Assembly: GCF_037042905.1 (NCBI RefSeq)
Contig: NC_087251.1
Coordinates: 24,864,001-24,928,000, forward strand
DNA: 64,000 nt
Source: Lytechinus pictus
Taxonomy: Eukaryota
Reading direction: 5' to 3'
Both the position numbers and the translations under genes were made by a program. This document shows, one piece after another, positions 1 through 64,000 of this stretch (positions are counted from its first letter, which is position 1; every line of letters starts with the position of its first letter). The notes under the pieces were generated by a model. That model saw only the letters and a program-made list of their open reading frames with translations, made no database searches and was not told where the DNA came from.

Positions 1-289
1 AGTTTTATTTATTTTTATTCGAACCTACTCGCCGTACGGCCGTCGTAGGGGAAATGTGACTGCGCCATTACTGCTTTAAATTCAATTTCTTTTTCAAATA
101 ACAGCAGTCTCGCAATAATGAGGTCTCTGAAATTTGAATCAAACATGCTGTTTCCATAAATTAAATCAGGGCGGTCTATCCATGCACAAACCATTTGGCA
201 CCAAAGCGCTACTTGATGAAAACAAAACATGGAGCAAATGACCTTGACCTACCTTTTAATGTTTTGTTTACATTCTTCGAACACCATTT

Positions 290-634
290 CCGTTTTCCCA
301 CGCGTACAGGTCAGTGCGCGGTACTGCCGCGCTGCGCTGATGATGCGTACGTCGTAATCAGCTCTGATATCGGCCATCGCCAGTATTGCAGGCATGCAAG
401 CCGCAGAAAGTGAAGTGTATTGCAGCGCCCGCGCCCCTCCTCGCTCGCTTCGCCGCTGTCGAGTCGTCCCTGCCTGCTGCATGAAACTGCTGTGCGCTAT
501 TCACCATATCACAATACTGGAGCAAGTAAGAGTGGATGACTGAGTATTTCGCGGAACTGATCACCGAGCTGTGGAAGGAAAATTGACATTGAAACTGAAC
601 ATTCAGAGTTATTTCTTTTTCATTCAGCATCGAG
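290..634. promoter_or_regulatory. CpG-rich promoter/5'UTR region of BPNT1, possibly bidirectional
   Basis: Locally GC/CpG-rich in an AT-rich background; candidate UTR intron 526..627 (AA|GTAAGA ... TTTTTCATTCAG); minus-strand donor AAG|GTAGGT at 253/252. Confidence 0.5.
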
Positions 635-760
635 ATGGCCGGTGAAATATCTCTGGTGATGCGACTGATGTCGGCATCAGTGTCGATAGCAAACAGAGCA
701 GGGTCCATTGTGAGGGATATCATGAAAGCAGGAGATTTGGGGGTTGTCATGAAAAATCAG
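635..760 (+). CDS. BPNT1: BPNT1 first coding exon, variant A (MAGEISLVMRLMSASVSIANRAGSIVRDIMKAGDLGVVMKNQ)
   Basis: ATG at 635 in GAGATGG context; 42 codons ending CAG|GTAAGA (phase 0); resembles the BPNT1 N-terminus (LMRL..S..SIA..AG.IVR....GDLG.V.K). Confidence 0.9.
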
Positions 761-3499
761 GTAAGAGGAACTAGAAAGTCAGAGTAGTAACGGTGCAGAC
801 ATGTCGCATGTTTGTAAACCATGATTGGATGTGATGCGATGTGTATGCATGAAGATCTACTCATTTTAAGGTTGAAAGATTTGTGGTGTTTAAATGCTTG
901 ATACGAGGGGGGGGGGGGGGGTGAAAGAGAAATAAGTGCAAAATTATTATCATGGTGGACCAAAACTGAAGAACTTGAAAATGGACTGGGTTACAAAAGT
1001 TGAGATCCAACATAATTTACACATATCATTATCAGAAATGTTTGTTAATGCCATATTAATCTCTAATGTTCTCTTTTTATTATTAAGCAGCATTAATAAT
1101 GATGTTAGGCTGATTAAGATTTATGAATGGATTTGACATTAAATTTTGTGTTTATAGTTAAATGTTTGGTGCAGTCAGCACAGTGACTATTTCATTATTT
1201 CAGCAAAGTAGCAAACGTGCATATATCCACATGATCTCAATCAAACAAGACTAGCAATAAGCTAAAACTTTCCATCTGCATTAGGGTGACAGATATTCAT
1301 AAAAAAAATTGAGTTCTGTTTTATTCATGCAAAGGGCTCAAGATGCAATCTTTCTCATAAAAGAAATTGAAGTTTGTGTAAAATGGATGAGTACTAGTAA
1401 GACAATAACTATACAAGAGGGATGTACTCTAATTGAAGAAGAAGAGTTGTGATTTTTTTTTAATGTAAAAAATGATATACATGTATGGATGATTTTCCTT
1501 TAAAAATGAAACATTACAATTAACACAGCTATAATTTTATTGCGATTCTTGGTATATTTTTCTTCAAAATATGATATGGTAGGCCTATTGATTTTTTTTC
1601 TTTGTAATTATTACAGAAATTCTTATTCTATTGTAAATTTTAGGTGCAATGATAACAGAATTCCACAAATGTATGGCTTCAGTGCCCCCCACCCCCCCAA
1701 AAAAAAGCCCTGCTTTCTGATATTTCACCAAAAAATAGTTAACCCTTGGGTAGTAAAATTATTTTATTGTTAGAGATTTACAAGTTGAAGTGAGAAAGGA
1801 CTGTTAACCCCCCCCCCAAAAAAAAATGTTATGCAGAATTGTTACCTGTAGGCCTACATGTAGTTCTATGTATACATGTACATGCTATATAAGATTATGA
1901 TGTTTGAAAATGTATCGGTACACAGTCAGAAGGTGTTAGACAAAATCAACAATTTCCTTTTCTAAGGGTGTCCAAACACTATGCAATATTGAAAGAAAGA
2001 AAATATACTGATAGCTTTACTCCAATAGCAAGGTGATGGCCAAACTATCACTTCCAAGGCACGCTGGAAGTAGATATCTTTTGGATGTTAGTTATCTTTC
2101 CAAAGTGAAGCGGAAGAAAGATAGTTTGTACATCCAGCCCACAAAGAAGTGATAGTCCATCTCGTCTCCCGGAATCAAGAGGTGATTCTTTGCTTTTATC
2201 TTAAATATAACTGAAGAATACAATATTAATAATAAAAGAATTAAATGTAAAAATTAAGGTTTCCTAATCCCTATTTAAGCATGTCTATTAAAGGTTTTGG
2301 CAAAGGATCAGTAATTTGAACTATACTAGTGTCATAGAACATTGTAATATTACAATGTAGTAGTGGTCATTGAATGCATTTCTACCTATATAGCATTTTT
2401 CTGGCACTTATGATTTAATTCAAATCTAGTGCCCTCTCTCATTATTTTTTTTATTTATATTTAAAATAGCCATTTGTGCACCAACCTAATCATATTTCAA
2501 AGCTAATGACATGATTATATCCTGAAATTTTCAGCCCATTCCCTGCTTGAGAAGGTCTTTAAAAAGAAGAATGCAGATATTCTATTTAAATGAGGTACCT
2601 GAACATATTAAATTGTGATGTAAAATCTGTAAGTTTATCCGATAAAATAAATTTCTAGTTTATATTGATATTCACAATCCACATCACAGCCATTTTGGGG
2701 CATCATACAATGTAATGGAGTAGTGGCATGCAACTTTGAGGGGGATTTACCAAAAATAAAGATAGGTTTTTGAAGAAAAAAAATCAATGGAGTCAATGCA
2801 GATAGATGCTTGTTGCTTGTGTATTGTGGAAACTGCCTTTAAATAACTCTATGTTAGCGAGGTAATTGTGATGTCTTCTTTTGCATTCATTCAAAATCAT
2901 TCATAGTGCGTGATTATGACTATGTTAGCAGAAGGGATCAGCAAAACAAAAAAGTTCAATTATTTACCATGGGCACATCCGGCCTTATTACACCAATCTA
3001 ATATCCTATCCAAATGAAATGAATTTAAACATTTTCGCAAGATACATAGCCTATAGTTAGCTTTAGATTTAGTTCCTCATCCTTAGACTTAGACCTTCTA
3101 GACCTGAAATACAATGTAGGTGTGCTGACTGCTGCACTAACACTACTAGTATATGTTAGATCTCTTGCCTAGATAGACACTCAGGTTGTGTTCAATGTCG
3201 GTTCCCAAATTTAAATGGCAACATGAATCATAATTGAAAACGTGATTACAAAACATGGATATAATGACAATGTCCTCCATTCCGCCGTAAAAGTAAACAT
3301 CTTTCAAAACACGATTCAGAGGAAAATTCAAACGTCGAAAAAGATGCATTTGTAAATGCGATCATCTCGGATTTTACAACCTTCAGCATCACAAATGCGA
3401 CATTGAACACAATTGAGTTTTGAAACGTCATGCTCTCTCAAAGAAGCCTGCACAAGCAGGTGCCAGAATTGACCTTTCTTGTCATTGGTCAAACTGCAC

Positions 3500-3720
3500 A
3501 ATTTATTTATTTTTTATTTATTGATATATTCATATTCCACAATCATCAAAGTACATTTATAATAAATCATTTTAACACTTAAAAAAAAATGCATAACACA
3601 CAGGATTGAAACGTAGCAATGAAATGAAAAAAGTGGAGGGGTCTACTAAAAAGCAAAGCTTGTAAAATGTAGACCCCCTATCACAATAAAGCTGTGCTAA
3701 CGAAAGCGGGGAAATATAAA
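3500..3720 (-). mobile_element. Probable LINE 3'-UTR remnant
   Basis: Hairpin GGGGTCTAC...GTAGACCCC followed on the minus strand by an (AATA)n-like tail at about 3500-3520. Confidence 0.35.
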
Positions 3721-4536
3721 GATGGTAGAATAATAATCAGCTTTATATTTTCAACAGTGAACAGTGCACCGCTGATCGTGTTTGTGTTATGTGTTTTGTA
3801 ATTGAGTTTTCAATCATGATTCCTGTTGCTGTTTAAATGAAAATTGACATTTAACACACCCTTAGTATCAACCATAGTGTAGGCCTATAATGTAGGTTCC
3901 TCTATCTTGGTTTTTAGCCTACGTCCTCAACTGGATCTAACGTCCTAATACTAGATCATAGCATGGGTGGAAGAGTGGGCCATGCAAACATGCAAGGGAT
4001 GAGCATTTGTTTCTTCAATCTCTGTGGAGAATCTGTAAATGTGATTTGTTTCTCTTTTGAGAATGATGGAACATTGCATTGATGCATTCCTTTAATCATG
4101 GATCCTTCTATAGATACATGTTTAATTTAAATAATGGAAAAGGATAACTTATTAAAGGTGTATGTTAATTATACAAGCCTATCTTTGAAAGCTTTCAAGA
4201 TAGGCCTACAAAACTCTTTAAATCCTTCCAAATATTTTAAGAAAGTACATCCGATTCTAAATCCAATTTACAATTGTTCAATAATCTCTTAATGTTGCAA
4301 AAAAAACACCCAAAGTTAACAAGATTTGTATATTAATTCAAATCTTCATTCAGATTTACTTTTTAATTAATGTAAGCGGATTTTTATGTCTGCAATCAAA
4401 TGGAAGATTTTCTTTGAATCCAGGTCTTTGGGTTGCTATTCAGTAAATCTTCATAATCCATGTAATTTCAAAGTGTAGGACAAGCAGCTTCTAAAGAAAC
4501 TTCATCTATAAAAACTCTTTGAGAATTCTGCTTTTA

Positions 4537-5413
4537 TACCCTTTTCTCATAAGCAAAATTTATCTTGAACCTGTACCTGAACTTGCAATTTCGCCCCATC
4601 TTAAGTTCATGGTTAGGTCGAGTCCTTCTGTTCTCACAACATTTTTGCAAAGTGCACTAACCCCAACTGTAGTATGGGATTCTGTAACCGCGCAAAAAAG
4701 CAAGGGTAGCCGGGCAATTGTTGTGCTAAGGCATAAAAAGAAGGCTAGCTGGGTAATTGTGCTAAAAAATGAAAAGGGGGCTAGCCAGGCAATTGTGGTG
4801 CTAAGGCATAAAAAAGGGGGCTAGCCAGGCAATTGTGGTGCTAAGGCATAAAAAAGGGGGCTAGCCAGGCAATTGTGGTGCTAAGGCATAAAAAAGGGGG
4901 CTAGCCAGGCAATTGTGGTGCTAAGGCATAAAAAGGGGGCTAGCCAGGCAATTGTGGTGCTAAGGCATAAAAAGGGGGCTAGCCAGGCAATTGTGGTGCT
5001 AAGGCATAAAAAGGGGGCTAGCCGGGCAATTGTGGTGCTATGGCATAAAAAGGGGGCTAGCCGGGCAATTGTGATGCTAAGGCATAAAAAAGGGGGCTAG
5101 CAAGGCAATTGTGGTGCTAAGGCATTAAAAAGGGGCTAGCCGGGCCATTGTGGTGCTAAAAAGGGGGCTAGCCAGGCAATTGTGCTAAGGCATAAAAAGG
5201 CGGCTAGCCTGGCGATTATGATGCTAAGGCATACATGTAAAAGGGGACTAGGAGCTCTCAGAAACCCAGCTAAGGCAGGATTGCAGCTCCATGCATGCCG
5301 AAAGCACAAAGAAAACCAATGGTCTGGGGTTACCAAAGATTGACTTTGAGGTAGACAATTTAGCATTTTTTAGCCCATATGAACAGAAAAAAATATTGCT
5401 ATGAGAAAAGGTA
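4537..5413. mobile_element. Harbinger-like non-autonomous element carrying a minisatellite
   Basis: TACCCTTTTCTCATA / TATGAGAAAAGGTA termini with TTA/TAA flanks; internal similarity to 10128..10508. Confidence 0.6.
4700..5250 (+). repeat. 39-40 bp minisatellite, about 13-14 units
   Basis: Unit GGGGGCTAGCCAGGCAATTGTGGTGCTAAGGCATAAAAA(A). Confidence 0.95.
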
Positions 5414-6622
5414 TAACGTTTGTGGATCCAAAACTTGAAATAAACTGCCTGAGGAAACAAAAATGCTCCATCCTGAAAATGGGATGAGCATGTGAGTCCA
5501 AAGGCAAAGATGTTTTTCTTTTTTTATATTCCGAGCCTTTATATGAAAATGATATTGATCTTTGTTTGTGACAGCCATTTCCTTGTTAGATTTTGGAAAA
5601 TGATAATGTAGTTAATGGTGTAATATGTGAGACATATTAAAACAAGGCCAACCTCATAGTCATAAATAATAGATATATATAGAGAGATGTATAGATATTC
5701 GATAGATATATAGATCTGAGTCAATGTTTAAAATTGATTTCGAAAAAAAATCATTTTTTTCTCAGGGCATTTCGAATTTTGTCTCCCAGTGAGAAGATAA
5801 TCTAACAGAATATCTTTTACCTTTTCTAACACTTTCATTCATTTTCTTTTTAGTTTAAGAAGAAATTATTCATAAATACAAAGCTAGGTGAAAAATCTAG
5901 ATAAATGAAATTAGATGTATTCATGTACATATTTCATCTTGATTTAGATTAAAGAAAGAAAAATGATCACAATGTTCTCCTGTGTGCCCTAAATATTCCT
6001 TCCGATTTTGTAACCAGGCATCAAGCCATTTAGCTATCCAGATTATCAACTGGGATTAATTTAATCCAAGGTCATCTAATGACATGACATTGTCCTTGGA
6101 TGCCCCATTCATCAGCCTAAATGTCTCATTGGTCTTTGAGATTTTGTGTGCCCTTTTCATTGTAATAGAGGGATACAGTGCAAAATGAAAAAAAGGGAAA
6201 AGAAGTGGCCTTACCTTTAAAACATCAAAATTTAAGGCCTGTCAATTGGTTTAATAGTTTGTTGTTAATTTTTCTCCCAAGTTGTCATGAAAAGGCTGAA
6301 CTGTTATTTGACCTTTCATTTCTTCTTGTGAGGTTCGCAAAGGAGAATAAAAGTCAAACATTGAGTTTTACCTTTGAGTAAGTGGGCCAATCTTGTGTTG
6401 AATGTTTGATTTATCTCAGTAGTTAATGGAGTGATGATAGTATGTGAATCACTCACTGGGGGCGAATAATAAGCTGCTTTCTCTATTAAGCATTCAACTT
6501 AGGGAAAATCCCTAATATACAGCGTGTACTAATCAAAAGCCGATGAAATTTATAAAAAGTTTATATTCATATATTGTGTTTATTTTAGAGTCAGAATGAC
6601 ATAAGCTCATGAAAACCATTAA

Positions 6623-7004
6623 TACCCCTTTCATAAACCCAATTATGCGGATAATGTCCGCATAATTTGGTCGTAAAATCGGAGCGGGACCAGAGTTATC
6701 CGCATTATTTCGATGCTGCAATTATCCGCATAATAGCGGCATCGGGACCAGATTTTGACTTTATGAACGCATTTCCAAAGTAATGCGGATAATTGCCATG
6801 GTGTGGTCACAAGGTCACGCTTTTTCAACACAACCCCATCGGAGGGGGTGTGTGCAGTTGCCATGACAATTATCCGCCTTTTTCAGGTCGGGCGCTCGTA
6901 AAAAATAGTGCGGATTATTTTCGGAGTTTGTGAATGCAATTTTTATTGAATTATCCGCATTACTCTTAGGCGGATAATTGGAGGATGGGTTTATGAAAGG
7001 GGTA
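6623..7004. mobile_element. PIF/Harbinger-like MITE
   Basis: 18-bp TIR TACCCCTTTCATAAACCC; TAA TSD; many internal TTATCCGC/GCGGATAA motifs. Confidence 0.85.
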
Positions 7005-7751
7005 TAAATCACACAATTTCAATCAAATATGTTTGTCGAATCCCACTTGAAATAAGATTCTTTGTAAACAAATACATATTTTTGTCATTTTGGGTACATC
7101 ATGCACGGTTGATGTGTCTTAAAAGTCAACTTGAGTTGCATAATTGAATAAACATAGGCCATCCAATGTACCGGCAGAAATTAAACACCCCCCCCCCCAA
7201 AAAAAAAAAAAAAGAAGAGAAAACATTGTTTTAGTAAATACAAAAGACAAGTAATAATATTGCGCTTTTGTATGCGTAATCATGCATGTACTTGTAAGTA
7301 TGATGTAACTTACCAGAATGTCTCTAACGGCTTTACAGTATACAGATCATTACAAAGCAAGTTAACAGATACATATCTTTCCCAGATTTGGCTCACTTGT
7401 TTTGATACATGTATTGTCAAATCCCTGTTATAAGAAAATGCACTAACTGTATTTCAATATTTTTAAAGCCTGTCTAAAGCTTTGTACTCAAGTATCATCT
7501 AACATTCAATTTTACAAAAGTGCAGTATTCATTTGATTTTTCTTCAGCTTTTAGAATTCAATTGAGCATTTTTTAAGCTGTTAGAATTCAAATAACTTTA
7601 CAAATTTAGTATTTGTATATTAGAAAGCTACAGCAATTACATCTTTAAAATTGTTTGCCCATTCTATGTTTTAAAAGAGCTCTTTTAAAAACTAGACAAA
7701 AGTACCCAGATATTTTATTTTGATCAAAGTAAATCTTGATGTAAAATCAGT

Positions 7752-8054
7752 GGCCTGTATTCTGAAGTCGGGTTTATCTTAGACCATGGTCTTTGTCTGT
7801 GCTAAAATTATGGGAAGCCAAAAGTGTCAACATTTTTATTAAGTTGTATGTTTCTTATATTTACTGTGCTCTTTCCTGATTCTTCAATGGTGAAGGCAAA
7901 AATCTATTTATACTTTCTAGACAATTATGAATGATTTGAAAGCCAAATGAGCTGAAATATGATATCTTTAGTTTCTCTACTGTTAGTGATTTATGTAACA
8001 ATTGGCTATCCATACTTAAACCACAACTTTAAACCTGACTTCAGAATTCGGGCC
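7752..8054. mobile_element. Harbinger-like MITE
   Basis: GGCCTGTATTCTGAAGTCGGGTTTA / TAAACCTGACTTCAGAATTCGGGCC; 3-bp AGT duplication. Confidence 0.75.
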
Positions 8055-8743
8055 AGTAAATTTATCCATTAAAATACATTTTCATTTCACGTCCTTCACG
8101 TGTTTATCATTTTATGACACAAACATTCACATTAAATTAATTTGGATAGTGACATGCCCTTTTGGTGGATTTACCAAAACTAAAGATAGGCTTTTAACTT
8201 TTGATATGATTTGCTGGCTTAATTTCTTAGTTTATTCAAATAGATCTCATATCTGGATAGATTAACATCCTCTTTTGTTCCAAGGCTTTTAAGATCTGAG
8301 TTTTGAAATGGGCGTGTCTGTCTTGTGATACCCCTGGCCTGGGACAGCCCATTTGAACCTTAGTTCCCCTGTGGGAAGGCCCTGGGAGTGCAGCTGTCAT
8401 AGTTGACTTTTAATATCTGTGTGTTTCCCCTGTTACAAGCTTGTAATTGGAGGAGGAGCCTATATACTACTATAACTTTTAAAGGAACAAAGGTCAGGTT
8501 GGGGAGAGCAAACAAGTACCATAGCTCTGGATGGATAGGTACACAATAAATTGCCATAAGTACCAGCAAGCTTTATGATAGTGTTCGTACACAGTCACTC
8601 AGACTGAGGAGCGTAGGTTCCCCACCAGCACGAACCATCATTCTTCAAGGCGTGTTTGGGCCAAGCAGGTTGGAAACGCTTACCGGTTATCCTTGTAGTG
8701 TGATCTTGGCTTCCTTGTGGTAGTGTAGGTGTTGAAAGTAAAG

Positions 8744-8884
8744 ATGTCTTCGGCGGCAGCAGCATCAGGTGTGCCTCTGCTCATGCAGGTGATGTCAGCA
8801 TCCCATGCTATAGCCAGTAGGGCAGGGATGATCATTAGAGATATCATGAAGGCTGGAAACCTTGGAGTTGTACTCAAGAACCAG
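8744..8884 (+). CDS. BPNT1: BPNT1 first coding exon, variant B (MSSAAAASGVPLLMQVMSASHAIASRAGMIIRDIMKAGNLGVVLKNQ)
   Basis: Paralogous to 635..760; open frame from AAGATGT; ends CAG|GTGAGG, phase 0, at the same KNQ boundary. Confidence 0.82.
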
Positions 8885-9339
8885 GTGAGGCAGATGTACA
8901 GGTTTTGCTATGTCATCCCAAGGGGTTATGGCTCATGGATGTGTGTTGATCTTACTGCTGCATTGCCTACTGTACACGAGTCACATCCCAGTATTTCACT
9001 AACTGTGCATAGTAAGGCAGGCCCAGTATAGACTTCATAGTCATAGTGTGTTCAATTCATTGCACATGATAAAATTTATCTGGAAATATAGTCAAGTTTG
9101 CAGTATCGTTTAACATTATAAAAAAATGGTTGTAGATGTATGACCCCCTAAGAAGTGAAGCTGGTTAGTATCATGGATACTATGGTCAACAAATGTCATC
9201 GACATTATCGATTGTGATGATGATAAGTGTATGTACATGTTCACAGCAATTTAAAATGTTGCAAATACACACATGGGAAGGAAATGTTGTTTTCATGAAC
9301 AAGTTATCCCACATTTATCAATTTTTTGATATTTTTTTT

Positions 9340-10070
9340 GTTATTAAGTATTTGTTGAGAATATAACAACAAATGACATAATCAACACAAAATTACAAAT
9401 ATTTCAAGAGAATTATGACCATACATACAGTACATGTAGTAATGAACATATTTACAGTGCATAAAGTGTACAGACAGAGAATGTTCAAAATTCAAACCTC
9501 CATTTATGAAAATGAGCAGAAATTTAACCTTTCTTTATAGTAATGTTATATTTGATTTCTTTGTAATACTCATTAAGTAAGGTGTAAAGTAAGTTAAGTC
9601 AGAAATTTAAATTTGCAGAGATATATCAAATATTTTAACGATAGAAAATGTATCATATATAAAAGAGTCTCCCTGAGCACCATCTGACAAGAATATATTT
9701 TTCTTTTCCTTCTGATGATTAAATCAACCATTTTTTGCCACAACGCTTGTATTTGAGGACATGAAATAAACAATAGCAAGGACATCTCTGGTGAATTAGT
9801 ACAATTTACGAGCAAACAGGAGAATCCTTTCTTTTTATATTAAAAAGAAAATCGTTGAGGGCTATTGCTCTGTAAAAAAAGGTTTTATAAAGAAGTGTAG
9901 ACAGGTATCAATTGTGCTTTTGAGATTTCTCAAAGTAATTTCATCCCAGACAGGGAAGTTAAAGTAATCATTCCAACAAGAAAAATGAGATTCAGGGAGA
10001 GAGGCTTCGAACATTGTAAACAAACTTTGAAAGTTTAGTAGGCTGCTTACATGTATTAAAGTTACTTGAT
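9340..10070 (-). pseudogene. Decayed 3' fragment of an L1/Tx1-type LINE ORF2
   Basis: Broken minus-strand frames give ...IKRKDSPVC.. / CTNSPEMSLLLFISCPQIQALW, resembling the C-terminal zinc-knuckle (zf-RVT-like) region; boundaries approximate. Confidence 0.5.
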
Positions 10071-10127
10071 AGTACTTGTAAAAATGAACTCGCGATTCAT
10101 GTCTGCATGAGAGCGAATTTCATCTTA

Positions 10128-10508
10128 TATGCTTTTCACACTGCACTTTTTGTCCTAAATTGGTGGGGCTAAGGGGGGGGTCTTAGCCCCACCAATTTCC
10201 CGGGGTTAAGCTTAGCCCATTTCGTTTTCACACTACGTTTTAGCAAAGTGGGCTAGTACGGTACTATCTGGCCCTGCAAAAAAGCAGGGTTAGTCGAAAG
10301 TCGAAATTGCACGTTAATCGCGCACTGTATGGTAAAATCATCAATATTTATGAGCTGTGTGATTGCCTTGGGTTAAGGCATTAACCCTGGCTAAGCAATA
10401 GTACGGGGTTAAGAAAGACAGTGTGGATCGAAAAAAAGATAGTATAGTATGGGAAAGTCCAGGGTTAAGGATAGTATGGGGTTAAGGAAATGCAGTGTGA
10501 AAAGCATA
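10128..10508. mobile_element. Harbinger-like MITE
   Basis: TIR TATGCTTTTCACACTGCA / TGCAGTGTGAAAAGCATA; TTA/TAA flanks. Confidence 0.8.
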
Positions 10509-11987
10509 TAAGATTATGAAAACTTTGTCATGTTCGTTCTTTATATTCTTTTTAGGAAGTGATTCATCCTAACAAATGTTTACTTTTATACAATGTTTTT
10601 TTTTCTTCTAAAAGTGCTTTAAAATGTGAGTAAGGGCAGGGGGTGCATACACTCTTGGTACCACTTTGGGTGCAAAAATTAAAGTCATATATTTTAAAAT
10701 GAAGCATTGAAAATTTCTTTAAAGAGCAACTCAAGAAGCTATCAGCATTATTAAAGAGTCGGAAGTGTACAGTATTATTTTACATTACTTGCTTTTTATA
10801 GTGATTTTCCTTTATACTGTTTACAGCATAGTATAATTATGAGGGGGTTTTATTGCCTATGATTGTTTTGCAGATAAATCTATATAGATTAAAAAAGATA
10901 TTCCCAAATTACAGTAGTGATTTGTTGTAAAACAGTGTTGATGTTTCTACACGAAAACAAGTGACATCCAAGACATTAAACGTGTTTATCTTGAATTTTA
11001 TACTGAAAGTGAAAATCACTCTGAAGATTTGAGAAATATGCTATACTGTACATGTACATTAGTTGGCCTGCTGCCACCTGATTGTTCTTACATGTAGATT
11101 TTTCATATCGGAAGGAGCTCTTGTAATTATGCAGTGATTGTACGTGTACATTGAAATATTAAGATTGGTTCTTCAAATATCACTGTTGGAAAACATGATA
11201 ATGTAAAACATGGACACAAAGTCAATAGTATGACAAAATAGTTTGCCATGAGTTAATTGACTAAAGTTCAACAAGTTGGTGTTGTTTGAACAAGTCAGGT
11301 TAATTTCCTTCATTTCTAAAGTTGTATGACAGTGTTATCTGTAAGTCATCATCAAATTTACTATTTCACAAAGTTCACCATCTTAATATGAAACTTTAAG
11401 TAAACTTATGGATATATATATTTTTTTTTTTTTTGGGGGGGGATAGAAATCTTGTCTAGACAATCTTCAAATTTGATACAAGTACATGTATGTAGGCCTA
11501 CTTGCTGGTGGTGACAGGGAAAAAATGAAGCAAAACAGTTTGAATCATTGATTTTAAAATGTGTAAATATTATGAGCACAATTCCTTGATTGTAGGGACA
11601 AGCCCTTGATCTGTCACAGGTTGTCTCAATTTTAATCCTACCAGGGGTTGTATTAAACTGTGTATTGCGTTGCTTGAAAGTGAAACAATTTGCTTTTGTG
11701 CTAGACTTGTTTTGAGACCCACTTGTTGATTGAAGTTTCAATCAGGGTATGAGTCTGCAGACTACACAACTCCTACTTGATATTTGTACTTGTAGATAAC
11801 TCAGCATATTTCATATTTACAGATCTCTGTATTTATTATTTGCAGAACATTTTTTCATAATTGTCAAGAAAAAAAATATATTGATTGTTGAAGTAAGGTA
11901 CATACATGTACATGTAGTTGATAAAAAAAAAGTGTGCGTGAAAATACCTTCTTCATGACTGTGTTCCAGCCCAAGGTTCTCTTCAAA

Positions 11988-13321
11988 CATAGGCGGTGGA
12001 AGCGGGGGGGGGGGGGGGGGGGACTTGCCCTCCCCTAAATTTTTTGTTGAGAACCTGTTTTTGTCTCGCCTGCATAGCAGAGCGAGACTATAGGCGCCGC
12101 TTTTCTGGCGGCGGCGTCAACATCAAATCTTAACCTAAGGTTAAGTTTTTGAAATGACATCATAACTTAGAAAGTATATGGACCTAGTTCATGAAACTTA
12201 GACATAAGGTTAATCAAGTATTACTGAACATCCTGCCTGAGTTTCAGGTCACATGACCAAGGTCAAAGGTCATTTAGGGTCAATGAACTTAGTCCATGTT
12301 GGGAAAATTATTTTCAAAATCTTAACCGAAGGTTAAGTTTTTGAAATGACATCATAACTTAGAAAGTATATGGACCTAGTTCATGAAACTTGGGCATAAG
12401 GTTAATCAAGTATTAGTGAACATCCTGCTTGAGTTTCAGGTCACGTGACCAAGGTCAAAGGTCATTTAGGGACATCAATGAACTTTGGTCAAGTTGGGGG
12501 TATTTGTTGAATTACCATCATAACTTTGAAAATTTATGGATTTAGTTCATGAAACTTGGACATTAGGCTAATCAAGTACCACTGAATATCCTGTGCGAGT
12601 TTCAGGTCGCATGACCATGGTCAAAGGTCGTTAAAGGTCAATTAACTTTGGACGTGTTGGGGTTATTTGTTGAATTACCATCCTAACTCTGAAAGTTTAT
12701 GGATCTAGTTCATAAAACTTGGGATATAAGAGTAATCAAGCATCACTGAACATCCCCTGTGAGTTTCAGGTCACAAACCAAGTCAAAGGTCAGTTAAGGT
12801 CAATAAACTTAGGCCATGTTGGGGTAATTGTTGAAGTGCCATCATAACTTTGAAAGTTTATGGATAGAGTGAATGAAATGTGGACATGGGTGTAGTTGAC
12901 AGTCTTAAGTCTTCGTTCAAATGTCATTTATGGTCAATGAACGTGGTATTATGTCATTATATGAATGATGTTTTTGTGAATGATTATTTTATAGTAGTTT
13001 TCAAAGTTAGCACTGCTGCTATATTAATAATGCAGGCGAGACTGCCAGAGGCGTTCCACTTTTTTTTTTTTTTGCTTGTCAATTTTGTTTCCTGCGCCCC
13101 CCCCCCAAAAAAAAAAAATCAGGTGGGCCCCCCTAAAATTGTTGTGGTCCTCCTCTAAAATTTTGGTTGACAACCTTTTTTTTTTTTGGCTTGTCAAAAT
13201 TTTTTGGTGGTCCCTCCTAAAATTTTGGTTGATAACCTTTTTTTTGGTCAAATTTTTTACCTGTGTCCATCCCAAAATTTCAGGTGGACCCCCCTAAATT
13301 TTTTGCCTTCCGCCGCCAATG
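11988..13321. mobile_element. hAT-like MITE interrupted by a Helentron-like element
   Basis: CATAGGCGGTGGAAG / CTTCCGCCGCCAATG termini; 8-bp TSD TCTTCAAA. Confidence 0.85.
12061..13061 (+). mobile_element. Helentron/HINE-like non-autonomous element with internal tandem array
   Basis: Inserted in a T-run; subterminal IR GTCTCGCCTGCA / TGCAGGCGAGAC; GGC microsatellite; 120-160 bp internal units containing GACCAAGGTCAAAGGTCA. Confidence 0.75.
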
Positions 13322-16300
13322 TCTTCAAATCATTAATAAGGAAATAGTTGTCATTTTGTGGAGCTTCAATTGTACCTCAAACATTTTCTCATCAAGTTCA
13401 TAATCATTATGATGAAGATATATGTAGGCTTGGACCAGCGCATATTTCAAGCTTGGTATGGATCTAGGATTTATCCATGATTTCAACCAGAGGGGGGGGG
13501 GGGGTGCAGAAGGAAAAGTGAGCTGATAGCTTTCAAATTTTCAACAAAAGAAAATCACTCAAAAAGGTTGCAATTTGCTACAAAATGAAAAGTTGCACAA
13601 AAACTTGACACCCACTGCCAAGAGAAAAAAATTACTTCCCAAATGGATGACAGGCTCTTGTCAAAGGGGGCTCAATTTGATGAAAAAGAGGTCCACATGG
13701 CCCCTTGTCCTTTTTAATCTGCACCTGTTTTAATTCACTGTACGTATAATACTGTTTGTTTTAGTGCATTACTACATGTACATGTAAATCATATTTCAGA
13801 CATCCCTCCTGATATTCAAGTGTTGTTTAATCAGGACTTAATTTTAGTTCAAGACAACATAGCAGACATACAGACCATGCAAGTCCATCATTTCATACTT
13901 TCATTCCAAACAGATGGCAGGTCAAAATATGGGTAGCAAAACAAAACAAAATATTATGAAGTATAATTTGCACTTCACAGTGTGATGAAGCAGATTCCAT
14001 CTAGATGTTATAGTCACCAAACGATACAGATTTTTTTATAGGATTTACATTAAATTCACAATATCATCCCTGTGATGTACACATGCATTACGATGCATAC
14101 CCCTCTTAAACACTTTTGAAATTAATCATTCATCTGAACAGGAAATTGATACCTTTTTGCTGGCACCCATTACCTTTGTCTTGTGTGTGTGTTATTAGAC
14201 TTGCTGGTGGAACCATACTGATAAAATTTGAATATTATTATTCAAACCCATAACAGGTCATTCCCCCAAACTAATATATTACTAAATTATGATTCAGCTT
14301 TCAAAATTTAAGTTGAGGTTTAGTTGATGAAGAAATAAAGATGCTATCTGTTGAAATAATATTGGTTTAAAAGACTAAAATCAATAAGAAATTGAAATAA
14401 AAATCTTTGGTTTAATATATTAACATTTGCTTGAAATATATTTTTGTAACCATTTTTTTTCTCTGTCGTTGGGCTATATGCATTTCCTGTTATTTTTGTG
14501 TGTGAAAAGTTGGCCCCATTATCTCAATTTTTCTGTGCTGTTACACAGATATCCTATCCTTCCAACACAGTGTAACCTGTACCTGATGATTAAAAAGACC
14601 CTCCTTTGATTGGCATCTTTTTATAGCACTTCCTGTTCGCTAAATACGAGAAGAGCGATGAAGTCATGGCTACTCCTCCATCTAGGCATTATTTTTAGAC
14701 AAATTGTCAAACATTATTTTAGATAGGATGAATGCTACTGGTAATGTTGACAGACAGTGTGTGTAGCTGAAAGGGTGTGTGCTAAATGGGTATGTTGACA
14801 TTGGAATGGGATACAGACAGTAGCATGCATCCCCATTCACGCCACTGCCGCCGTCACCGCTGTCGCATCCTTCGGTTTGGCAAAAGACATTGGGCACTTT
14901 CCATTTGAATAGATGGTGCTGTGAATACTGTAGCCGAAGCAATTGGATGTATTTTTAGCAAGCGTGTCTCAAAATATCTTTTATTACTATCATGCTGTAT
15001 TTGTAATGAAGTGTTTAAAAAAATTGATTCAAACAAGGCTTAGAATCTGTCCTTGTATGAACATTAACAAGACAATGGCTAGAAGTTTTAGGAAGACAAG
15101 GACGCAACATTATGATCAGAAGAACATAAGGTCATCAGTACCTATATTATTAATAGCCACTGTCATTTTAAGATATTTTCCCCAAAATACTCAAACCTTG
15201 ATTGAAAAATATTGAACACCTATAGTATCACACAAATGACAGAAGCTATTATCTTGAATTTGGAGATAATTTTGTCCTTTTTTTGCTCTGACCCACAGAA
15301 CACTGAGTGATTATGATAATGCATATTTTTCATAGACAGGATCTGCAAAAATACAGGCTCGGTCTCCAAAATGTTGATAATAATTATTAAGTAATGTCTT
15401 CTCCAAATCCACTGTCATTTTATTAATTTTCAGGATTTCGTGTGTTTTTTAATGCCCACTCCCTTGGGTGGTAACAAATATATTTATAACCTTGATAGTT
15501 ATCATGCGAAAAAGAAGTTATTCTGAGTGAAACCTTTGCCCCCATGATTTTATAAGTAGTGAGAACAAAGAGGAGCAGAGGAAAAGAAAGGGAGAAAAAC
15601 GAAGAAGAGTATAAATGGAGAGGTCTGTGTAGTGTAACTACCTTCCTAACACTAGTTTACTGGAAACTAGTTTAACGTGTAATCAGGGACGTGAGAGGGC
15701 TCTCACGTCCCTAGTGTAATGAGAACGGTCGAGACAATCTTCCAAACCGGTTCATAAAACCACCTCGCGATGTATTTTTCAAGATCGCTTTGCCTCATTA
15801 AATTTGTTTTAGTGTAAGTGAGGACACAACCGTTCTTCGGGAAGCGATCTTTGCACGTTTTGAGCGCGCTACTCTACACACTGTGTAGAATGCCTACGAT
15901 GCGGTTTCAAATTTCGCACAAAAAAGTGTCACCCCACTGAGAGCATTCCCATAGCAACAAGATCGCTTTTACGTGAAGTGATTTTGAAAACCACTTTCGG
16001 GTGATCAAATGGGAACACTAGCACAGCGATCTTCCAAACTGGTTTCCAGTAAGCTAGTTTTAGAAAGCGTAATGAGAACGGGGTCTATAATACACTCACA
16101 ATTCAATTGAGAAAAAAACTATTTCACATTTAGGACATCATAACCCGTATCAAAATATCCTGGTGCAATTGCTGGTGATTTACAACTTTTTGTACTCTAA
16201 AACAAATTCAAAGCTTTCATTTTTGTTTTTTTCAGATTTCTTTCAAACCTTTACCATTCCACTTCTCTAATTTTCCTCTTTCTTTTGAAAACAATATCCC

Positions 16301-19300
16301 TTTTTGTTGGATTCCTCTTCATATCTGTTGATAGACCATTGAACACAACATCTTCATTTACATATACCGTTGTAAACGTTCCCTTCATTGCTTTCTATAT
16401 TTTCTTCCAAGCTGCACAAATATTTTTGAGTGTGCAATTTGCATTGCAATGGTTTCTTTATTTTCAAATGCAATTTGTTCATTCTTGAATTCCTTGGTCA
16501 GGAAACAGGAAGACCCATTCAAAATGAATTCATGTTTTAATGACGTAGAGTTGTCTTTCATTTGCTTATAGGCATGAGCACATTTCAGTAAGGTTTTCCA
16601 CCTCTCTCTTCCCATATTCCGCCAGTAAACAGTTGTGTACATGGAGCAACTATCCCGTGGTTATTTTTGGCTGTCCCTTTCCTTTCATGTAGAGACGTAG
16701 GCATCGCATTGTGACGGCTAAAAATAGACCATCGTAGTAGTAGACTGGGAGCCCAAATGAAAAAGCTTTATTCACGATGTGAGTTCACGTAGTAGTGTTG
16801 AATTACCAGTGCTCAGTGGATTTTTTTTCTCCCCCCTTCCCCCTGAGCTCTGTATATGATTATGAACCCAAAATAGACTTAACTTGGTATGCTAGATTTG
16901 TACTCAAGATCTATGCAAGTTACTGAGGGAGTATGCTTCTCTAGTATAATGCACTATATGCTGTCACAAACATACATTTAGAGTTTTACAACTAGTGCAC
17001 ACACGCCATAATCATATGGCATATGATTGTGTAATATAGACATCTGATGGAAATCTTTTTTAGTTTAGATACTACCCTCTTTAATAGCACTTCATGTTTT
17101 AGCTTTATAAGGTATGAAGCTACAAGTGTATAATTCAGAATACTTCATTTAATGTTATGAATTTAGATTTTAGAGGTTCAATTGAGTAATAAGAGTGATT
17201 TTCCCAGAGGGGAACATGTACAGGTATGCCACTATTTTGAAACTCATCAAATACTTTTCCTGGTGTGCTGGTCATATTTGTATTATATACTGTACATGCT
17301 GCATCTCATGTATATTCATATGCCATTTAAATGCACACATTTCATTTATGTGTATCCCACACCAAGATTACATGTATACATATGTATATATATATACCAA
17401 CCACTTCTAGAAATATTTTAAATTCATTTTAGCTTAGATTATACATTTCATACTGTGCGTACCCTGGAAATTTGGATTTATCATTGAAAAATGGTAATTC
17501 AACAGGTTTTGTCACTTTTGACCAATAATGTGTCCACATCTACTGAAGTAAGCATGGTATATAATAATCTCTTAGAAATGAAATGTCGGTTCAGTTTTGT
17601 ATTATTAAAATGAAATGATTAATAAATCCATGAACATGAACACTTTCTTAGGTTAATACTAGTGAATAAGGCATTTATAGTGAATTGCCATGTTAGCCAG
17701 CTGATGAATTCATCTGTTGACTACTTTATTGATTTATTCATATTGTTCATGCGTGAGTGATTGTTACTGAGTATTTGAAACTAAAGCCCAATAAGAGCTT
17801 AGGTAAGTGCAGTATTTAGACAGTCAACATTGCATAATCCTATTGTCAAACAGTGGAATTATAGTGATTTGTGGTAGCAATATTATACACAAGCAAGAGT
17901 TGAGACAAAACTCTGAAAACCTGCAATTTTTCAAACAGTTGCATACATGTAAATACATTTCTATAGAGTCCTCTAAACTCCTCTTTGAAATTTAAATGAA
18001 AATTACAGCTCAACATGTGCACTTTAGTTTGAATTATACTCATCTTGTTTATAAGGACAGCCCATCAGTAATTGATAGTCAACTATGGATTTGAAATATT
18101 TTGTCATGATTTTTGTTTTTCTTCCGGTAATGTACAACAAGTATTTTCTGAGATCTAAAATAACTGTAGTTTTCTCGCTTCCAACTGAGACATTTTTAGT
18201 CTGCAGAAAATTGTCTCCAAATAAGTTTGAGAATTCACAGTAGTCTGGCTCCCTTTTCATGCCCAATTGAATCATTTCACATACCATCATGAAATCATTA
18301 TTTTCCTGCTCTTACTCCCTCAAAGCCAACAGGATATTTCTGTCCAGCCTTCCATCTATTTTTGTCGGCTGTTCTATAAAAAGCCGCAAAGGAAACACCG
18401 TAGCCACGGCAGCGTGTTTTAATTTTAGCTCTGCCATTTCTAAAATTAATCGGGGATCCGAAACCTGATCGACGCTGCTATTTTGGGCCAATTGACGTCA
18501 CTGCTGGTTCCCGTGGTGATACGTGATATCATCAGAGGCAAGCCGCTTGGCCGAGTGATAGGAAAGCTTCTGCTCGTAGAGCATCTGCAATAACAGCACT
18601 TATCCATTCCCAGGCTTCTCCGTACACACACAATGTTCATCCATACACTCATGTAGGGATGTAGGATAGGAGAAGATGGGATGGAGAAATGGAGAATGGA
18701 CCAGTGTGTGAGAGACACACTCTCAGAGACACACAGACTGAGGGGAGGGATAGAGACAGAGGGGGAGAGAGAGTTGAGGAAATTCATCTAGGCATGAATA
18801 TTCGTAGAAGCTGACGATGATGGTGACATGCACTCCCCTCTGTACTATTCCCAGGGTTTTATACTTCCCTTAACCTGTTACATCATATATGGGTAGGATG
18901 ATTATTAGACGCTCTGTATGGATCAGGGCAATATTACACTGTTCCACTTTCTATAAATACTTGTATTCAATATTTCAGGGTATCTGTAAAGTTGAAAGGA
19001 ATGACACTGGACGGTAGCAGCTGATTAAAATGCCCATAGATGTATAAATTCATTAAGAAAGGGCCTTTACCATTGTTGTTCATTCATTCCAACTATTCAT
19101 TTCATGAAAGAATAAAAAAGGGTAACAAAAGAATTCTTTAATTCTTTAATAAAATATGCAGATCCTATTGGACTTGTGTACTGTAGCAAAGCAAACAATA
19201 GCAAATGCGCAGTCATCCAAACTGTCGTATCTGCAATGCATTGACTTTGCACATGGAAGAGCAATACAACGTTTTGCTTAATTCGTATTAAAATCACGGT

Positions 19301-19520
19301 CAGAGTTGTTGTATCCCCTTTGCCGTTTTTGTACATTGAAAATCTAAACCGCTCAAACCAAAATTACAAGCATGTAGCTCTTTTGCGATATTCTCTCTGA
19401 TTCTTGGTTTTGTGTAAAAGTAAAGATAACCAATGTCAAGCAATTGTCTTGGTCTTTCCAACCATTGTGAGGCTGGGGAACAAAGTATGTGAATCATAGT
19501 AAACTCTGAAATGGGTTTTA

Positions 19521-19948
19521 CAGACCTGCCAACCTCTGGGAATGAAAAACTGTATTCTGTGTAAAAAACTGTATTTTTCCCCAAAAAAGTGTATTTCATA
19601 ATAAAATGCTTGGCTCACTCGCTCATCGCGGCGCTCAAGCTGCATGCAAGCTAAAATGCGCACTGCTCTTGCAGATGAAAAAAACAACATTAAAACATGT
19701 GTATATCTTCACCCTGGTTTGAACAAAATGATTGAAAAAAAAAAAAAAGTTACCTGAAATTACATTGATCTAATAACCATATTTGTGCACGTTTTATGAA
19801 ATAGAGACAGATAGAGATTATTCTTCTCAATAAATTACAATTTAGTTTAAAAAAAAACAAACGTATTTTTCAAAGAAAAAACGTACTGCCGTATTTTGGT
19901 TGCAAAAACGTACTAAATACGGCTAAAATGTACTGGTTGGCAGGTCTG
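19521..19948. mobile_element. MITE with 6-bp TSD (hAT-related)
   Basis: TIR CAGACCTGCCAACC / GGTTGGCAGGTCTG; GTTTTA duplicated on both sides. Confidence 0.8.
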
Positions 19949-20522
19949 GTTTTAGCACTGTCGTATGTGTGGTATGACCGTTGGGATGACTGCCGAGTGC
20001 CGACATATGCTAGCTGGATTCTGTGGAAAACCTGTGTTTTATCACAATCATTGAGTCTCCAACAGGTTAATTGGAGTTAAAGTTCTGTAGTTCTGCATTT
20101 TAAATGTGGATCTTTGCATCATCTTCACCAACATGAATCTTACCAGACTTCTCTGAAAATGTGAGGATGATAGTATATGTAGCTGGCTGCATATTTCACT
20201 TATGCTTTTAGAACTTGAATATTTACTATACTTACAAAATTCCAACAATGTGAAAAATATCACTCACGTAATTTCAAAACCAATGTTACCTGTCATGCAA
20301 ATAGTCTCTGTTGGTAGTGTCTTGAGTAAAGAAGTTTCTCCAGCTTGTATTTGACATTCTTTTTATTTTTTTTGTACTGTTCGCTTACATAAACTTATTT
20401 AATATCTAATATCTCTGTTGTTTGGTATGAGGGCTCCTTTAATTTAGAGAACAAATCATGCAGTTTTGGATCAATGATATGCTAGTTAATAATTTTTTTG
20501 TCTGTCCTTTTATTGTTTACAG

Positions 20523-20624
20523 CGAGAAGATGACCCACAGACAGAAGCTGATCGTAAGGCTCAGCGGTGTATTGTATCATCCCTTCAGACCCGTTTCCCT
20601 GGGATCACTGTCATTGGTGAAGAG
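20523..20624 (+). CDS. BPNT1: BPNT1 exon 2 (REDDPQTEADRKAQRCIVSSLQTRFPGITVIGEE)
   Basis: TTTACAG acceptor, GAG|GTGAGT donor; T.AD and GEE motifs of the inositol monophosphatase superfamily. Confidence 0.95.
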
Positions 20625-20926
20625 GTGAGTTATAGTCTCCACCAGACCAGTTTCCTCCAGACTAGTCTTCTCAATAGGCCTAAGAGGTTGTTCAAACACA
20701 CACGCTATCATGTATATTCTTTATTAGACCCTTCAAAATATATTATTTTTTAATTTGTATATTTCTATTTCCTCATTTTATCCCCTAAAAAGTATAAATC
20801 CTATCAAGGAATTTTAGACCTCCCAGAAGCCCACAATACAAATGAATGCACTCAATTTTTTTTTGGGGGGGATGGGAGGTTTTTTTTTCTATAATTTCTT
20901 AAAATATTTTTTCTTATAGTGGTTTT

Positions 20927-21162
20927 TTGTCTCACCTGCGTAGCATATGAAATGTGGACATAGGGGTAATCAAGTATCATGTACAAGTCTTAGGTCACAT
21001 GATCAAGGTCGAATGTCATTTAGGGTCAATGAACGTAGTATTGTATCATTATATGAATGGTGTTTTTTGTGAATAATTATTTTATTGTAGTTTTCAAAGT
21101 AAGCACTGCTGCTATATTGAATTGCGTAATGCAGGTGAGACTGGCAGAGGCGCTCCACTTGT
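20927..21162 (+). mobile_element. Internally deleted copy of the Helentron-like family
   Basis: Same termini (TTGTCTCACCTGC ... GCAGGTGAGAC...CCACTTGT) with one partial internal unit. Confidence 0.75.
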
Positions 21163-22992
21163 TTTTACAATTGTTGTAAATTTAGGCACTCAAAAAACCT
21201 ATCACATCCATAATATATTTCAACCCTAAAAGCATTCCTGTTTACAAGTATATTTTGTTATTGCTGAGTAGCCCCCCCCCCCCTCTTTGGCTTAACTAAA
21301 AACTCATGATCATGATTAATACTCTAAATCAATTGTCATCAAAGTCTTTATTGCACTCAATTGATTTGTATTACTTTATATTACTTTGTATTTTGTTTTG
21401 AATGGAAATGGAATAAAGAATTGAATTGAAAAAAAATGAATTTGTTATTTCCATGAAATAATCTATTGGCCAATTCATATTTTCATTTAATTGGACAATT
21501 GTGTTTTGAATTTGGCAGCTTTTCATGGCAAGTTTTGGGTTGGCCTAGCTTTTCCAGCTAGTAGATAGTTTGCAAAGTGACTACTAGGATATTTGATTAA
21601 CTAAACTAAAATCTGGATAGCTTTGTCTAGAAATTTGCTTTTTTTTCTGTTCATGCTTTTCTGGTTGTCACACAAATAAATATACTCGACATGAAAGAGA
21701 GTTTATCATAATTATAATAACCAAAGTACCCAAGTACTACCAAATTATCAAATTTGAATAGAATCCTTGAAAAAGAAAAGATGGGATTTTAGTATCCTCT
21801 TAATCATGGCAGCACAGGTCCATCTTAGGGCCTTTTCACACATGAATCTTGAATCATTGTAATGATGATTGCTATTGTAATTGTGACTGTGATTAGCGTT
21901 CGTGATTCTAATCATGTTCTAGTTTGGTTTCACACATGCCGTGTGAAAGGGCGGTAAATCACCTTATCATTGGTATAATTACATGGTTGAACATTTGTTT
22001 ATTTGAGTGATTAAGATTATGAAAGACATGATTCATGAATGTGATACTCTACTCAAGATCTTTAGCTAAACAGTCTCATTTCATAAAAAGGCCTGGCTGG
22101 TCCCCAAGCAGTGACCTGTCAAAATTGGCTAGAAACTGACACTCTTATAGCTTAAAATCCTCTAGAAAGTCTCTTGCAATGTGGCCATATATGTAATTGA
22201 GCAATAAAGAAGTACTCCCCATACAAAGTTCATGCCATATCTAAATTCTTGTTTTTGTTTTTTAAAGAAATTATTTGTATATATATTCCTTTCCTATGTC
22301 CTGCTTTTTGAAATCTACAATGTGACTAGCATTTGAGAAAAAATTTAATAAGAAAAGATTTGTTTAGTCATTCAAACTCTATACATGTATTTGTGGTTTA
22401 CTCTTGTTGTCCATCCAAATAGGGATCTAAATAATCAATTTGTTGATGACAAATTGGTAATTAGATCATTTTCTTCTGTATATTCAATTGAATCAAGCTC
22501 GAGTACTTATGCAGTTTACCACATCTGGAAAATTCCCTCTCATACAAGATTGCCAATTGCTGAAAGATAACGGAATGGCCGGGAATGTCGAAGCCATTTA
22601 CGGGATGGAAATAGAATGTTCTTTCTCACCACTTTACAGGGTTAAAAATAACCTGCAGTGAGGCCTTGGCAGACCTTTACACATATAGATGATTGCATGA
22701 ATTCAAATGAAGTTGAAGTGTGGTGGTAGGCTTGCAAACATCTCATTAGAATTTCTAGATGGGACTCCAGCAACATCCAATCAGTTTGAACCGACACATT
22801 TCTATGCGAAGCTGTGTTAAGTGTTGTATGTCAACAAACTAGGAGCATACAGATCTATACATGTACCCTCTGTACATTGGGATGTGACCATACGATTTGT
22901 ACCCAATGGTGAACTGTATCGTGATATGTTTGGGTTTGTTTGGGTTACAAGTAAACAAGCTTGAAGGTTTTTTTAGGGAGATGGGTTGTTAA

Positions 22993-23575
22993 AGGAGAAT
23001 GAAACCCTTGAAACCAGCTGAATCCATATCAAAGAGAAAAATCAAAGGAACACATTGTTCAAAGTTTGAGGAAGATTGAATGAATAATAAGAAAGTTATG
23101 AGCATTTGAATATTGAGATCACTAGTGCCATGTAGATCCTCCCATCGGCAATGCGACCAAGATCTGTGATATCACACACGTACAACTCCCTCATTACTTT
23201 AGTACTTATTTCACTTATATTCTCACTTTTATAGAGTCTATCACAAGGTGAGGTGTTCTCTTTATGAGATGACAAGTACAGAGGTTTCACAACATTATAT
23301 CATTGATGAATCGTTTGTCATATGATTAGAATGAGCAAAAAGAAATATTTTGGGGTATATTTTCAGTGTCCAAATGGGAGAGTTGTACGTGTGTGACATC
23401 ACAGATCTTGGTCGCATTGCCAATGGGAGGATCTCCATAGCATTAGTGATCTCGACATTCAAATGCTCATAACTCTTTTATTGCTAGTCCTATTTTACTC
23501 AAACTTTTGTTGATCTTATTTTTTTATTTTTCTGCTTTCACAAAAGCTAACTTGCTCCAAGAGTTTCATTCTCCT
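22993..23575. mobile_element. Kolobok-like palindromic MITE
   Basis: TTAA flanks; AGGAGAATGAAAC / GTTTCATTCTCCT with extended internal inverted symmetry. Confidence 0.8.
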
Positions 23576-24043
23576 TTAAGATAAATTCTGTATAGCTCTA
23601 CAAACTGCTCTACATGGAAAACAAAAAAGTTTAAAAGGATCATTTCAATCCCTTCGCATATCAAAATTGCATTTAGGCCTATTTGTAAAATATGATTAAT
23701 GTTTTTATGAGGTATCATGTATTTTAAGTAATTACTGAGTTAATAATGGGCCTAATATTCATGACTACGCTATGTATCAGCTACATTTTAAAGTATTATT
23801 CTGCTTGTTTGATACTGTCCGTCAAGTTCACACTATTCTCTGAGGAGAGGGTAATTCCCTGTTACTTGGAGAGTTATTCTACAATCTTGTGTTGGTAGCG
23901 GAGAACTCTTTCCCCCTTCTCCTCTCAGTCGAGGGGTGCAGGGACAAAATTGGAAGGAATTGATGGAATACAATGCAGGATGGTGTTCCATTCACAGTCT
24001 TGTAAGCACAGCCATGTCCAGAGATGGAGATATAGGTGTGAAC

Positions 24044-24204
24044 TGGGGGGCGTTTCATGAAAGAACTTGTCGGACGTTTTATCCGACAAGTCCTGTTTTA
24101 TCCGACAGTTACCATAGTAATATTGCTTATCAGCCAATCAAAATCAAGGAAAGATGTCAGATCTGACAACATGTCGGACAAAAATGTTGATGAAACGCTC
24201 CCCA
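24044..24204. mobile_element. Short MITE (related copy at about 31220..31345)
   Basis: TGGGGGGCGTTTCAT / ATGAAACGCTCCCCA termini. Confidence 0.6.
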
Positions 24205-25310
24205 GATGTCTGTGTTCAGTCTTCCCCCTGGTGATGACCCTCTTAGCTGGACACGGGCTGGACATCCCCCGGTAATTTGAATGAGCATGAAGCCAAGAAA
24301 TCAAATACAACAGACAAAGAACATGAATTTCATTCATTGTTGTGACATCACAATCAAATTTGATCAAGAGCAACAAAGGAATGCTCCCCATTTTTTGAGG
24401 AGAACAGTGTAGGGCTACATGTAGCCTACATACATGTAGCAGCAAGATCATTGTATTTATCATGTTTTTTGCGCACTACATATGACCAGGGCATACCCAA
24501 CAATGCTACGCAGGGTAACATAAAGCACAGACATCACTGAAGAGGGCTATAGACATAGCTTTCATAGAGTTAAGATTAATCTACTTCATCTGCTCTACAA
24601 ATTGGCAAACAATAATTTTCTATTCTTTTTTTATATATGAAATGAACATATTTATGAAAAATACTTCTAAAAAGAGAAACCCCATTCTCGCACCTGGTAT
24701 GGCACCCGCCAATGGAAGTCCCCCCCCCCCCTCCGTTGAACAGCACCAAATACTGCACTTGAAACGCTACATCTTTTCAGGAAATTTTTGTCTTTTTACT
24801 CTTATTCCATATACATGTACTTATTGCTTACAGGAAAAAGAGATCTATAAAAGCGTCAAAAGGAGACAATGCATATGCCTACATCTATTGGTTAAAACAT
24901 ACTAGGTAGTTTGGATTTTTACCTCCAAGAAAATATAAAGATATCTACAAGATTTTGCAGCAGGATCAGTTGCAATTGTGCACTAATGGTACGGTATGAT
25001 ACTGATCAAGAATTACTATGTGACCTGCCTGGGAGAATAAACTATTTATAGATAGAGCACTCCACTAGTAAATACATGTGCATGCGTTTCATTCGCAAGC
25101 ATCCATCTCCTTTTTACTGAGGTACACTACGTGTCCAGTGGGGTATAAATAGACATTCAACATCATGCATTGATCTCCCCTTATCATTTGAGATTGTGAT
25201 TATGTTGTTTTATGATGTATGTGAGGATATAAAATAGAGAGATTTTAGATGAACTGTGAAGATAATTAGAAGAATAAAAGAAAAGAAAAATTATTATTGA
25301 CTATATTAAT

Positions 25311-26761
25311 TAGAGGCGTCGATCGAGGGGGGGGGGGGCAGGGGGGCAATCGCCCCACCAACAAAAATATTGGAGGGGAAGCATAGCGTTTTGCCCCCCC
25401 CCCAAAAAAAATAATTCTGTAAGTGTAAAAAGAAAATAAAGTTACACAGAAATGGGCAAATTAACCAAATAGTATAAAATTTTGTTTTTACATCTGTAGT
25501 ACAATACAAAATTATGATTTTCTGCGCGCGGGAAATGATTCCATCTATCGTTGTAACTTTTACACAAGAATTTCAATATATAGGCATTCCTTTTTGCCAA
25601 TGAATAAACAAGAAAATGGCAAATGCCTTTTTATAGGCTGATCCAGGTAAGTTATGTATACCTCTAAGTTGATTTTAAAAAACTACTTAAAATTCCCCTT
25701 TTCATGACAGTTTTATCATAAATTTCGGCTAGCGATTTGCGCTCATATTGTTCAAAAAATGTACGTACCCATGCATCCTATTCATTATTAAAAAAGTGAT
25801 TAAAGTGTCCAGTTTTCAGGTCTTAATATCAACAAATTTCGCGCTCTCATAAGGCTTATTAGATATATAAATTAATTAATAACATGTCCATGAATTCCTA
25901 ATAATTACATTACCCCTTTTTTCAGAATGGAATATTGGCAAGTTCATCTAGAATTTAGAAAGAGGAAAAGGAAGGTAGTCATTATTTTTATATTATGAGT
26001 ATGACAAAATGTCCTTAAAATGTCCCGATCCTAGGTCAAAAATATTTAAAAAATTCAGCTTGCACTTCGCGCTTGCACCGTTTATTAAATGCTTACCGTA
26101 ACCACTTCACATTTACCTACATGTACACAGTGCTTGAAATGATGCTTAAATTGACCCTTTTTCAGATCGGAATATCACCTTTTTTTTCAGCTTGCACTTC
26201 GCGCTCGCATTATTGATTTTCATAATAAAAGAAATGTATTTAGAATGCCCAGATTCTAGGTCTAAATCTAAAACATGCGCACGCATGTTTATTGAGATAC
26301 ACAGCATGTTCTTTATTTAAAACGCACTTGAATTATCCAGTTTCGCGCTCCTATTATTAATGTAGGAAAATACCCAATTATCCATCCTTTTCATGATTTA
26401 CGAAACATAAAGAAGTGTCCCAGTTTTAGGTCTAAATCTCATTTTCCCTGCTCGCACTTCGCGCTCGCATAAATTGTTTTGTTATATACCTATCCCGTTC
26501 ATGATTACAAAAAGTGGCTAGAATGACCAGTTCTTAGGTCGGGGTGGCAAAAATTTTCAGCTTGCGCTTCGCTCTCGCAGTAATAATTATTTAATTTTAT
26601 ACGCATTTTGTTCAGGATCACAAACATTGCTCAAAATGTTTAGTATTATATATATTTGCATATGTATGTGCAAGTTTTGTGTGATCGAGTGCCTATGGAA
26701 TGTTGATTCATGATTTTGTCCCCCCCCCCCCCCCATCTGAAAAAATAGATCGACGCCCCTG
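25311..26761. mobile_element. hAT-like MITE
   Basis: TAGAGGCGTCGATC / GATCGACGCCCCTG; 8-bp TSD ATATTAAT. Confidence 0.85.
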
Positions 26762-27379
26762 ATATTAATTATGTCCAATACTTGGGAAATAGGATACTAG
26801 TAAGGATGATATTATCCCATTAATTTACCACATCACAATGAACTAACCAAAGTTTTAATTTGATATTCACACTGGGATATTAAATGTAAAACATTGGTAC
26901 AATTCTGATTTCTGAATCTTGGTCTGACTGTCATCCGATTGTTATATTTCTTTTTTCTTTTTGCATATAGATAGCATCCTTATAAGGTTTCTCTTTCATC
27001 TTGTAAAAAATAAACATATAAAAGTGGTAATTGTGTATTTGGTACTTGACTTAACTTTTAAGTTGTTGAAGAATTTTATGAAATGCATGATAATTTTTTT
27101 TTACTATGTGAAGTAATAATCTATTAATATTTGTGATTAGTGATTATTAATATGCCATTATGGTCTGTGTTGAACTTGAGTATAACAGCCATTTGGGGTT
27201 TTATTGGACTTGGTACATATGTACATTCTTTTAACTTGTAATAATGTAGATTTATTAACCTTGCAAAATTATGTGTATCATATTGTATGAATTTGTATCA
27301 CATTGTATAGTATCAATTTTGTATACCACTAATAGAGGAAATGCTTAAATTGCCCCATTTTCTTTCTATTATTATTCAG

Positions 27380-27481
27380 GATCTGATTGAGAGTGCAACA
27401 GACTTGATAGAGATGGGAGATTCAGAAGATGTACTCGGTAAAGCTTGTCCCGATAGTCTCAAGTCAGTCTCACTGGCAGAT
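27380..27481 (+). CDS. BPNT1: BPNT1 exon 3 (DLIESATDLIEMGDSEDVLGKACPDSLKSVSLAD)
   Basis: TTCAG acceptor, GAT|GTAAGT donor; 102 nt, phase 0-0; CP motif at the position expected for BPNT1. Confidence 0.88.
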
Positions 27482-27586
27482 GTAAGTACTAAATCATTGA
27501 TTGTTTTGATTCTTGAACCTGTTGCATACTGGAACCAGGTGGTCCCTGTAGCAAGGGTATGGGAATGACAGAATTTAGTATTAAAA

Positions 27587-28781
27587 AGGACAAGTCCACC
27601 CCCGGGGGCCACTTACATAGACGAGTGGATATCATGCGCGACCAAAAAAACATGTAAAAAGGATGTCTTTTTCAAAATAGGGCACGTTACGTATGTAACG
27701 TAATAAGGGTGTCAAAAACACTAAAATAATGAAAAAAGGGTATCTATTTTCGCTGGGAAGGCTACATGTTATGGGTCAAATTTGTGAGGGTATAAAAAAT
27801 TAAGACTATTTTGTTTTCTAAAGGATGTACTTTTTGCACCAAGAGTCAACACTACGTGTTTAGAGTACGACTTGCGTGAGGTGTGGCTGTACTAAACCCA
27901 ATGATGTAGGTTAAGGTAAAACCGACGACCGACGTTCGTGACATAACAATTGAAATATCGCTGTACTTGTTTAGGGGTTCAATTCATGAAATACTTGCCA
28001 ATAGTATCGTTTTGTTTCCAATACTTATTAAGGGTAGGGTTTCACACGCCAATACTTGTTAAGGGGTGCATTTTCAGAATATGGAAAATACATGTTTAGG
28101 GTGCTTTTCGAGACCCCATGGTCGCGCATGGTATTCACTCGTCAATGGAAGTGGCCCCTCCGGGGTCCACCCCAACAAAAAGTTGATTTGAATAAAAAGA
28201 GAAAAATCCAACAAGCACAACACTGAAAATTTCATCAAAATCGGATGTAAAATAAAAAAGTTATGACATTTTAAAGTTTTGCTTAATTTTCACTAAGTTT
28301 CAAGTTCAAGTACTAAACAGTTATATGCACATCCTGGTCAATATGCAAATGAGGAGACTGCTGATGTCATCCACTCACTATTTCTTATGTATTTTATTAT
28401 ACGAAATATGGAATACTCCAATTTCCTCCACGTTGTCACATGGAACAAAGTTTTATTCCACCTTGAACATGTGGTATTACCATTGTTTAAACATTTTATG
28501 GTTTAGTCAAGTTGATCATTATTTTCAAAGCTGTAAAAAATGACATATTGTATAATTCAAACAATAAAAAACAAAAGAAATAGTGAGTGAGGGACATCAT
28601 CATCTGTCTCTTTTGTTTTTCACTGAGTTGTGCATATCACTGTTTTGTGAAAAATAAGCGAAACTTTAAAATGTCATAACTTTCTTGTTTTACATCCGAT
28701 TTTGATAAAATTTTCATCGCAATGCTAGTTTGATTTTTCTCTTTTTATTCAGATCAATCATTTCTGGGGCGGACTTGACCT
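27587..28781. mobile_element. Kolobok-like MITE split by a nested insertion
   Basis: AGGACAAGTCCACCCC / GGGGCGGACTTGACCT termini next to TTAA. Confidence 0.72.
27601..28164. mobile_element. CCCGGGG-terminated MITE inserted in the Kolobok-like TIR
   Basis: CCCGGGGGCCACTT / AAGTGGCCCCTCCGGG; GTCCACC(CC) duplicated (7-9 bp, boundary ambiguous). Confidence 0.75.
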
Positions 28782-29615
28782 TTAAAAAGATTAAGTGGGT
28801 TTCACAATCCCAGGGAGCTACTTGACTTATAACATGATACCTATGTGCCACATCAAAGTCGAAAATAGGGGGCTCTGGAACGGCTCGAGGATCAACAATT
28901 GCTAATAATACAATGCTCTGGAAGTGTATATAGTCAATTGATTTGCGTGTTTCGGAGAGTTGTATGAATATGCATGAAATTGGTCATAACTTTTCTGTGC
29001 GATGGACCAATCAGCTTTCTCTGAATCGCTGTGCAGAGTTTTGGCTGTCTGTTAAACGCAATTCCCCACTGTGCTGCGCTGAATATGAGCGGGCACTGGA
29101 ACGAGAAAACAGCGAAATTGGGGGTCTTTGGAACGGAAAAAATAGGAATATCTATGACTTTCTAAATTGGTGATGTTCTGGAACGGAAATTAAGGTTGGA
29201 AACGGGGGTCTCGACCGCAGCACATACGTGTCAGACATTTCCACTAAGTAACCCCCCCCCCCCGGTTCACAATAACCGTTTAACTCTGCCCTAAAATTAT
29301 GGGAAGCAGGAAATTTCAAAATATTGTTCATATTGGATGTTTCTTTTGTCTTATTTTTCTCCTTCCTCATGCTTTTAATGATGAAGAAAAGTATGTTTAT
29401 GCATGGGCCGTTTACTTTCATTGTATGACGTTGGTCTGCGTCGGCCACTGGTAGCGATAGTGGTGGTTGTGGTGTGTTGACGGTAGTAGCAGCAGCAGTA
29501 AATAGTTGCAAACTCAGCAATATCATTTTCTTTCAGTATTATTTGTTACTGATAATTTTAGTGCTACGATACTCAATACTCTATTTCATAATGACATTTT
29601 CTTTTTACTCTACAG

Positions 29616-29664
29616 ATTGTGGTATGGGTAGACCCTGTAGATGGAACCAAAGAATACACACAAG
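29616..29664 (+). CDS. BPNT1: BPNT1 exon 4 (IVVWVDPVDGTKEYTQ)
   Basis: CTACAG acceptor, AAG|GTAAAG donor; metal-binding W-V-D-P-x-D-G-T signature. Confidence 0.95.
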
Positions 29665-29856
29665 GTAAAGATACATTGAATATTCTCCATCCACCATCAT
29701 AACAGAAGGTTTTTTTTTTTTATTACTGCAAAATAATCCCTAAAAAATGTAATTTTCTCTGATTCATATTCTCTTTGATATTCTGACTGTATGCAGTCCA
29801 CTTTTTTTTTGGTCAGGGAAGGTGCTGAATGCAAATTTTCGTAAATCATTGAGTTT

Positions 29857-30816
29857 TTGTCTCACCTGCATAGCAGAGTGAGACTATAGGCGCCGCTTTT
29901 CCGACGGCGGCGGCGTCGGCGACGGCGGCGTCAACACCAAATCTTAACCTGAGGTTAAGTTTTTGAAATGACAGCATAACTTAGAAAGTATATGGACCTA
30001 GTTCATGAAACTTGGCCATAAGGTTAATCAAGTATTACTGAACATCCTGCCTGAGTTTCATGTCACATGACCAAGGTCAAAGGTCATTTAGGGTCAATGA
30101 ACTTAGACCATGTTGGGGGAATCAACATCAAAATCTTAACCTAAGGTTAAGTTTTTGAAATGTCATCATAACTTAGAAAATATATGGACCTAGTTCATGA
30201 AACTTATACATAAGGTTAATCAAGTATCACTGAACATCCTGCATGAGTTTCACGTCACATGACCAAGGTCAAAGGTCATTTAGGGTCAATGAACTTTGGC
30301 CGAATTGGGGGTATCTGTTGAATTACCATCATAACTTTGAAAGTTTATGGATCTGATTCATGAAACTTGGACATAATAGTAATCAAGTATTACTGAACAT
30401 CCTGTGCAAGTTTCAGGTCACATGATCAAGGTCAAAGGTCATTTAGGGTCAATGAACTTTGGCCAAATTGGGGTATTTGTTGAATTACAGCCATAAATTT
30501 GAATGTGTGTTGGTCTAGTTCATAAAACTTGGACATAATAGTAATCAAGTATCACTGAACATCCTGTGCGAGTTACAGGTCACATGATCAAGGTCAAAGG
30601 TCATGTAAGGTCAAAGAACTTTGGCCACGTTGGGGGTATTTGTTGAATTGCCATCATATCTCTATAAGTGTATTGGTCTAGTTCATAAAACGTGGAAATA
30701 AGAGTAACCAAGTATCACTGAACATCTTGTGCGAGTTATAGTAGTTTTCAAAATCAGCACTGCTGCTATATTGAATCGCATGATGCAGGTGAGACGGCCA
30801 GAGGCATTCCACTTGT
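29857..30816 (+). mobile_element. Helentron-like family copy
   Basis: Same termini and tandem units as 12061..13061. Confidence 0.78.
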
Positions 30817-32002
30817 TTTAAAATTGATGCCATGATGCGGGGGCTTGCCCTTTGCATTGCTCTCACTGTGTAAGACATGGTTCTGTAATGAGTCATTGAC
30901 TTCTAGCATGTGTGTCTTTGTGTGAAAAACAGCTTTATTGTGATCTTTTCTTGAAAATCCTGTAGAATCTTAAAAAGATTGTTTCAGTTTCTATAAAGAA
31001 TAATCCCTTTTAATATAGCCATAAACTGATAATTGCAACTCATTTCTTTTTATTTGGTCTATTGAAGTTTATTAAAAACACACAAATAGCATGCACTTAT
31101 ATCCACTTTCTATTGACAGTTCATTTGAAAGGAAAGTCCTATCAAATGCTTGAATGTCAAGAAATGCAATCATAATTGGATCTGTAGTAAGGAATCAGGC
31201 TGTCTTTGTCATCAAGTTCTGGGGAGCCTTTCATGGAGTGACTTGTGTGTGATTTTCATTGACTGCAAATCCTTGCATCTGATTGGTCGAGAGCAAATTA
31301 GTCAGTGAAAATCAACAATAAAACTCGTCATGAAATGCGCCCCTGGTTTTGATGCAGTTCGTAGTATATATCCCAAGCACATTCAACGTTACTGTTTGAT
31401 ATGTGAAAGTTCTAAATGAATATGCAGATTTGAACAATCATGACAAAAATAATAAAGTTATAGAATTTTCATGTTTGTAATATTTTGTGAAACTATGGTT
31501 TGGACATATCTTCTTGTGGTGTTGCAGATTTCTAAGCCCATGATGATCTGAGCTCAAAATTTATCTTCTAAAAAAGTTCATTATTAGATCTATATCATTT
31601 AATATTACCCTATTCATTGTATATGAGTAAGTTAGGGTTACGATTTTGAATCAATCTAAAAGATTTTTTTAATTTCTTGGAAAAGGAAATTGAAATAAAA
31701 TTTAATTTGTGTAATAAAATACATACATTACACAAGAAGTTAGCCTTTTTCATCATCCCACCTCTTTGTATACAGTGTCATTGACACGTTCACTGATTGG
31801 GCAACTAGATGGCGAAGCTCTATGAAATCATGGATTGGATAATATGGAATGATGCATTCTTCAATATATCATAACTTTGTTAGTTTTTCGGATTATCTTA
31901 TTTCTTTAATTGTACTGTGTTTAATTATTTCAATGTAGATTCATTTCTACTTAATATCAAGTCTTTATTTATTAATTATTGAATATGTATTGTGTGTTAT
32001 AG

Positions 32003-32289
32003 GATTCCTTGACCATGTGACAGTACTGATCGGTGTGGCCGTGAATGGAGAGTCAATAGGGGGCGTCATTCACCAACCATACTACAACTACCAGGTGCCT
32101 GATGCCAAAATGGGGCGCACCATGTGGGGCGTGGTCGGACTAGGATGCTTTGGCTTCACCCATAAAGAGTTACCAGAATCCCAGAGGGTGATCACCACGA
32201 CAAGATCTCACGGCACACAGGCCGTGCAGGATACCATTGATGCTATGTGTCCTACACAGATCTTGAGAGTTGGTGGTGCAGGCCATAAG
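32003..32289 (+). CDS. BPNT1: BPNT1 exon 5 ([14 protein letters not shown]...TTRSH...VGGAGHK)
   Basis: TTATAG acceptor, AAG|GTACAT donor; [20 protein letters not shown] and VGGAG.K are characteristic of BPNT1. Confidence 0.95.
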
Positions 32290-32905
32290 GTACATATCTT
32301 TTACTGCTTTCACATCAAGGTACGGTCGCTGGGTACGGTTACAGCGACCATACCCAGCGACCACTCGAACATGTTTTCACACTGCCGTTAAAATTTGAGG
32401 CCCAAAGCGATCGGTTGCTGTAAGTTTGTGCACATCATGATCTGCGCATATTTTACGCTATGCACATTAACGTTACAAAGGATGAAAAGGGCATTTCGAT
32501 CGGTCACTGAGTACGATGTGATTTCACATCAAGCTTGCATCGGTCGAGATTGGTCAATGAAGTACCTCTCCGACCGTACTGAGCAACATATCGAGCAACA
32601 TATCGTTTTTGACCAAAACGATCGGTCGCTGATTACGATGACATGCTTTCACATCATGATTTCATCAGTCGCTGCTTCTTTCTTTTTTTTTTTGACTGGT
32701 GGCAGCCAAGGATATTTTGGTGAAGACAAGTGAACCACCAAAATAAAGAAATACATATGACATTCAGTGTTGCCAAAGACTAGGAATATCAACCACTTCA
32801 AGGCCTATATTTCCTTATCTAGATCTATATATCGAAACTTCATAGCAGTACTGGTGTACTTGGTTTGTGAATATGCATCATATGAAAGTTCTGTAATATA
32901 GATCT

Positions 32906-33051
32906 AGGGCCTGTTGCAGAAAGGGTTGCGTTTAAACGCAAGTCAAAATATCAAGCGTAAGTCCCAAATGCGTGCTGTTGATTGGTTGAAAATCAAGTTG
33001 CGCATGATTTTTAGAGTTGCGATTGATTGCAACTCTTCTGCAACGGGCCCC
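32906..33051. mobile_element. Short Harbinger-like MITE
   Basis: GGGCCTGTTGCAGAA / TTCTGCAACGGGCCC. Confidence 0.6.
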
Positions 33052-33979
33052 TTGACAAGGAAATAAAGGCCTGAAAGTGGTTCATTCATAGTCTTTGGTG
33101 ACACTGAATTTCTTATGGTTTTCTTTATTTTAGCAGTCAAATGGTCTGGAAGAAAATTGCATTTGTGACCGACGGCATCTGGCAGACACTGTTGGACCAA
33201 CTCAGGCCTAATGTCAACAATCAATGCAATTTTGAATGGAAAGAAAAAACAAAAGAACTGCCAGGTTTGCCAGAAAAAAAGTCACAATTCATTGTCTCAA
33301 CCATCTTTGGGCCTGTAGCCTTTTGTTGGGACAGGAACATAGATGGTTTGGCTTTGCACTGCATCTGTTCTTTGTGGCCAGAAATACTTTTTCTTGAATA
33401 TGCAAGCTGGTTTGTTAAACTAGGAAGATTGATTTGAAGATATCTTTTACCTTTTTAGATCGTTTCCTTGCTCAAAACACTTCATAGAGCGCCATTGTGC
33501 CCCCCCCCCCCACTCACACACACTGATGCCATCGTGATGATATCTGCTTTACATGGAGCTGTGAAAGATGAATGATCAATCTATTGAATGAATCATTTCA
33601 TCTTTCACCGAATGAAATATTCCATCCATTGCACCAATGAAAAAAAAATTGTTTTATAAGACACCTTAAAATAATCCTTGCTACTATCAATTTGGTGCTT
33701 AAGTGCATGTAGCTGATCAAGCGCAGTCTGTTGATTGTTGTATACATGCATAACAGTAATACTCGCCAGTGGTCTTGGCGTGCGCATGCAATGGACAAAA
33801 TCGTAATGGATCCAAAATTACACAATGAATGGATCCAAAAATGCAGGAATGATCGTCTCATTGCAAAATGGCCTTAATGATTGATATCAAGCAACATATA
33901 ACAAACCATATACAAAAAGATGTAAGGATGGATTTCCTTGTTTAAGAGTTTCATTTATTGATCTCTCAATTCTTGCTAG

Positions 33980-34085
33980 GTGTTGCTCTGTCTTGAAGGT
34001 ACAGCCAGTGCGTACATCTTTGCTAGTCCTGGATGTAAGAAGTGGGATACCTGCGCACCAGAGGCTCTCCTTAAAGCTGCAGGAG
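33980..34085 (+). CDS. BPNT1: BPNT1 exon 6 ([35 protein letters not shown])
   Basis: TTGCTAG acceptor, GAG|GTATGA donor; [13 protein letters not shown] is the BPNT1 form of the second family signature. Confidence 0.96.
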
Positions 34086-34372
34086 GTATGACCCCCTTTT
34101 ATTCAATTCAATTCTTTTTATGTTTTCACCAAGTGATATCTTAATTCACTGAATATTTGAATATTCAGTGAATATTTTCAATGTGACTGACATTATCAAA
34201 ATAAATTATAATGAAAGACACATTTTAAAACCCCTGTAATTCTGACAAATGTTAATATGTCTCCATCCACCGTACGTACAGTTATTTGAAAGAATGAGGT
34301 GCTTTGTTTCTCCATATCTGAACGAGACCTTGTAGTATGCAAATAACAATCTAATAAATCTTGTTAACACAG

Positions 34373-34521
34373 GTACATTGACCGATGTCCATGGCAACAG
34401 ATACCGCTACGAAAAAGACATCAAGAGGATGAACACTGGGGGCGTCATCGCCGCATATCGATTTCACGACTTTTACCTCTCCAAAGTACCGCAGTCAATA
34501 AAAGACGCTCTGCCAGCATGA
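34373..34521 (+). CDS. BPNT1: BPNT1 last coding exon (GTLTDVHGNRYRYEKDIKRMNTGGVIAA...PQSIKDALPA*)
   Basis: ACACAG acceptor, phase-compatible; LTD.HG and N..GV.A motifs; TGA at 34519-34521. Spliced product 306 aa (variant A) or 311 aa (variant B). Confidence 0.94.
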
Positions 34522-37500
34522 CGAACGCTAACTGCTTTGAGAAGGGAGTGAGAGCGAGAGAGAAGGGCCAATGAAAACAACCAAATTACAGTTGAAATCA
34601 AGCTTTATTGATAGAGATAGTAGATGTTCTTGGATAAGTATATAATGGATTGGGAAGAGGGCAAACGTGTGAGGTATCGGGAATTTCAAGGACAGTGTTG
34701 GTGAAGAATTTGAATGTGAGAGCACATGAGCATTTCAGTGGTCTGTTGCTCAGATTACTCTGCTTTTAACTCTTTCTAGCTTAAAAATTTAGATCCAACA
34801 TTAAGAGAAGACCATAGCACAGCACTTGAAATTTCTTTCATGAAAAGGGCATGAGGCAAACAAAATATTTTAAAAAATCATATTTTGTGTTAAATCATTA
34901 TTTTGATAGAAGTATATTATGACTTTGCAGTGCAAAACACCAAAACTAGAAATTCCCATTGCAGCTTGTTTTTCACATTGATTATGAAATATACATGCTA
35001 TTGCCAATGTAAGTTACTTGAAAAATTGAGAGATTTATAGCATTGAAAAATGAGGAGACAGCTGTATAATTGAAAGTGTGTGTATGAGAGAGAGAAAAGA
35101 GAGATATAGAAAGGGTCTAGATCACTATGGTTGAGGTGGTAATGGTAAGCTTATGTAGTCTATACATTTTGTGGCTGTAAATGAAGAGAAGTGAAGTAAT
35201 ATTGTCTCCACTCATTTCTAAAGCTGTTTAATATTTGATGGGGGAAAATTGAAATATAGATGTTGAAGGGATACTCAAGTATGGAATGTCTAACTAGTAC
35301 TGTAATCAAGCATATACAAATTAATTTTTTACTGTATGTACTTTCAAGAAAAAGTGTATTTTAAGATTATATGATGTATAAATGATTAACGGCATTGACA
35401 TATAAAAATGCTAATGAGCTATTTTTGTAGATGTGGTCATGTTTCCATGGCAACCGCAACTTTAATTGTGAATGTCATGTGAAAAAAAATTGAATATTTC
35501 ATTGCAGTATTATTTGAGTAGCTTTCAAATTGAGCCTCCAACCGGAGATTCGTCATTTATCGCTTTAAGATTAAAAAAAAAAACAGTGCTTTTTGGCGCT
35601 AAGACATCAAGTTAGAGCAGTGTACTTTTGTAAACAATTTTTATGCAATTTAGAACAATGCTTTAATGTCTTGATTTGACTGATGTATTAACATTGTTTT
35701 GTCGGAAACAAGAAACACTATTAATGTTTGTGCAAAGCTAGCATACATGTGTACTGCATTTGTAATTTTGATCTTATGGGTGCCATACAAAAGTTATTAT
35801 GGTGCCTAGTTATAACATGAAAACAAGGAGGGGAGATGCACTTAAAGTTTGCTGTGCATTGCATTTCTGTGATGCAATGCTTTGAAATTAAAGAATGATT
35901 AAATCACCTTGCACTATATTCATGGAAGAAAATATACAAATAATCGGTATGTTGTGTGATGTTTTAAAAACACTTGAGTGTTGTGGTTGAAAGTATGTCA
36001 TAGTTTTTTTATTTGAACAAATTTGTTTGTTAGATCAATATGTGTGTTACAAATAAGAGGTCATCGCCTCATCTTTTCTTATATATACACGTTGTTCACC
36101 ATAACATTTTTGGGGAGGGAGGAAACATGTAATATTAAAGCAGTAAAACCACAGAGTAATACATTTGCTGTTCAAATGTGTTTAAGCCTGTCTTTACTCT
36201 AAAAAGTATCGCGACTAAAGAAAGTCTAGTCTTTATTTTAAATACTGTCAACTTAAAAGACAAAGTAACGTAAGGAACAATCTTCACTAATTACAAAAGG
36301 GCTTGTCGATATTGTAGAATTTCCAAGATGTTGTCATTGAAACTTGAATAGTGATCAAGTTGTTTGGAAAATGTTTAACATTTCATAGAACAAAGGTATA
36401 TTTGAAAGTAAAATTACTGAAAATGGAACTACACTTTAAATATTCCTCCTTTCATGCAATCATGATCTTGTTACATTGTCTCTTGCATGCAACCACATAA
36501 TTTACATCAAAATCAACGGGCATTAGAATAGGTAATTTTTTTTTTATTCTGAAGTATGAATCGCGATGATACAAACAATAATTGCAAGGCCAGTCTATCG
36601 TAGTTGTAATGCATTTGTCATTAATTTATGAAAAATTCATTTGTTTAATGAATTCTGTGAAAAGGTAAGAAATGAAAGTTGTGCACTTTGATCACTTCTA
36701 GAGTGTGTGAGTATAGTATATGTGACTTTGATTGTATGCCATATGGGTTGACATTTATATCAATTATTAATTTCATCATTCTGCTCGTTTTTATTACAAA
36801 ATAATCATTTTGTAAGGTCCAAATTTTCATGCACAGTGATTCATACTGCCCAATTGTATTGAGGAATTCTTTATAGATGTTGCAAAGTAAAAAATCATTT
36901 CATATATCTAAATATGATCTTATGAGTAGTGAAGTCTGGGTATGCATCCATTTGCATTCTTGTTTGTCAATGATTGTGGATTATTTTGTTGAGGGAACAG
37001 ATAATCATATAACACTTATTGAAATTTGTTGAACAGTGATTACCAAAGGAAATAAGGAATGATGTTGATCGCCCAAGAGAGGAATAATCATGTAATTTGT
37101 TTTTGTCAGAAACAAAGTCTTAAACTTTGAAGCATTGTGAAATCTTTGCCTAAAATTGAAGATTTATTTGGTGTGGGACATGTGTCAGAATTTTGAAAGG
37201 AGTATGATTACAGAAAACATGAAATTGGCAACGTGAGAAGACCGAGGAGTAGGACTTGAGTGATGAATTCACTGTTGTTAACCAAGGGTTTATTTTTCAC
37301 AAACATTCCAACAACTTCTTCCAATATAAACATGCACACTCATGGAATCCACTCAAGAACCGTAATGTGTATTAATTGTTTCATTGGTAGCAGAGTTCTT
37401 TGTCTGGTCCATTGTTCAACTACATCTGTGATCTGTGTGGTTTCTAGTGAATGATTACTTGCTTGCTTCAATGCAAACAAGGTTGTTTTTAGAGCCATAC

Positions 37501-38287
37501 CTATTGTTATTATCATGCTGCAGGGGTGGATCACAATGTTAACATTGAAGCCAAATAAAAATATAAAATCTATGTTTTTTGTGTCTGAACTCGATGTCAT
37601 AAAAAGGCCTTCATCAGTATGATTAATAAGAAAAAATTCTGCTTGCCATCCTAATAAACTAATCTTCAATCAAATTGTATTATAATTTGTAAGAGTTGAA
37701 AACTCAATTTTCCAGGATTTATATTAATCAGTCTTTGATTTCAGGCATCGTTGGTGTAACAAATAATTAGAGTATGTATGGGTAAACTAAAAGTGAAGGG
37801 GGGAAAGTAGTTTGCAGAGCTAATCCACTCATCCTTGTTACATTGACTAGTTTATTATGCGGCTTATTGATTTCTTCCACTCTCACCATTGCTTTACTCC
37901 CGATGGTCGTGAGTTTCTAATTGTTTTGTTTTAGATTCTTTTGGTTCTACGGAATTCAAGTCTACTCCTTGCTCCGCCTCGTAATGTGAGGGAACACACA
38001 ACATACAGTACCAATTGAAATTCCTTGTGATCACTAACAACTTTATTGGCAGAGTAATGTACTCGCTGTGTAAGTGATTGCAAAGACTTTCAGGAGCATC
38101 TTTTTTTTTGTCATATCTGAGTGAAACAGTTGTAAAAATAACATTGACTATTGATGTATAGTAATTTGCAAAGTTTTAATATTTGTTTTACAATTTGTAA
38201 TTTGAATTATACCACTGAAACAAAGAATATTTTGATGTTTACAAAAGAAAGACATGTATATTACTAGCTGTGCATACAGAGAATACT

Positions 38288-38293
38288 AATAAA
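38288..38293 (+). terminator. Candidate BPNT1 polyadenylation signal
   Basis: AATAAA about 3.8 kb after the stop, next to an opposite-strand ATTAAA at 38448..38453; other signals are possible. Confidence 0.3.
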
Positions 38294-41200
38294 GTAAAGT
38301 ATATCATACATAATTAATGAGGTATGTATCTTTTTTATATAATAATGTTGCGCTGACAACACCAAACACTAAGTGAAACAAATCATTTACTCTACAAAAG
38401 TAGGAAAACACAACAATACATGTATTTCACAAATTTCAAATTCAAATTTTAATTAAAATTTCAGTTTTAGCAAGAGGTTTCATCAAAGTCACAACACTAT
38501 CGTTTCAATGAAATGGGAAGCTACCATCACTGCAAACTCTGAATGACAGGGATGGCTAGGGAAAAAAAAGCCACAAAGCAGTATGGAATAATTTTGAACT
38601 CGTAACATGGTTTAACTTATGATGCACTTTCACAAAAACACAAAACAAAGAATAAAACAAGATTTTATCAGTCAGCAAATATGTAAAGTCATTTTTCTCA
38701 AATTCAATGTAGCCAAATTTTCAAACCAAAGCATGTTATTTAGTAATACATGCTTGTAGTTTTGCTAGACCAAAAGTCTCTGTAAATTGGTTGTTCCGCT
38801 GACCTATGTTGGCCCCAATGGGGACGACAGTAAAATGTCAGAAATTGTTAATATATCAAAATTGTTGAATAAATCCCCAGAAACTATGGTTATTCCTGTC
38901 TATAGTTTTGCATACCATCACCAAATGGGAGAAAATGAAAATACTAGGAGCAGATGCAAGTAGACTTTCTTCCATCTAGCTCATTAATTGGATGCTTCTT
39001 TTCTTATGTGTTACAAGATGTATCTGATAAACAATACAAAACCATTCACTGACAGGTCTTTTTTTTTCTTATCTTGGAAACCCCTCGGGAGTATTAAAGT
39101 GTTTTGAAACCAAACAGGTCTTCTTAAAGTGAATTCTCCCATGGCAATGTAGCTGTAAATTTATGGGAAAACATACCAAGCAACATCTATGAGGTGTTCA
39201 GTAAAAAAAAAAATATTTTAGAGCTATCTAGACCAATTTCATAAAACTAATTTCATCTGGCAGGAGATCAATTATTTGTGAATTAACAAAAATAAAGAGC
39301 AATGTCACACATCCCAACTATGAAAACCACCAAATGATATAGGGACAGAAAATTTAGAAAAATTCTGATACAAATATTCATGATTTTAGTATCCATATGA
39401 ATCTATAGTTTCTGTGAGTTTTCAAGTATGTAAAAACTTTTTTTTGCTTTCCCTAAGAAATCATTGGCCCATATTAAATCTATGTTCCGAGATCATGGTT
39501 TATGCAGATTTCAAGCTGTTAATTCTGTTTTATTAGGTGTGTATAGTAGGAAAATATCCAGAAGTGGATGTCAACATTTGCAGCAGGACATTAAATCTAA
39601 CATTACAGCATAAATGAGGCTCCCACATAAACCGTGGGTTCATTTAACGGTGCAAAACTGTGTACTCATTCATAATGCAACAAAAGAAACTAGCATGAAC
39701 TTAGTGTCCCGTGGCAAAAACACATTCTTTACTGGACACTTTCTCATTGTATAAGCTAGATTACAGATACATGTGGTTATTGCAAGAAATCTGATTAAAC
39801 TATGGTTCAGACCATGGATTAAAAAAATCTGAATATTAAGTTTGCAGGTATACCAAGGCATCTGATGGACATGAAAAAGTGGAAAATGGTTACCATGTTT
39901 CCAATAATGTTGTACATGTTCATTCCATATTAAACTTGATTTTATGCATGAAGACTCCAGGCATGTGCACATGGCCCATTATATGTACAATTACTGTTGA
40001 CAGTTTTTGCAATTATGATCATACATACATACACCTTCAATTAATTATCTGTGCAAACAACGAATGAACATAAATAATTTGTGTGAATAAATAATTCTTT
40101 CTATCTATATGAAAAACATGTACACCAAGTACTAACACAAGTACTAACAACGAACAGCTTTACAAATATTCAAATGCAAGAAAATTTAGACAAAAAATAG
40201 TTACCTTTAATATATGTAATATAACCTTCTCCTCCTATGACCAACTGCTGTAAAATTTCTTTGATATTTTTAAGATACATCAGTTAATGTCATGGGCCAG
40301 TAAGGAGAGAAAAGGTGAAAGTTTTTTTTAATTCATGACCCAATACTAGGGTATTTTGTCACTTTTTACAGAGATCAGAAAAAAGGGCCCCATCAATGAC
40401 ATACTATACAGTCAATATTCACAAATAATCATAACATTATGAACATAGTTTGCTCTGGACTTGCAGTTACAATTAATTGTACAATCGTTTAAAAGACAGT
40501 CGTCAAGAACGGGGCTCTTGTTAACCCATGGATCTGCAAGAGACGGACAATAAGCGTGAGCCTTCATTTGATGCAATGACGGTGCTTTCTGATGTGCATC
40601 TAGATGAGAACATCCAGGTGTTTTGACAATAGCGATTACCGAGGTATATCTCATCATTTACAAAGGAAAAGTATTTCTGATGTTGGGTTTTTGTTGGCTG
40701 ATGTCATGTATCATGGTATGCCTTTCAATTCATGATTCATATTTGGAGCAGCAAAACAGCTTTTTCTGATAAAAAAATTATTATTTTGGATTTCCAAACT
40801 TCAGCACATGCATAGTGACCTAAATAACAGTGAGAGTTATGTGCCAAGTATCTTATCCCCAAAAAATCACAATATCAGCTCTACCTTGAAATTACATTTT
40901 CCAAAATAAAAGTCATGGTTCTAAGATTACTAATTGTACACCAATACTGCACACTGATTTCTCTGGATATAGTGATATACTATCTTTTCCTCATACGGTT
41001 TGTGCAATATCACTGTCTAATCACAGAGTGCATTTTTCGTCCCATGGCCTAATTGATGGCAACCATCATAGAATCAAAGTTCACAAGTATGAAGAGAATG
41101 CTATTAATGGCGATCACATATTAGTGAACTCATTAGCTAACGGATGAATGTCCATCTCTTTGTAGGTCCATGGTTCACCCACAGGGATCAAAGTAATTGT

Positions 41201-41609
41201 CTTGGCAGCCCACCTGAACTGCCTTGCTCTCCTCGAGTGTCTGCTAATATCGGCAATGGTTCTAGGGAGATTTTTTTCAACAATTCCCCTGCCCTCCTGA
41301 TGTGGGCTTCCTGCGAGGGCTGCCAAAGAAGGCTACAACATGAATTTTGCTGTGATTAATTTCTACTTGCACTTGGATCAAAATGTCAATTCTTACAAAC
41401 TGCATTTCAACTTTCATTTAAGGTACAGAACCCCCTCCCCCCAAAAAAAACAGTACTGGTAGGCAGGATCTCTGCTCTCGGTGAATAAGCTTGGCAAATG
41501 ATTTGATGCAGCCGTTCCATTGATTCATCCATGTACAATTCAGCTTGACCAACAGTTTGATTCAACTTCATTTCTTTATCCAGAAAATGAAGCTTCTTTC
41601 GAGTTATCG

Positions 41610-41871
41610 TCATGTTTTCTGCTTCCCCTTTCTTGCAGCTTGCCGCGAATGGCCAGACATCCCACGATCAAGGTCAGGCAGACGCGGAGTCCTGCTGCTC
41701 CGTGTTGTAACCTTTGACCCAAGGTCATCCAACAAACTCTTGACTTCGTATCTCTTTTTGGATGAGCGGGAACGCTTACGAACATGGCCATCACGTTTAC
41801 CAGAGCTGAGAGACTTCTTTTGTCTTCTTTTGCCATTGTCCGAGGTGGGGATTGGAGATTCCATACAGGTT
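41610..41871 (-). CDS. RING gene last coding exon, K/R/S-rich basic tail
   Basis: TGCTTTCAG acceptor, phase-compatible; TCMESPIP...KRRQKK...RKRSRSSKKR... to TGA at 41610. Confidence 0.78.
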
Positions 41872-43272
41872 CTGAAAGCATAAATATGTTATACATACAT
41901 GTATATGAGGAAATCTATGAAAACCAACATGCACATATTTTACAATTCATTGTATAATGGTAATGAACATCCAGTCTTAAATGCTAGGACTCTTGAAATA
42001 TCTTCCACTTATTAATCTAGCAACATGTGCTTAGGTGACTATAAAGGTAATTTCAAATGGAAATTAATGTTTAATGTATGAATATCAAAATACAGTGTGT
42101 CCCACAAAAAAGGAAACCGATTACAGGGATAGATTTCACAATTATTACACGTTTTTACTATATATTTTTGGTAAGAGTGGAATCTCGCATTTGATATGAG
42201 ACCAAAGGCTGAGCAAACCGTAATGTGTGGCAGAGTACAAACAATTAATATTCAGGCATATCAGAAACAATTTGCGCAGAAATTCAGAATGATTCTGAAT
42301 CCACTACAATTTCAGAGATAAGTGACAGCAACTAGTTTTTCTACTCAACCCGATTTCAACATTAAAATGTCATATTTGCCTTGCCCATTAATGTGTGAAG
42401 TATTTGTCTCATATTTGTTATCAAAGTATATAGAGGAATAACTGAACTTTATAATGTAAATGAAATATCATAATTTGATTGAATTTGAAGGAGAAAGACA
42501 TGGGAATCCCAGTTTACTTTTCCTGGGATGCAATTCATATTCAAGCTATTTTATTAATTGCACTTTTGTAGACAACATATTGAATGATCTAAAAAAAAAA
42601 AAAATTATTTCAGGACATATCGTCAGTGATTTTACGAACCAGCTCAAACCTTATTTTCAGTCAAATTTTCAAAATAATATATTTTTGCATACCGTATTCT
42701 GAAAGCCTGTGATACGCTCTATTGAAATTTCAGATCAATATTTGTAATATTTAAAGGATAAGAGCATATTTAAATTTCTTACTAACCGGCTCAAACCTCT
42801 CCTCTGATTTTACAAAGCAGTCTAAACCATTCTTTGTGTACTATAAAGTCTCTGGAATGGAGCGCAGAGGTAAAAAACCCAACCTAGATGTTGCACGTTC
42901 AGTATGTGGTTTGTGCCGCTAGAAAAACATGCGCATAGCATTTGAATGATTTTACCAACTGGCTCAAATCGTGCTTTGTGTCACTAAAAAACAATGCGCA
43001 TGGTACACATGATTTTACAAAGTGACTGAAACCCCCTATTTTGGGTAAAAATAATCTTTCTGAAATGCATACCAGCGCTTCATTTCAAATATTGAAAAAA
43101 ATAATGTTTTGGAGACCAGCCAAGGTTTGAGCAGGTTCGTAAAATCACTGACATGAAACACAAAATTGAAGTTGCTTTCCATCAATGTATTTTGCCTATG
43201 TAAGGGCCTATTAGCTGGTGAACAATAAAAACTTACCGTAATTGTTTTCTTCACACAACTTTGGGAGGGATC

Positions 43273-43532
43273 CACTAGCGTACCTACGGGGGGGGGGGGG
43301 GGGGGGGGCAGACTGCAGACTGCTCCCCCCCCTGACGAGTCACAACCCATGCAAACGAAATATCCCTGACCCCCTGAGTCTTGAAGACCTTTTTTTTTTT
43401 GCTTGTACAATTTTTTTCTGGTACGAAATCCTTTATTTGTGGTTGAAGACCTTTTTTGTTTTGTTTTTTGCTTGTCAAATTTTTTGGCGGACGAATTTGC
43501 CCCCCCTGTGGAAAATCCTAGGTATGCCACTG
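43273..43532. mobile_element. hAT-like MITE
   Basis: CACTAGCGTACCTA / TAGGTATGCCACTG; TSD GAGGGATC/GAGGGACC; related to 54217..54425 and 62520..62727. Confidence 0.75.
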
Positions 43533-43594
43533 GAGGGACCCCTCATTCAAAGTACTTTCCATTAGGGTTGGATAAATTCTTTATTTACACATAC

Positions 43595-43702
43595 CTCTGG
43601 TGATCAAGAAGCTCCCTTATCCACATCTCATCTCCGCATCTCTCACATTTCCGTACTCCCAATGCCCTTTGGATTTCAATCGAGTCTTCAGGAATCACAG
43701 GA
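43595..43702 (-). CDS. RING gene exon with C2HC zinc finger (PVIPEDSIEIQRALGVRKCERCGDEMWIRELLDHQR)
   Basis: TTTGTTTTTAG acceptor, AG|GTATGT donor, phase 2-2; CxxC...H is completed by TC in the next exon, as in RNF114/125/138/166- or TRAF-type fingers that follow a RING. Confidence 0.82.
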
Positions 43703-43832
43703 CTAAAAACAAAAAACAAAAAATAAATCAAACCTACCCCACGAGACACTCTTTATTGATAAACTTCTTGCTATAGGACTTTACTAAATGAAATCACTAC
43801 AGGTAAAGACATGGAAGCAATATTTGAAATTA

Positions 43833-46146
43833 TATACCTCTCTTTAAGAATGTCGAATAATCCGTTCCTCTGATTGGTCAAAACTGAGGTCATGTATACG
43901 ACCATGCCTTCAAAACAACAAATTAAGGTGGTAACCAAGGGCAACGGGCATAGTTCACAAGATTTCTGCCCGTTGCCCCCTGATCCGCCCCTTAACAACG
44001 GGCATGGTTAAAATTTGGTGAAATTCGCATTTGTTTACGTGCAAAAATTGCTCTGTGCGATGATTGCGGATACCATAATTTCACCGCGATTCGTGGTCGA
44101 TAAATTCAGACAGCTCGCGCGTTCGACGCGCATACGCGCTGCGCAGACGATCATTTCGCCGTAAATTATCGATTAAGCGGATCGCTAATTTGCAGACTAG
44201 TACTAGGCCCAGGTCTGTCCCTACGTTTCATCTCTTTTTGTTCTAAAAACGCATTTTTGGTGCATGATGGCAGAAGCTAATCTTCCAAGATTTGAACTCC
44301 TTGATGATGATCAATTAAAGGATTTAATGGACTCTGCGGACAGTAAGAACACTAAATGTGCAGTTAAGTATGCCTTGAAAATTTTCGAAGATTACTTGTT
44401 GCAAATCAACTCAGACCTTAGTAACGTAGACAAGCTGTCTAACTCTGAACTGGACCGCGTTTTGCAGAAGTTTTATGCTGGTGCTAGACAGAAGAACGGT
44501 TCGCTTTACAGCAAGAAATCAATGTTATCCATCAGATTTGGACTTCAACGTCATTTCCTTAGTTCGAAGAATGTAGACATTATCAAGCACGATGATTTTG
44601 CCAATTCAGCGAGAGTTTTCAAGTGTTTCTCGGCAACTCTCAAACAGAAGGGCAAGGGATTTGTGAAACACAAGCCAGCCATTTCACCTGAAGACATGGA
44701 GAAGATTCAACGTTCACTTGATTTGGATGATCCACAAGGTCTTCAAGATAAGGTATTTATTGATGTGATGTTGCATTTTTGCAACCGTGGCAGAGAGAAT
44801 TTGCGAGAAATGACAGTTGACAGTTTTGAAATTTGCGAAGAAGAAGGAAAGTGTTCCTACATTAGTTTCAAAGATACACTCACTAAAAACAATCGTGAAG
44901 ACAAACTAGAAAAAAGCCAAGGGGGAATCATTGCTCCAACAAATGGATCACGTTGTCCTGTTGCCTCATTCCTTCACTACAAAAGTAAACTGAACCCACA
45001 ATGTAAATGGTTCTGGCAAAGACCAAAACCTAAGCATGATCTTGATCCAGCTTCATTTGGTCCATGGTACTGTAATGCTCCCCTGGGGAAGAACACCATC
45101 GGAGATAAGATGAAAACGATTTCATCTCGTGCTGGAACCAAAGTCTACACCAACCATTGTTTGAGGGCTACCAGTATCAGCACCCTTCAAAATGCAGGAT
45201 TCCGAGATAGGGAGATCATGAGTGTGTCAGGTCATCGATCAGAAGGGAGTCTCAAACACTATGCTAGTACAAGCAGTGATACAAAAGAGAACATGAGCCG
45301 TGCTATCGCGACAGCTGTTGATCAAAATAAATCAGCACCAGCCGGACCTGGGCCTAGTACTAGATCTACAACAGAAATCCCGGAATCTTGTCTGACTTCT
45401 GGTGCAAAAAGTGAGAGCCAGGAACTCCGTGAATTGCAGCAAATACTGGACGACTTCACAAATAACAGAGAAGTCCTTGCACAACCAGCTCGGCCAACAT
45501 GCAATATCACAACGAATAGTCATGCTCATCTGTCAAGCCATCAAGTCCAAGCCCCAAACTTCAACATCCAAAACTGTGTTGTAAACATCTACAATAAATA
45601 ACAATCTCTCGCCTTCGGTGTATATATGTTTGAAGTTCAACAAGTTTTCATTGAAAATGTTACTGTTCGCGTGTTTGAAAAGAAAACTGGATCTTTGACT
45701 TTGTAACTTTGGTGTTAAGGAGTTCTACTTTAATAAAAGACTACATTTTGGATTGAAATTGAGTTTTAAAGTTAGTCGCCTGGATAAACTTTTCAAGGTC
45801 TACTATTGTTAAACTGTTTTCTTCTAAATATGACCCCCAACGTAAGAGTAATGAGATGACAGGATCACATGACATTGACAATGACAGGTAAGGCATTTCC
45901 TTTTTTTTTGTATAGATCTAGGCCTAATTCAAATATTATGCTTAAGATAAGTTAAACTTAATTCGGCATATAAAACATATATTGACTGCTTTAATATTCG
46001 AGGCATGGTTATTTCCATAGGCTCTCGGGTACCTACAACTTGCTATGACCCCGCGGCGCAAGCGCCTTGGGGTCATAGCAAGTTGTGAGGTCCCCTCGAG
46101 CCTATGGAAATAACCATGCCTCTCATCGCAGTCAATATATCTATAC
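43833..46146 (+). mobile_element. Full-length Crypton-like DNA transposon in a RING-gene intron, antisense to the host
   Basis: Single YR ORF, no long TIR; TATAC direct repeat at 43833..43837 and 46142..46146; CTGATTGG box near the left end; long 3' hairpin 45977..46140. Confidence 0.8.
44264..45601 (+). CDS. Crypton-type tyrosine recombinase (DUF3504/CryptonA-like), 445 aa, intronless
   Basis: Catalytic R175 (RGRE), K208 (TKN), H298-x-x-R301 (TNHCLRAT), H324 (SGHRS), Y333; family motifs SKNT, CPV, FWQRP, WY...PLGKNT; AATAAA at 45732. Confidence 0.92.
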   Translation: MMAEANLPRFELLDDDQLKDLMDSADSKNTKCAVKYALKIFEDYLLQINSDLSNVDKLSNSELDRVLQKFYAGARQKNGSLYSKKSMLSIRFGLQRHFLSSKNVDIIKHDDFANSARVFKCFSATLKQKGKGFVKHKPAISPEDMEKIQRSLDLDDPQGLQDKVFIDVMLHFCNRGRENLREMTVDSFEICEEEGKCSYISFKDTLTKNNREDKLEKSQGGIIAPTNGSRCPVASFLHYKSKLNPQCKWFWQRPKPKHDLDPASFGPWYCNAPLGKNTIGDKMKTISSRAGTKVYTNHCLRATSISTLQNAGFRDREIMSVSGHRSEGSLKHYASTSSDTKENMSRAIATAVDQNKSAPAGPGPSTRSTTEIPESCLTSGAKSESQELRELQQILDDFTNNREVLAQPARPTCNITTNSHAHLSSHQVQAPNFNIQNCVVNIYNK

Positions 46147-47108
46147 TAGAATGCCACTGGTTTTAGATGGTCGGTTATTTTTATCCACCTTAACACTGTA
46201 ATGAGTAGGTGCCTTAAATAATTCACCAATAAACCTGGTCTTCATAGTTTTGGCCATGGGCAAGTAAAAAAAAAATTGTGGATTAAGCAACGGAGCTTGC
46301 CCTTATTCAGTGAGGATCAACAAGGACAATAACATTACATATGTGTGAAATTTTTATGAATGCAAATGAATGTATTCTGGGGCGGCATTCTGAACATTGT
46401 CTCTTCTCCATATTTTATCTTTTCTCAGAGGTGTGACAAAAATCAGTATTCTGGTGGATGTCATAACTTTTGTCTAAAAATTATCATAAATTTTGTCTCC
46501 TCTGTTTAGCGTGCACCAAAAATATGCGGCTTGAAATGTGCGTAATCTTTTTATACAAGCAAAAGATATTAAAAATTTATGACAAGGGGATAGCAGTCAT
46601 AAATTTTTAAAAGTACCAAATATCCCGATACCCTGCCGACTGAATGTCAAGCATATAATATTATTTAGATTAGATTGAGGTATTAGTTTCACTCATAATC
46701 CATGACAAGTTTGAAAATTATTTATTCATGCTACAATTACATGTAGTTAGGCCCTACATATTCATTCTTCCTTTTTTATCTGTTTACATTCTTTTTATAT
46801 TTCTCTTCTAAAATCCCTCACAGCTCCATCTCTCTTTGTCATTAAGTGCATCAATATATAATACCAGCCCTGGATACAAGAATTTGAATAGATACAGCTA
46901 AACCATAGGCTACAACACAGCTGTTGTGGGAGGATAGTAAACTTTAAAATGAGTCAGTGAGTTTAGAGAAGACATTTCTTTCTCCATAATAATTGATACA
47001 GAATTTTCAGAGATGCAGATCACACTCAGAGATGATTTTTTTTTGCCTCCCCCATCCTTCTGGATAGTTTGATTCTTATCATTATTTACATTAGATGGAT
47101 TTGCTTAC

Positions 47109-47270
47109 CGGACATTTGGAAACGCAGAATCTTGTTGACATGATGGACATTTTTTCATTCCCTCCCTTCTTGTTTCCTTGCTGTCATACATGCATCTTAC
47201 ACAGAATCTATGCTGGCATTTCCCAGTCACCATCTCCAGGCGTGGCTGCAAGCAGATGCCACATTCAATC
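47109..47270 (-). CDS. RING-HC (C3HC4) exon of a putative E3 ubiquitin ligase (IECGICLQPRLEMVTGKCQHRFCVRC...KKCPSC)
   Basis: Pyrimidine tract plus CTACAG acceptor, CG|GTAAGC donor, phase 2-2; C-x2-C...C-x-H-x2-C-x2-C...C-x2-C spacing. Confidence 0.88.
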
Positions 47271-47373
47271 CTGTAGATTTGAAAAAAAAGGGTTAGATCT
47301 AGAGACTTAGAGCATAAGTACAACTCAGGAGATAGAAAGTAAGGCAAATTTGGATGAAAATCAAGAAGTTGAA

Positions 47374-47610
47374 TATTATTAGACTGCATGCAGAAGAGTA
47401 ATTGGCAAATTTTGTCCTTGATATCTTGAATTGTGGGACAATGTCAAAACATTTATGGAATATTGGATGGCCTTGAGTGGGATGCGAAGAAATATTGTAC
47501 GAGCTGAAGAACAATATTGGTTGAGTCGAAGACGAATCAAGTATTGTTCTTCAGTGAAAGACAATATTTCTACGCATCCCACAAAAATTGGTAATTCAAT
47601 GCTATTATTA
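47374..47610. mobile_element. Putative non-autonomous Crypton-like mini-element with bulged hairpin
   Basis: TATTATTA direct repeats at 47374 and 47603; imperfect hairpin 47477..47582 with a GTC-GAA-GAC tip close to the right end. Confidence 0.5.
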
Positions 47611-48243
47611 TTTAGATACCCTCACAAAGCTAAACATAAAGAAATGAAGCAAAAAAAAAAGTTTTTAGTAACCATCATTTCTGGCAATCCTGTGAATCAT
47701 GAGCATGGCGCCAGAGTATTGTCATTTAAAAAAAAGAAATCTCTGTAATCTCTAGCGTATAGTGCAAGCGCATTTGACTTCAATAAATTGACGCTCCTTT
47801 AATATCTGCGCCTCTAAAACCCTCCATCTCAATAATAATATAAAATATCATCACGGACTCCTCAAGGATAAAGCCCACCGCTTTTCCAAATATCGCTATC
47901 TGGAACGGCTGCTTGAAGTCTAGTCTAATCTATTTCAGCTTTGCGATCATCAAATTCTCAGTCAGAGTAGCCAGGAGGCTCCTACAGATTAAAGTCATTC
48001 CACTGACGTGCTTAATCTCCACGGAGCCAGAGACAGCATGCCATTGCACTACACGCACCGTCATTTTTCCCATGATTGAAGTTCATCAAAATCACACATT
48101 TTCTTTAGGGTTGAGCCCAAACTTATGTAAATGGGCTACAACTTAATCCCCCCCCCCCTTTGAAAAAAAAAAAACTAGTTTTACCAAAAATCAATATAAA
48201 AATTAAGAGAAATCATAAGATGAGCAGTTACTCACAGATGTTA

Positions 48244-48720
48244 GGGGAGATCGGGGTTACTTGGAACGCGGTGTAAGTTGAAACATTGGAATTTTCTTTA
48301 ACGCCTTTAAATAAATTTATGCAATACTGCCCTCAATTTATTGCCATTATCAACAGCCATCCACCATATTACAGACCACACATGTGCAACAAGCCTGGCA
48401 AAGTTAGAAAGGATTTTTTTTTTTTTTCACCTTCTGAGTAATTTTTTCTCTTTCAGAAATGTTTTATTATCTCAGAGAAGTGTATAGATCAAGTTGGGGG
48501 GTATAATACTTATACCAAGCTACAAAACAAGGTTATTAATATGCCATGGTGAAGTCCCTTTTTTGTGCTGTAAGCTTATAAATGTCAAATAGGCCTCTGG
48601 GGTTAGTTGGAATAAAATTGAAGGGGCTTTTAAATCCCGCTTCAACTGGTCTAGCGTGTGGGAAATTTTTAGCATTGAGGTGACATTCATGATACTTAGA
48701 GGCCGATACAAGTATTTTTT
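48244..48720. mobile_element. Left end of a TA-inserted DNA transposon (pogo/mariner-like), truncated
   Basis: TA|GGGGAGATCGGGGTTACTTGGAAC...GTAAGTTGAAAC terminus; no partner TIR seen; right boundary approximate. Confidence 0.35.
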
Positions 48721-49202
48721 TATCTAGCACTGTATGATGTTGTCGCCCTCTAAACATTTCAAAACATCGCATGCGCAAGAGTCTAGCTCGGACGCTCGCG
48801 CATGCGATGTATTTAAATCGGCAGCGAATATTTTATGTGTGAGGAACTCCATGTTTGCTCTTAATCACCAATTTTGAGGCTAACCGGAGGATGGATATGG
48901 AGCGAAATTAGGGTAAGAAGTTTATTTTTTCTTTTCTGATGCCGTTTTGACGTACATTTTCAAAAATAAATATGCATTTTTTTCTCCACCTTTGCCACTC
49001 AGAGTATCCGAGCGAGTTCACCACCTTGATGTTCGGGTTGGTGGAGCGTAGTGTAGCGGTAGTGAAGTGGAGCCTGCACGAACATCACTTGAGGTAGCAT
49101 GCTCATGGATGGCATTTCATTTGTGAACAATTTAACTGGTGTGGAGCGGCCTGGGCTGCCTGAGGCCGTGGGGAAATTTGTTCTAGCTATCTAACTTCTT
49201 AA

Positions 49203-50692
49203 CCAGGGGGGGGGGTACTCGACCACCCATGGGTTCATATCATCTCGTGTGCGAAGGAATATCAGTCATATGCACGCGACACACACGACAAGTCAAAAAG
49301 ATAGTGGGCTTTTGCCCACATAAAATATCACCAATAATCTGGTATTTCACATTCTGCTATGACACTTACCGATCATTTAGATCCTTCCGTGACTTCTCCT
49401 TGAAGTTTTTTTTTTTAAATATGTATATTTTCTTGATCTTTAGTGAAGATTTCACGGAGATAAAATTTGGTCAGCGTAGATATCAATTTTCGCCTAAGGA
49501 GGGCGCGCGATTTATATACATATCAAAGACACGACAAGGGAAAGATTAGGAACCTACACTATTTTACACGCAAATCGACGCAAGGCATTACGCGAAGTCC
49601 GTGAAGTGTCCAATCTTTTCATTGTATAGACTTTGGTATAGCGTGACGTTCGTTAATACTGCTTGTACTGCTTGTTTTCGTTCCAGGCATGTGTATTTAA
49701 AAAAAAAATTATATTAGTCATCGTTTTAAATTAATTGCAACAAAAGTGTTATCATCGCCAATAGTAATCTTGAATTATGTTTTTGAAGGTATTTTATTTA
49801 TTGGTGCCCATAATTAGTAAATTATTCATAAGAATTGCGCATTCAAATAAAATAAAATTACCGAGGAGCTGAATCAAGTTTGTGAAATTTATCAGCGCCA
49901 CCAACGGGCTTCCTTGTATTTCCGTAGAAGAGACAAACGAAGTCACTTGCTAGGCCGAGGTAAGCGAAATTTGCTCTTTTTGAATGAAATTTTTAAATAT
50001 CATATGTATAATTTTGTTATGTATTGCTACTTACCGGAAAGAGCCCCGGTGCGTAGCGAGAAGGAGTTTCGGCAAATATTCCTTCAGCAATGAAGCAATG
50101 TTTGCCGACTACTTCGAAATCTACGGTCAAACACGGTCCGGTGTACGAGGTTCGTATATATATATATACGAACCTCGTATTAGTGTGAGTGGTACTCGAC
50201 CAAAAAATTGGTAGGTATGTGCCGCGGGCGAGACAAAAAACAGGGGCTCTGGAGTGGGCTCATTATAAAAAGGAGGGTCCTCGGAACGGGCTTCGGAACT
50301 ACAAATGTTTGTGAAAACGGGGGTCCTTAATTGAGTGTGAGTGCTTATGCATCCCTAAGGAACGGGCATACGTGCATGCAGCTAGCCCGGCGGCGGGTGC
50401 GTTCGCGCAGAGACAATTGTCGAACAGCGCTCTGTGGCCGCTTTTCACCAAAACTGCAGCTCATTGTAGCGGCTCAATGCGAAGCTTTGGAGCAGATTTC
50501 TTTCTTCTTGATAAGAAAATGCTAGATTCTATGCTTTGGAGCGGCTTTCTTTGTTCTTTTTCTCAATGAGATAAAAATGCTATGCCTCGGAATGGAAATT
50601 TGAGTGTAAAAATGGGGGTCACCTCTGCGGCACATACCCACCACGTATTATTCTGAGTGCCGCCCCCCCCCCCCCCCCCCCCCGGCCCCGGG
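49203..50692. mobile_element. G-run-terminated MITE with a nested insertion of about 0.97 kb
   Basis: CTTCTTAA duplicated at 49195 and 50693; GGTACTCGACC at 49214 and 50191 brackets the nested insert; body related to 28808..29266. Confidence 0.72.
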
Positions 50693-51266
50693 CTTCTTAA
50701 ACGTCTGTCCGCAGGTACAGGTGCGAAACTGCATTAGCGCCCAACCCACGAAATAGTGTCTTTTATTAGAGTTTTAGTGATCCCATGCCATGGTTTGGCT
50801 TTTGCCTCCTGACCTCAACTTACTCAAGGGCAAGGCAGCTCAGCTCTGGGACTTGGATAGCTGCGCGCCCCAGCCCAAGAAACCAGAACACGACACTGCC
50901 AAGAACGTCGCGACCGTCGGCCCAGGCCGGGCTGCGAAATTATTTTTCCCACTGAGTTCTGGACCAACATATGAATATACATGACTTGCGTCTTCGGATT
51001 AAGAGTACGCATGCGCGTGGACTTTGCCTCGACCAGTGCCGGTCGTAAGCATTCACGTTCAGTTGCTCAGAATGAATTAGCATCGTCAAATTACCGGTAC
51101 CTTTACATAGTTACATAGGCCTTACAGGCTTAGATCTATACATATACATATATATATCCAATTCTTAAACACTTATTAAACTAGCTGCCATTAATGGCAA
51201 TCAGACATGTGCTAGGCTAGGGCTCGCTTAGGCTAGCGCATTAACTTTACCTCAAATCTGGACATG

Positions 51267-51486
51267 CACTCTTAAAACAGATCAGTCAAATTGACTAGAC
51301 CAGTAGTCAGCTGGGAGCAACTGATATGGCAATCACTGATAGTCACATTTCTGACATATATTCTAGTCAGAAATAACTCTATTCTAGTAAAATATGACTA
51401 GAAAATAGTCAAATATGACTAGAATAACAGTTGCTCCCAGCTGACCCTATTAACCAGTCATTTTTGACTGATTTGTTTTTAGAGTG
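51267..51486. mobile_element. CACTA/EnSpm-like MITE
   Basis: TIRs CACTCTTAAAACAGATCAGTCAAA / TTTGACTGATTTGTTTTTAGAGTG; 2-bp TG duplication; absent from the sister arm. Confidence 0.75.
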
Positions 51487-51507
51487 TGTTTAATGCCTAG
51501 TACTAAT

Positions 51508-54014
51508 CAGTGTTGTAGTGCCTTGATGCTCGGCCTTGGCCTTAAGGCGCCTTAAGGCCTACTTTTTCAAAGCCTTGGCCTTGAGAGGGCCTTGGCCTTG
51601 GGGACTTTGTCACCATTATCAAGAATTGTCAAACAAAGAATACATCAGTTATGAAAAATAGCATTATGTATTGATAATGTGTTGTAATCATGACTAATGA
51701 TGATAATGACAGTAAATAATAATGATCATGATCAAGATAATAGTGCTTTGATGACAAGAATAAATTTGATATCTGACTGCAATTTTGACAACAATTTTCA
51801 TACTTTAAACATAGCTAATTCTAAAGAACGATAACAAGGTTGATATATATTCCATTAGGATTTTCCTTGTATTATTTTCTTTGGCCAACAAGAATGATAT
51901 TCTGAAAAGATTTGGTAAACTTGAACACAGTCTTCAATTTTGTCATATCCAAATAGGTTATGTCAATGGCATGATGAGCCAGAAACTTTGAGGGGCCAAG
52001 CATGGCATATAGAGCAAAATTTCTGTCAAAAAAAAGAAGAAAACGATTGAAGCGAGCAAGTGAACAAAATTTGTCCCCCTCTTTCTATATAGGAAAAGCT
52101 AATTTTGCGATAGATTGTTTAAAAAATAATTTCACATTTACTCCATCTTTTCCTTTCCCTTTCTCCCCTTGTCTAAGTTTATTCTTGGTGGTGGAACTTC
52201 TTCTCTCTATCTCTTTTCTAAATTGTATATTTGTTTTGGGTCAGATTGACAAAACAAAGGGGAAAAAATGTTTACTTCTTTTTAATAATATATCGTTCAA
52301 CAGTGAATTTCATGTCTCTACAGTTTCAAGGAAATAAACAACGTATTTGTTTTGTGTCAATATGGTTTCAAGAAATAATAATTGATGAAAAAATAATAAT
52401 TGAATAATTAATAATTATCAATATTATCAATAAGTATTAATAATTAATGATTGATTAACTGTTTAAAGAAATAATTAAGATTTACCCTCTCCCAACTAAG
52501 GATATGGGGTGCACCCTGTTTATTTTATATCCTTTTGAATATAACTTTATTTTGTTAGTATTCTTTATTCTGTTGTTTAAGGTAAAATAAGTGTAGAAGA
52601 TACAAGAAATGAGAATTGAAATTTAAAAGTGGTTGTAAGCAGAAAAAAATATGAAAACTGACAAGTCCTAAAAATGACTCATTTTCAGTTTAAGCATTTG
52701 AAAATTTTAGCTTGCGCTTTGTGCTCTCTTGCCCCCCCCCCCCCCCAAAAAAAAATCCCTGTAGGATTTTTTTTTCCAAATGAAATATGCCCTTTTTAAA
52801 AAAGAAATATACCTTCTTTAATAATAAAACATAATACATTTTAGGCTCGAAAATCACAGATTTTGAATCGTGCTTGCATGAATTCTTGTTTAGTACAGTA
52901 CTAATCCTGCTCATGGTTACAAAAATGTATAGAATGTTGCTTTATGGTTGGAATATCAAAAAAATTTGGCTCGCTTCCTGCACTCGCATCAATTATTGTA
53001 CTCGTTCTCTTCCCGTTCACAAAAAAAAAATGCTTAGAATGTCCAGTTTTCAGGTTGAAATATCACAAACTTTTGAGCTCGCGCTTTGCGTTCGCATTAT
53101 ATTTATTGGTGAGTTATGTATCCTATTTAAAATGCAGTAAATAATTGCTTCCTTTACTGGTGAGTATATAAAAAAAAAATTAGCGAGCGTACAGTTATTT
53201 TTAGTTACACATCTTTTTCATGATTACAAAACCAGCTCAGAATATTTAATTTCCATGTCTTATTACACGACATGTCAAGAAGTTTGAGCTGGTGGTTCGC
53301 GCTGGCAACATTGCGCAAGGATGCCCTTTTAACAATGATTAGCCCCATAATTGACCATAAATCAAGTCTTACAACTTTTTTTTCAAAACCGCTTGCTCGC
53401 TATGCTTTGCCGCTGAGAAGTAAAACCTAAATCAAAATATCTATCTTATAATTAAAAATCACTTTATAAAGCCTTTGCTCAACTTAATTTCTACAAAACA
53501 CACAATTACTTCACGCAGTTCATAATCTCATTTTGAAAATACACGTATTTGTTTGCACCAAAAACTCATTTTGATAAATGAGTGCCTTTTTGGCGTTGAC
53601 CCCCCCCCCCCCCCAATAATAATTTTCTGCTGCCCCTGTCCCAGGGAGTGGAGAAAAACATACGTTGAGAATGCCAGGATCAGATGACCGTGGTAATAAT
53701 AATTATTGCAATGAAAATTGCCTAAAAAAATTATGGATTATGTGTACACAGGTAACTATATCATTATTTTAATATGTCTCTATCATGAAATTATTTTTGT
53801 TTTAAATGTACAAAGGTTAAATTTTTTCTCGCTCAGTCCCCTCGCTCACATACATTTTTTACCATGTGTGATGTCTGCCGCCTAAGTATTGTTAGTTCAT
53901 TGTTCTGTATATCGTAAGTTTGAAATGCCTTGGCCTTGAAGTTTTCAGGCCTTGGCCTTGGGTTTCCATGCCTTGGCCTTGGCCTTGGAGGTTTGAGCCT
54001 TGGCTACAACACTG
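51508..54014. mobile_element. Non-autonomous hAT-like element with GGCCTT subterminal repeats
   Basis: TIR CAGTGTTGTAG / CTACAACACTG; (GGCCTT)n near both ends; absent from the sister arm; no clean 8-bp TSD. Confidence 0.7.
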
Positions 54015-54428
54015 AATAGCCGACTAATGCCATGGTTAGCTTCGAGTTGGTTAATTCCGAACTTTACGTTTAATTAGGTTTAGACAGATGTTAGCTTATT
54101 TGCCATGGTTTGTCTAGTACGTATACAAAACCAGTCCTAGATCTAAAAAAAAATCATTTTAGTTTGAGTCTAGTCTCTAGATCTAGACTCTGATCTACGC
54201 TGTATAAGCATGGAACCACTAGTGCATCAAAGGGGGGGGGGTGCAGACTGCCCCTCTGACGAGTCACAACTGATACAGGGGACGTGCCCACCGGTTGAGA
54301 AGCCAAATTAATAATGAACGTGAAGATTTTTTTTTTTGGGGGGGGGGGGGCTTGTCACATTTTTTCGCGGAAGAAATATCCTCGAAAATTTGCCCCCCTT
54401 TTGGAAAATCCTAGGTACGCCAGTGCAT

Positions 54429-55923
54429 CAGTGGCGTAGCTACGGGGGGGGGGGGGCCTGGGGGGCACGTGCCCCCCCCCCCCCCCCTGAGATTTGATGT
54501 GCCCCCCCCCCCCCAGAAAAGAAAAAGGAAAAGAAAAATAAAGACAGAAGAAAAAAAAGAAGAGGAAAATAAGGGGAGGAAGGCGAGTGAATGAAATAAT
54601 GTGAGGGGAAGACTTGAAAAGAAAATCTTTCATGTTAGTACTATATAAAATTTTTGCTTGCGCTTCGCGCCAGAATTGCCTGTTCGATGAGATTCATATC
54701 TTGCTCAATAGGCTGATATGGAGCAAGTCAATATACAAAACATAATTTAGCTCGGACTTCGTTCGAGTTTTCATTATTTTTTTTTTCATTTACAAATTTA
54801 AGTGCTCTGTAAAATGTCCGTTTTATGGTCTAACATATCAGCATTTTAAGCTCACGCTGCGTGGTCACATTGTTTGATTTGCCAGGTTCATAATGTCTAC
54901 GTGTATTCCATAATGTTCCATTAAACAAATGTATTTAGAATGCCCAGATTCTAGGTCTATTATCTAAAACATGCGCGATAGCCTGCATGTTCTTTATTTA
55001 AAATGTACTTAAATTATCCAGTTTCACATCAGAATATCAATAATTGTCTGCTCACGCTTCACGATTGCATTATTAATGATATCCAATTAACTATATCCTA
55101 TTTATGATTACAAAAATGAATAGAGTGTCCTGCTTTTAGGTCTAAAATCTCAATTTTCTTCCTCTCGCGCTCCGCGCTCGCATTAATTGTTTAGTTACAT
55201 ACCTATCCCATTTATTAATACAAAAAGTGCTTAGAATGACACATTTTTTAGGTCGGAATGTCAAAAATTGCTCGCGCTTCGCGCTCGCATTATTGAAATA
55301 TATACCGTCTTCGTGGGTGTGTGTATTTGAGTTTTGTCAGACGTGTATCAATCATATATGATTATTTACGTCTGGGACCGACCTTTAACGTCACCATCCG
55401 AAAGACGTGACCAGGGCTCGAACCTCGAACCTTTGCATCAATTTGTAACTTCCCCACAGCTTGGATTACAGGCGCACGCCACAACGCCTAGTTGTAACTG
55501 AAAGCAGTCCTTAACAGGTCCCTTTTCGATAATGCTAGAACAGTTAATACAAATTTCTGCTCGTGCTTGGCGTTTGCAGTAACCATCTAGTTACATACGA
55601 ATCTTGTTCAGGATCACACATACCATTGCCCATAATATTTTTTAAAAAATCGCTCGCGCTTCGCGCTCACACTTTTTATAAGGCTAATGAGATTATTTCA
55701 TGTTTATGTTGTTTTATAAGAATAAAACTAAGAAGTGACTGATCGGGGAAAACATAGGTGAAAATAATTTCGGGCCCCGTCCCCTATTGGCGAAAGTCCG
55801 ATCCGCTCTTGTGACACATACACACACACCGGAAAAAAATGGCCGGTGCCCCCCCCCCTGAAAAAGCAAGGACCCCCCAGTGCCCCCCCCCCCCCAGGGA
55901 AAAAAATCCTAGCTACGCCACTG
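54429..55923. mobile_element. hAT-like MITE
   Basis: TIR CAGTGGCGTAGCTA / TAGCTACGCCACTG; perfect 8-bp TSD CAGTGCAT. Confidence 0.88.
55317..55492 (-). mobile_element. SINE with 7SL/Alu-like head, B-box and Deu/Nin-like core
   Basis: Minus strand: CTAGGCGTTGTGGCGTGCGCCTGTAATCCAAGCT ... GGTTCGAGCCC ... CGTCTTTCGGATGGTGACGTTAAAGGTCGGTCCC ... (AC)n tail. Confidence 0.7.
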
Positions 55924-56888
55924 CAGTGCATGGAACGTATTCTAACGTCAGGCACAAACTAACGTCAGTGATCTTGATCCCCGTCTTCACCCCAAATTAA
56001 GGATTTCTTAGCTGAAAAAATTTTGACAAGCAAAAAAAAAGATCTTCACGTTCAAAAGAGGGCACATAAGTCTTTTTTGGTTGCATTTTGACATTACAAA
56101 TTATTAATTTGGCTTCTCAACGGGGGGGGGGGGCCTGTCCCCTGGATCAGTTGTAAATCGTCAGGGGGCAGTCTGCCCCCCCCCCCTTGGCACACTAGTT
56201 GTTCCATGCTGATACAGCGTAGATCAGAGTCTAGATCTAGAGACTAGACTAGAACTAAGATATTGTTTTTTTTAGAGCTAGGACTGGTTCTGTATACGGA
56301 CTAGACATATTAAACCATGGTAAATAAAATCAAACGTAAATTTCGGAATTTAACGGTCCGAAGTTAACCATGGCATTAGTCGGCTATTACTATTTATTAG
56401 TATTAGGCATTAGACAGGTCCAGATTTGAGGTAAAGTTAATGCGCTAGCCTAAGCTAGCCCTAGCCTAGCACATGTCTTGCCATTAATGGCAGCTAGATT
56501 GATAAGTGTTTAAGAATTGGATATATATATATATAGATCTAAGCCTGTAAGGCCTATGTAACTATGTAAGGGTACCGGTAAGTTGACGATGCTAATTCAT
56601 TCTGAGCAACTGAACGTGATTCATGCTTACGACCGGCACTGGTCGAGGCAAAGTCCACGCGCATGCGTACTCTTAATCCGAAGACGCAAGTCATGAATAT
56701 TCATATGTTGGTCCAGAACTCGGTGGGAAAAATAATTTCGCGGCCGGGCTGCCACACAGTGAGGGTGCAGCTGGCTCTTTAAATTTTAAATGGCCAGGCG
56801 GTCGACGCGGTCGACATTACCCTCCCGGCCCAGCAAGCAGACCAAACTCTCGATCTCTCTCAATAATAACATCGCCAACGTCACTTAC

Positions 56889-57021
56889 CTGCTCTCAAAA
56901 TGCTGTTGATTCGATCCTGCTCAAACATTTCTTCAGATGAAGATCTCTGGTCTTTTTTACCCAAAACACGAGAAACTTGCTCGGAAATGAAGCTGAGGCT
57001 TGCCTCCAGAAATCGAGACAT
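56889..57021 (-). CDS. Probable first coding exon of the RING gene (MSRFLEASLSFISEQVSRVLGKKDQRSSSEEMFEQDRINSILRA)
   Basis: ATG plus 44 open codons ending in a consensus CAG|GTAAGT donor just downstream of a promoter-like region; it ends in phase 1 whereas the RING exon needs phase 2. Confidence 0.5.
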
Positions 57022-57089
57022 GTGTGTAAGTCACACAAAAATACTGCACGCACAATTAACATACACAGAATTGAAATGTACACAAATAT

Positions 57090-57175
57090 GAAGATTTCGC
57101 GCGCTACACGAATCTGGCGCGCCAGTTGAAGGGTACCACGTGACGTCTGGTTGTCTGTCTCATTGGTGAATCTAA
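57090..57175 (-). promoter_or_regulatory. Promoter motif cluster upstream of the RING gene
   Basis: TTTCGCGCGC and TGGCGCGCCA (E2F-like), CACGTGAC (E-box) overlapping TGACGTC (CRE-like) and ATTGG (CCAAT), all within about 80 bp. Confidence 0.5.
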
Positions 57176-57388
57176 TCTAGTCTGCAGACGCAGACACTAA
57201 TACATATTCCAATTGAATCAGGGAAACGGGTGGGACAACTCGACCCGCGGTCCGAATTGTCCCGACCCCTTCCATTTGTCATAATTTATCTTTCTATGTA
57301 AACGTAATTTCAGCTCGCACTCGGTGGAAAGAAAATAAAGAGGATGGATCATGATTATTTTTTATTATAGGTCTATATCAATTATGGA

Positions 57389-59130
57389 CAGTGGCGTAAC
57401 TACGGGGGGGGGGGGGGCATTGATTGGGGGCACGTGCCCCCCCCCCCCCAATCGGCTGGCAAAAAAAAAGAACGGAGGAAAAGGAGAAAAAAGGAGAAAG
57501 AAGGGGAAACGTAGTGGGGAAGAAGAAATTATAATATTTTTTTTCGATCGTAGCTTTATGAAACATAATTTGCTTAGGGCCTATGCGTTCATCATTCCTG
57601 GTTCTTGCATTTTCTGTTTAATGAGATATTATAATCATGTTGTACTAATACATTCCTTTTCAAGTCAGTACACCAAATATTTCCTCGCACTTCGAGTTAT
57701 CGTTATTTTTGGTAGTAACGTATGCTTCTTTTACATGAATATTGAAAGTGATTGCCCCCTTTTAAAGGGATGGTCCGGGCTGAAAATATGTATATCTTAA
57801 TACATAGAATAGAATTTACTGAGCAAAATGCCGAAAATTTCATCAAAATCGGATAACAAATAATAAAGTTATTGAAGTTTAAAGTTTAGCAATATTTTGT
57901 GAAAAAAGTCGTCATGAATATTCATTAGGTGGGCTGATGATGTCACATCCCCACTTTCCGTTTTCTTATGTTATCACATAAAATGATATTTTTTCATTAA
58001 TTCATACTTGTGTGAATAATAATGATGTCTCCCTTATAATGAAATAAGTTGCAGCAATAAATATCTAATGCACTAAATCAGTTGTCAATCCAATTTTTCT
58101 AGTTCTTGGAGGAAAAAAATTTGAATAAACCTAATTTCATGTAATAAAATACAAAAGAACAAGTGGAGATGTGACATCACCAGCCCACCTAATGAATATT
58201 CATGACAACTGTTTTCACAAAATATTGCTAAATTTTAAAATTCAATAACTTTGTTATTTGCTATTCGATTTTGATGAAATTTTCGGCATTATTTTTGCTC
58301 AGTGAATTCTACTCTTATTCATTAAGCTATAAATACTTTCAGCCCGGACCATCCCTTTAAGGTCTAAATATAAAACATGTCCAGTCTGGGCTTACGTTTG
58401 CATTAGTGAATTGGTGACATATGTCTGCTCTTCATGAATTCCTAAAAACAATCCCCAAAATGTCAACTTTTCTGGTCTGAATATCCAAAGTTTTCAGCTT
58501 GCGCTCGCATGATTTGGTTAGTGATATACGTATATGATCTTAGTGAATTCTATATAAAAACAAGCCTTAGAATGCCCCTTTTCATGTGTGAATTTCAAAA
58601 ATTTTCAGCTCGCGCTTTGCGCTCGCAATATTTGATTAGTGAGATACATATCATATTCATGATTTCAATGACTAAAAAAAAGTGCTTCGTGTGTTAAGGT
58701 GTAATTCTAACAAAACCAGCAAGCGCATATTTGGCGCTCTCATTAGATGACTATGGTGAGATATGTACGCTCTTCATGAATAATACCTTAAAAAAATTGT
58801 CCTTAAAATGTCATATTTGGGCTTAATATATACAAAAATCTAAGCTCGCGCTTCGCGCTCGCATTGCTTATTTAGTGAGACAGGTACGAATCATGATTAC
58901 AAAAATTTGCTTATAATGTCCTTTTTCACGTCTGAATATGAAAAAAATTCAGTTCGCGCTTTGCGCTCGCATTATTTGATTAGTGAGATACATATCCATT
59001 TAATGGCACAATCCTTAAAATGTCTCTATTAGGTTAGTATACCTGGCAAATTTCGCGGGCCCTTTAAGTGACTCAAAATTGTTGATGGTGTCCCCCCCCC
59101 CCCAATGCCGTGACCCACGGTACGCCACTG
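57389..59130. mobile_element. hAT-like MITE
   Basis: TIR CAGTGGCGTA / TACGCCACTG; perfect 8-bp TSD ATTATGGA. Confidence 0.88.
57766..58356. mobile_element. Kolobok-like palindromic MITE nested in 57389..59130
   Basis: TTAA flanks; long TIR AGGGATGGTCCGGGCTGAAA / TTTCAGCCCGGACCATCCCT. Confidence 0.8.
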
Positions 59131-62100
59131 ATTATGGACAACACAAAGAGAGGGACACTCACGGAAATAGAAGAAACTCCTGTTAATGAGGCTTCTATGA
59201 TCCCAAGCAAAAAGTTTATTTGAATAAAAAGAGGCAAATGAGACAAATATAATCCATCACTGAAAATTCCATTCAAATCGCATGTTGGCCTAATAGAGAA
59301 AATATAATTAGCATTCAATTTTCGTTTATTTTCAGAAAACAGACGTGGGCACATATCCTATATAGGCCTACATAACAATTATGGGAGCCGATGCCATGGT
59401 GACTCTTATAGACCTACTATTTCTTTTGTAAGCATATTTCAAAATAAAGAATTAAAAAGAAAATTACATAGATTTGATGGTAAACAGGGTCTCCATCTGT
59501 TCACAGTAAAACACATGATATATATATTTTTTTGCATTTTAACTTTTTTTTTTTGGAGGGGGGTAAGAAATCAAACCAAGTTTGAGACGGCTCCATGAAA
59601 GAATGAAAAAAACATATATATCATTGTTTTATGATTCGTTTTATGAAATCAATCGTTCAGATACAACATTTTTCATTACATAAAAACATAATTATTATGG
59701 TGATTGATATTTTTGGCATGGGCGTGATGAATTAAGTGTACTATAACAAAAATAATAATTCCAAACAAAAACGATCTTATACCAAATTATCATAATATTC
59801 ACAAGGGCCGCGGAACATATTTGAAATTAAGTGGAGGGGGGGAAGGCTGAGCAGAAAATGGGGGGGGGGGGGTTACCTTATAAAAAATCACAATCAGATG
59901 ATGATTTTTGTGCGTTTTACTGAAAAATTGGGAGTTGAAGCCTCCAGCCCCCCCCCCCTCCTCCCCAGTTCCGAGGCCCGTCTCAATTTGCAGGAGGACT
60001 GTCATCAGCAGATTGATTGAGAAAAATGGATTTAACTCTTTTGCCTTAAAATGAGTAAAGAGAAAGAATCTTTTATAGACTCTCAGGGGAGGATCGTGCT
60101 TTCCCTTATATGGGGGGGGGGGGGGCGAAAAATAACTACATCCGCTAAAAACTGAATTTTGCTTTTAATTTTTTTTTAACCGGGGCTGGTCCTAACTAAA
60201 GACTGAAGTTAAAGTACATAATAAATATATTATTACGAAAAAGATAAAGTATAGGCCCATCTCATAAATAATGAGAGTGCGAAGCGCGAGCTCAAATTTT
60301 GGGAGATTTCCTGTAGCATTTTGTTTGTAATCATGAATAAGATTCGTATCAATATTGTTGATGTGAACGCGAAGCGCGAGCTAAGTTATATATATTAACC
60401 AAAAGGGAAACTTTTAAGCCATTTTAACATCTAGAAAATTGTGAAGAGGATATGCATCTCACTCACTCGAATATAGTGCAAGCGTGAAAAGCGAACATTT
60501 TTTTTCTCATTTGGACCGGGATATTCTAAGCGCTATTTTATTCCATGCAGGATGCGTATCAAATAAACATTAATGCGATTGCAAAGAGCGAGCTACATAA
60601 TTGATATTCCTATATTAACCTGAAAAGGGAAATTTCAAGGATTGTTTTTTTTTTTAATTCACGGATCTCACCATTTATGATGCAAGCGCATATAGCTCTT
60701 GATTTTTTTTCGGCACCTATCTCAATAAAATAAAATAATGAAAATAAAATCACAAGCAGAATAATTTGAACGTTTCAAGCACTTTTATTTTGAAGAGGAT
60801 ATGCATCTCAATCAAGAAATAATGCGAGCGCGAAACGCGAAATTACTTTTGCGATTTAGAATTAATGAAAAATAACGAGCAGAATAGAACCTTTTAAGCA
60901 CTTTTTAACATCTAGAAAATCGTGAAGATTATGCATCTCACTCAAGAAATAATGCGAGCGCGAAGCGACATATTTTAAGCCCAATGTTATCCTCTTTATT
61001 AAATAGCAGATAATCACTCAACATGTCAAGCAAACGAACGCGAAGCGCATGCGAAAGTTTTTTTATATAATTACCTAAATGTTTTTGTTTCTATTTTCTA
61101 ATGTTATTATTAGTCTTCCCCAATTTCACTCACCTTTCTTCCTCCTATTGTCTTTCTTCCTTTCTCTGCTTCTTGTTTTCTTTTTTTTCTTCCCTCCCTT
61201 TTTTAAGCTACGTCATTAGGGGGGGGGGACTTCTCCCCTGGATAATGGGCTCTGCAGGTATAATAGAGTTCCGCAATGAGCAATTTGTTGATTAAATTAA
61301 TTTCATAGAGTTAAGGGTAGATAGGGTATACATAGTAGGCCTATATAAGAATGTGGAATGACGATGTGAGAATGTAATATTTACGTTTATTACTTGTAAA
61401 TAAGCAGTAAACTTTGAAGTGAATTCGTATTAAGTACTGTCAGTCTTTAGCTTTAAATGTTGGGTTTGTTATATTGCGAGTCATTACAAATTCAAATGTC
61501 TTTCGAGCATTTTAAATACCCCCCGCGTACCCTTTCATATAACATTTATTTTTTGATGTGTATAACTACAAAACAAGCAAGGGAGTGAGCGGATTTTCAA
61601 CAACAAAAATGCAGAATTTACCTGCTTTCAGGCACGCGTCGTCGTGGAGGGGGGGGGGGGGGGGGGCAGGAGGGGCATGTAGGAATCACATGCCGTCAGA
61701 TGTTCGAAGCTGTATGTTTAAAAAATAGGTCTATCCTCTTGTGCCCCGGATCCATTTTCCCCTCCTTTTTTGTTTTGTTGTTGTTTTTAGTATTATTTTT
61801 GTTGCTCATTGTCAATATTTTTTTAGGAATAAAATGTAAAATATCTCAGTGATTACATTTTTTTCTACATTGTTTTATTCATATTCCATCAAAAAAAAAA
61901 ATTGCATTAAAGTTTAGAGTTATCATTGGAGCTATTATTGCAATTTGACACAGGAAAGGGTAACGACTTTCGGGGGGAGGAGGTGGTGAAAGAATCGTTC
62001 ATTCTTTTTCTGAAGTTTAATTACTTTTCTTTCAGTCTCCATGCAGGAGTCTCCACCATTTTACTTTTACCCCCACCCCCATCTCATACCTTCCCTTCTT

Positions 62101-63667
62101 CTCTCTCAGTCTTCTTTGATTTATGTTCTTATTTGTCTCCTCTTTCGTCTTCACATGCAGTTTCCATTTCCTTTCACCCCCCCCCCTTTTTACCCTTCCT
62201 CATTTTCTCTCTTTCCCTCTTTTCTTCTTTCTCCCTCTTTTTAAATTTATCTTATCAAATTCTTCTGTCCCACTCCTTTTCTTTCCATCATTCCTCTCTA
62301 TCGTTTCATCTGTATGTTTATCATTCTAGCTGTCTTTCTGTATTTCCCTCCCCCTCTTCTCTCATTTTCGCGCCCTCAAACTTTGGCGCGCTTGCGCTCT
62401 GTGCACTGTAACCATTACTCTGATGCTGTCGATTGAAAAAAATATATCATTTTCCAAAGTAGCCCAATCAGTAAAAATGTTTTCTTCCTAATTTTAACAA
62501 CATGTATGCTACATCGAACCAGTGGCATACGCGGGGGGTTACATCCCTCTTTATTTTTTGTTGATACCCATCCCCCCTAAAAAAATGTTGAGGACTTTTT
62601 TTTTTGCTCGTCATTCTTTGGGGGTACAAAACGACGCAAATTTTGTGGTGAGGGGGGGGGGGTTGTCAACATTTCCTTCAGCTTGTTACCCCCCCCCCCC
62701 CCTTTCAAAAATCCTGCATACGCTCTGTATCAAACAGATGAATATAAGGGCCTATTTATAGTTGAGATCAAAAGGAAATGGAGTAGGGCCGTTCTAAGAA
62801 TACCAGAGTCTACAATTAAGCTTTCGGGCGTCTGCTAAACAAAATGAAACGATTTTCTTGCCCACCCAACCACCACTAAATCCTACATCTACCCGTAGAT
62901 CCAGTATCCCCATGTCGACAACACTCTCGTCTTTTCTGTGCAGCTTTCCACTCTTTCAGGTGATATCCCCTTGCTTTTCAATTTATTGTCAGAAAATCAT
63001 GCAAAACTTAAGCACATGTGACCCCCTTATTCATATGTGACCCCCTTATCATTATGTGACCCCCTTAATTACGCAAATCAGAATACTCAAAAGTAAAACT
63101 TGACAAACAGGCAAACTAAATTGTATTTACAAGAGTTTCAACTGAAACGAGGTTCCCAATACACACTAGTCTTTTAGTAATAACGTTATTTACGAGATGT
63201 TTTGGACACTATACCACATTATGCACCTATATTCGCATTTTTGAAATAGCATTTTATTCCAAGAATTTAGGAAATGGTGTCTGTTTTATTTCACTTTGGT
63301 TAAAGATTACAATTGATTTCATTTCAACTCAACTACATCGAATCTAATTGTTAAACAGAAAACAAGATAAAGACAATGCGAATTAATATCCAATAAATTC
63401 AATATGTAAATACATTTACACATAAGAAAACGGTTAACATCACACAAACCTTTAATCTATGATATTTTTTGTAGCTTGCAACGTTTTACGACGTTTCAAA
63501 GCTATTCGCTCAAAGGAAATGACGAAAGTTCAAATCCTATTTTCTCATTGCAAGTTATCCTCAATAGATTATGGTTATTATATAGAGTCACTACATTATT
63601 TTTAATGAACAAACATTTTCTTTCAGCTCACCAAGAAATAAATCAAAAGACAACGAAAATCCCCTTT

Positions 63668-64000
63668 TTGTCTCACCTGCATAGCAGAGTGAGACTATAG
63701 GCGCCGCTTTTCCGACGGCGCGCCGTCGGAAAAGCGGCGCCTATAGTCTCACCAAAACTTAACCGAAGGTTAATTTTTCGAAATGACAGCATAAATTAGA
63801 AAGTATATGGATCAAGTATTACTGAACATCCTGCCTGAGTTTCAGGTCATATGACCAAGGTCAAAGGTCATTTAGGGTCAATGAACTTAGACCATGTTGG
63901 GGGAATCAACATCAAAATCTTAACCTAAGGTTAAGTTTTTGAAATGTCATCATAACTTAGAAAATATATGGACCTAGTTCATAAAACTTGGACATAAGGT
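63668..64000 (+). mobile_element. Helentron-like family copy, truncated by the window end
   Basis: Same 5' end and internal units; carries a local perfect palindrome. Confidence 0.75.

Follow-up and report, generated by a model that had tools for sequence, protein, structure and literature searches.

What would a transposon without a reverse transcriptase do with an inverted, internal copy of its own joined ends? The question is raised by a Crypton in the window, the 64,000-nt stretch of Lytechinus pictus DNA analysed here, in which positions 45959–45989 read TAATTCGGCAT-ATAAAAC-ATATATTGACTGC. The first-pass annotation, exact in these coordinates and letters, had described the segment as complementary to both termini of the element. 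To our knowledge, the mechanism by which Cryptons move has never been worked out. Here we describe the terminal structure to which the segment belongs and its co-variation among sister families, and we give about even chances to the reading that this segment forms the 5′ half of a Crypton attachment site that is composite and foldable and resembles an integron attC or the DIRS-element internal complementary region (ICR).

The element and its ends

The limits of the element (Table 1) are supported by a full copy with 98% identity, aligned over query positions 131–2449, and by contigs from other organisms that stop at 43829/43830 and at 46148. Comparison of a sister copy with its empty site gives ends of TTATA... 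and ...CTATA, with 1 nt of ambiguity. The sole long open reading frame (ORF) of the element matches the Pfam profile Phage_integrase at 29.7 bits (cut-off, 27.1), with sub-threshold matches to DUF3504 (25.0 bits; cut-off, 29.7) and QRICH1 (24.6 bits; cut-off, 30.8). The nearest Atlas clusters carry DUF3504 in 45–77% of members as well as Phage_integrase, and their commonest taxa are Mollusca and Cnidaria. The motifs RGRENLR, HCLRAT and SGHRSEGSLKHY, which we take to be the catalytic R-H-R-Y set of the recombinase, align with and are conserved in the sister families. [quoted passage not shown] ATTGG or CCAAT lies 26–46 nt from the left end in 10 of 12 family representatives, and the ATTGG of this copy is probably part of a promoter.

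Table 1 Features of the Crypton and its terminal structure (window coordinates)
Feature	Positions	Strand	Length, match or basis
Whole Crypton element, TTATATACC ... ATATATCTATA	43830–46145	+	2316 bp
L arm, extreme left terminus TTATATACC, pairs with internal copy L′	43830–43838	+	8/9 match
Left-terminus block of the first-pass annotation, ATGTCGAATAA	43850–43860	+	9/11 against 45959–45969
ATTGG (inverted CCAAT box)	43873–43877	+	Distance from left end across families
Tyrosine recombinase ORF	44264–45601	+	445 amino acids; Pfam profile match
L′, internal inverted copy of left terminus, GGCATATAA	45965–45973	+	Match to 43830–43838
Spacer of internal copy, AAC (3 nt; 5-nt CTATA in joined ends)	45974–45976	+	Sequence and fold of joined ends
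R′ arm ATATATTGACTGC, right part of annotated segment, outer 5′ stem of terminal hairpin	45977–45989	+	13/13 with 46128–46140
Inner imperfect palindrome, asymmetric internal loop near base	45990–46127		Repeat arms and fold
R arm GCAGTCAATATAT	46128–46140	+	Complementary to R′
CTATA, final bases of element, unpaired in joined form, joint at 3′ edge	46141–46145	+	Family-A copies, empty sites

A long palindrome at the 3′ end

The perfect complementarity annotated between the right part of the segment (R′) and the right terminus (R) is confirmed and is far above chance. R′ is not the separate internal segment that it had been taken for: the R′/R pair forms the outer foot of an imperfect palindrome of 164 nt (45977–46140) that lies wholly within the 3′ part of the element, at its end. 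Its inner arms match over 35 nt at 91% and 25 nt at 92%, and folding it as DNA gives −67.9 kcal/mol for the + strand (z = −16.3) and −71.4 kcal/mol for the − strand (z = −16.5), values equalled by 0 of 200 shuffles in either case. A non-autonomous derivative family keeps the R′/R pairing through a double change (T>G in one arm, A>C in the other): its R arm reads GCAGTCCATATAT, with the matching change on the opposite arm, and the pairing is perfect in 16 of its 18 copies, with one mismatch in the other 2. Within family A, double changes occur in 8 of 53 predicted hairpin pairs. The block retained at the 3′ end of the non-autonomous family begins exactly at 45959, and contigs from other organisms retain 45941/2–46145/9. 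The non-autonomous family has been very successful.

Such a structure might act as RNA, forming a hairpin in the 3′ untranslated region or in read-through transcripts that serves as a terminator, as a precursor resembling that of a miRNA or as a source of self-silencing small RNAs. In favour of this, the stem has both length and stability, compensatory changes are as compatible with RNA as with DNA, and there are weak, sub-threshold matches to miRNA models (26.3 bits against a gathering score of 69); an Rfam search returned nothing near a gathering score. Against it, AATAAA words lie upstream of the hairpin (approximately 45594 and 45732), the non-coding derivative family retains the whole block as its end and the stem mismatches (12 of G-T type, 18 of A-C type and 90 others) show no wobble-pair bias for either strand. 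A function in RNA would also leave complementarity to the left terminus unexplained, as that terminus would not share a transcript with the hairpin unless the ends were joined. We therefore regard an RNA-level role as highly improbable. The strands differ in one respect alone: for 11 of 13 hairpins, folding is slightly more favourable on the bottom strand.

An internal copy of the left terminus

The left part of the segment had been paired with the ATGTCGAATAA block. The count of 9 out of 11 stands, but its meaning beyond chance does not: when the 31 nt 5′ of the arm were compared with the first 45 nt of the element at any position, 578 of 5000 shuffles reached 9/11, as did 10% of 2000 random 45-nt pieces of the window. 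When the joined ends are folded, the minimum-energy structure makes use of the block, which is identical in the non-autonomous family, whose internal partner gains 2 nt.

A different pairing involves the extreme left terminus (L) and a sequence just 5′ of R′ (L′). The 8/9 match between them was reached by 26 of 5000 shuffles in a position-restricted test; this position-locked match is nominally significant, and for the family of the window itself it is weak. L′ occupies the same site, 0–5 nt from the hairpin base, as the 11–28-nt copies found in other families. In the non-autonomous family the two sequences are TTATAAACC and TTATGAACC, one position being altered on both sides; the minimum-energy fold of that family ignores L′/L.

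Co-variation across sister families

All family comparisons were made within one genome. In families A, B, D, E and F, reverse-strand self-matches mark the 3′ end, with terminal palindromes that fold at −57 to −83 kcal/mol; of 9 further loci, 6 carry such a palindrome, with folds of −51 to −114 kcal/mol. The misses were L058 and L059, with no large palindrome within the flanks examined, and L036, a second copy of family C in which the 3′ part is rearranged. A terminal palindrome is present in every family that could be followed. The hairpin sequences diverge between families and the pairing is preserved.

Directly 5′ of the palindrome, 10 of 11 families carry a family-specific reverse complement of the left terminus with 11–28 matching bases. 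The co-variation of the internal segment with both termini, for which the first-pass annotation had proposed that Crypton families be aligned, is accordingly found among the sister families of this genome. An internal region complementary to both termini is clear in those 10 families and weak in that of the window. In a five-family matrix of L′ against L, the own-family scores (B, 15; D, 13; E, 22; F, 19) were reached by 0, 2, 0 and 0 of 2000 shuffles, respectively, and off-diagonal scores were at most 10. For 10 of 11 families, the best match in the family's own 1.5 kb of upstream DNA begins within 0–5 nt of the base of the hairpin, and the L′ match falls at most 5 nt from the left end mapped by copy alignment in 5 of 5 multi-copy families. 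For single-copy families, the predicted left end places a CCAAT box at 26–35 nt in 4 of 5. When the 1.5-kb regions were compared as a matrix, with matches that are short and AT-rich, a family's own upstream region was the top column in only 5 of 11 rows, with 1 tie; support for the own-family L′ therefore comes from position and not from score.

Could the segment instead be a relic or a product of chance, left by an ancient duplication, in inverted form, of the region around the junction and now without a role? The 9/11 match is at chance level, and an AT-rich palindromic context inflates short matches. However, the plan has survived among families with proteins of only 36–47% identity and with different arm sequences, a distance over which an unselected duplicate would have decayed, and L′ coincides with the mapped left ends in all five families that could be compared. 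We find this explanation scarcely credible.

In 6 of 7 representatives, folding of the joined ends carries the predicted stem beyond the joint. Joined ends have a spacer of 3–5 nt, with ATA, that always differs from the one in the internal copy (1–3 nt). There is a further alternative, in which L′-R′ is a second binding site in double-stranded DNA that is occupied by the same recombinase subunits in inverted orientation approximately 140 bp away, with an accessory role in building the synapse, in directionality or in the control of expression, and in which pairing is irrelevant. Family-specific co-variation would be expected here too, as both copies would track the recombinase of each family, and the differing spacer would leave the internal copy non-catalytic, consistent with the rarity of inversion (a flipped hairpin in one copy, L041, and none in 31 other copies compared). 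Three points count against it. The L′/L matches (11–28 nt, plus the arms) exceed recombinase half-sites, with shared stretches extending 22–28 nt beyond the arm in families E and J compared with the 11–13-bp tyrosine recombinase sites described in PMC3212892. The intervening 120–140 nt retain a palindromic form with a sequence that differs widely between families, for which the model has no need, and insertion at one point is not predicted. We consider a second binding site unlikely, although it deserves serious attention.

Insertion sites and target

Two paralogous empty sites, obtained by comparing an A-type copy (L005) and an F-type copy (L060) each with L034 and L046, show insertion at one point with no target duplication. 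The A-type site leaves 1 nt of ambiguity; the F-type site has 4 nt of microhomology (ATAT), where there may be a very short overlap. The target-derived terminal direct repeats of 4–6 bp that are used to recognize Cryptons, as a crossover substrate, are absent at both sites. Both TATA words, including the terminal CTATA found in 19 of 20 family-A copies, are element DNA, which excludes the crossover at a shared TATA or TATAC that the first-pass annotation had suggested and that was also our initial model. Also excluded is a Tn916-like heteroduplex overlap: in all 20 copies of 20, the left side has a variable hexamer and the right side an unvarying CTATA.

The A- and F-type insertions lie in opposite orientations at opposite edges of one 6-bp spacer in a palindromic target, and the target consensus is an AT-rich dyad, AATA-N6-A|N-TAT. 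At 17 of 17 informative family-A insertions, the left junction has the T of the element and the right junction has the base of the target. This one-sidedness argues against a two-point exchange, in which a mismatched overlap should yield both outcomes. Among 39 left ends, 5 adjoin a neighbouring Crypton at its right end, and in three cases the two belong to different families; new insertions fall exactly on the right ends of resident elements, and a natural tandem joint reads CTATA followed directly by TTATAAACC.

One copy (L012) is flanked on both sides by a 9-bp repeat, TATGATGTA, which none of the other 19 family-A copies has; its flank is unique and no paralogous empty site was found. The left flank of the window's own copy is likewise unique beside the insertion, with no paralogous empty site. 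In family C, the right flank lies inside a D element and the left flank is a microsatellite, which makes the empty-site comparison uninformative. Four small-share contig sets contained element ends and non-autonomous forms and no right-end-to-left-end circle joint.

A model for a folded attachment site

Along the + strand, the 3′ end consists, in order, of L′, a short spacer, R′, the long imperfect palindrome, R and (C/G)TATA, with L beginning the left end. Joining the ends, in a circle or a head-to-tail tandem, would place R-TATA-L opposite L′-R′. The terminal hairpin could then lengthen into a stem in which a small TATA loop, unpaired, is flanked by an R box and an L box, the joint being inside that loop, at the 3′ edge of TATA. 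We hypothesize that the tyrosine recombinase of the element reads this folded form, either as a single strand or as an extruded cruciform, and carries out a one-point exchange with the AT-rich dyad that replication or repair would complete. In the integrated state, L′-R′ might act as a splint that unites the distant ends on one strand for excision.

The anatomy, its conservation and co-variation across families, the one-point insertion and the target consensus are observed here; we infer folding in vivo, exchange of a single strand, the choice of that strand and the splint, and any action of the segment, be it that of a splint or of a second binding site, has the same conditional standing. More tentatively still, and at somewhat less than even chances, the pathway may be a single-strand one like those of integrons or of the CTX phage: a strand would fold on the internal copy of the junction, and the recombinase would cut and join that strand alone, peeling it out with the ends aligned by the splint and pasting it at the edge of the dyad spacer before replication completes the event. 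We know of no eukaryotic source of single strands for a transposon that has neither Rep nor reverse transcriptase.

Comparison with known systems

The annotated parallel with the DIRS-1 ICR, an 88-nt sequence that is essential for retrotransposition (Cappello et al. 1985 as described in Malicki et al. 2020, PMC7192593), is apt. In that description, too, the segment is internal and lies beside the right terminal structure, and its first part complements the left end and its second part the right, which together amount to the circle junction read backwards. The Crypton differs in having no reverse transcriptase, RNase H or inverted LTRs, whereas DIRS elements as described have reverse transcriptase/RNase H and inverted or split repeats; its segment is shorter (25–45 nt), and the partner of R′ is the foot of a long hairpin.

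The parallel raises the alternative of a DIRS-type template, whereby the internal copy would, as has been proposed for the DIRS-1 ICR, anneal the ends so that every cycle renews them through DNA synthesis, perhaps on cDNA made by a reverse transcriptase supplied in trans. The order of L′ and R′ and their place would fit, and in L041 the right basal arm is the perfect complement of the left arm, as fold-back copying would produce. Against this, the element has no reverse transcriptase, the spacer of its joined ends differs from the internal copy and is not templated by it, and the L′/L mismatches are inherited by all copies (5 of family F and 18 of non-autonomous family A), which argues against a fresh copying of the ends from the internal segment with every cycle. 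A template role is improbable.

In integrons, integrases recombine the folded bottom strand of attC next to attI. Like attC as described in PMC2727003, PMC5027507 and PMC4792948, the Crypton structure is an imperfect palindrome located at a small mobile unit's 3′ end, kept in structure and free in sequence, in which an inner inverted core pairs with a core completed by joining the unit ends, around an unpaired centre. A tyrosine recombinase and head-to-tail arrays are further common ground, as asymmetric exchange, replicative resolution and single-strand use may be. The Crypton is unlike the integron so described in being eukaryotic and nuclear, in carrying its own recombinase gene, in using dispersed AT-rich dyad targets with no platform or attI and in having the joint between the boxes rather than inside the outer box.

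The folded attP(+) of the CTX phage (PMC3442271) was reportedly found by Val et al. in 2005 to be used by XerC/XerD. It comprises two inverted copies of a site, approximately 100 nt apart, that fold into a hairpin whose centre is unpaired; integration opens the element in one copy and leaves the other whole just inside one end, and exchange is by a single strand pair, features that the Crypton matches or, for the exchange, may match. Unlike the Crypton, CTX is a phage with a naturally single-stranded genome, host recombinases and the host dif site.

The resemblance also extends to the 'peel and paste' elements of the IS200/IS605 group, in which subterminal hairpins, cleavage outside the stem, a one-strand mechanism and the lack of target duplication are combined; these elements are bacterial, and their enzyme is an HUH nuclease, not a tyrosine recombinase.

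With CryptonA elements, as described by Kojima and Jurka 2011 (PMC3212892) and in the Glomhopper paper (PMC13465315), our element shares a lone ORF, free of introns, for a tyrosine recombinase that may be DUF3504-like and has the presumed catalytic residues, the lack of reverse transcriptase and TIRs, and non-autonomous derivatives that share both ends. It is set apart from those descriptions by the terminal hairpin (130–230 nt across families), by the internal copy of the joined ends and by the absence of a target-derived direct repeat.

Implications

We found no description of the L′-R′-hairpin plan in the Crypton literature that we searched, and animal Cryptons are presented in the accounts of PMC3212892 and PMC13465315 as being without any terminal repeats. 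The co-varying cis architecture (hairpin, joined-ends copy, TATA loop and one-point insertion at a dyad) provides a first concrete model for the movement of Cryptons, and the model yields exact predicted substrates that can be synthesized and tested. For annotators, the architecture is a structural signature of Crypton ends and of their abundant gene-less derivatives. It also connects eukaryotic Cryptons, the DIRS ICR and the folded attC and attP sites of bacteria, which were formerly treated apart. If the single-strand pathway is real, this would be the first folded-strand transposition by a tyrosine recombinase in eukaryotes, and the internal complementary region of DIRS elements would have been inherited from Crypton ancestors without reverse transcriptase.

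The element and its recombinase

The window's 2.3-kb element has one ORF, whose product clears the Pfam cut-off for Phage_integrase and falls just under those for DUF3504 and QRICH1. The ORF retains intact recombinase motifs (RGRENLR, HCLRAT and SGHRSEGSLKHY), and its closest Atlas clusters consist of mollusc and cnidarian proteins of the DUF3504/Phage_integrase type. An ORF and repeat scan of the element found neither a reverse transcriptase nor a terminal inverted repeat. On this combination of recombinase domains and motifs, mollusc and cnidarian relatives, and no reverse transcriptase or terminal inverted repeat, the element is an animal-type Crypton. After a low-complexity linker, the recombinase has a C-terminal tail (F-N/H-I/F ... 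C-x-V-N-I/F-Y-N-K) that is conserved in families A, B, C, D and F, where A is the window's own family, including its gene-less relatives, and B–L are sister families of the same genome.

Table. Positions of features in the window and, where a locus is named, in fetched Crypton loci of the same genome
Feature	Locus	Position	Detail
Abundant short repeat	window	43430-43532	103 nt
Crypton element	window	43830-46145	one ORF only
Extreme left terminus TTATATACC	window	43830-43838	
ATTGG (inverted CCAAT box)	window	43873-43877	
Second small palindrome	window	43939-43978	12-nt arms, 100%; 16-nt loop
Direct repeat	window	43942 and 43996	14 nt
Inverted repeat CTAGTACTAGGCCCAGGTC	window	44197-44215 / 45345-45363	19 nt, perfect
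Recombinase ORF	window	44264-45601	445 aa
Recombinase C-terminal tail	window	45557-45598	
GGTAAG, pyrimidine run, TAG	window	45887-45915	90 nt 5′ of hairpin
GGCATATAA	window	45965-45973	
Terminal imperfect palindrome	window	45977-46140	164 nt
Target palindrome	L034	~1320-1365	46 bp
Target palindrome	L046	~680-725	46 bp
Crypton joint	L054	~1186	
Crypton joint	L055	~1235	
Crypton joint	L041	~1139	
Crypton joint	L046	~1140	
Crypton joint	L061	1415/1416	tandem
Flipped hairpin	L041	~3017-3185	family E
TATGATGTA borders	L012	~1805-1815 and 595-604	gene-less copy

Ten of 12 representatives have ATTGG at a distance of 26–46 nt from the left end, and in 6 of the 12 a CACGTG-like box follows about 15 nt further inward; these boxes are probably a promoter. 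The 5′ untranslated part also holds a second small palindrome with a direct repeat alongside it. Most of the ORF is enclosed by the inverted repeat, one of the CTAG-rich words (TAGGCC, TAGACC, TAGATC) enriched in families A, B, D, I, K and L. This enrichment is highest in the gene-less family (20 matches versus 1.4 expected), and clusters often lie 40–100 nt 5′ of the hairpin. Seven of 11 autonomous families have GGTAAG, which resembles a 5′ splice site, in the 200 nt preceding the hairpin, well above hexamer expectation. Outside the element, a very abundant short repeat (2206 candidates at first look, 89–97% identity) has no relation to the Crypton.

All DNA compared in the family analysis comes from this single 811-Mb genome, which holds one full-length relative (98% identical to the window's element), one internally deleted copy and older fragments. 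A gene-less family of about 1.2 kb (at least 35 left-end and at least 14 right-end matches) has its left 305 bp in common with the element at 86–90% identity and its right 190 bp at 73–78%. Contigs from three other organisms terminate at 43829/43830 and 46148, and in them 45941/2-46145/9 is retained as a unit. The genome protein search gave 99 matches, and 30 loci were fetched; sister-family proteins, sorted by all-against-all comparison, are 36–47% identical to that of the window.

A terminal hairpin

The first-pass annotation had read 45959..45989 as an inverted copy of the predicted circle junction. Its letters and coordinates are exact, the right block of the gene-less family starts at its first base, 45959, and its right half, 45977-45989 (ATATATTGACTGC), is the perfect reverse complement of 46128-46140. 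This half is the outermost stem of the terminal palindrome, which has inner arms of 35 nt (91%) and 25 nt (92%). The DNA fold of 45959-46146 reaches −67.9 kcal/mol on the + strand (z −16.3) and −71.4 kcal/mol on the − strand (z −16.5), each equalled by 0 of 200 shuffles.

In the gene-less family the arms are ATATATGGACTGC / GCAGTCCATATAT, with both sides changed relative to the window, and 16 of 18 copies pair without a mismatch. Across family A, such double changes are seen at 8 of the 53 predicted hairpin pairs. The extreme 3′ end has a reverse-strand self-match of 160–200 nt in each of families A, B, D, E and F. Among nine further loci screened, six have the hairpin and L058 and L059 have none; the 3′ end of L036 is rearranged. 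Two further hairpin ends (G and F-like) were found as neighbours of other elements. Arm sequences differ strongly from family to family, and by these comparisons the hairpin is conserved through pairing rather than sequence; that it acts as RNA we consider highly improbable.

The words ‘hairpin’ and ‘palindrom’ are both absent from the accessible text on Cryptons of Kojima and Jurka (2011, PMC3212892). The 2026 Glomhopper paper on fungal CryptonA (PMC13465315), in its accessible text, reports that repeats were not found and mentions an internal complementary region for DIRS only. Full-text searches of the openly available Crypton literature yielded no title or abstract describing a Crypton hairpin with an internal junction copy.

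In one family-E copy, L041, the apical part of the hairpin is inverted (flip/flop) relative to L053 and L052, with a reverse-strand match of 92.8%, against 75% for ordinary self-matches. Its right basal arm pairs with the left without a single mismatch, at a place where an asymmetric loop interrupts the other copies.

An internal copy of the left terminus

Directly 5′ of the hairpin, families B, D, E and F each carry a reverse-complement copy of their own left terminus (15/15, 13/13, 22/22 and about 24/29 with one gap, respectively). The comparison suggested by the first-pass annotation, of internal segment with termini across Crypton families, is therefore positive in these sister families of the same genome. 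Scored against 60-nt left-end windows, the families' own (diagonal) matches reach 15 (B), 13 (D), 22 (E) and 19 (F), and no off-diagonal score exceeds 10; these diagonal values were equalled by 0, 2, 0 and 0 of 2000 shuffles. We regard a relic or chance resemblance as having almost negligible probability. When each family's own 1.5-kb upstream region is searched, the best match in 10 of 11 families has its start 0–5 nt away from the hairpin base. In this AT-rich search space the own region is the top column in just 5 of 11 rows, with one tie, and the argument therefore rests on position, not score. In all five multi-copy families, copy alignments give an independent left end, and the match falls no more than 5 nt from it; in four of five single-copy families, as in the mapped ones, the predicted left end places the CCAAT box 26–35 nt inside.

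By the same measures, family A is a weak case for this copy, its best score in both matrices being an unrelated match. The 9/11 match between 45959-45969 and the reverse complement of 43850-43860, noted at first pass, is real but not above chance: it was reached by 578 of 5000 shuffles and by 10% of 2000 random 45-nt window pieces. At the position of the sister families' copy, GGCATATAA is complementary at 8 of 9 positions to the extreme terminus, a match reached by 26 of 5000 shuffles under the same positional limits; its gene-less counterpart is TTATGAACC versus TTATAAACC, with one position altered on both sides. The originally proposed block (TAATTCGG... versus ...GTCGAATAA) is kept in both A-type families and, being invariant between them, gives no co-variation test; the gene-less family has two additional bases on the internal side and an unchanged terminus. 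The window's joined ends, in their lowest-energy fold, use both blocks.

The internal copies of the left terminus and right arm might instead form a non-catalytic second binding site in duplex DNA. Inversion between copies is rare (the flipped hairpin of L041, none in the 31 other copies compared), which fits such a site; we judge this reading unlikely. In DIRS-1, according to the accessible text of Malicki et al. (2020, PMC7192593), the internal complementary region consists of 33 nt of complementarity to the left end and, following it, 55 nt of complementarity to the right; it is essential for retrotransposition. A DIRS-type template is improbable in these Cryptons, where mismatches between internal copy and left terminus are inherited by all copies of a family.

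Ends, empty sites and target

Empty-site evidence, which fixes the position of the element's ends, comes from two sites only, both in paralogues of one target. The A-type element L005 is inserted in a repeat with unfilled copies in L034 and L046. With junctions marked by a slash, the empty site reads ...GGTATATCCAAAA/ATATATCGAGG... and the filled site ...CCAAAA/TTATATACC...ATCTATA/ATATATCG..., with zero duplication, a 1-nt ambiguity and both TATA words belonging to the element. The F-type element L060 shares this palindromic site; it is inserted in reverse orientation, at the opposite edge of the 6-bp spacer, with 4-nt microhomology. The target itself is a near-perfect palindrome, ...GACGTCAGACCTCGATATA-TTTTTGG-ATATACCGAGGTCTGACGTC..., in the 5′ region of H/G-type Cryptons, struck independently by two Crypton families at either edge of its 6-bp centre.

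Twenty family-A junction pairs, re-indexed to the true end, gave a target profile; L016 was excluded, its projected end having been displaced by an indel. To the left, AATA at −11 to −8 (A 15, A 14, T 20 and A 19 of 20 copies) is followed by six free bases, A at −1 (18/20) and then the element; to the right, a free base (A 8, C 9, T 3) precedes T, A, T (19, 19 and 15 of 20). We read this consensus as a dyad. The left junction is the element's own T and the right junction the target's base in 17 of 17 informative copies, and all 20 copies have the free hexamer on the left and constant CTATA on the right. A single exchange point fits this pattern exactly, whereas two staggered exchanges over unlike spacers would yield both outcomes. 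In one gene-less copy, L012, TATGATGTA stands at both borders and resembles a 9-bp duplication; a flanking repeat occurs in none of 19 other copies, and the genome has no second copy of the L012 flank.

The right end of another Crypton adjoins 5 of 39 left ends examined, and three of these five neighbours come from a different family. Such head-to-tail joints (right arm, TATA, left arm) resemble cassette arrays. The right boundary of family G, GTTTA/, is variously followed by flank DNA, an E element or a D element. In the joined ends of every family, 3–5 bases with ATA lie between the right and left arms, against 1–3 bases in the internal copy; because these spacers are unequal, the joint would lie at the edge of a small loop in the paired form.

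A candidate folded attachment site

The design of these elements places a complete inverted copy of the site just inside one end, then a foldable spacer, and splits a second copy over both ends, which becomes whole again only on joining. If the dyad reading is right, exchange on the + strand would lie at the 3′ edge of the spacer. Tyrosine recombinases cut the bottom strand at that spacer edge, and in 11 of 13 hairpins this strand has the slightly more stable fold; tentatively, it may be the strand used.

Integron cassettes likewise have a complete inverted site copy inside one end with a foldable spacer, the other copy being split between the ends, and the integrated CTX prophage shares the Crypton design, with one complete inverted copy inside one end and the other split. 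Because the arrangement is integron- and CTX-like and insertions occur at one point, a folded attachment site with a single exchange is the best-supported reading, and one that we hold about as probable as not: Cryptons of this genome may join and insert through a site that forms by folding.

What the first reader, a model, noticed from the sequence alone, without database searches (positions are those of the whole stretch)
45977..46140. 164-nt bulged hairpin at the element end, reminiscent of integron attC sites
Seen: stacked stems of 13 bp (45977-45989/46128-46140), 25 bp (46000-46024/46098-46122), 8 bp with one mismatch, 18 bp (46035-46052/46069-46086) and a GGCGC-AA-GCGCC tip. They are separated by an asymmetric internal loop, mismatches and one extrahelical G. 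The hairpin lies downstream of the polyA signal and ends right at the terminal repeat. Known: integron integrases and XerCD acting on CTXphi recombine folded single-stranded DNA, and attC sites use extrahelical bases. Inference: this eukaryotic YR may use a folded ssDNA site, or the hairpin is a structured ncRNA or replication origin.
Basis: partly seen in the sequence, partly recalled or inferred. Interest (0 to 1): 0.75.

Follow-up and report, generated by a model that had tools for sequence, protein, structure and literature searches.

The report
Conserved hairpin end of Crypton transposons
The 164-base hairpin is real and is the conserved end-piece of a jumping gene that moves with a tyrosine recombinase; its design suggests that the enzyme reads folded DNA, much as bacterial integrons do.

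Summary
The hairpin at 45977-46140 is confirmed (DNA fold -67.7/-71.0 kcal/mol, z about -18 on both strands). It lies 5 nt from the right end of a 2316-bp CryptonA-type transposon (43830-46145). The element has one intact tyrosine-recombinase gene and inserts without target duplication.

An imperfect palindrome of 111-234 nt sits in the same place in 23 of 30 recombinase loci of this genome. It also sits there in 22 of 41 metagenome contigs from other organisms that have enough flank. The 55 hairpins fall into 22 sequence classes whose stems are unrelated.

Shared features:
- an AAC next to the stem in most classes, and GTATA or a one-letter variant after it;
- a GC-rich tip;
- TC/TC mismatches on one strand only (tandem G.A on the other);
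- a 5' flank that is the inverted repeat of the element's left end, so end-joining extends the stem across the crossover point.

This has the same topology as an integron cassette with its attC site. The best reading is a cis-acting recombination site, probably recognised as folded DNA; the folding is inferred, not shown. The papers I could search say animal Cryptons lack terminal repeats and mention no hairpin. This scan noted similar hairpin ends in three other genomes.

The parts
43830..46145 (+). Complete CryptonA-type DNA transposon, 2316 bp, no target-site duplication
   Evidence: Homology with other copies stops at these points. Empty sites exist for two related insertions. Contig pieces and loose ends in public runs stop at 43829/43830, and two pieces end at 46145 and 46149.
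43830..43838 (+). Left terminus TTATATACC, the short left inverted repeat (TIR-L); its first bases T-TAT share microhomology with the target (n-TAT)
   Evidence: It pairs with 45965-45973 in the fold of joined ends.
43901..43908 (-). Copy of the 8-mer GGCATGGT in the left subterminal region; candidate family-specific binding site
   Evidence: the 8-mer occurs 4 times in the 64-kb window, all 4 inside the element.
44001..44008 (+). Second left subterminal copy of GGCATGGT
44264..45601 (+). Tyrosine-recombinase gene, 445 codons plus stop, no intron needed
   Evidence: Open frame 44207-45601. Pfam matches: Phage_integrase E 8.4e-7, and DUF3504 and QRICH1 below their cut-offs. A 445-aa protein named by its source as an uncharacterized sea-urchin protein is 99% identical. 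The catalytic-type residues R194, H317, R320, H343 and Y352 are invariant in alignment A2.
45732..45737 (+). AATAAA polyadenylation-type signal, 131 nt after the stop codon
   Evidence: Read from the sequence; its use was not tested.
45965..45973 (+). GGCATATAA, the displaced right inverted repeat (TIR-R), complementary to the left terminus in 8 of 9 positions
   Evidence: Much longer cognate TIRs occupy the same position in other families.
45974..45976 (+). AAC triplet between TIR-R and the stem
   Evidence: An NAAC lies next to the 5' boundary in 15 of 22 classes by an automatic window.
45977..46140 (+). The 164-nt imperfect palindrome (the finding)
46002..46009 (+). GGCATGGT in the 5' arm; its complement lies at 46113-46120 in the 3' arm
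46025..46026 (+). TC of the TC/TC 2 x 2 internal loop; the partner TC is at 46096-46097. On the - strand this is a tandem G.A pair in a C-GA-G context.
46141..46145 (+). Terminal pentamer CTATA (GTATA in most families); the crossover point is immediately 3' of it
46146..46149 (+). First bases of the flank (CTAG). The target side reads n-TA in 17 and n-TAT in 14 of 21 insertions.
   Evidence: my count from the printed flanks.

Best explanation
The hairpin is the cis-acting end module of a CryptonA transposon, that is, part of the site where the element's own tyrosine recombinase cuts and rejoins DNA.

The element is built as: left inverted repeat, recombinase gene, right inverted repeat, AAC, imperfect palindrome of 111-234 nt, GTATA (CTATA here). 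The crossover lies directly after that pentamer.

When the two ends are joined, in a circle or a tandem, the left terminus lies next to GTATA and can pair with the right inverted repeat on the far side of the palindrome. The whole region can then fold into one long stem. In this stem the crossover point sits between a small asymmetric loop (AAC against GTATA) and the inverted-repeat duplex. This mimics a recombinase core site: two arms around a poorly paired centre.

I think the recombinase recognises this folded form, either a hairpin on one strand or an extruded cruciform, more likely on the strand that carries the tandem G.A pairs. It then joins it to AT-rich targets (R|nTAT) using 3-4 nt of microhomology.

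Shown: the anatomy, its conservation, the crossover position and the absence of target duplication. Inferred: that the site folds in vivo, which strand is used, and the order of events.
For: 1. Position. The stem ends 5 nt before the element's end. Two insertions with empty-site copies show 0-bp target duplication and a joint directly after C/GTATA. Contig ends in public runs are consistent with these ends.

2. It is needed in cis rather than for the gene. A 1.2-kb family and a 710-bp derivative, both without the ORF, keep the hairpin and the left end. In the 1.2-kb family the left ~300 bp are 87% identical and the last ~190 bp 77% identical to the window copy.

3. Structure is kept while sequence is replaced.
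- In this genome 23 of 30 recombinase loci have a centred palindrome of 90 bits or more downstream of the gene, against 5 of 30 upstream.
- In metagenome contigs, 22 of 41 loci with at least 800 nt of downstream flank have one of 100 nt or more, against 6 of 32 upstream.
- 55 hairpins fall into 22 classes. Their 5' arms are 53% identical pairwise against 50% for shuffles, yet the two arms are 72-94% complementary.
- Within the family, 79.8% of cells are paired against 31-45% when the partner is slid. Nine pairs changed on both sides, and 0 of 500 shuffles reached the covariation score.

4. Asymmetry is conserved.
- CTCGG occurs 29 times on the gene's strand against 2 for its complement; 15 classes are biased this way and 1 the other way.
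- 24 of 32 2 x 2 loops are TC/TC, found in 15 of 22 classes.
- The opposite strand folds better in 17 of 22 classes.

5. Cognate inverted repeats.
- The reverse complement of the hairpin's 5' flank finds its best match at the independently mapped left boundary in 5 of 6 families.
- Repeats of 18-35 nt were found in 7 of 17 testable metagenome loci.
- The left terminus pairs with the 5' flank by 11-22 bp in 6 of 6 in-silico end joinings and in a natural tandem junction.

6. New copies often sit exactly at the right end of a resident element: 4 of 19 left junctions, plus the L013 tandem. Integron cassettes stack in the same way.
Against: - No data show single-stranded DNA, cruciforms or circles. 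No circle-junction joint appeared in the four runs laid, which were contigs only.
- Tyrosine recombinases normally act on duplex DNA. A duplex reading can use the same inverted repeats and the family-specific 8-mers shared by the stem and the left end.
- In the window's own family the terminal repeat is only 9 nt and was not the top-scoring match. End joining adds only -1.2 kcal/mol there.
- The terminal motifs are not universal. An automatic window found NAAC in 15 of 22 classes and exact GTATA in 9 of 22, one of which is a chance hit inside a stem. With one-letter variants the figure is 17 of 22.
- Seven of 22 classes have no TC/TC loop, and other bulge positions vary.
- Seven of the 30 loci in this genome lack a strong downstream palindrome.
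- Reconstructed target sites show no general hairpin tendency: z below -2 in 4 of 21, two of them the same repeat.
Confidence: 0.5

Rival explanations
1. Duplex-only site. The palindrome is an array of inverted, family-specific binding sites for the recombinase or a host protein on ordinary double-stranded DNA. These sites bend or bridge the two ends, like arm-type sites of phage integrases or subterminal repeats of transposases. The DNA never folds.
For: - GGCATGGT occurs 4 times in 64 kb, all in the element: twice in the hairpin arms and twice near the left end. Families D and E also share 8-mers between stem and left end.
- Inverted repeats at or near the ends are normal duplex features.
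- Canonical tyrosine recombinases use duplex cores (passage of PMC3212892).
- The ends joined in silico also give an AT-rich, imperfectly inverted sequence around the pentamer.
Against: - Binding sites would not need to be base-for-base complementary over 110-230 nt in 22 unrelated sequence classes.
- The CTCGG motifs always face each other across the stem, giving 24 TC/TC loops. They are not placed freely.
- The right inverted repeat always abuts the base of the palindrome whatever the palindrome's length (111-234 nt). That matters only if folding brings it next to the left terminus.
- Three of six families share no 8-mer between stem and left end, and about 1.4 shared 8-mers are expected by chance (the expectation is my own arithmetic).
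Confidence: 0.3
2. Replication or strand-conversion signal. The hairpin primes or starts DNA synthesis on an excised circular or single-stranded copy, and is only incidentally next to the recombination point.
For: - Stable GC-tipped hairpins next to an AT-rich base resemble single-strand origins (recalled, not tested).
- ORF-less derivatives greatly outnumber autonomous copies. Terminal regions reach depths of 330-2660 in public contigs against about 0-60 over the ORF, and the hairpin search gave 135 candidates. The family therefore amplifies, which simple cut-and-paste does not explain.
Against: - It does not explain why the 5' flank is complementary to the left terminus.
- It does not explain why the crossover is fixed 5 nt from the stem.
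- No replication protein is encoded; the element holds one ORF of 100 aa or more.
Confidence: 0.08
3. RNA-level element: a 3'-UTR structure, a terminator, or a hairpin-RNA source of small RNAs made from read-through transcripts.
For: - A long near-perfect hairpin downstream of a gene could be diced if transcribed.
- Weak miRNA-model matches were found: MIR6201, 26.3 bits against a gathering score of 69.
Against: - It lies 240 nt beyond the AATAAA.
- It is retained by derivatives without the gene.
- It is tied to the DNA terminus and to the left-end repeat.
- No Rfam family reaches threshold.
Confidence: 0.05
4. Not a functional part: a nested miniature transposon, a chance palindrome, or a palindrome regenerated by hairpin-primed replication, as in hairpin telomeres with flip/flop forms.
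For: Unrelated palindromes do occur nearby: 3 of 90 bits or more in the 64-kb window, one of them a foldback repeat at 51267-51486. Four unrelated palindromes also lie in the flanks of the 30 loci.
Against: - The position relative to the terminus is the same in 22 classes and in other organisms.
- Homology between copies runs through the hairpin to the same end point.
- The strand bias is fixed relative to the gene (CTCGG 29 against 2), so there is no flip/flop.
Confidence: 0.03

Closest known systems
CryptonA DNA transposons of animals (Kojima and Jurka 2011, PMC3212892; Glomhopper CryptonA of fungi, PMC13465315)
   Same: - A single gene for a tyrosine recombinase related to DUF3504/KIAA1958/ZMYM-type domains.
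- No reverse transcriptase and no long terminal repeats.
- No target duplication, with a few shared bases at the two junctions.
- Abundant non-autonomous derivatives that keep only the two ends, as reported for CryptonI-1N1_RPro and the medaka families (passage read).
   Different: [quoted passage not shown] Both texts contain 0 occurrences of hairpin or palindrom. Here there is an inverted repeat, but its right copy is displaced inward by a conserved palindrome of 111-234 nt.
Integron cassette attC sites with IntI integrases (PMC5027507, passages read)
   Same: - An imperfect hairpin at the 3' end of the mobile unit.
- Very low sequence conservation but conserved structure.
- A conserved AAC triplet on one side of the stem.
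- An outer duplex (the R box) formed by a sequence 5' of the hairpin pairing with bases that, in the integrated state, are the first bases of the next unit.
- A crossover at the inner edge of that duplex, next to an unpaired spacer.
- No target duplication, only micro-homology, and units stacked end to end.
- Features that differ between the two strands.
   Different: - The host is a eukaryote, and the unit carries its own recombinase.
- The recombinase is of Crypton type, not IntI.
- GTATA stands in place of GTT.
- The hairpin is longer (111-234 nt against 57-141).
- The unpaired features are TC/TC (G.A) tandem mismatches rather than the G and T extrahelical bases.
- There is no attI platform.
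- Single-strand use and resolution by replication are unproven here.
XerCD acting on the folded single-stranded attP of CTXphi
   Same: A tyrosine recombinase uses a hairpin folded from one strand. The arms of the hairpin imitate a duplex core with an unpaired centre.
   Different: That is a bacterial phage using host recombinases at one chromosomal site (dif). Here the enzyme is element-encoded and there are many AT-rich targets.
Subterminal hairpins of IS200/IS605 (IS608, PMC3201880, abstract seen in the listing) and the 3' hairpin of Helitrons (recalled)
   Same: An imperfect palindrome a few bases inside an element end, with cleavage at a short distance from it. No target duplication.
   Different: Those elements use HUH (Y1/Rep) nucleases, not tyrosine recombinases of the integrase type, and their hairpins are about 20-40 nt.
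Hairpin-ended recombinase transposons noted earlier by this scan in three other genomes (e1-7359373, e1-7547682, e1-7577348)
   Same: A TATA-hairpin-TIR-body-TIR plan, a one-strand-biased rod with tandem G.A (CGAG/CGAG) pairs, and a Cre-like tyrosine recombinase. I reached the same features here before reading those notes.
   Different: They come from other genomes and other element families. The notes name CryptonS as closest in two cases. They are AI notes, not independent evidence.

Membership tests
Crypton (CryptonA) DNA transposon | Encodes a tyrosine recombinase with the catalytic R-H-R-Y residues as its only protein | tested here: met
   Pfam Phage_integrase, 29.4 bits against a cut-off of 27.1. 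R194, H317, R320, H343 and Y352 are invariant among 8 aligned relatives. The 44207-45601 frame is the only ORF of 100 aa or more inside 43830-46145.
Crypton (CryptonA) DNA transposon | Recombinase related to DUF3504 / KIAA1958 / ZMYM-QRICH1 type domains | tested here: inconclusive
   DUF3504 scores 24.8 bits (cut-off 29.7) and QRICH1 24.4 bits (cut-off 30.8), both below threshold. However, many homologues at 34-57% identity carry PF12012 or PF25561, or are named KIAA1958 homolog or ZMYM-like by their sources.
Crypton (CryptonA) DNA transposon | No reverse transcriptase and no long terminal repeats; short shared bases at the junctions instead of a target duplication | tested here: met
   Empty and filled sites show 0-bp duplication, with TAT(AT) or ATAT microhomology. 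No long direct repeat was found in 38000-50000.
Crypton (CryptonA) DNA transposon | Animal Cryptons described as lacking terminal inverted repeats | tested here: not met
   Cognate inverted repeats of 9-34 nt link the left terminus and the 5' flank of the hairpin. This contradicts the published description, not the classification.
Integron attC site | Recombined by an IntI-type integron integrase beside an attI platform | tested here: not met
   The recombinase groups with eukaryotic Crypton/DUF3504 proteins. The host is an 811-Mb eukaryotic genome.
Integron attC site | R box made of RYYYAAC paired with GTTRRRY, with the crossover in the conserved triplet | tested here: inconclusive
   AAC is present next to the stem in 15 of 22 classes, but the opposite side reads GTATA or variants, not GTT. 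The crossover is 5 nt after the G.
Integron attC site | Structure conserved without sequence conservation; unpaired features distinguish the strands | tested here: met
Integron attC site | Only the folded bottom strand recombines, and the junction is resolved by replication | not testable with these tools
   This needs strand-specific delivery or biochemical assays.
Hairpin-telomere / flip-flop replicative palindromes | Both orientations (flip and flop) of the imperfect palindrome occur among copies | tested here: not met
   The strand bias is fixed: CTCGG 29 against 2, with 15 classes against 1. All close copies have one orientation relative to their flanks.

The most novel reading that the evidence does not exclude
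CryptonA transposons of animals move through a folded single-stranded (or cruciform) attachment site. This site is assembled only when the element's ends are joined, and is exchanged on one strand like an integron attC site, with the junction resolved by replication. That would be the first eukaryotic tyrosine-recombinase system to use structured DNA as substrate. It would explain both the 'missing' terminal repeats of animal Cryptons and how a conservative recombinase can amplify its non-autonomous derivatives to high copy number.
Probability: 0.25. Interest if true: 0.9.

Novelty: new variant of a known kind. Interest (0 to 1): 0.72.

Why it matters
Cryptons are the least understood class of eukaryotic DNA transposons. 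Their ends have been called featureless, and no recombination site or mechanism has been defined, even though their recombinase gave rise to conserved animal genes (KCTD1, KIAA1958, ZMYM2-4, QRICH1).

A conserved, easily recognised end design makes three things possible:
- Crypton boundaries and their many ORF-less derivatives can be annotated. The design is: left repeat, gene, right repeat, AAC, mismatch-studded palindrome, GTATA.
- Concrete substrates for biochemistry become available.
- The question of whether eukaryotes have a recombination system for structured or single-stranded DNA, like bacterial integrons, becomes directly testable.

The tandem G.A motif, kept on one strand across unrelated stems, is an unexplained structural signature in its own right.

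Tried and rejected
I replaced it by blastn of each locus against its own minus strand.
- Nested MITE or chance palindrome: rejected. Homology between copies runs through the hairpin to a common end, and 22 classes keep the same position.
- Flip/flop replicative palindrome: rejected by the fixed strand bias.
- A staggered 6-bp overlap that includes the variable base n after the pentamer. Such an overlap would leave the base before TATAA target-derived in about half of the insertions. It is T in all 11 locus junctions and in the window copy, while n at the right end varies. I therefore dropped that model; this is my own reasoning.
- Public runs: no RNA holder was listed. The four runs laid were contigs with small shares. 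No joint linking 46145 back to 43830 was seen, only internal deletions such as 43862 to 46089. This says nothing about circles or expression.
- Hairpin-forming targets: reconstructed target sites have mean z -1.37, with z below -2 in 4 of 21, two of them the same repeat. There is no general tendency.
- A third candidate empty site (L031 against window 57390-57648) was too diverged to place the joint.
- Rfam: two matches far below gathering scores.
- The scan's notes hold nothing for this place or for the protein sequence.
- Literature searches for a Crypton hairpin, palindrome, stem-loop or terminal inverted repeat found no description. Subscription journals and Repbase or Dfam entries were not searchable, and supplements such as Additional file 1 of PMC3212892 were not opened.
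Full report
**1. The observation**

Both strands of window 45977-46140 fold into one long imperfect hairpin. The + strand gives -67.7 kcal/mol and the - strand -71.0 kcal/mol. Dinucleotide shuffles average about -18 kcal/mol (z about -18), and 0 of 200 fold as well.

The AATAAA at 45732-45737 lies upstream of it. The statement that the hairpin 'ends right at the terminal repeat' is not correct (see section 3).

**2. What it belongs to**

The window lies in an 811-Mb eukaryotic assembly. The hairpin sequence recurs there: 50 matches were listed from 135 candidates. Four places are 98-100% identical, counting the window itself, and about 30 are around 76% identical.

Flank comparison shows that homology always stops a few bases to the right of the hairpin but continues to its left. 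The full unit is 43830-46145 (2316 bp). It holds one frame of 100 aa or more (44207-45601), and the first ATG at 44264 gives 445 codons.

The protein matches Pfam Phage_integrase above threshold, and DUF3504 and QRICH1 below threshold. It is 99% identical to a 445-aa protein that its source names as an uncharacterized sea-urchin protein. It has relatives at 34-75% identity in echinoderms, molluscs, a horseshoe crab and a coral, many named KIAA1958- or ZMYM-like. R194, H317, R320, H343 and Y352 are invariant in an 8-sequence alignment.

This is a CryptonA-type DNA transposon in the sense of Kojima and Jurka 2011 (PMC3212892, passages read). A second copy is 98% identical with an open frame, and a third is 89% identical with six stops. 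Two ORF-less families keep only the ends. One is a 1.2-kb family sharing the left ~300 bp (87%) and the right ~190 bp (77%). The other is a 710-bp internal-deletion derivative.

**3. Exact ends and mode of insertion**

Right junctions in the window and 13 loci read ...GCAGTC(A/C)ATATATCTATA, then a variable base, then TA in 12 of the 13 loci. Left junctions in the window and 11 locus junctions read flank, T-TATA(A/T)-ACCTCTC....

The 710-bp derivative (L001) sits in a dispersed repeat whose uninterrupted copies are present in L020 and L032:
- empty: ...TCCAAAA|ATATATCGAGG
- filled...TCCAAAA|TTATATACC...ATCTATA|ATATATCGAGG

A member of another family (L046) sits in the same repeat in the other orientation:
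- empty: ...TTTTTGG|ATATACCGAGG
- filled...TTTTTTG|ATATTACATG...CTGTATA|ATATATCGAGG

So there is no target duplication. The joint is directly 3' of the pentamer C/GTATA. The element's first bases share 3-4 nt (TAT or ATAT) with the target.

In public runs laid on the region (contigs only), loose ends pile up at 43829/43830. Two pieces end at 46145 and 46149, and the two termini are far deeper than the gene. In the window the stem ends at 46140 and the element ends at 46145.

**4. The hairpin is conserved across families of unrelated sequence**

A six-frame search of the genome with the recombinase gave 94 matches, and 30 loci were fetched (36-100% identity). Each locus was compared with its own reverse strand. 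In 23 of 30 loci a centred palindrome of 90 bits or more (111-234 nt) lies 221-1311 nt downstream of the match. Only 5 of 30 have one upstream. Of the six upstream palindromes, two are Crypton-type hairpins of a neighbouring element and four are unrelated in design.

Seven loci lack one:
- One has its hairpin about 3 kb further on (L019 with L004).
- One has a decayed copy (L033).
- One breaks off where its sister copy continues to a hairpin (L021 against L023).
- The others are truncated or unexplained.

The background in the 64-kb window is 3 such palindromes, this one included.

A scan of metagenome contigs with an alignment of the recombinase returned 80 loci from other organisms (31-54% identity). 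A palindrome of 100 nt or more lies downstream in 22 of 41 loci with at least 800 nt of downstream flank. One lies upstream in 6 of 32 loci with as much upstream flank.

Altogether 55 Crypton-type hairpins fall into 22 classes that blastn does not connect. The 5' arms of class representatives are 53% identical pairwise against 50% for shuffled arms. Within each hairpin the two arms are 72-94% complementary.

Inside the window's own superfamily (17 sequences):
- The T-A pair of TGACTGC/GCAGTCA has become G-C, and an A-T of TTATTT/AAATAA has become G-C.
- The apical ~50 nt have been replaced by a different, still self-complementary sequence.
- 79.8% of cells are paired against 31-45% for slid partners. 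Nine pairs changed on both sides, and 0 of 500 shuffles reached the covariation score. The sequences are related, so this count is modest support on its own.

**5. What is conserved besides pairing**

(a) The base. The stem is preceded by ...ATAAAAC or a similar A-rich run ending in AAC, and followed by GTATA.
- By an automatic 24-nt window, NAAC is present in 15 of 22 classes.
- Exact GTATA is present in 9 of 22. One of these is a chance hit inside a stem, and one true case was missed by the window.
- GTATA or one-letter variants (CTATA here, GTTTA, GCTTA, TATATA) are present in 17 of 22.

(b) The tip is GC-rich, often CTCGGC-N3-4-GCCTCG.

(c) Strand-specific mismatches.
- On the gene's strand CTCGG occurs 29 times against 2 for its complement, and TCGG 45 against 4. 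Between 15 and 18 of the 22 classes are biased this way and at most 1 the other way.
- In the folds these motifs face each other. Of 32 2 x 2 internal loops, 24 are TC/TC, 15 of them closed by C-G and G-C. They occur in 15 of 22 classes.
- On the complementary strand they are tandem G.A pairs in a C-GA-G context. From memory, this is the context in which sheared tandem G.A pairs are most stable.
- That strand is predicted to be the more stable one in 17 of 22 classes, by a mean of 1.9 kcal/mol.
- Successive motifs on one arm are most often 19-21 nt apart.

(d) Positions of other bulges vary. The first helix is 10-16 bp in most representatives before an internal loop. The loop is usually larger on the 5' arm, but some copies are perfectly paired there.

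**6. A hidden terminal inverted repeat**

Copy-against-copy comparison gave both boundaries for six families. In five of them the reverse complement of the 5' flank of the hairpin has its best match, within the upstream 1650 nt, exactly at the mapped left boundary:

| Family | Match at the left boundary |
|---|---|
| B | 15 of 15 nt |
| C | 15 of 16 nt |
| D | 32 of 34 columns |
| E | about 24 of 29 columns |
| F | 11 of 11 nt, score no better than unrelated loci |

Non-cognate best scores were 21-28. In the window's family the repeat is only TTATATACC against GGCATATAA (8 of 9), and it was not the top-scoring match. The same test on metagenome loci gave cognate repeats of 18-35 nt in 7 of 17 testable cases.

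The plan is therefore: left repeat, gene, right repeat, AAC, palindrome, GTATA.

A natural tandem junction (L013) folds with the stem running on across the junction (-53.7 kcal/mol, z -10.3). I also joined right and left ends in a script. In 6 of 6 families the left terminus then paired with the hairpin's 5' flank by 11-22 bp. Two to five bases of the pentamer stay unpaired just 5' of the crossover, and the fold gains 1.2-16.5 kcal/mol.

**7. Further observations**

- New copies often lie exactly at the right end of a resident element: 4 of 19 left junctions shown (L040, L027, L032, L041), plus the L013 tandem.
- In the window's family GGCATGGT occurs four times in 64 kb. All four are in the element, two in the hairpin arms and two at 72 and 172 nt from the left end. 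Two other families share 8-mers between stem and left end, and three share none.
- Reconstructed targets are AT-rich, reading n-TA in 17 and n-TAT in 14 of 21 (my count). They have no general hairpin tendency.

**8. Mechanism**

Shown:
- The palindrome is part of the transposed unit and is retained when the gene is lost.
- It is fixed 5 nt from the crossover.
- It is conserved as a structure with one-strand-specific mismatches.
- It is flanked by a sequence complementary to the other end of the element.

Inferred: after the ends are joined, the region folds on one strand or as a cruciform into a long stem. Its outer duplex (right repeat with left repeat), asymmetric centre (AAC against GTATA) and first inner helix imitate a recombinase core site. 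The enzyme cuts at the edge of the outer duplex.

This is the topology of an integron cassette. There the inverse core RYYYAAC, 5' of the attC hairpin, pairs with GTTRRRY. Most of GTTRRRY belongs, in the integrated state, to the start of the next unit. Structure rather than sequence is conserved, and unpaired features choose the strand (PMC5027507, passages read).

The element is not an attC site. The recombinase is not IntI, GTT is not conserved, and the unpaired features differ.

The main rival is a duplex-only site with family-specific binding motifs. It does not explain why 22 unrelated sequences all stay self-complementary. It does not explain why the CTCGG motifs always face each other. 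Nor does it explain why the right repeat always abuts the base of the palindrome whatever its length. Origin, RNA and artefact readings are weaker (see the rivals).

**9. Novelty**

[quoted passage not shown] Both papers contain no occurrence of hairpin or palindrom. Four full-text searches found no description of such a structure. Subscription journals, repeat-library entries and supplements were not seen.

After I had reached these results, the scan's notebook showed three earlier AI notes on other genomes. They describe the same plan (TATA-hairpin-TIR-body-TIR) and tandem G.A rods at the ends of Crypton-like elements. They agree with what I found here but are not independent evidence.

I class the finding as a new variant of a known kind. 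The element is an ordinary Crypton, and its end architecture and what that implies are not in the literature I could search.

Noticed in passing
window 51267-51486: A 220-nt foldback (arms 72% complementary, -59.6 kcal/mol, z -12) with CACTCTTAAAACAGA... ends. It has no CTCGG motifs and looks like an unrelated miniature inverted-repeat element.
   Followed up: partly
window 63689-63752 and 50144-50179: Two perfect palindromes of 64 nt and 36 nt (100% complementary arms), of unknown nature.
   Followed up: no
window 42622-42652 with 43122-43152: A 31-nt inverted repeat pair (97% complementary) 469 nt apart, just left of the Crypton. It may be the ends of another small transposon.
   Followed up: no
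L020 about 1315-1400 and L032 about 668-760 (as stored): A dispersed repeat with 14-nt inverted arms (GACGTCAGACCTCG ... CGAGGTCTGACGTC) around an AT-rich centre. It received insertions of two different Crypton families 6-7 nt apart on opposite strands. Its arms contain the same CCTCG/CGAGG motif as the Crypton hairpins.
   Followed up: partly
L040 about 1188, L027 about 1142, L032 about 1139, L041 about 1238 (re-oriented loci), and L013 about 1667: Cryptons of one family start exactly at the terminal pentamer of a resident element of the same or another family. This gives head-to-tail stacks.
   Followed up: partly
L020 3084-3317 (re-oriented): This family's hairpin is 234 nt long because an inner 89-nt palindromic unit is duplicated in tandem. 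It is the only representative with an almost perfectly paired basal 31 bp.
   Followed up: no
L019 / L004 (contig C11 of the genome): An 89%-identical copy of the window's recombinase gene with six stop codons. Its terminal hairpin lies about 3 kb downstream of the gene instead of about 0.4 kb, so something has probably been inserted between them.
   Followed up: no
window 43862 joined to 46089 in run X4: A contig in a public run joins the first ~33 nt of the element to the last ~57 nt. This suggests very short derivatives that keep only the left repeat and the 3' arm of the hairpin.
   Followed up: no
L021 / L023 1330-3226 (re-oriented): Two 99.5%-identical copies of a 478-aa recombinase gene lose homology right after an A-rich run (...AAGAAAAAA). 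Only one of them continues to a hairpin 326 nt further on.
   Followed up: no

What the first reader, a model, noticed from the sequence alone, without database searches (positions are those of the whole stretch)
55317..55492. Chimeric SINE with a 7SL/Alu-like head in an apparent invertebrate genome
Seen (minus strand): the first 34 nt match the Alu/7SL 5' domain as I recall it (CCGGGCGTGGTGGCGCGCGCCTGTAATCCCAGCT) at about 29/34. Next come a tRNA-type B box (GGTTCGAGCCC), a CGTCTTTCGGATG..GACGTTAAA..GGTCCC block like the Deu/Nin SINE core, and an (AC)n tail. Known: 7SL-derived SINEs are established in primates, rodents and their relatives and reported in hagfish; most invertebrate SINEs are tRNA-derived. 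Inference: an independent origin of a 7SL-headed SINE. It sits inside a host MITE, so human contamination is unlikely.
Basis: partly seen in the sequence, partly recalled or inferred. Interest (0 to 1): 0.7.

Follow-up and report, generated by a model that had tools for sequence, protein, structure and literature searches.

The report
Sea-urchin SINE with 7SL RNA head
A 180-base insertion in a sea-urchin genome begins with the first 46 bases of signal-recognition-particle (7SL) RNA, the piece that drives human Alu jumping, joined to parts of an ordinary tRNA-type mobile element; such a head has been reported only from a few vertebrates.

Summary
In a Lytechinus sea urchin, minus strand 55492-55447 matches the 5' Alu domain of 7SL RNA (Rfam 29.1 bits, E 3e-05; 12 of 14 pairs kept, two by changes on both sides), and no tRNA model matches it. 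Behind it lie a tRNA-type T arm with B box, only the first ~37 bases of the Deu/Nin domain, a 3' hairpin (z -3.2) and a short AC-rich tail. The ~176 bases interrupt one ~110-base tandem unit (289 against 90-132) inside a hAT-like MITE, so they are an insertion. No target-site duplication beyond chance. Best reading: a SINE whose tRNA 5' half was replaced by the 7SL 5' domain, the same 46 bases shown to suffice for SRP9/14 binding and Alu mobility. Unlike published 7SL SINEs it lacks the 3' Alu strand. Ten literature searches found no invertebrate case. Not shown here: copy number (one copy in 64 kb), match to the host's own 7SL gene, LINE partner, expression, absence from Dfam/Repbase. The scan noted this family before at other places of this genome (23 notes, claiming about 1,000-1,600 copies; unchecked here).

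The parts
55313..55492 (-). Whole insertion (candidate SINE copy), about 175-180 bases; ends uncertain by about 4 bases each
   Evidence: Best summed breakpoints against 16 uninterrupted host units: last host base 55484-55492, first host base after 55310-55315, insert 171-177 (15 best); unit spacing 289 against 90-132
55447..55492 (-). 7SL RNA 5' Alu domain (bases 1-46): two hairpins closed by a short stem; A box at 55488-55479
   Evidence: Rfam RF00017 29.1 bits, E 3e-05, 34 of 46 identical; 12 of 14 model pairs standard; first 30 bases 27 of 30 identical to hagfish SINE1-1_EBu (by eye); A box 8 of 10 to the human 7SL A box printed in PMC7245038
55433..55446 (-). A/T-rich linker of unknown origin (possibly a remnant of a tRNA anticodon arm or of 7SL helix 5)
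   Evidence: Lies between the end of the Rfam alignment and the tRNA-like stretch; no assignment shown
55411..55432 (-). tRNA-type variable loop and T arm with B box (55424-55414)
   Evidence: T stem 4 of 5 pairs around a 7-base loop; 55432-55404 is 20 of 29 identical, ungapped, to the tRNA-derived head of BivaMD-SINE1_AsNo (by eye); B-box consensus (recalled) found by script
55375..55411 (-). 5' end of the Deu/Nin conserved SINE domain (the part called Inv/alpha)
   Evidence: 28 of 37 columns against AmnSINE1_HS Deu domain (by eye); the rest of the printed Deu block has no clear counterpart; PMC5804259 says Inv is the 5' end of Nin
55338..55374 (-). 3' stem-loop, candidate recognition signal for a LINE reverse transcriptase
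   Evidence: MFE -12.8 kcal/mol, z -3.21, 1 of 300 dinucleotide shuffles as low; inverted repeat seen in self-BLAST; role inferred
55313..55337 (-). A/C-rich tail ending in (AC)4 (55324-55317)
   Evidence: Read directly
55291..55579 (-). Interrupted ~110-base tandem unit that hosts the insertion
   Evidence: Upstream flank scores above 100 of 100 shuffles against 16 other units; downstream flank reached by 4 of 200 shuffles; the two flanks map to adjacent unit positions
54429..55923 (.). Host non-autonomous DNA transposon (hAT-like MITE, 1,495 bases)
   Evidence: 14-base perfect terminal inverted repeat, exact 8-base duplication and no other length from 2 to 12; hAT assignment from the 8-base duplication is recalled knowledge

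Best explanation
One somewhat worn copy of a sea-urchin SINE family with a chimeric head. [quoted passage not shown] How it works (inferred from anatomy and from Alu): RNA polymerase III reads a split internal promoter, A box from 7SL (bases 5-14) and B box from the tRNA T arm (bases 69-79), and runs through the element, which has no run of four T, to a terminator in the flank. The first 46 bases fold into the SRP9/14-binding domain and park the RNA on ribosomes; a LINE reverse transcriptase recognises the 3' stem-loop and AC-rich tail and copies the RNA into a new site by target-primed reverse transcription. Shown here: the 7SL-like head, the modular build, the insertion into a pre-existing repeat unit, the host genus. 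Not shown: copy number, transcription, protein binding, the LINE partner.
For: Rfam SRP hit at the exact 5' end of the insertion, E 3e-05, no tRNA or 5S hit among 10 matches up to E 10 nor among 3 matches on the part behind the head; ARAGORN 0 genes. 12 of 14 pairs kept, with two-sided changes at two pairs of the closing stem and one-sided changes at two more against the metazoan consensus, which argues for a real, non-human 7SL source. T arm/B box 20 of 29 to a bivalve tRNA-derived SINE head against 12 of 26 to the 7SL-derived part of the hagfish SINE. Deu 5' block 28 of 37. 3' hairpin z -3.2. No T4 run inside, first one at 55267. Insertion of ~175 bases in a ~110-base unit. The 46-base 5' Alu domain is necessary and sufficient for SRP9/14 binding and supports Alu retrotransposition in HeLa cells (PMC12199147).
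Against: One copy only in 64 kb; no further copy found in public contigs, which hold little animal DNA. No target-site duplication: the longest exact match is 4 bases, 2 found among 490 boundary pairs, about what chance gives. The head's own folding energy is not better than shuffles (z +0.48) and its minimum-energy fold differs from the SRP fold in the second hairpin; one helix pair is broken in this copy. The 7SL match is 46 bases, under SINEBase's 60-base criterion. The host's own 7SL gene could not be compared. All comparisons with published SINE consensus sequences are by eye.
Confidence: 0.75

Rival explanations
1. The 7SL-derived part runs to about base 85, and the B box arose by mutation in or beside 7SL's own B-box region, as in Alu; no tRNA parent is needed.
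For: The B-box region lies where 7SL's own box lies (76-86 in human 7SL per PMC7245038); bases 47-86 match the hagfish 7SL-derived SINE at 17 of 40 in one register chosen by eye.
Against: The Rfam alignment stops at model position 46; no SRP match on 55290-55455; the stretch forms a tRNA-like T arm and fits a tRNA-derived SINE head better, 20 of 29.
Confidence: 0.1
2. A one-off or low-copy chimeric retrocopy: a single template switch joined a 7SL 5' fragment to an ordinary tRNA SINE, and the product never became a family.
For: One copy in the window; such chimeras are a known by-product of LINE activity (discussed in PMC7245038).
Against: The junction keeps exactly the functional 46-base domain and a usable A-B box spacing (54 bases), which suggests selection for activity (inference).
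Confidence: 0.08
3. An ordinary tRNA-headed Nin/Deu SINE whose A-box region resembles 7SL by chance.
For: Both head types carry an A box; the Rfam score is far below the gathering score (29 against 70).
Against: E 3e-05 over all families; the match extends over the 7SL-specific junction and closing stem, with pair-preserving changes; no tRNA match to the head by Rfam or ARAGORN.
Confidence: 0.04
4. Human Alu contamination or an assembly chimera.
Against: Nothing behind base 46 is Alu-like by Rfam; the head differs from the metazoan consensus by pair-preserving changes; the insert sits inside a host repeat unit whose two halves fit together; DNA runs of three separate studies of one organism hold 0.50-0.69 of the 26 sampled words of the 251-base stretch (these runs were not aligned to it).
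Confidence: 0.02

Closest known systems
SINE1-1_EBu of the hagfish Eptatretus burgeri (Kojima 2020, PMC7245038; main text parts 1-3 of 4 and supplement passages read)
   Same: Non-mammalian, independently born 7SL head on a body and tail taken from an older tRNA SINE; short-repeat tail instead of poly(A); first 30 bases 27 of 30 identical
   Different: Hagfish keeps 7SL bases 1-96 plus the 3' Alu strand and its own B box, has RTE-derived body and tail and ~17-base duplications; this element keeps only 46 bases of 7SL, borrows a tRNA T arm, carries a Nin/Deu piece and shows no duplication
Alu, B1, Tu (Euarchontoglires) and Urop (shrew mole; PMC13023118, Background and passages read)
   Same: 7SL 5' Alu domain with A box at the 5' end; for tree-shrew Tu II/III a leftmost unit of dual 7SL and tRNA origin has been proposed
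   Different: These keep both strands of the Alu domain after a ~183-base central deletion, end in poly(A) and use L1; this element has neither the 3' strand nor poly(A)
DeuSINE / Nin-DC / Inv SINEs, including sea-urchin SINE2-3_SP (PMC4824008, PMC5804259, PMC4758252; passages read)
   Same: The 5' block of the Deu/Nin domain directly behind a tRNA-type B box; the domain is known in echinoderms
   Different: Only ~37 of ~120 Nin bases; published members have tRNA or 5S heads; the sequence of SINE2-3_SP was not seen, so a closer tie to it is untested
SA46 / AY46, the minimal 46-base 5' Alu domain (Moldovan et al. 2025, PMC12199147; abstract, passages and section 17 read)
   Same: Same length and position as the 7SL part of this element
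   Different: An engineered human construct driven by L1 through poly(A); here a natural arrangement with an unknown LINE, and binding untested

Membership tests
SINE1 (7SL-derived SINEs) | 5' head homologous to 7SL RNA | tested here: met
   Rfam RF00017, 29.1 bits, E 3e-05, 34 of 46 identical, 12 of 14 pairs
SINE1 (7SL-derived SINEs) | Head derived from the host lineage's own 7SL gene | not testable with these tools
   No genome held; pair-preserving differences from the consensus are only indirect
SINE1 (7SL-derived SINEs) | Both 5' and 3' strands of the Alu domain kept, S domain deleted (all published families) | tested here: not met
   Alignment ends at model position 46; no SRP match downstream
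SINE (SINEBase definition) | At least 60% identity to tRNA, 5S or 7SL over at least 60 bases | tested here: not met
   74% over 46 bases to the 7SL consensus; tRNA-like part ~29 bases
SINE (SINEBase definition) | Interspersed, at least 100 copies | tested here: inconclusive
   1 copy in 64 kb; insertion shown; genome-wide count not possible
SINE (general) | Internal polymerase III A and B boxes, no internal terminator | tested here: met
   A box 55488-55479, B box 55424-55414, no T4 run; motif match only, not activity
SINE (general) | Target-site duplication | tested here: not met
   Longest exact match 4 bases, chance level; absence is usual for L2/CR1-driven elements (recalled)
SINE (general) | 3' end shared with a partner LINE | not testable with these tools
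   Stem-loop and repeat tail present; no LINE library or genome to compare
SINE2 (tRNA-headed) | Complete tRNA-derived head with D-arm A box | tested here: not met
   No tRNA by ARAGORN or Rfam; only variable loop and T arm present
DeuSINE / Nin-DC SINE | Whole ~120-base Nin domain | tested here: not met
   Only the first ~37 bases match the printed Deu alignment
Inv/alpha-domain SINE | 5' end of the Nin domain alone | tested here: inconclusive
   28 of 37 to the Deu 5' end; the Inv consensus itself was not seen
hAT-like MITE (host element) | Short terminal inverted repeats and 8-base duplication | tested here: met
   14-base TIR, exact 8-base duplication

The most novel reading that the evidence does not exclude
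The first 7SL-headed SINE family of an invertebrate, a fourth independent origin after Euarchontoglires, hagfish and shrew mole, and a new design: evolution kept only the 46-base SRP9/14-binding domain, grafted onto a tRNA B box, a Nin/Deu fragment and a stem-loop LINE tail. It would be a natural test that ribosome docking through SRP9/14 helps retrotransposition even with a LINE that reads a stem-loop rather than poly(A).
Probability: 0.6. Interest if true: 0.75.

Novelty: new variant of a known kind. Interest (0 to 1): 0.62.

Why it matters
A February 2026 paper (PMC13023118) lists 7SL-derived SINEs only for supraprimates, hagfish and the shrew mole and argues that one particular central deletion, which keeps both strands of the Alu domain, is the rare step that makes them possible. 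An echinoderm element that keeps only the 5' 46 bases would show a second route and would match, in nature, the minimal domain defined in cell culture (PMC12199147). It makes an open question testable in a laboratory animal: whether SRP9/14 binding gives a SINE an advantage independently of L1 and poly(A).

Tried and rejected
No whole genome is held, so no copy count and no host 7SL gene. Self-BLAST of the window: no second copy. Pattern scan head-plus-core in metagenome contigs: 2 hits, both unrelated chance matches on inspection. A 24-base body motif: 0 hits in prokaryote genome contigs and 0 in viral contigs; these collections hold little animal DNA, so this says nothing on copy number. Sequencing-run index: 20 of 24 listed runs hold part of the stretch, best share 0.69, a second organism label at 0.46; small shares (0.08-0.12) in echinoderm, sea-urchin and seawater RNA sets were not aligned and are no evidence; read depth, empty-site alleles and expression stay unmeasured. 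A profile HMM of 8 host units was too weak to place the breakpoints; pairwise scoring against 16 units replaced it, where 13 of 16 single-unit estimates gave inserts of 165-182 and 3 gave 191-207. Folding: head z +0.48, tRNA-like part z -0.67, whole element z -0.76, none significant. Earlier findings by sequence and in relatives: none. Literature: 10 searches, of which only the top 7-30 listings were seen, gave no invertebrate 7SL SINE; subscription journals, Repbase, Repbase Reports and Dfam are not covered; SINEBase supplements and file 1 of the MetaSINE supplement could not be read and may hold sea-urchin SINE consensus sequences.

Full report
Host. The window holds a BPNT1 gene (exons 8744-34518). 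Its longest exon is 97 of 97 residues identical to the Lytechinus pictus protein, 96 of 97 to L. variegatus, 92 of 97 to Strongylocentrotus purpuratus and 91 of 97 to Paracentrotus lividus. The host is therefore a Lytechinus sea urchin, not S. purpuratus, the species whose SINEs the papers I read cite from Repbase. The finding lies about 21 kb behind the last BPNT1 exon in repeat-rich DNA; whether it is intronic to another gene was not established.

The head. On the minus strand 55492-55437 matches Rfam Metazoa_SRP at 29.1 bits, E 3e-05; the next of 10 matches has E 1.5 and none is a tRNA or 5S model. Only model positions 1-46 align (34 of 46 identical, one inserted base), so the score stays below the gathering score of 70 and the whole-window scan lists nothing. 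Mapped on the Rfam structure, 12 of 14 pairs are standard; against the metazoan consensus two pairs of the closing stem are changed on both sides, two pairs on one side, one is broken, and one is non-standard in the consensus too. The first of these bases may belong to the flank. Two of the loop-loop pairs known from the human Alu domain (recalled) can still form. The first 30 bases are 27 of 30 identical to hagfish SINE1-1_EBu (by eye). Against this: the head folds no better than its shuffles (z +0.48) and its minimum-energy fold differs from the SRP fold in the second hairpin, so this copy may be worn, or may need protein to fold.

Behind the head. After a 14-base linker come a tRNA-type variable loop and T arm (4 of 5 stem pairs) with a B box at 55424-55414. 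The stretch 55432-55404 is 20 of 29 identical without gaps to the tRNA-derived head of BivaMD-SINE1_AsNo, against 12 of 26 to the 7SL-derived part of the hagfish SINE; both counts are by eye. ARAGORN finds no tRNA in the window and Rfam none behind the head, as expected for half a tRNA. Then 55411-55375 matches the start of the Deu domain of AmnSINE1 at 28 of 37 columns; the rest of the printed Deu block has no clear counterpart, so this is the 5' end of Nin, the part named Inv. A 37-base hairpin follows (55374-55338; z -3.21, 1 of 300 shuffles), then an A/C-rich tail with (AC)4. There is no run of four T inside; the first lies at 55267.

It is an insertion. The surrounding DNA is an array of ~110-base tandem units. 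Sixteen uninterrupted units in the window measure 90-132; the unit with the element measures 289. Scored separately, the upstream flank fits the first part of the other units better than 100 of 100 shuffles, the downstream flank fits their last part (4 of 200 shuffles as good), and pieces of the insert fit neither. The best summed breakpoints give an insert of 171-177 bases from about 55490 to about 55313, which coincides with the start of the 7SL match and the end of the tail. No target-site duplication exceeds chance. The array lies in a 1,495-base MITE, 54429-55923, with a 14-base terminal inverted repeat and an exact 8-base duplication.

What could not be shown. There is one copy in the window, no genome is held, and the public contig collections gave only two chance hits. 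DNA runs from three studies of one organism hold 0.50-0.69 of 26 sampled words of the stretch and runs under a second organism label hold 0.46; this shows that the DNA exists outside this assembly but does not separate one polymorphic locus from many copies. Copy number, the host's own 7SL gene, the LINE partner and expression remain open. Earlier notes of this scan (23 by words; 42 SINE notes in this genome; 8 of each shown) describe the same kind of element, 178-195 bases, at other places of this genome and claim about 1,000-1,600 copies and a match to the host 7SL over 45-47 bases. I could not check these claims and do not count them as evidence; my reading of head, B box and core was written down before I saw them.

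Mechanism. Shown: build and insertion. Inferred: a template switch or recombination replaced the 5' half of a tRNA head by the 5' end of 7SL RNA; polymerase III uses the 7SL A box and the tRNA B box, 54 bases apart; the 46-base domain binds SRP9/14 and docks the RNA on ribosomes; a LINE enzyme reads the stem-loop and tail. The absence of a duplication and the Deu-type body point to an L2 or CR1 partner (recalled tendency, untested). The docking step rests on PMC12199147, where the 46-base 5' Alu domain was necessary and sufficient for SRP9/14 binding and gave about 86% of full Alu activity in HeLa cells.

Comparison with what is known. It works like a SINE1 element but fails two membership features: it lacks the 3' strand of the Alu domain that all published families keep, and its 7SL match is shorter than SINEBase's 60 bases. 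It is best called a 7SL/tRNA chimeric-head SINE. Published 7SL SINEs are confined to Euarchontoglires, hagfish and the shrew mole (PMC7245038; PMC13023118; PMC10886601; PMC5786205). Sea-urchin SINEs named in the passages read are SINE2 families. Ten searches found no invertebrate case; Repbase, Dfam and most subscription journals were not searchable.

What was read. PMC7245038: main text parts 1-3 of 4, supplement passages. PMC13023118: Background and passages. PMC12199147: abstract, passages, section 17. PMC10886601, PMC3531059, PMC5804259, PMC5786205, PMC4758252: passages. PMC4824008: passages and passages of supplement file 2. All other papers: search listing only.

Verdict. New variant of a known kind; interest 0.62; best reading 0.75; most novel reading 0.6 with interest 0.75 if true.

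Noticed in passing
window 44207-45601 (+): Intact 464-residue frame with a tyrosine-recombinase domain (Pfam Phage_integrase E 8e-07, DUF3504, QRICH1): a Crypton-type DNA transposon. The scan already has notes on its end.
   Followed up: partly
window 54405-54428: The host MITE has inserted right at the end of a related element: a copy of the same terminal sequence (91% over 23 bases) lies just left of the 8-base duplication.
   Followed up: partly
window 54015-54315 and 56100-56388: Two inverted copies (79% over ~310 columns) of another repeat enclose the MITE.
   Followed up: no
window 57762-58360: A ~600-base imperfect palindrome (78% to its own reverse complement), probably a foldback element or MITE.
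   Followed up: no
window 638-784 (+): A second stretch like the first coding exon of BPNT1 (53% over 49 residues), 8 kb upstream of the gene: a paralog or a duplicated exon.
   Followed up: no
window 47108-47443 (-): Exon-like frame with a C3HC4 RING finger.
   Followed up: no
window 25750-26640, 52730-53310, 54680-55680, 58500-59030, 60260-61030: Five arrays of the same ~110-base tandem unit with a conserved GC-rich 20-base core, apparently carried inside several MITEs.
   Followed up: partly
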